From assembly GCA_002269645.1 (NCBI GenBank), contig NIVC01001892.1, positions 62,001 through 126,000 on the forward strand: a stretch of 64,000 nucleotides of DNA, given 5' to 3'. The DNA is from Macrostomum lignano. Taxonomy: Eukaryota. Positions 1 to 64,000 of this stretch are shown here, piece after piece (within the stretch, counting starts at the first letter, position 1; each line of letters begins with the position of its first letter). Made by a program: the position numbers and the translations under genes. The notes beneath the pieces are model-generated. The model saw nothing but the letters and a program-made list of their open reading frames with translations, ran no database searches and was not told the DNA's origin.

Positions 1-1140
1 AGACAGGTAGGCTGAGACAGGCAGGCTGAGACAGACAGGGATAGACAGTAGGCTGAGACAGGCAGGCTGAGACAGACAGGGATAGACAACAGGCTGAGAC
101 AGACAGGAATAGACAGCAGGCTGAGACAGACAGGGATAGACAACAGGCTGAGACAGACAGGAATAGACATCAGGCTGAGACAGACAGGAATAGACAGCAG
201 GCTGAGACAGACAGGGATAGACAGCAGGCTGAGACAGACAGGGATAGACAGCAGGCTGAGACAGACAGGGATAGACAGCAGGCTGAGACAGACAGGCTGA
301 CAGCAGGTTGAGATAGGCGGGCTGAGACAGACAGGGATAGACAGCAAGCTGAGACAGGCAGGCTGAGACAGACAGGGATAGACAGCAAGCTGAGACAGAC
401 AGGCTGAGACAGACAGGGATAGACAGCAGGCTGAGACAGACAGGGATAGACAGCAGGCTGAGACAGACAGGGATAGACAGCAGGCTGAGACAGACAGGGA
501 TAGACAGCAGGCTGAGACAGACAGGGATAGACAGCAGGCTGAGACAGACAGGGATAGACAGCAGGTTGAGACAGGCGGGCTGACAGCAGGCTGAGACAGG
601 CAGGCTGAAACAGGTAGGCTGAGACAGCAGGCTGAGACAGACAGGGATAGACAGCAGGCTGAGACAGACAGGGATAGACATCAGGCTGAGACAGACAGGA
701 ATAGACAGCAGACTGAGACAGGCAGGGATAGACAGCAGGCTGAGACAGGCAGGGATAGACAGCAGGCTGAGACAGGCAGGGATAGACAGCAGGCTGAGAC
801 AGACAGGGATAGACAGCAGGCTGAGACAGACAGGGATAGACAGCAGGCTGAGACAGACAGGGATAGACAGCAGGTTGAGATAGGCGGGCTGAGACAGACA
901 GGGATAGACAGCAGGCTGAGACAGGCAGGGATAGACAGCAGGCTGAGACAGACAGGGATAGACAGCAGGCTGAGACAGACAGGGATAGACAGCAGGCTGA
1001 GACAGACAGGGATAGACAGCAGGTTGAGATAGGCGGGCTGAGACAGACAGGGATAGACAGCAGGCTGAGACAGGCGGGCTGAGACAGGTAGGCTGAGACA
1101 GGTAGGCTGAGACAGGCAGGCTGAGACAGACAGGGACAGA
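1..1140. repeat. 27-bp minisatellite (GACAGCAGGCTGAGACAGACAGGGATA)n, runs off the window start
   Basis: Visible tandem units with minor variants; the 327-aa minus ORF is a repeat artefact. Confidence 0.95.
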
Positions 1141-1589
1141 TACAGTCAATCAAATCCGTAATATTTGAGCTGCCTCACTGACAATCTGGACCAGCTCAAC
1201 CCTAATCACGCACTGAAAGAGGATGTTTTGCGTTGCCAGACACGAGTATTTAACAAGTGGGTGGCATCTCCCAGATAGAAAGGACGCTGGATATTTTCAA
1301 CACTTTCAAAAATTTTAAGGGTTACAGCGCGCGCGGGTACAAGTGCGAAAAAAAGAAATTATTTGGATATGCAGGAGTACTGAGACAGCTTTGAAAGGCA
1401 CGCTAATAGCGATTTGAGTAGCTCCGAATAAGGGACTGTCAATCAAGTTTTTTGTTTGTAAAAATTAATCAATACAACAAGGATATTCAACATTAACTGC
1501 GAGCGTACATGTAATGAAGAAAGAAATCATCCGTTTATGTACTTTCCTCTTGCGGGCGAAGTCTAATCTAATGCTAGAGAGTTCAGTGC

Positions 1590-1894
1590 CGAGTGCCCAA
1601 CTCGGATGCTCAACACAAAGTCTTCAACCCACAGTGCTCAGATCTGAGTGCTCAAAACGGAGTGCTCAACCCAGAGTGACCAACCCGTAGTGTTCAACCT
1701 AGAGTGTTTAGCTCGGAGTGCTCAACCTGGAGTATTCTGCCTAGAGTGCTCAATCCGTAGTGCTCAACCCGGAGTGCTCAACCCGGAGTGCTCAACCAAG
1801 AGTGCTCAACCCGGAGTGCTCAACCCGGTGTGCTCAACCCGGTGTGCTCATCCCAGAGTGCTCAACTCAACCGGCAGTGTCCAACCAGGAGTGC

Positions 1895-1900
<6 letters not shown>
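1590..1900. repeat. Degenerate ~14-bp repeat (GAGTGCTCAACCCG) at the GPCR 3' end
   Basis: Many GAGTGCTCAA/GTGCTCAACC units with variable spacing. Confidence 0.8.
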
Positions 1901-5777
<3,877 letters not shown>

Positions 5778-5937
5778 TCTAAAGCAGAGTTGATGAAGCG
5801 CAGCTTCCTTATAGCAACCAGGACGCACTGAGTTGCAGCTGATGAAGCACCAGGCGCACGAAAGCTCTGCTTGAATCCATTTTAACCCAAAGCCGCCCAC
5901 AAGAGCAGCAGGCCGAGTTATCCCCGGATGAAGCTGG

Positions 5938-6522
5938 GGGCTCAAGCAAATCCCAGTCAGCCTCCTTCAGCTGGCTGATAAGATAACCTGCTGCAGCTGC
6001 TGCTGCTGCGGCTCACAAGCCAGCCGGATGTCAAACACAGATAATTTTGAACTTTTACGAGCTAGTAGCACCTTCAACTTCGACTTGAGCAGTTATCTCA
6101 GGCCCTGAGCCTCAGAGACCGTCAAGACTGCTCTCCGCCTTCCGCATTCAGTTTTACTTCGTGTGAAAATAAACCACTGAACGCGAAGAAAATAAGTATA
6201 AAAATCTATAAAGTTTGATTCGCAGAGTAAAACAATATAATTGTAAGAAGCCAGCAGAACTTTTGCGGAATCTACATGTATCAACACGGAAAAATAACAA
6301 ATAATTTCTGCATCAAAAAGTTAAAAAGCGCGAATGCTTTGATTTTGAGAATTCGAGAATCAACATCGCATGCTGTGAGCTCTTTTGAGTCGCTGTTACT
6401 GAGAGGGCGAAACACTTCGAATTTGTTTCGAAGTCGCCGCTGGCCTGCCAGGAGCCGTCGGCAAGCCGGTGCATCATCTCCACCACGCTGTGCGAGTCTT
6501 CCAGCTTCCACTGGTGACCTTT
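5938..6522 (-). pseudogene. Duplicated copy of the GGT 3' end: last-exon fragment 6430-6522 plus downstream flank
   Basis: 5938-6428 matches 19618-20108 (offset 13680; two substitutions seen, at 6221 and 6403). 6430-6522 matches 20254-20346 (KGHQWKLEDSHSVVEMMHRLADGSWQASGDF). The 145 bp containing the GGT stop codon are missing from this copy. Confidence 0.9.
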
Positions 6523-8157
6523 TCGTTTCTTTCCTTTTCTTTTGTTGGGAGGGCAACGAGGCAACGCAGTTCAACCACGCTGCCTACAGAGCGTGTGCTT
6601 GTTACGTTCGTAGAATTTCTGAATCGAGAAATATGACTGGTTCTCTCCTCGTCAGTGAATGCAGAATCAAATCTGACGAGTTGACAGCAAAGCGTAAGAA
6701 TCGCGGTGCAATTTTCAATTTCCTCCAGTTGCCTGCCTCCACAATTAAAATTTATAGTATCTGTGGTCGCGACTGGCTTTCGTGCATACCGATCTTAGGA
6801 CCCAGACAAAACTACCCAGTCCGGACTGGCTAGTCTGGCCTGGGCTTTATACATACGGCCCATTGAAAGCTAAACTATAGAAAGCACATTTCATCACAGA
6901 ACTTACACAGAATGCTCAGTCTATGTTTTATAATGACTCCGAAATGCATGCGCGTGCACACTACTTTTTCGATGAAGGCGCCGCAAGTAGTGCAGGGGAA
7001 ACTGGTAGAGCATCATGTAATTTAACCATCTCAAGTCTCATCATCAATAGTTATGGAAAACTGCATGGGAAGCCGGCTCATATCAAGTCTGCTAAGAAAG
7101 ACAAAACTAATTTACTATATTGAACTCAAGCGACACAAGATGAACGCACTATTGCATGTTTATTGTCGATAGTTAGCACCTACCTACGTGAATATCGATC
7201 AAATGGTGTAAAATGTAAAATGTCAAAGTGTAAAATAGAAAAGGTATATATGTACCAGATAGGATAAATCTGTACCACTCGCCACTCGTTATTGAAATGC
7301 ATTGAGTCGTTGCAATTTCTTAATCACTGCTATGGGGCCAGCCGCCTGTCACCGCTATCTCTGTTGCTGTGCTGCAGCTCGCTGATTTCTGCACCAATTG
7401 GTGCGGCCTGAAGTCGGCTGTACAGCGCAGCAAATCTGGTTGTTGCACAGTTGGCATTGTGAGCATCACTGCAGGTAGATTCAAGCCCGACTTCATATAC
7501 TTGTGCAGCAGCCACCATGGCATTACTTCTCCTCGTCTATGAAACTATCGTAATCATCTGGCAGATTGGCAAGATCTTCCGGCAAATTTAATTTGCCTCA
7601 CGATGTCTGGTCACAGCCGACCGAGCCCTCTTCACACAGTCAGGTAGATGCCTGGTGGTCTGTCTCACGGATTGTTCAACATCGTCAGCAGCCGATGGTA
7701 TGCCTCTGAATGGCTTTCAGTCAGTTAAAGATTTTGTGATTTACCTACATGTATTACAATAGTTTCTGCTTAAAACGGGCTTCGATGCTCACTACGGTTA
7801 ATCAAATTCCTTCATCGGAAAAGTAGTCGATGTGCGTATCTATTTCGGCGCAGTCCTCACCCTAACAACTAGCTGATTGAGCATTCTGTGTAAATTCTGT
7901 GCATTTCATAACAAGGCGAATTGTCCACACAGTTTTTAATATTAGCGTTCAAAAATGCAGACTTTACGAGTTTTGATCAAACTCGTATTGATCAAAATCA
8001 GTTAGTTTCATTACTTGGAGACAATGGGCCCGTTCTATAAAGCCATTATAGAAAGCCGACAGCTTTATAGTACGACCCCCATAATTTCAGCGGCTATAAT
8101 TTGTCCAAATGCCGTTTCAACTTGATTTAATTAAGACAGCTTCGAAGCAGCCATAAA

Positions 8158-8520
8158 GGGGGGGCCGTAGCCCAGCGGTAGCGCAGCTGCTCTGGTGTGC
8201 CAGCGATCCAGGCTCGATTCCAAGTGCAGCCACATTAATTTGGGGCTGAATTGGAATTTCGGCTTGGCTCGCCTGTGCAATTAACGGCCTTGAGAGCCAA
8301 CCCCCCAAGGCGCAGTGAAGTGTACATGCCTAACGATAATATAAAGTTAGGGCCGCTGTACACTCCTGTGTGAGTGTGTGCCTGCGTACGTATCCGCGCG
8401 CTTGTGTGCCTGCTCAGGGGAGTCGGCGGAATGGGCATTAATGCCTCTCGCCGGTTGTGTGCCAATGTCGCTTAAAGTGCGCCAGGGTGCACACAACCCC
8501 CTGCCTCTAATAAAAAAAAG
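8158..8520 (+). mobile_element. tRNA-derived SINE, family A, near full length
   Basis: A-box TAGCCCAGCGG (8168) and B-box GGCTCGATTCC (8211); body shared with copies at 14.7k, 18.5k, 19.1k, 31.6k; A-rich tail. Confidence 0.8.
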
Positions 8521-9664
8521 CAGTTATAAACCCCACACGGACGTCTACATGCACTGCAAGCCAGTCCAATATCCGCCAAAGCCATGTTTTTTTAAAAAGC
8601 TATAATTGTCAGAAATGCTCATTCTTTCATTCAATAAGGGCCAATTTTCGCAGTTTTTATGATTTTTAACGTTAAAATGCTAAATTTATTGATCAAACTT
8701 AGTAGTTTCATCCCTAAAACCATAATTTCAACCACTAGTTTGTCAAAATTCTAGCTGCTTCAACTTGTCCTGCGACAGCTTCGAACCAAGAAAAATGAAT
8801 TATCACACACACTGACCACCATATACATGTACATGCATATGCATGTCGACACAGAATAGTGATTATTGAAAGCAAAATTGCATTTTTCATTTAAGAAGGT
8901 CAATTTCACAGTTTTTACTATTCTTAACGTTAAAATGCAAACTTTATTGATCAAAATAAGTTATTATGCATCAAAAGAACCATAATTTTTTCAATATCGT
9001 CACAAATGCTGTTTTCAAACTTGACACAAGACAGCTATAGCTTTCGAGCGAAAGTCGAAAGAGCTGCTTGACCTTTGCAGAAAAAGCATGTTTTTTTATA
9101 TTTAATCTCGTTAGCGCGCATTGAGCAATTTCTTAACCAAGACACTACTGCATTTACCACCACGGAAGTTTTAGTAGTTTTAGTCTATTAGCTGCCTACT
9201 ACGCCACATTAGCAACTCCAACTAAGTAACCAAATCTATTTATCCCGCACCGCGGCTCTGCCGGACATTTAATAGTAGTTCGCGTGCTGAATATATAACC
9301 CCTCCAACCGTATTTATCTTACACCGCCTAATACATGTAATTGACAAATTGACAACGTACTAATATTAATATTTATCCTTCTTTGAAGCCCATAGCATTA
9401 TCTTGAGTAATTTGCCCGTGAGGCGTAAAAGCAACCAATCGTTCTCAACTCTAAGCGAGCTCTGGGAAACTAACGTTCCGTAATACGTAAATTATGGTGG
9501 TGGCAGCGATACGCTACTATTAGTAAGCATCAACGAATATCGACGTACATTGAATTTACGGTGTCTAAAAGACCCAATTTGAACGACCGTGCCTAACGAA
9601 GACCGCTCGAATACGATTAAAACACCTTTCCCGGAACTGAGGACCCGGCAGACGGAGTACACAG

Positions 9665-10737
9665 CAAGGACCACTGTATATACACAAGGACTACTCAACA
9701 ACTCAGGAAGTTACACTTGCGAATGGTAGAAATTCTAGAAAAAGCCGCTTGCTCCGCTGTGTCTATGGCAATGATCGAAGCCTTTTCACTAACAAACTCT
9801 CATACTCTCAGTGCAAGGTTTAAACAAAGTGAAGCAACAATTTTTGTTTTTCATCCAAATTCTTATCACACGTTCTTTTTGTTCAAAATGCAAATGAATG
9901 CTGCGTCCCAGGATGCAGAAGCAATTATATAAGCGGCGAAAAATGCACTGTTTTCGGCTTTCCAAAGGAAGAAGCTGAAGCTGATGCATGGCTCAATGCG
10001 TTGCCTGTGCAAGTATAAGGTAATTCATGTAACTTTTGACCCTAATTTCTCGTCCCTACTATAAAGATACGCGAGTGACTGTATTGCGGTGATTATTCAA
10101 TTTTATCTGTAGAAGGCTAGCATCTACATGGGAGTTGGGTTTTCAGCACAGGCTGCAGCGCAGTCAACTGCATGGAAGCAATTTTCAACAGGAAGCGCAG
10201 CTATGAAATCTCTGCAAGCCCTGCAGCTCATTCTCACATAGCTGCGCTTCAGTCGATCTGTCTACCGGTAAAATCATCTGATCCACGTCAGCAATTTCTT
10301 CTAGGCGATTCTGGGCAGCGTTGTGTTGACAGTTCCGTGCTTGTTTGAGAAAATATTCGAAAAAAATTGTGTGTGCGAGTGTCTCGAAGGCACTCGCACT
10401 CGATATCTCGAATCTTTATGTTCATCTGGATCTATTTTGCCTTATACAGTTGTATACAGAGTTCCATCAGTTGCATATCCTACTCTTTAATTGTAATGTA
10501 CTTCTTGTAGCGACTATATTTGTATTTTTTAATTATATATTCGTAAAAAAATATATATATAGCGAACAGTTTATGAGCACCTACCACTAGATAGGTTAGC
10601 ACTTGCTTCTTTATCGAAAAAGCTTATTGAAAAGCCATAGAAACAGCTAAAGCAAGCGGCCTTTTCTAGAATTTCTACCAATCGCGAGTGTAACGTCCTG
10701 AGTTGTTAAGTAGTCCTTGTATATACAGTGGTCCTTG
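9665..10737. mobile_element. Non-autonomous hAT-type DNA transposon, 1073 bp
   Basis: ~105-bp imperfect TIRs (9665-9769 / 10634-10737) starting CAAGGACCACTG; exact 8-bp TSD GTACACAG (9657-9664, 10738-10745); no transposase ORF. Confidence 0.88.
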
Positions 10738-10938
10738 GTACACAGGAGAAAATTTGTTGAGATTTGACTGCGGGACTTTCCGGCATAATTCGTGCGAACT
10801 CAACGCTGGCGGCATTTCAAATTTGTCAAGCCGCCCAACTTTCGAAAAAACTTTCTAGCTATCCCCACTTCAATTATATAGTCTGTCATTTGCTTCTAAA
10901 GCTTAAAAAATATTTATTTATATTTTCAGAACCTCAAA

Positions 10939-11718
10939 ATGGGCCGTAGAAAGATTGAAAAACAAACTTCTGTAAAGAAATCAAATAGAAAAACTATTGT
11001 CAATATGACAAAGAAGGCAGAGAAGAGATCGACCAGAGGGAATGGAGCCAATAAAAAAAAGCCTTCAGTAAAGCACTTGTCCCACTTCCTCCGTATCTAC
11101 AAAGGACTCGAGGACTGGCACATACCTATCTTTGCTGCAGTTAAGCAGTTCTGTGGGAACATAGCCACTGTGATGTACCCTGGTTGCGACAAACATCTCA
11201 CCGCTTCGCTCATCTTCGACAATGTGACCTACATCGACCTTAACTCCAAGATGCTGCCTTTCTTCAGTGATCCGGCTATTCATTCCTGGATTGAGGAGAA
11301 CAAGCAGTATACTGGACCGACCATCTACAATTTTGAAAACACAAACTTTGATAGGTTTGTTCCTGTGAATAATAAGCCCTACGACCTGGTGATTTCGGCA
11401 TCAGCTGGACTTGTCAGTAATTCCGCCTGCATGAAATACCTAAAAAATGGCGGCCATTTTCTAGTGAGCGATGCTCACTTTGATGCCAGAAATGCCTATA
11501 CAAAGAAGCATTTTAGTCTGGTAGCTGTCTATGATTCTGAAAGTGGGCAGTTGATCAGCGAGAAGAAATGTTTGGATGATTATTTTTTGACAACAGAGAA
11601 AAAGAAGATAACTAAGGTGCAGGTTGAAGAAAGTGTTTCGAAACCTAAAAATAAGCGATCATTTAAGTTGATAAAGGAACCTTCAGCTTGCTTCTTCTTG
11701 TTTAAGAAAATTAAATAA
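10939..11718 (+). CDS. Putative class I SAM-dependent methyltransferase with Lys/Arg-rich N-terminus, 259 aa, intronless CDS
   Basis: Clean ATG-TAA ORF outside repeats; VMYPGC (motif I-like), VTYID (acidic end of beta2), YDLVIS, YLKNGGHFLV; TTTTCAG acceptor 10 nt upstream of the ATG. Confidence 0.75.
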   Translation: MGRRKIEKQTSVKKSNRKTIVNMTKKAEKRSTRGNGANKKKPSVKHLSHFLRIYKGLEDWHIPIFAAVKQFCGNIATVMYPGCDKHLTASLIFDNVTYIDLNSKMLPFFSDPAIHSWIEENKQYTGPTIYNFENTNFDRFVPVNNKPYDLVISASAGLVSNSACMKYLKNGGHFLVSDAHFDARNAYTKKHFSLVAVYDSESGQLISEKKCLDDYFLTTEKKKITKVQVEESVSKPKNKRSFKLIKEPSACFFLFKKIK

Positions 11719-12654
11719 ATACTACTGCTATAAGCAACCTTTCTTTTGGTAAAACTTTATACTACTTATTGTCATAATTGTTTTTTTAATGATTAATAAG
11801 CGTCTTTTGCTATGATTTCATCGAGACATAATTTGTGTCTGTAACACAAAGACAATGAATTGTACTATAATGCAAAACAGCATGTAGTATCCTTTTGCGA
11901 TATGTCTACCTAGCCTACTTTGTATTTTTAAACCTCCATAAAAATTAACATTGTTTTGAAAGCTTAGAAATCTTTGATTTGAAATGGTCAGCTCATTGTC
12001 TTTGCAATTGACTTCATCCTGACAGCCTCTGCTGGGTGCTGGCATAGAAATTTGTGCTTTATGAAATTGATTGTTATATATCCTAATTTGTTGTTTGTTA
12101 CACTATTTGTTACTACTATTTGTTACATTTAATATGTATAACATTTTTCAAATGAATCCATAAATTTGTGCTTGTTAGCCTATGTGTAAATGTGTATTTC
12201 TTTTCAAGTAAATCCTGTTGGTTTATTAATAGCAATAGTTTTTTATGTTAATATAAAATTTAAACATTGCATAAAGTGTGAATCTTTTTTAGGAAAGCAC
12301 ATAATATACCTTTTTTAAATTATTTTTAAGTAAAATGACCCCAGTAACAAACTTTAATTGATGATTATCATTGTTATTTTATATATTATAATGCTCCTTG
12401 TCACAATGATGTCGTTGTTCTACATGTATATAAATCATGCATTAATTAAATTACTGCCATATAGTCTTATGTAGTGTTCCACCATAAGGGGGGTCCCTGT
12501 GCCGTAGCCATAGCTGTAAGCAAAACTACTGCTTATTCTAATTCTCTGTATTCTGTAGCCATAGGGACCCCAATATTACCATATTCCTGTAGTCCCCATA
12601 GCCATAGCCATAGTTTTAACAAAAAGTCTAGGAAATAAAATATTTCAAATCAGG

Positions 12655-12799
12655 ACATTCCTCCAGCCAAACTGACGTCACGACTCAACTGTGTGACCCA
12701 GCCGCTGCTGGTGGCGTTGCAGCAGCCGAAAGTGCAGAAGGAGCCGCCGCTGGCCCCAGCAGAGAATGATGAGCTCTCGAATCCGCCGCTGAAGCCTGT
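12655..12799 (-). pseudogene. Remnant of the last exon of glycine-rich-domain gene paralog B
   Basis: Minus strand reads GFSGGF...GASGGSFCTFGCCNATSSG then VVTSVWLEECP; homologous to 30705-31060 (CNATSGG...VVTPVELEECR). Confidence 0.6.
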
Positions 12800-14130
12800 C
12801 TACCCTCTACAGACACCTCTCTACCTCCACAGACACCTCTCTACCCGCTACAGGCACCTTCTCTCCCTCTACAGACACCTCTCTACCTGCTACAGGCACC
12901 TTCTCTACCTCCACAGACACCTCTCTACCCGCTACAGGCACCTTCTCTCCCTCTACAGACACCTCTTGTGATGATGGGGCTCAAGGGCTCGGTCCTTTCG
13001 TGCCCCTTTCCCAGACCCGGGTTCGTGTACTGACCCTGGCTGCGGTCCTCCACTGACACGCGTACGACGCGGTGTCCGTCGGGACTAGGCTGCTCGAGCG
13101 TACGACGCACGACAGCCTACAGACTCGCGTACGACGCAGAGCTGCTTGGGGTGGGACCGGCGTACGACGCACTTAATCCCTCTAAGGTGCCTAGTACAGA
13201 TGCAGACCCAAATGACGTACAAATTGGAAGGCTTACCAGCCGCGATTTCAGTCGTACAAGAAACAGCGCCGTCAGAGCAGTGGTGATCTCGATATCCTTT
13301 ACTTATATATTTGTCTAGCAATTCTGCGAGGAATAGCAATTCAGCAACCAACGCTGGCACAATCGCCGAGGAGCCACAAAGACGACGAGAATGGGGTCTC
13401 AAGGGGCTCTGAATAAATAGGCAGCAAACTGGAGGTTGAGGGCGCGGGATAAAGGCAGAAAAGGGGGCTTAGACATCAGCCAAGGCAACGCATGAGCTGT
13501 ACCAGCCAATCGCCGGGGCGCAGCACGGCAGACTGGGACTGGCAGCCAATCACAAACAGGGGCGGGGCAGCAAAGCTAACAAAATAATGGGGCGGGGTCG
13601 CACGCAGAGCATGGGGGGGGGGGTTGACTCAACAGAAAAGGTCTAGGCAGGGAGCGGAGGGGTACGCACGCGCAGAAGTGCAGGTGGGTGAGTCAGAAAA
13701 TATCTAAGGAGGGGGGAGGGGGAGAGGACGGCCCACTGGCCCGGTGCAGCAACTTAGCAAAGAGCACACTGTCATAACACATTCATGACACTCTCTATCT
13801 GCTACAGGCACCTTCTCTCACTCTACAGACACCCCTCTATCCGCTACAGACACCTCTATCCGCTACAGACACCTCTCTCTATCCGCTATAGACACCTCTC
13901 TCTATCCGCTACAGACACCTCTCTCTGCCCTCTACAGACACCTCTCTCTACCCTCTACAGACACCTCTCTCTACCCGCTACAGGCACCTACATGTATCTC
14001 TATCCGCTACAGACACCTCTCTCTATCCGCTACAGACACCTCTCTCTATCCGCTACAGACACCTCTCTCTATCCGCTACAGACAACTCTCTCTATCCGCT
14101 ACAGGCACCTTCTCTATCCGCTTCAGACAC
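12800..14130. repeat. 21-bp minisatellite (ACAGACACCTCTCTATCCGCT), interrupted by the 12967-13790 insert
   Basis: Units at 12800-12966 and 13791-14130; the same unit recurs at 29650-30065. Confidence 0.9.
12967..13790. mobile_element. Probable solo LTR, 824 bp
   Basis: Termini TGTGATGA...TCATGACA (TG..CA, 7/8 inverted); CTCT on both flanks; four CGTACGACGC motifs (13061, 13099, 13128, 13161); TATATA ~13303, AATAAA ~13413; two CCAAT boxes (13506, 13546) and GC boxes. TSD evidence is weak because the flank is CT-rich. Confidence 0.55.
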
Positions 14131-14545
14131 AAACCATCTATACAATACTGCTGCAGACACCTGCCATCTATACAATACTGCTGCAGACACCTGCCATCTA
14201 TACAATACTGCTACAGATACCTATCTATACAATACTGCTGCTGACACCTGCCATCTATACAATACTGCTGCAGACACCTGCCATCTATACAAAACTGCTG
14301 CAGACACCTGCCATCTATACAATACTGCTACAGATACCTATCTATACAATACTGCTGCTGACACCTGCCATCTATACAATACTGCTGCAGACACCTGCCA
14401 TCTATACAAAACTGCTGCAGACACCTGCCATCTATACAATACTGCTACAGACACCTATCTATACAATACTGCTGCTGACACCTGCCATCTATACAATACT
14501 GCTACTGACACCTGCCATCTATGCAATACTGCTGCAGACACCTGC
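14130..14545. repeat. 30-bp minisatellite (GACACCTGCCATCTATACAATACTGCTGCA)
   Basis: Tandem units; right part repeated at 18056-18310. Confidence 0.9.
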
Positions 14546-15208
14546 CATCTATGCTCCAGTCTTTCCTGCTCGCTAAGAGGGGACTTGTAAAGAAAGAAAG
14601 ACTGGGAACAGATCAGGATGTGCTGGGCAAATACGAGTAAATGTACAATGCACATGTAGCTTTTTATTTTTTATTAGAGTCAGGGTCTGCGCGCACCTAC
14701 CCTAGCGCACCTTAGGCGACTTTGTCTCAGAATCGGCGGTTCTGCACTACTGGCCACTCGGCGGACTCCCCTGAGCAGGCACACAAAGGCGAGGACACGT
14801 ACATGTACGCAGTCACGCACAGGCACACAGGAGTGTGCAACTTGACTTTATATATCTATACACAGATTTTATCCCTCCATCTTCTGCTCACAAGCCAGAA
14901 AGAATTTCTAACACTCTGGCCTCTGATCGGGCCCTATTACTAGTGTGAGGCTCACATCTCCGAATCTCTGATCTCTGTGCCGCAAATTATTCAAGACAGT
15001 GTATTTTATAGTCAAGCAAAAGCAAACTGGTTTAATTGACAAAATGAAGAGCAATGCATAGTTTGAGCGGGGCAGGGTTATCGCTCGAGCATTTTTCTCT
15101 GTCCCGTTGTTAGGCAACCATATCACCCCCCCCCCCAAAAAGCATTGCTGCGACTCTACTGTGTCACGCGTTCGCAGGCTACTGGCTTGGCCTTCGAACC
15201 TCAGCTTT
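14290..15208. repeat. Left copy of a ~918-bp direct duplication flanking a LINE
   Basis: Matches 18056-18972; the only difference seen is a C run of 11 versus 9. Confidence 0.92.
14655..14838 (-). mobile_element. SINE family A, 3' half (duplicated at 18421-18604)
   Basis: Reverse complement aligns with 8355-8520. Confidence 0.7.
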
Positions 15209-18972
<3,764 letters not shown>

Positions 18973-19080
18973 GTTATCTGCCCTTTAGTGTAGAGCTGGT
19001 CTAGCTGGATAGCACCGGTCGAGACGAGAGGAGGCCGTTGTTTTTTTCGCTTCGATGTAAGCACAATTCCAGTGCCTACA

Positions 19081-19215
19081 TTATCGTTAGGCATGTACAC
19101 TTCACTGTGTCTCGGGGTTTGGCCCTCAAGGGCGTTAATTCCACGACTGCACTTGGAATCGAGCCTGGGCCGCTGGCACATCAGAGCGCCGCGCTAGACC
19201 AATGGGCTGCGCCCC
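19081..19215 (-). mobile_element. SINE family A, 5' half with tRNA-like head
   Basis: Reverse complement aligns with 8160-8340, including B-box GGCTCGATTCC. Confidence 0.75.
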
Positions 19216-19276
19216 TCCCATACATGTAGCTTTGTTAAACACTGACAAATATAAAGTGCCACTAGAGCCATGGTAC

Positions 19277-19553
19277 CTGCAAAGTACACCGCTGCACCTC
19301 CGCCGCCACCAGCAGCCAGCTGGAGCAGCTCAGCCTCTGTGTACACGAAGGAGGCATCCGCCGGTCACGCAGTTGCCAGAGCAGGTTTGCCCCGAGTATT
19401 CTACATGATTCGTGCCCCGCTGGCCAACAACAACGGTCAGCGCGGTGTCGGCCAAGAGGCACGGAGCTGAGAATTTGTAGCAGCGCTTGTGAGAACTGCA
19501 TCAGCCGGTCAGAACTCAGCATGGACTTGCAGTATCTACTCACCGACAAAAGT
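19277..19553 (-). pseudogene. Glycine-rich (ALK/LTK-type) gene paralog B, internally deleted exon plus upstream intron
   Basis: Homologous to 31808-32220 (LLLAAGGGG..VYFA|GT donor); about 150 bp encoding VPQTGCYRIEA is missing; keeps the GTGAGT donor at 19543. Confidence 0.75.
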
Positions 19554-20223
19554 GCACCAGGGGCACCGAAGCTCGGCTTGAATCCACTTTAACCCAAAGC
19601 TCAAGCAATTTGTACGTGGGCTCAAGCAAATCCCAGTCAGCCTCCTTCAGCTGGCTGATAAGATAACCTGCTGCAGCTGCTGCTGCTGCGGCTCACAAGC
19701 CAGCCGGATGTCAAACACAGATAATTTTGAACTTTTACGAGCTAGTAGCACCTTCAACTTCGACTTGAGCAGTTATCTCAGGCCCTGAGCCTCAGAGACC
19801 GTCAAGACTGCTCTCCGCCTTCCGCATTCAGTTTTACTTCGTGTGAAAATAAACCACTGAACGCGAAGAAAATAAGTATAAAAATCTATAAAGTTTGATT
19901 TGCAGAGTAAAACAATATAATTGTAAGAAGCCAGCAGAACTTTTGCGGAATCTACATGTATCAACACGGAAAAATAACAAATAATTTCTGCATCAAAAAG
20001 TTAAAAAGCGCGAATGCTTTGATTTTGAGAATTCGAGAATCAACATCGCATGCTGTGAGCTCTTTTGAGTCGCTGTTACTGACAGGGCGAAACACTTCGA
20101 ATTTGTTTACTGTCTGGCTCGATAGTAAGTTTTCCAAGAATTCACAACAAATGTTAACCCAAGTTGCTGAGAGCTTTGTACATCAACCTCCAATCAGTGA
20201 GTTCGAGTTTGAGCTCGAGCTGT

Positions 20224-24912
<4,689 letters not shown>

Positions 24913-25327
24913 GATGCGGTTTCTGGAGCTTCTGGAGCTGTTCTACTTGCAGTCCTTGCAATTTAAACTGCTGTTCCAAGTGCCAAGTTCGCCGAGTTCG
25001 CCTTTCTGTTTAGGGCAGGACAGGAGCAGACGTTAGCAGAACGTTTGACCCAGCTACGTCTGCAGAGTTCTTAAACAGGGGAAGGGTTGAATGTACAGTA
25101 CCCACTTGGCCTGGCTATGTACATTGATCCACCCCGCTAGCTGCCGTTAGCGGGAATGAAAGGCTTTTGGCGAGGGATAGAGGGGGTAAGAGAGAGTGGA
25201 ATGAGAGGCAGAGCCAGTAAGTGTACACTCACCAGCAAGAAGCGTACGTTAAAGGCTGCAGACTGAAGACAGAGACACGTAAAAGGATTGTGCCGAAGTG
25301 TCCGTGGTCAGATCCTTTTTATGGACA

Positions 25328-26520
25328 GGTAGCTATGTGCTCAGGGATTGGTAGCTATGTGCTCAGGGATTGGTAGCTATGTGCTCAGGGATTGGTAGCT
25401 TTGTGCTCAGTGATTGGTAGCTGTGTGCTCAGGGATTGGTAGCTATGTGCTCAGGGATTGGTAGCTATGTGTTCAGTGATCGGTAGCTATGTGCTCAGGG
25501 ATTGGTAGCTATGTGCTCAGTGATTGGTAGCTGTGTGCTCAGGGATTGGTAGCTATGTGCTCAGGGATTGGTAGCTATGTGCTCAGAGATTGGTAGCTAT
25601 GTGCTCAGGGATTGGTAGCTATGTGCTCAGTGATTGGTAGCTGTGTGCTCAGGGATTGGTAGCTATGTGCTGAGGGATTGGTAGCTATGTGCTCAGGGAT
25701 TGGTAGCTGTGTGCTCAGGGATTGGTAGCTATGTGCTCAGGGATTGGTAGCTGTGTGCTCAGGGATTGGTAGCTATGTGCTCAGGGATTGGTAGCTATGT
25801 GTTCAGTGATCGGTAGCTATGTGCTCAGTGATTGGTAGCTGTGTGCTCAGGGATTGGTAGCTATGTCTCAGGGATTGGTAGCTATGTGTTCAGTGATCGG
25901 TAGCTATGTGCTCAGGGATTGGTAGCTATGTGCTCAGAGATTGGTAGCTATGTGCTCAGGGATTGGTAGCTATGTGTTCAGTGATCGGTAGCTATGTGCT
26001 CAGGGATTGGTAGCTATGTGCTCAGTGATTGGTAGCTGTGTGCTCAGGGATTGGTAGCTATGTGCTGAGGGATTGGTAGCTATGTGCTCAGGGATTGGTA
26101 GCTGTGTGCTCAGGGATTGGTAGCTATGTGCTCAGGGATTGGTAGCTGTGTGCTCAGGGATTGGTAGCTAAGTGCTCAGGGATTGGTAGCTATGTGCTCA
26201 GGGATTGGTAGCTATGTGCTCAGGGATTGGTACTATGTGCTCAGGGATTGGTAGCTATGTGCTGAGGGATTGGTAGCTATGTGCTCAGGGATTGGTAGCT
26301 ATGTGCTCAGGGATTGGTAGCTATGTGCTCAGGGATTGGTAGCTATGTGCTGAGGGATTGGTAGCTATGTCTCAGGGATTGGTAGCTGTGTGCTCAGGGA
26401 TTGGTAGCTATGTGCTCAGGGATTGGTAGCTTTGTGCTCAGGGATTGGTAGCTATGTCTCAGGGATTGGTAGCTATGTCTCAGGGATTGGTAGCTATGTC
26501 TCAGGGATTATTAGCTGTGT
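25328..26520. repeat. 22-bp minisatellite (GTAGCTATGTGCTCAGGGATTG) upstream of GGT
   Basis: More than 50 tandem units. Confidence 0.95.
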
Positions 26521-26589
26521 GCTCGGTTAGTTAAGTGATTGGTAAGCTACTCATCCATTAAACAGACAGTAGTTATAGCCATGTGTAGC

Positions 26590-26790
26590 AAAGCAGCTCA
26601 GCGGCAAACGCTTCTGATTGTAGCGCTACGATCCCTGGTTCGATTCCGCAAGCGGCCACTTTCATTTGCGACTTTCCACGTGAGTCCCTGAGACAGTGAG
26701 AGTGTACATGTCTGATGATTAGAATGTCGGGGCCACACTCTGTGCGAGCGTGCGTGTGCTCACGAGTCAGCGGAATTGGCAGAATCATCA
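26590..26790 (+). mobile_element. Degenerate tRNA-derived SINE related to family A
   Basis: CAGCTCAGCGG A-box and GGTTCGATTCC B-box; body resembles family A (AGTGTACATG..., GCGGAATTGGC). Confidence 0.55.
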
Positions 26791-27127
26791 TTATATTATT
26801 ATTACAGGTAGTATAGAAGGGACACGCAAGTTGAAATTAATTTACCCTCTAGTGTGTCATACAGTGCAAGGAATCCCTTAGGCTCGAGAGCGATACTGTA
26901 CATGCAGGCAATTTATTTGAAGTCAGAAAAACTGTACAAAGATTAATGCTTTAACAGCATTCATAACACTGTCATATCGCTGTCACTGTCATAAGTCATA
27001 AACACTGAAGCAGTATGAAACCCGCCGCACTAATCCTTAATTACTCGACTTTTTTTAAAGGCTGAGCAAATTATGTGCCCAGAATCCCTGCGACTACAAT
27101 TTTAAGCCACTGTCAAGTCACATCATT

Positions 27128-27400
27128 GGGGGGTTGTAGCAGCCTAGTGGTCAGAGCGTCGGATTCACAACTGAAAGGTCGGGGGTTCGATTCTCGACCC
27201 ACTCGGAAAAATTTTGTGTCCTTTAGCAAGATACCTAACCCTGCATTGCATCAGTTCACCCAGCTGTAAAATGGGTGCCAGCATTAGCTGGGGTCATTGG
27301 GGGTTTGTGTGGCGACCCCCCAGTCCTTGGACTGAACAGCCGTATGCAGCCTTCAGATGCGCGGCGCAATAGCTGCGGCTGAGCTGTCGGTTGCACATCT
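27128..27400 (+). mobile_element. tRNA-derived SINE family B, copy 1
   Basis: Pol III boxes (TAGCAGCCTAGTGG, GGTTCGATTC); body GTGTCCTTTAGCAAG...TCACCCAGCTGTAAAATGGG resembles conserved Deu/Nin-type SINE cores; paralog at 28890. Confidence 0.8.
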
Positions 27401-27897
27401 GCTTGTTAGTTGTTATTAATATTATGAATATTACTATTAATTGCAAATTTCAAGTTGCCGGGAAATGACATGAAGGTCACTCCATGCGTTGAAACCGTCA
27501 GGAATAAGTTCACCTCGCTAGCCAGTCGCGAATTTTAATCAGACCACCAGTTTTCTGTCATCGTTTGATCTTCGCCGCGGGCGGTTTCTTATCGCTGCTC
27601 TGTCGGCTCACCCTTGGCGCAGAAAACTTTGTTCAACTTTAACTTCAAGGTAGAATTCCTTGGCAGATTTGAGTGCAAGCGGTGGAAACTTTTGGCTGGC
27701 AGTGAGGCAGCCAATCTGGTAGCTTCATTGGCCACCCTGACCGAAGACAGGGGCGGGTGCTGGACAGCGCGGCTGCTCTAAAAAGCTGCAATTAGTGGCG
27801 AACTCCAGGCCTGCCCAAGGTACGGAAAACAGCAGGTGCCTGTTGCATTGGTTCGAGTTTGCTGGTCTGAGAATTTGCCTGATTTGCACACTCAGCC

Positions 27898-30449
<2,552 letters not shown>

Positions 30450-30769
30450 ACCGATCAAGTTTGAAAACTTTGCACGGAAGCTCTGACGTTTTTAGAGATA
30501 TTGAAAAATAAAATATCATTGCCTCGGAGAATCTGTTATCAATGAGCTCACATTATTGGCTAATTTCTGCTTGCTTTTTACTGAGTCCAAAAGGATCGAC
30601 TTTATTTCCAGTTAGATTTATTGGATTGAGTAGCCGAAGTCTGCTCATATCTCTGGGCCGTAAATTGACTTGAAAAGTTTGCCAGAACTTCTTCTCATCT
30701 CGGATCAGCCATTGCGACATTCCTCCAGCTCTACTGGCGTCACGACAACGCGACGGCGTGCCCCGGCCG

Positions 30770-31016
30770 CAAACCGTGCGTGCAAACCCGAAAACTTTAA
30801 TCAGCTCATGCGCTACCTTCGGGCCACTCGCAGGGCTGAACTCTCCTTTCCAGAGAGCACCATAGCTGCTGGCGACACTGGGGGACCTCCCTGGGCGGCG
30901 CCAACCCTCCGTCCATAGCGACGCGTCGGCCGTTCAGGGACTAGCGGAATGGGCGCCCGCGCCTTCCCGCTGTGTCCCCTCCGGGACAGCCCTGCAGCTA
31001 AGTCAAGTAAGTCAAA
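30770..31016 (+). mobile_element. 247-bp 3' tail of an R1/LOA-type LINE, same family as 41836-47592
   Basis: Encodes LMRYLRATRRA..AAGDTGGPP versus LIQFLRATRRA..AAGRTGGPP; same 3' end CCCTGCAGCTAAGTCAAGTAAGTCAA; 10-bp TSD GCCCCGGCCG (30760-30769, 31017-31026). Confidence 0.9.
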
Positions 31017-31534
31017 GCCCCGGCCGAGTTGCCGCCGCTGGTGGCGTTGCAGCGGCCGCCGGCTGTCGAAACCGCTGCCACCGTCGCCGAAGCCTCCGGT
31101 GTTGCCGCCGCCGACCCAGTCGTCGCCGGGGTTTCCGCCGCCGAGTCTTCGGGCGCTCGAGCTGAGGACCCAGCCGGCTCCCGGACCACCGGCCAGGCAC
31201 GGCTCGGAGCCTCCGGTGCCGCAGGCCACGGCGGACATGTCCGCGCCAGGCTGCCCGTTCGCGCCTCTGAAGCCGGAGGCCAGGAAGTTCATGCCGGTGG
31301 AGTCGGTGCCGTTCGGTCCGCCCTGACCGTCGATGCCTGCGGTTGGAATTTCGATGAAATACTGGACCCAGTTCTCCGGGGCACCCCCTGAGCATTGGTA
31401 CTCTCTTTAGCAGTACATGTACACTCGATTGACGTCGATTGACTTTATGCGTGCAGGATTGTAAAGAAAAGAAGACTGGGAACTGATCGGGATCTGTGTT
31501 GGGCAAATACGGGTAAAATGCAATTGACGCACTT

Positions 31535-31738
31535 TAAGCGACATTGTCACACAATCAGCAAAAGGCATTACTGCCATTCCGCCGACTCCCCGGCCTGAGC
31601 AGGCACACAAGCGCGCGGATACGTACGCAGTCATACGCACAGGCACACACTCACACATGAGTGTACAGCGGCCCTAACTTTATTTATCGTTAGGCATGTA
31701 CACTGCACTGTGCCTTGGGGATTGGCTCTCAAGACTAC
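31535..31738 (-). mobile_element. SINE family A, 5'-truncated, in the paralog A intron
   Basis: Reverse complement aligns with 8288-8482. Confidence 0.75.
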
Positions 31739-33419
31739 TACTAGTATGCTACGTTGATTTGCTAAACAGTGATGACTAATAAATGTGGCACTGATTAAGC
31801 TGGTTACCTGCAAAGTACACCGCTGCATCTCCGCCGCCACCAGCAGCCAGAAGCAGCTCAGCATCGGTGTACACGAAGGAGCAGACCTGCCCCAAGTATT
31901 CCACGTTATTCGTGCCCCACTGGCCAACAACAAAGGACAGCACGGTGACGGCCGAGAGATTGAAGAACCCGGCGATGCGAGCACCGCGACCTCCTTCGTA
32001 CGCCTCTGGCTCGGAGTCAACGGTCTGGTAGTTGATGGAGCCGCCGCTGGCTCCGAGCGCTTCGATGCGGTAGCAGCCGGTCTGCGGCACGGCGGCGGCC
32101 TGCACGGACCCTGCGGCACCTGCGAGCAGAGCTGAAAATTGATAGCAGCGCTTGTGACAGTTGCATCAGCCGGTCAGAACTCAGCATAGCCTGCGATATC
32201 CACTCAGCGACAAAAGTGCTGTTTGCGATGAGCTCGATGCTCCTCTGCCTCTGCTGCAGCAGCAGGTGAAAGGTCTCGGCCACCCAAACCTCCTCGTCGT
32301 CCTCCGTTCCAAACTGGTGACTCACGAAGAAGTCTTCATGCTCTTCCGCAGTTGGCCCGGTCAAGCCGTCGTAGAGGGGCAGCAGCCAAAGCAGCTGGCA
32401 GAGCCGTCTGCGCCTGTCGAAGGCCGCCAGATCGCAGTCTGCAGACGGCTACGAGCGGTGCCGTTGTTGAGGTGCGTCTCGCGCGACCTGAGCATCCTCC
32501 GCCTGCAGCCTCCGTCAGATGCGTGGGAGTTCGTCGATATCAGGACTGAAGAAGTTACATGTACGCGTCATTGAAACCCAGCAATACAGGATTTAATGTA
32601 GGATAAAACGGACAGTCAGTGCAAGCTTACAGAGCACTCACTATCCAGCAGATGACGGCCCGAGCAGACATTTCCTTACTTCAGAATTGCTTGCCAATTG
32701 CTGCTTATGCTGTACTTTTCTCGTCGGAACTGAATGAACTGCTTGACTTTTCGATTGTAACGGAATCTAATTCGCTGATGGATGCTTAAATAGTGGATTT
32801 AGGGCAATCTGTGTAGTGGCTGACATCAAAATCATTGGATGTAATCCCATCAGTTTGAAATGGAAAATCCTATTACTTTTAACACATTCCAAAAAATTAC
32901 CCAGCGCACTGCTTCTGGTAGACTGAGTGCGGTTTTTCTTGCAATAGAAATATTCTATTTACCAAACGAATTTTAACTGATTGATTTACACTAGTCAAAA
33001 TGCGCAAAATACGCTCGTACAATAAAGCCGTTGCCATAATAAAGATGTTTCGCTTTTCAATTTGTTCGTTACTTTTCGTTTTTGCGCCCTTTAAAGTGTT
33101 TAATTCTAAAGATCGAGTGTACCGGCATGGAAAAATTCAGTCAAAATATAGTTTTGAGAGACTATGTTGCCAAGCAGGCCCGTTTGATTTTTTGAAGTAT
33201 TGTACGCGATTGCATGATTATTTTTCAAAGTTTGAAAGTTTTAATTTGACCAGCTGTTGTCGGTACACGCGATTAGTAGGCGTATGTGTATGTGTATGCT
33301 TGGCATTCAGCTACATGTACATATAGATCTATTGAGCATGCAAGGTTATAATTGCTAGTAGGCTGTGTTCATGCACATGGAGCAAGATTAGCCCCAGAAT
33401 TGTGGACCTGATGCTAGGC

Positions 33420-33700
33420 TGTCGAACCATTGGCTTGTGATCGAAGCACTCGACAGAGGTGAACACCCAAAGGACATTGCAAGATTGCTGAATGTAAAGG
33501 AAAAGATGGTTTACAGCATCCATCAGCGCGTTGAAACCACTGCCGGCAGAGATTGTCTGCGAAAGGGTGGCAATCGCGGGATCGTCAAGGCAAGTTGCTC
33601 GAGAGCCTCAAGTCCAACTGCTACTCGATGCAGTTGAGACGAACCCTTTGTTGACGATGCAGAAATGCAGCAGAAGTTGATCAAGAAACAGTTCCAGTTG
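33420..33700 (+). mobile_element. Tc1/IS630-type transposase N-terminal HTH remnant
   Basis: IEALDRGEHPKDIARLLNVKEKMVYSIHQR..RKGGNR, then a frameshifted NPLLT. Confidence 0.55.
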
Positions 33701-33887
33701 GTTATCAGATTTCGGCTATCGGCAGAGCTCTGGGAAAGCGACTGAAAATAGTTGGTAGACACGCTGACATCCAAACTAAATGGCACTGTGCCAGCCTTTC
33801 TACCATAGACAAAAGCTCCATTACATTAGTAAACCTATCTTGGATTAAATTCAATGCGCGTAGGCCCAAATGGGCTGCAAAAAGCTA

Positions 33888-34864
33888 TATTATAATATTC
33901 CTTTTTTGCGGCCTGGTTGGTCCTGCAAGCTTTCAATTTAATCATGGATACGGAAATCAGACTTGCGAGACTTTTCTGTCTATAGTCGACACTCGCTGGC
34001 ATAGCGGAGTCCAATTTACTCCTGGGGGCATCAATTTGATCATTCTAATCATATAACGTTAGATATCCTGTGTTGAAACAAAATTCGCTTCCTCTGCAAC
34101 CCTTTTTAGGACAAGGATTCGCCACTCTCGTAGCGAATGACCATCAGGCGGAGTGTCCAGCTCTTCTTGCAATTGTGGTTGAGCCAGCTGGCGTTTGATG
34201 GCTGCCTTCAGGCAGGCGTGCGCGTTCTCCACAGGATTGAGGAACGACGAGTAAGGAGGCAATGTCACCAGGCGCCAAGCGGGCTGAAATTGATCTGGGA
34301 TTGTCACTCCATGATGAAAACGGGCGTCATCCATGATCACACAGAACTCCTCGCCATCAGGTACATCACCACGACTCGTCACGCTTTGCACCAGATCATT
34401 CATGATGAACGTCTGGAACCTGGATGCCATCATAGTCTCTCTGAGGATCGTATGATGTAAAAGACAAGCTAAAAACAAGTTACGATGACAGTAAAAATGT
34501 GCATTGAAAACACAGAATGATCAAATTGATGCCCCCCAGGATTAAATTGAACTTCGCTATGCCAGCGAGTGTCGACCATAGACAGAAAATTTTCAGTCTC
34601 GCAAGTTTGATTTCCGTATCTATGATTAAATTGAAAGCTTGCAGTACCAACCAGGGGCGGCGGAGCCTAATATTTGAGGGGGCACCGGGCACAGGGCAAG
34701 GGGGGCACAGGTACCTTTATAAGCTGCTAATTAGGACCCAAAATCAGAAAAAGCACTAAAAATAACCACGTGGACTCATTTTCTGGGGGGGGCACGTGCC
34801 CCCGGTGCCGCAAGCTCCCGCCGCCCATGGTACCAACTAGACCGCAAAAAGGAATATTACAATA
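33888..34864 (-). mobile_element. Internally deleted Tc1/IS630-type DNA transposon with ~160-bp TIRs
   Basis: TIRs 33888-34046 and 34514-34651 plus 34838-34864; internal DDE_3 fragment IMDDARFH..LPPYSSFLNPVE (34059-34478); TA at both ends. Confidence 0.85.
34652..34829. mobile_element. 178-bp hAT-type MITE nested in the Tc1 TIR
   Basis: 8-bp TSD GTACCAAC (34644-34651, 34830-34837); TIRs CAGGGGCGGCGGAGC / reverse complement CATGGGCGGCGGGAGC. Confidence 0.85.
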
Positions 34865-35296
34865 AAGTAATGATAATGTAATGATGTAATTCATACGTTA
34901 ATGTGAATTTATTTGTTAATAAAGTTACTTGGAGTCATGAGTTACTATAATTAAATTTATATTTTGTTTACTTACGACATTTTACGTCTAAAGCACAGTA
35001 CTTTGTATTTCTATTTGTTTTAGCGCCTAGACCACAGAAATAAACAGAATCCTCGTTTAATTTTTTGTTTTTCAAAGAAACAAGATTTATTTTGCGCCAT
35101 CACGGTCTAAATCACAGCGCAACTCATATTAGATATTAATGAGGTAGAATCTCTCCCGAAGGACTGTTACAAGAAAATAAACAGAAAAAATAGCTTTACT
35201 ATTAGTCTGGCGAATCTCTTCTCAATTTTTAACGTTCTTTATTTCAACAATTTCCTAATCAATCAATATTTAAAAGCAACCTAAACAAACAATAGT

Positions 35297-57481
<22,185 letters not shown>

Positions 57482-57989
57482 GGCTTTTTGGATAATTTCT
57501 GCAACTCGGAAGAAGTCGGTTGAGATGAAGAGAAGCCTGCAAAGTAACTGTTGAGTAGTTAGACGTGGCCCTAGTCTTTACATTAATAACTTTGCTAACA
57601 AACACGATATTCTGTTTTATCTGGAGCGCCCGCTATGCTACTCACGGCAGTAGTGGCTGCTCATATTATACACAATTCCTGTTGTCTAGTCAGAATTTTA
57701 AACGATATCTTCTTTATCCCGTGTTTACTAAATGTTTTTATTCAACTTTTTCCTGTTTTTTTCATTTTTCAACTACTATTTTGTACTACTATTAGTAGTG
57801 CGCGGCAACGCTTTACTCTATTCCATTCGAATTTGTTTGTTAGCTTATTTTGAGCACTGCTGTGCACACTCGTAGCCGCTTGCGTGTGCCCAGCTCTGGT
57901 CATTTTCAGAAAGCGGGCACTTCTGACCTGTTAACTCGAATCCCTGAACTATTCGTGGATTTAATCCACTGTGTTCATCCAACCCGAAT

Positions 57990-58535
57990 CCCCATACAAA
58001 TCCCCACTTAGATCCTCACTCAAGTCCACTCAAATCCCCACTCAAATCCCCACTCGAATCCCCACTCAAATCCCCACTCAAATCCCCACTCGAATCCCCA
58101 CTCAATCTCCACTCAAATCCTCACTCAAATCCCCACTCAAACCTCCACTCAAATCCTCACTCAAATCCCCACTGGAATCCTACTTAAATCTCAACACAAA
58201 TCCCATTTAAATCCCCACTCAAATCCAATTTAAATCCCCACTCAAATCCCATTTAAATCCCCACTCAAATCCCATTTAAATCCCCACTCAAATCCCATTG
58301 AAATCCCGACTCAAATCCCATTTAAATCCCCACTCAAATCCCATTTAAATCCCCACTCAAATCCCATTTAAATCCCCACTCAAATCCCATTTAAATCCCC
58401 ACTCAAATCACATTTAAATCCCCACTCAAATCCCATTTAAATCCCCACTCAAATCCCATTGAAATCCCGACTCAAATCCCATTTAAATCCCCACTCAAAT
58501 CCCATTGAAATCCCGACTCAAATCCCACCCAAATC
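57990..58535. repeat. 12/23-bp repeat (AAATCCCCACTC / AAATCCCATTTAAATCCCCACTC)
   Basis: Tandem units. Confidence 0.88.
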
Positions 58536-59237
58536 CCACTGGAATTCCCGCTCTGCTCAAAGCCCATATCGCGGAGTCAGTCGCATTGATCGAGTATTGA
58601 ACATTTGGTTTGCATTGAATAAATCCTATTGAATCAAAACATTTTTAGGCTCACAGCGGTTCTCAATCCTACTCAAGTCAACGATAACCGTGCGTGCCCG
58701 AAAGCACATCCGTGTCTCGAGCCCAGTCTGTGATCAAGTCTGTCTGCAGTTTTCAGTTTTGTCTTTTTTCTCCGTCTGTTTCTGAGCCCTTTGCACAAAT
58801 TTATTCACTGGCTATTTTATTTATTTAAACTCATTTTCCATTTTTTCTATATATCATTTTTTATCTCACTGACCGCAGTCGGACTTCATGCATAATATTA
58901 ACTAAGTAGTAAATATGGTATATTGTAGTACAGAAGTTGAGATCCGTTGATTATCTGAGCACTCCTGTACTCTGTTATTAATTAGGCTTTGCAGTCAGCT
59001 CTGGCAAATCATTTCTGCTCAGCGCAGCCCTTCGAGTCCCCACTGCTCATTAATCCCTGTTTATTCACATTTTTCGTTGGCATAGACACCTGCTAATCCG
59101 CAGTAATTAACTGATAGTAGCAACTGACTGAGTATGATGAACTAGTCTGAATAAATTGCATAGCCATAGCCTACATTGCTGAATAGACATTTTTTAATAG
59201 CGTAACTGCTGCGGACACTGCCTTCGTCAGGCTCTTT

Positions 59238-60055
<818 letters not shown>

Positions 60056-60708
60056 CCTTGCCTCCTGTCTTTGAGGATAGCTTCCCAGTGGGAGGCAGTA
60101 AAGTTATGAGAGCAGCAATTTCTGTGCAAATTAAATTGATGGATTTGCGGCCACTCGGTGAGTCCCAATCAGCCCCCTCCAAGGCAAAATTTTAAATATT
60201 CATAAACTTGCCGTTTTTGATGATAAAAAACTACATTATTTTTTTGCCTCTGCCACATTACGATGATATATCAAGTATTTTAATTGGCCAAACGTCAATG
60301 ACCACTGAGCTGTTTAACACTTGGACTGCATGGTCGCACGTCAAAGGCCAGAAACTTATTAGTCAGGCAAACGGTGCGTGTCCAATCCAGGTGTATATAA
60401 ATTATAGGTGTCCACGGCATGCGCATTCAACTTGTCAAAAATGTATCATGATTTCTGGTCACCTCCCTGCCCCCCTGAGCCACCCACACGTGAAGTGTAC
60501 AGGGAGACAGGATTGGCTTTGCAGCCTATGACAGAAATTGCGTGCTGCGGTTGTCATAGTAACTGGGCTACACTGGTCCAGCGTATTTGATATAACCGGT
60601 AGATATGGTGGGGAAAAGGAGCTGGCGGTCATCCTACAAACTTTCCGTAAAGCATAAATAAACACGAGGAACCCTTGCCGCATTGCTACAGCAGTACTGC
60701 AGGTTGAG

Positions 60709-62917
60709 ATGAGGATTGGTAAGTGAATAAAAAATTCGCTGGTTACGAACACGGAGGTCACTGGTTGATAGGGAGGTCACTGGTTGATAGGGAGGTCACT
60801 GGTTGATAGGGAGGTCACTGGTTGATAGGGAGGTCACTGGTTGATAGGGAGGTCACTGGTTGATAGGGAGGTCACTGGTTGATAGGGAGGTCACTGGTTG
60901 ATAGGGAGGTCACTGGTTGATAGGGAGGTCACTGGTTGATAGGGAGGTCACTGGTTGATAGGGAGGCCACTAGTCAAAAAATAAGTCACTGGTTAGACAA
61001 GGGATTCACTTGTTAGACAAGGAAGTCACTGGTTAGACAAGGAAGTCACTGGTTAGACAGGGAGGTCACTGGTCAGACAAGGAAGTCACTGGTTAGATAG
61101 GGATGTCACTGGTCAGACAAGGAAGTCACTGGTTAGATAGGGATGTCACTGGTTAGACAAGGAAGTCACTGGTTAGATAGGGATGTCACTGGTCAGACAA
61201 GGAAGTCACTGGTTAGATAGGGATGTCACTGGTCAGACAAGGAAGTCACTGGTTAGATAGGGATGTCACTGGTCAGACAAGGAAGTCACTGGTTAGATAG
61301 GGAGGTCACTGGTTAGACAAGAAAGTCACTGGTTAGACAGGGAGGTCACTGGTCAAACAGGGAAGTCACTGGTTAGATAGGATAGTCACTGGTTAGACAG
61401 GGAGGTCACTGGTTAGACAGGGAGGTCACTGGTTGATAGGGTAATCACTGGTTAGACAGGGAGGTCACTGGTTGATAGGGTAATCACTGGTTAGACAGGG
61501 AGGTCACTGGTCAAACAGGGAAGTCACTGGTTAGATAGGATAGTCACTGGTTAGACAGGGAGGTCACTGGTTAGACAGGGAGGTCACTGGTTAGACAGGG
61601 AGGTCACTGGTTAGACAGGGAGGTCACTGGTTGATAGGGTAATCACTGGTTAGACAGGGAGGTCACTGGTTGATAGGGTAATCACTGGTTAGACAGGGAG
61701 GTCACTGGTCAAACAGGGAAGTCACTGGTTAGATAGGATAGTCACTGGTTAGACAGGGAGGTCACTGGTTAGACAGGGAGGTCACTGGTTGATAGGGTAA
61801 TCACTGGTTAGACAGGGAGGTCACTGGTTGATAGGGTAATCACTGGTTAGACAGGGAGGTCACTGGTCAAACAGGGAAGTCACTGGTTAGATAGAAATGT
61901 CCCCGACAAAAGAAGACAGGTCAAACAGCTCAAGCCAAATTCATGGCGCAACCTTTTAGAACATTTCGTCTTTTGTCTCTGCCATCTCGCGGCAGCCGCT
62001 GGGCCGCCTGAGAACCTGTGGAGCCGGGCGGATGTGCAGTGCGCACCGGAAATCTCTGCCGCCGCCATGTCAAGCGAGCCGACCAGCTCGATGGCCGAGT
62101 GCACCTACAAGGCGGAGCAGAACTCCGTGCCGACGGACTTCTTAGTGGCCCAGTTCCACCGACTCGCCAGGACCTGCTCGGTGGGAAAGTATTGCTCAGT
62201 TCGGCACCACCTGAGTCCCGGCCAGACTGCTGACTGCGAGGTGTACTATCGCTATCCCAGGGGCTACCGAGCCTACAATGCTAAGCTGACGGATGTCTGG
62301 CTTGCTGACGACACGTACAGGCTGGATAACCAGCTGTGCCAGGCTGACGAGGACACGAACCGCCTGCACCCGGTGAACGTCCAGTGGACGTCTGATGGCG
62401 CCGTGTTCGACGGCACCACCGCCTACGCCGTTCTCAACAAGTCGAGCCTGAGCTTCGCCTCCGGCCTCACCTGGCTCTTGAGGTTCAAACGGCAGCCGCG
62501 TGACCAGCCGTTCTTTGAGTTCGCGAACTGCAGCGACATGAACCAGATTAGCGGGCACGGCGTCCACCTGTGGGAAATCTCCTCCCCCATGAGGCTGTAC
62601 GCCAGGGCCAACAGGATCACCGGGGCCCAGCTGCCCTTCGTCTACTCCGACCAGGCACTGTCACCCAGTTCGAGCTTCTGGCTCAACATCGGATTCACCT
62701 GTTCGTGAACGACTCGTTTGTGCCGCGCTCCAGCCTGACGGAGTCTCCCGACTCCGATGCCGCCTGGGTGGACAACCAGGGCCTCTGCCTCTACCTGGGC
62801 ATGCGGCTCGACCACTCCACCAATCCAAAATTCATGGGTACCTTCAGGACCATCGCCTTCGCCAACTCTAACATGACTGAGGAAGAGATTCGCGAGTTCT
62901 TCAACCTGATTGGCTGA
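60709..62917 (+). pseudogene. Secreted LamG/concanavalin-A-like domain protein with an apparent frameshift near 62700
   Basis: Inferred exons 60709..60718 (ATGAGGATTG|GTAAGT) and 61960..62917 give a signal-like MRIEHFVFCLCHLAAAA. LamG-like motifs AVFDGTTAY, TWLLRFK, WLNIGFT, then in another frame LFVND, LYLG, FMG, MTEEEI. Confidence 0.6.
60755..61892. repeat. 19/20-bp minisatellite (GTCACTGGTTGATAGGGAG / GTCACTGGTTAGACAGGGAG)
   Basis: Tandem units; probably the intron of the LamG gene. Confidence 0.93.
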
Positions 62918-62925
62918 TCCCCTGA

Positions 62926-64000
62926 AGTGACTTGGGATCAGTGACTTGGGATCAGTGACTTGGGATCAGTAGCTTGGGATCAGTAGCTTGGGATCAGTGA
63001 CTTGGGATCAGTAGCTTGGGATCAGTAGCTTGGGATCAGTGACTTGGGATCAGTGACTTGGGATCAGTAGCTTGGGATCAGTGACTTGGGATCAGTGACT
63101 TGGGATCAGTGACTTGGGATCAGTAGCTTGGGATCAGTGACTTGGGATCAGTGACTTGGGATCAGTAGCTTGGGATCAGTGACTTGGGATCAGTGACTTG
63201 GGATCAGTAGCTTGGGATCAGTGACTTGGGATCAGTGACTTGGGATCAGTAGCTTGGGATCAGTAGCTTGGGATCAGTGACTTGGGATCAGTGACTTGAG
63301 ATCAGTGACTTGAGATCAGTGACTTGAAATCAGTGACTTGGGATCAGTAGCTTGGGATCAGTGACTTGGGATCAGTAGCTTGGGATCAGTAGCTTGGGAT
63401 CAGTGACTTGGGATCAGTAGCTTGGGATCAGTGACTTGGGATCAGTAGCTTGGGATCAGTGACTTGGGATCAGTGACTTGGGATCAGTGACTTGGGATCA
63501 CTGACTTGGGATCAGTAGCTTGGGATCAGTGACTTGGGATCAGTAGCTTGGGATCAGTAGCTTGGGATCAGTGACTTGGGATCAGTGACTTGGGATCAGT
63601 GACTTGGGATCAGTGACTTGGGATCAGTAGCTTGGGATCAGTGACTTGGGATCAGTGACTTGGGATCACTGACTTGGGATCAGTAGCTTGGGATCAGTGA
63701 CTTGGGATCAGTAGCTTGGGATCAGTAGCTTGGGATCAGTGACTTGGGATCAGTGACTTGGGATCAGTAGCTTGGGATCAGTGACTTGGGATCAGTGACT
63801 TGGGATCAGTGACTTGGGATCAGTGACTTGGGATCAGTAGCTTGGGATCAGTGACTTGGGATCAGTGACTTGGGATCAGTGACTTGGGATCAGTGACTTG
63901 GGATCAGTAGCTTGGGATCAGTGACTTGGGATCAGTAGCTTGGGATCAGTAGCTTGGGATCAGTGACTTGGGATCAGTAGCTTGGGATCAGTAGCTTGGG
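62926..64000. repeat. 14-bp minisatellite (GTGACTTGGGATCA / GTAGCTTGGGATCA), runs off the window end
   Basis: Two-variant tandem units. Confidence 0.97.

What the first reader, a model, noticed from the sequence alone, without database searches (positions are those of the whole stretch)
10939..11718. Intronless, AT-rich, prokaryote-looking SAM methyltransferase with a basic NLS-like extension: candidate horizontally acquired enzyme
Seen: a clean 259-aa ORF with Rossmann methyltransferase-like motifs (VMYPGC, VTYID, YDLVIS, YLKNGGHFLVSDAHFDA). Codon usage is A/T-ending, unlike the GC-rich GGT, GPCR and most CHC exons. The CDS has no introns or minisatellites. The first ~45 aa are very K/R-rich, and a TTTTCAG acceptor lies just before the ATG. 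From recall, unverified: the YPG..H / DL.IS..AG.VS / N..H.DA pattern resembles an uncharacterised bacterial/archaeal methyltransferase family rather than a standard animal METTL. Inference: a domesticated gene retargeted to the nucleus or nucleolus with an unknown substrate (nucleic acid or small molecule).
Basis: partly seen in the sequence, partly recalled or inferred. Interest (0 to 1): 0.7.

Follow-up and report, generated by a model that had tools for sequence, protein, structure and literature searches.

The report
Orphan methyltransferase gene shared across animal phyla
This flatworm ORF is a real, transcribed gene for a very divergent SAM-methyltransferase-fold enzyme of unknown substrate; it was not taken directly from bacteria, but its closest relative sits in the zebra mussel genome and is too similar at silent sites for ordinary descent.

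Summary
The 259-aa ORF at 10939-11718 is real. It is 100% identical to Macrostomum lignano gene model Mlig033944, which derives from RNA-seq. AlphaFold and Foldseek give a class I SAM-methyltransferase fold after a disordered K/R-rich 44-residue tail. No Pfam or NCBIfam model detects it, and the best PDB matches reach only TM about 0.5. The family has two branches. One is short stand-alone proteins in at least 277 bacterial and archaeal species. The other is a eukaryote-type clade that carries the basic tail (animals, choanoflagellate, diatom, dinoflagellates). The flatworm gene lies deep in the eukaryote-type clade, so direct bacterial import is not supported. The gene is patchy in animals and its tree conflicts with the species tree. 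The flatworm and Dreissena copies share 79% nucleotide identity, dS about 0.7, and 60% identity at four-fold sites, while all other pairs are saturated. Both copies are anchored in host DNA. This favours horizontal transfer between animal lineages or from a common donor. The conserved protein lies on one exon, but the TTTTCAG acceptor is used in cis, with a 5' exon supplied by a THAP-type transposon remnant. Substrate and nuclear targeting remain inferred; I favour a polyanionic substrate such as RNA.

The parts
10939..11718 (+). Main coding exon (259 codons plus TAA) of M. lignano gene Mlig033944; holds the whole conserved protein
   Evidence: 100% identical to residues 16-274 of PAA62880.1/PAA78070.1
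10939..11070 (+). N-terminal K/R-rich disordered extension (residues 1-44; 16 K/R, 2 D/E); NLS-like or nucleic-acid-binding tail
   Evidence: pLDDT below 50 for residues 1-36; composition; present across the eukaryote-type clade and absent from prokaryotic forms
11071..11715 (+). Class I (Rossmann-fold) SAM-methyltransferase-like catalytic domain, residues 45-259
   Evidence: AF2 pLDDT 80-95 across this range, strand order fits class I MTases; Foldseek
11176..11196 (+). Y80-P-G-C-D-K-H86: atypical motif I loop after strand beta1 (Y80, P81, G82 invariant family-wide; H86 at least 90%)
11224..11238 (+). V-T-Y-I-D100: strand beta2 ending in the family-invariant acidic residue, at the position that binds the SAM ribose in class I MTases
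   Evidence: the role of D100 is inferred from general class I MTase knowledge
11383..11409 (+). D149-L-V-I-S-A-S-A-G157: strand beta4 and the following loop (motif IV region)
   Evidence: this region aligns to PDB 8k76_A SAM-MTase
11467..11490 (+). S-D178-A-H180-F-D182-A-R: conserved [D/N]-x-H-x-D-A motif just after strand beta5; candidate catalytic or metal/substrate-binding centre
   Evidence: conservation; function inferred
11641..11679 (+). K-P-K-N-K-R-S-F-K-L-I-K-E: conserved basic insert between beta6 and beta7
   Evidence: (R240, F242, L244, E247 invariant in the eukaryote-type set)
9984..10019 (+). Exon 1 of gene model Mlig033944 (MHGSMRCLCKYK), followed by a GTAATT donor at 10020
10020..10929 (+). 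5' intron (GT..AG) ending in the TTTTCAG acceptor at 10923-10929
9665..10737 (.). TIR-bounded insertion of about 1.07 kb (arms 9665-9753 and 10651-10737, 90% identical) with a THAP zinc-finger remnant at 9884-10018; absent from the paralogous locus; supplies exon 1
11714..11719 (+). AATAAA overlapping the TAA stop codon; candidate poly(A) signal
   Evidence: sequence only; usage not tested

Best explanation
SHOWN. The ORF is the main coding exon of an expressed Macrostomum lignano gene (Mlig033944; a homeologous copy is Mlig010969). The product is a disordered basic tail of about 44 residues followed by a domain of about 215 residues with the class I SAM-dependent methyltransferase fold. It belongs to a family that no curated library covers. 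The family has a prokaryotic branch of short, stand-alone proteins and a eukaryote-type branch that carries the basic tail. The flatworm gene lies inside the eukaryote-type branch, in a subclade with Dreissena polymorpha and two dinophilid-type annelid sequences.

INFERRED MECHANISM. SAM is held by the YPG loop after beta1 and by the invariant D100 at the end of beta2. Methyl transfer occurs at a centre built from H86 and the conserved [D/N]178-x-H180-x-D182 motif after beta5. That motif occupies the position of the metal/substrate ligands in COMT/TrmR-type enzymes. The basic tail, the basic core (pI 9.0) and the conserved KPKNKRSFKL insert point to a polyanionic acceptor. I think RNA in the nucleus or nucleolus is the most likely acceptor.

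INFERRED HISTORY. The gene was not taken from bacteria by the flatworm. It spread among eukaryotes. The Macrostomum and Dreissena copies share a much more recent ancestor than their hosts do, which means horizontal transfer between animal lineages or from a common unknown donor. The gene has been under purifying selection since then.
For: Gene reality and expression:
- 100% match to PAA62880.1/PAA78070.1.
- The GenBank annotation of Mlig_3_7 is built from RNA-seq transcript assemblies (PMC5730564).
- Canonical GT..AG intron.
- Collinear paralogous locus with the same GGT neighbour.
- Omega is 0.28 between homeologues and 0.18 against Dreissena.

Fold:
- AF2 pLDDT 82, pTM 0.77; bacterial homologue pLDDT 93.5, pTM 0.90.
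- More than 300 PDB hits at E<=1e-3; the 50 listed are almost all class I MTases, plus the structurally related spermidine synthases. TrmR is top for both models.
- 17 of 56 relatives weakly match Methyltransf_11.
- The family profile hits SAM-MTase 8k76_A at E=0.03.

Family structure:
- 602 representatives.
- Named prokaryotes.
- Named eukaryotes: Dreissena, Dimorphilus, Mercenaria, Mactra, Ruditapes, Durusdinium, Effrenium, Diaphanoeca, Nitzschia.
- NJ tree and bootstraps: bacterial set versus the rest 91%; Mlig+Dpol 100%; all-bivalve monophyly 0%.

Horizontal-transfer signal:
- 79% nucleotide identity over 840 nt.
- pS 0.46, dS 0.70, against pS 0.81-0.91 for every other pair.
- 35 of 58 four-fold sites identical, p=1e-7.
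- The Dreissena locus has no Ns and 34.5% GC, and its neighbour gene is bivalve-type: 67% identical to Mya arenaria.
- Mya gave no hit.

Charge features.
Against: - No biochemical evidence of SAM binding or methyl transfer.
- Motif I is atypical: a single Gly in YPGC instead of GxGxG.
- The window protein itself matches no Pfam MTase model, even at E<=10.
- Fold neighbours are split between RNA MTases (TrmR, rRNA methylase 3mti, Bud23, cap N7, TrmI) and small-molecule MTases (NNMT, GNMT, PNMT, COMT, BezA, NodS). All are at TM<=0.53 for the query, so structure does not resolve the substrate class.
- Prokaryotic homologues have no conserved neighbours.
- The only RNA-linked fusion (Cid1-type nucleotidyltransferase in Effrenium) rests on an unverified 24-exon gene model.
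- I could not inspect model coordinates, so the clustering of H86, D178, H180 and D182 near SAM is not shown.
- For the history: dS of 0.7 is not 'recent'. No vector or mobile-element boundary was found. The tree is NJ on 200 columns. Eukaryote genomes could not be searched at the DNA level, so absences rest on annotated proteins.
Confidence: 0.55

Rival explanations
1. Vertical inheritance. An ancient holozoan or spiralian gene, possibly as two old paralogues, was lost from most animals. The high Macrostomum-Dreissena similarity would reflect unusual constraint or slow evolution rather than transfer.
For: A choanoflagellate (Diaphanoeca) has a copy. Three spiralian phyla carry it. Two animal subclades could be old paralogues. 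Relative rates of the flatworm and mussel copies are equal (13 versus 11 unique changes). No vector was found.
Against: Four-fold sites are 60% identical between flatworm and mussel, but 17-43% for other pairs within the same family. The gene tree puts flatworm+mollusc against annelid with 100% bootstrap, and Dreissena apart from three other bivalves. No hit was seen in Mya or in any ecdysozoan, deuterostome or cnidarian genome among the named hits. GC3 of 0.48 contrasts with 0.91 in the neighbouring gene.
Confidence: 0.25
2. Same fold and history, but the enzyme methylates a small molecule (a metabolite, xenobiotic or natural product) rather than RNA or another polyanion. The basic tail would then serve another role.
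For: NNMT, GNMT, PNMT, COMT-type O-MTases, BezA, BpumL and NodS are among the best structural matches. Prokaryotic homologues are solitary genes in variable regions next to GNAT, MFS-transporter and toxin-antitoxin genes. Patchy, transfer-prone distribution is typical of accessory metabolism.
Against: A basic disordered tail is conserved as a property across about 40 eukaryote-type members. The beta6-beta7 insert is conserved and basic. TrmR (a tRNA enzyme) is the top hit for both models.
Confidence: 0.3
3. Direct horizontal acquisition by the flatworm from a bacterium or archaeon, followed by addition of an NLS.
For: A large prokaryotic branch exists with the same motifs. The conserved CDS is on one exon, and its composition differs from the neighbour.
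Against: The best prokaryotic-type relative is about 27% identical, against 45-78% for eukaryotes. The eukaryote-type clade is separate (91% bootstrap). The basic tail is shared with protists. The Effrenium copy has at least 6 exons in the domain.
Confidence: 0.04
4. Artefact: contamination or misassembly in one of the two genomes, or a decaying unexpressed ORF.
For: The Dreissena copy has an in-frame TGA in the N-terminal extension. M. lignano is cultured on diatoms, and a Nitzschia species has a family member.
Against: There are two collinear M. lignano loci with the same animal neighbour. The Nitzschia sequence lies in a different subclade. The Dreissena locus is gap-free, AT-rich like its genome, and flanked by a bivalve-type gene. 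The gene models are transcript-based. Omega is 0.18-0.28.
Confidence: 0.02
5. Pseudoenzyme: the Rossmann fold is kept, but SAM binding or catalysis is lost, and the protein acts as a binding or scaffolding factor.
For: Motif I is atypical and no Pfam MTase model matches.
Against: Y80, P81, G82 and D100 are invariant across about 56 diverse members from three domains of life, and the [D/N]xHxD motif is near-invariant. This fits a conserved active site.
Confidence: 0.08

Closest known systems
Class I (Rossmann-fold) SAM-dependent methyltransferase superfamily; nearest Pfam models Methyltransf_11 and Methyltransf_25
   Same: Alternating beta/alpha architecture with a terminal beta6-beta7 hairpin. 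An acidic residue ends beta2. An 'LKxGG' motif precedes beta5. Probability-1.0 Foldseek matches. Weak Methyltransf_11 hits in 17 of 56 relatives.
   Different: The window protein matches no Pfam model at E<=10. Motif I is YPG[CS]xxH rather than GxGxG. The loop after beta4 is shorter. The family has its own invariant [D/N]xHxDA motif. Best TM-scores are only about 0.4-0.53.
TrmR/YrrM (tRNA 5-hydroxyuridine O-methyltransferase) and the COMT/CCoAOMT-type cation-dependent O-methyltransferases
   Same: Top structural hit for both the flatworm and the bacterial model (8k1f, 5zw3). Similar size (about 200 aa). Conserved acidic/His residues directly after beta5, where this group places its metal ligands (the latter from general knowledge).
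   Different: 13-17% sequence identity and TM about 0.5. No Methyltransf_3 sequence match. Metal dependence is untested. The eukaryote-type members carry a basic tail that TrmR and COMT lack.
NNMT/PNMT/GNMT-type small-molecule N-methyltransferases
   Same: Many high-ranking Foldseek hits.
   Different: TM 0.31-0.44 and rmsd 10-18 A over padded alignments. No sequence-level relationship was detected.
Documented horizontal gene or transposon transfers among aquatic invertebrates (general phenomenon)
   Same: Patchy distribution, a gene tree incongruent with host phylogeny, unsaturated synonymous sites between phyla, and a single-exon CDS.
   Different: No transposon, retroelement or viral context is shared between loci. 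Homology ends within about 20-35 nt of the CDS. IMG/VR has no relative.

Membership tests
Class I SAM-dependent methyltransferase superfamily | Rossmann-like alpha/beta fold with a seven-stranded sheet and a C-terminal beta6-beta7 hairpin | tested here: met
   AF2 models. Foldseek: 312 and 389 PDB hits at E<=1e-3; the listed top hits are almost all class I MTases.
Class I SAM-dependent methyltransferase superfamily | Glycine-rich motif I loop (GxGxG-like) after beta1 | tested here: inconclusive
   The loop is Y80-P-G82-C-D-K-H86. It has one invariant Gly and is family-invariant but non-canonical.
Class I SAM-dependent methyltransferase superfamily | Acidic residue at the C-terminal end of beta2 (binds the SAM ribose) | tested here: met
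   D100 ends strand 95-99 and is invariant in 56 diverse members.
Class I SAM-dependent methyltransferase superfamily | Binds SAM and transfers a methyl group | not testable with these tools
Pfam Methyltransf_11 (PF08241) | Score at or above the gathering threshold (21.2 bits) | tested here: not met
   No hit for the window protein at E<=10. Among the relatives whose scores were listed, only P0142 reaches the 21.2-bit threshold (exactly 21.2); 17 of 56 members of A2 match at E<=0.1.
COMT/TrmR-type cation-dependent O-methyltransferases (Methyltransf_3) | Sequence membership and the metal-binding Asp/Asp/Asn triad | tested here: not met
   No Pfam hit. Structural similarity only (TM about 0.5). 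An analogous [D/N]xHxD motif exists, but its equivalence is not shown.
Prokaryote-to-animal horizontally transferred gene | Nearest relatives prokaryotic, or nested within a prokaryotic clade | tested here: not met
   The nearest relatives are animals and protists. The eukaryote-type clade is separate from the prokaryotic forms with 91% bootstrap.
Prokaryote-to-animal horizontally transferred gene | Physically integrated in host DNA and expressed | tested here: met
   Collinear paralogous locus; transcript-derived gene model.
Eukaryote-to-eukaryote horizontal transfer (Macrostomum and Dreissena lineages) | Gene tree incongruent with the species tree, with support | tested here: met
   Mlig+Dpol 100%; bivalve monophyly 0% (NJ, 300 bootstraps).
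Eukaryote-to-eukaryote horizontal transfer (Macrostomum and Dreissena lineages) | Synonymous divergence far below that expected for the host divergence | tested here: met
   dS 0.70; four-fold-site identity 60% against 17-43% for other pairs. No genome-wide control pair was available.
Eukaryote-to-eukaryote horizontal transfer (Macrostomum and Dreissena lineages) | Both copies lie in authentic host DNA (not contamination) | tested here: met
Eukaryote-to-eukaryote horizontal transfer (Macrostomum and Dreissena lineages) | Absent from close relatives of the recipient; vector identified | tested here: inconclusive
   No hit was attributed to Mya arenaria among annotated proteins. Eukaryote genomes could not be searched at the DNA level. 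No vector was found.

The most novel reading that the evidence does not exclude
This is the founding animal example of an unrecognised enzyme family: a [D/N]xHxD-type, possibly metal-dependent, nucleic-acid methyltransferase. Its single-exon gene moves horizontally as a free-standing unit among aquatic eukaryotes (flatworm, bivalves, meiofaunal annelids, dinoflagellates, diatoms, choanoflagellates). It has even moved back into a marine gammaproteobacterium with its basic tail intact. That would imply a selectable, portable function, such as modifying a host or parasite RNA.
Probability: 0.15. Interest if true: 0.7.

Novelty: new member of a known kind. Interest (0 to 1): 0.42.

Why it matters
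The gene itself is already deposited, as a 'hypothetical protein'. What is new is threefold. First, it marks a sizeable methyltransferase family (602 clusters at 50% identity) spanning three domains of life, with no curated model, no solved structure closer than TM 0.5 and no known substrate. Second, it gives a well-anchored candidate for gene transfer between animal phyla, a phenomenon for which clean single-gene cases are few. Third, M. lignano has transgenesis and RNAi, so localisation and loss-of-function tests are practical. If the substrate proves to be RNA, this would add a new modification enzyme with a very unusual phyletic pattern.

Tried and rejected
1. A TIR-bounded transposon enclosing the gene. 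Inverted repeats at 8357-8517 and 14667-14839 bracket the ORF. However, the upstream arm lies in a window-specific insertion (about 6240-9139) that the paralogous locus lacks. These are dispersed repeat copies, not element ends.
2. A shared neighbour pointing to a mobile element. The 666-aa ORFs beside the Dimorphilus and P0004 copies are unrelated and have no Pfam domains.
3. A viral vector. There is no relative in IMG/VR, and BFVD gives only generic MTase folds.
4. More subclade members or donors in JGI metagenomes. Fourteen pattern hits were found and none encodes a relative.
5. Operon context in prokaryotes. Three annotated loci and 83 loci clustered by all-against-all BLAST showed no recurrent neighbour beyond closely related Chloroflexota MAGs and antisense ORFs.
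6. Defence-system membership. Only sub-threshold generic similarity to mad2 and DrmMII MTase domains.
7. The Cid1-type poly(A)/uridylyl-transferase fusion in Effrenium. The junction spans a 2.7-kb intron in a 24-exon, 37-kb model, so I kept it only as a weak hint.
8. GGT co-occurrence. Both Salinispira and M. lignano have a GGT gene near the MTase. The flatworm GGT segment is only 25% identical to the bacterial one, so I treat this as coincidence.
9. Expression tables. The gene IDs were not found in the held supplements of PMC5816591, and no supplements are held for PMC8629364.
10. Sequence-only PDB and NCBIfam searches with the single protein gave noise only.
It was repeated with 9 sequences.
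Full report
OBSERVATION. The window holds a 259-codon ATG-to-TAA ORF at 10939-11718 on the + strand. In 500 shuffles of the surrounding 4 kb, the longest ATG-ORF averaged 80 aa and never exceeded 175 aa. The first 44 residues contain 16 K/R and 2 D/E. TTTTCAG lies at 10923-10929. No tandem repeat touches the CDS, and minisatellites begin at 12795. GC3 is 0.48, against 0.91 for the neighbouring gamma-glutamyl-transpeptidase coding segment at 22292-23197.

IDENTITY OF THE LOCUS. The ORF is 100% identical over all 259 residues to GenBank PAA62880.1/PAA78070.1 (Macrostomum lignano Mlig033944.g1/g2, 274 aa). It is 97% identical to PAA80586.1 (Mlig010969.g1). The 15 extra residues of the 274-aa model come from a 5' exon at 9984-10019, followed by GTAATT. 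The rest starts at 10930, directly after TTTTCAG. According to PMC5730564, the GenBank annotation of assembly Mlig_3_7 is derived from RNA-seq-based, genome-guided transcript assemblies, so these models are themselves transcript evidence. SL trans-splicing is common in this species, with a [T/C]TNCAG acceptor motif (PMC8629364). Whether the same acceptor also receives the spliced leader could not be checked.

The second M. lignano locus (L003) is collinear with the window over many kilobases at about 91% identity and has the same GGT neighbour. The two CDSs differ by dS 0.05 and omega 0.28. The gene is therefore integrated, duplicated with the genome, and under constraint.

WHAT THE PROTEIN IS. 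Sequence libraries are silent on it. There is no Pfam hit even at E<=10, only noise in NCBIfam, and only noise against PDB sequences. AlphaFold2 with the 17-sequence family alignment gives pLDDT 82 and pTM 0.77. Residues 1-36 are disordered, and the domain has alternating strands and helices ending in a beta-hairpin. Foldseek finds 312 PDB chains at E<=1e-3, and the listed top hits are almost all class I SAM-dependent methyltransferases: TrmR, BezA, BpumL, GNMT, NNMT, cap guanine-N7 MTase and an rRNA methylase, with spermidine synthase, a structurally related non-MTase, also among them. All are at probability 1.0, but with only 9-17% identity and TM 0.3-0.43. The viral library gives the same generic picture.

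An independent model of a spirochaete homologue, built from 30 sequences, reaches pLDDT 93.5 and pTM 0.90. It again puts TrmR first, followed by NNMT, COMT-type O-MTases, NodS and spermidine synthase, with TM no higher than 0.53. At the sequence level, 17 of 56 relatives weakly match Methyltransf_11. A family profile reaches one PDB SAM-MTase (8k76_A, E=0.03) over the beta4-beta5 region. The fold class is therefore established, but no curated family or solved structure is a close relative.

Residues conserved from bacteria to animals are Y80, P81, G82, D100 and F255 (invariant). H86, S90, Y98, D149, S153, A156, G157, C164, G172, D182 and A183 are conserved in at least 90% of members. D100 ends strand beta2, which is the SAM-ribose-binding position in class I MTases (general knowledge). 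The motif after beta5 reads S-D-A-H-F-D-A-R in eukaryote-type members and N-N-S-H-G-D-A in prokaryotic ones, giving a consensus of [D/N]-x-H-x-D-A.

THE FAMILY. An exhaustive profile search of 1.84 billion cluster representatives finds 602 proteins at E<=1e-3 and 105 at E<=1e-30. Members of about 205-215 aa lack any N-terminal extension. Where they are named, they come from Spirochaetota and Chitinivibrionales. A scan of GTDB species representatives finds 277 genomes across many phyla: Spirochaetota, Chloroflexota, Atribacterota, Bacteroidota, Actinomycetota, Fibrobacterota, Acidobacteriota and Gammaproteobacteria. Archaea are included too: Methanosarcinales, Bathyarchaeia, Thermoplasmatota, Promethearchaeota and Micrarchaeota. 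These prokaryotic genes are solitary. Three annotated neighbourhoods differ completely, and clustering all ORFs from 83 loci reveals no recurrent partner.

Longer members carry K/R-rich extensions. Where named, they are eukaryotic: the bivalves Dreissena, Mercenaria, Mactra and Ruditapes; the annelid Dimorphilus; a Calanus transcriptome; the dinoflagellates Durusdinium and Effrenium; the choanoflagellate Diaphanoeca; and the diatom Nitzschia. A midpoint-rooted NJ tree of 133 domains separates extension-bearing forms from the short forms. In a 54-taxon subset the prokaryotic set is split from the rest in 91% of 300 bootstraps. Among 40 eukaryote-type members, the extension has a median length of 44 aa and a median net charge of +8.5.

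WAS IT ACQUIRED HORIZONTALLY, AND FROM WHOM? A direct prokaryotic source is not supported. A spirochaete homologue is 27% identical to the window protein, while Durusdinium, Diaphanoeca and animal copies are 45-78% identical. The flatworm also sits deep inside the eukaryote-type clade. The Effrenium copy has at least six exons within the domain, which shows long residence in eukaryotes.

The pattern within animals, however, is not vertical:
- The conserved CDS is a single exon in M. lignano (both loci), Dreissena, Dimorphilus, Mercenaria and the P0004 contig.
- The gene tree gives (Macrostomum, Dreissena) at 100% and adds the dinophilid-type pair at 100%. Mercenaria, Ruditapes and Mactra fall elsewhere, and monophyly of the bivalve copies has 0% support.
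- The window and the Dreissena locus share 79% nucleotide identity over 840 nt. The match extends about 20 nt upstream of the ATG, including the acceptor-like TTTTAG, and about 35 nt past the stop.
- Nei-Gojobori pS is 0.46 (dS 0.70, omega 0.18) for this pair, against 0.81-0.91 for every other inter-species pair, including Dreissena versus Mercenaria.
- At four-fold degenerate sites under identical amino acids, 35 of 58 are identical. About 27% would be expected (p=1e-7), and other pairs show 17-43%.

Contamination is unlikely on either side. The flatworm copy lies in two collinear loci. The Dreissena locus is 20.7 kb without Ns at 34.5% GC. The gene 4.4 kb downstream of it is most similar to Mya arenaria HDAC6-like protein (67% identity over 97% of the query), followed by other molluscs. 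No hit in the family searches was attributed to Mya.

The Dreissena copy has an in-frame TGA within the N-terminal extension. An annotated upstream multi-exon model ends exactly at that stop. Its core, however, evolves no faster than the flatworm's (13 versus 11 lineage-specific changes). I conclude that the Macrostomum and Dreissena copies most probably share a non-vertical, post-phylum-divergence ancestor. I put this at about two chances in three. The direction and the vector are unknown. Old paralogy with extreme loss, plus unexplained synonymous constraint, is the main alternative.

HOW IT PROBABLY WORKS. Shown: the fold, the conserved residues, the disordered basic tail, the basic core (pI 9.0; whole protein 9.7), and the conserved basic KPKNKRSFKL insert between beta6 and beta7. 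Inferred: SAM binds through the YPG loop and D100, and catalysis or acceptor binding uses H86 and the [D/N]xHxD motif. That motif lies where COMT/TrmR-type enzymes place their metal ligands (general knowledge), and TrmR is the top structural hit for both models. The basic tail and insert favour a polyanionic acceptor, and I think RNA in the nucleus or nucleolus is the most likely. A small-molecule acceptor is a serious rival, because half of the structural neighbours are small-molecule enzymes and the prokaryotic genes sit in accessory regions. The one suggestive fusion, a Cid1-type nucleotidyltransferase joined to this domain in Effrenium, depends on an unverified gene model.

COMPARISON AND NOVELTY. 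The protein works like a class I SAM-MTase, and on fold it belongs to that superfamily. It fails the membership test for Methyltransf_11 and every other Pfam family, and it has a non-canonical motif I. The gene is already in GenBank as a hypothetical protein, and UniRef's automatic name is 'Class I SAM-dependent methyltransferase'. I therefore rate the finding as a new member of a known kind. Two points deserve attention: the family is uncurated and uncharacterised, and the flatworm-mussel pair is a candidate for inter-phylum transfer.

SIDE OBSERVATIONS. Exon 1 of this locus lies inside a 1.07-kb insertion bounded by 89-nt inverted repeats that are 90% identical. The insertion is absent from the paralogous locus and carries a THAP zinc-finger remnant that scores above Pfam's threshold. 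A P-element/THAP-type transposon fragment has therefore been exonised. Separately, a marine gammaproteobacterial contig with an aspS-yebC-ruvC-ruvA neighbourhood carries a eukaryote-type copy with a 52-aa K-rich tail. Its GC is 33%, against 40-44% for the neighbouring genes. This looks like a eukaryote-to-bacterium transfer.

Noticed in passing
window 9665-10737: A TIR-bounded insertion of about 1.07 kb (arms 9665-9753 and 10651-10737, 90% identical), absent from the paralogous M. lignano locus. It contains a THAP zinc-finger remnant at 9884-10018 (Pfam THAP 29 bits, above the 23.9 cutoff) and supplies the 5' coding exon (9984-10019) of gene model Mlig033944. This is an exonised P-element/THAP-type transposon fragment.
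   Followed up: partly
L014 1010-1900 (TARA contig, Gammaproteobacteria MAG; protein P0041/P0300): A truly bacterial contig (aspS, yebC, ruvC, ruvA neighbours) carries a eukaryote-type family member with a 52-aa lysine-rich N-terminal tail. The gene's GC is 0.33, against 0.40-0.44 for its neighbours. This is probably a eukaryote-to-bacterium transfer, reminiscent of effectors of intracellular bacteria.
   Followed up: partly
L001 9877-9973 (Dreissena polymorpha): The mussel copy keeps the N-terminal extension at the DNA level, but an in-frame TGA interrupts it. An annotated upstream multi-exon gene model (122 aa) ends exactly at that stop, so the conserved acceptor-like TTTTAG seems to be used there too.
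   Followed up: partly
L010 (Effrenium voratum, protein P0037): A gene model fuses a Cid1-family poly(A)/uridylyl-transferase (PF22600 plus PF03828) to this methyltransferase domain. The domain is split into at least 6 exons. The fusion junction spans a 2.7-kb intron and is unverified.
   Followed up: partly
window 6240-9139 and 8357-8517 / 14667-14839: A window-specific insertion of about 2.9 kb relative to the paralogous locus contains an inverted copy of a dispersed repeat of about 160 nt that also lies downstream of the gene. These are not element ends around the gene.
   Followed up: partly
window 15303-18080 (-) and 41947-45657 (-): Two retroelement ORFs. One is a 925-aa RT plus RNase H ORF. 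The other is a 1236-aa LINE-type ORF with endonuclease, RT and RNase H domains, followed by a 488-aa ORF at 45654-47120.
   Followed up: no
window 12795-12966 and 13791-14552: Minisatellite arrays (periods 21/42, 23/121 and 30/87/117 nt) about 1-3 kb downstream of the gene. They create long spurious ORFs such as 13785-14576.
   Followed up: no
window 22292-23197 (-); L007 9573-11201: A GGT gene lies within a few kb of the methyltransferase in both M. lignano and the spirochaete Salinispira pacifica. The flatworm segment is only 25% identical to the bacterial GGT and has GC3 of 0.91, so this is most likely coincidence.
   Followed up: partly
L011 (Logan SRR23372228 contig, protein P0004): A 9.4-kb contig at 22% GC, densely packed with intron-free ORFs (LRR-like proteins and a TRP-channel-like fragment), carries the closest relative of the Dimorphilus copy (78% nucleotide identity). 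It is probably another dinophilid annelid with a very compact genome.
   Followed up: partly
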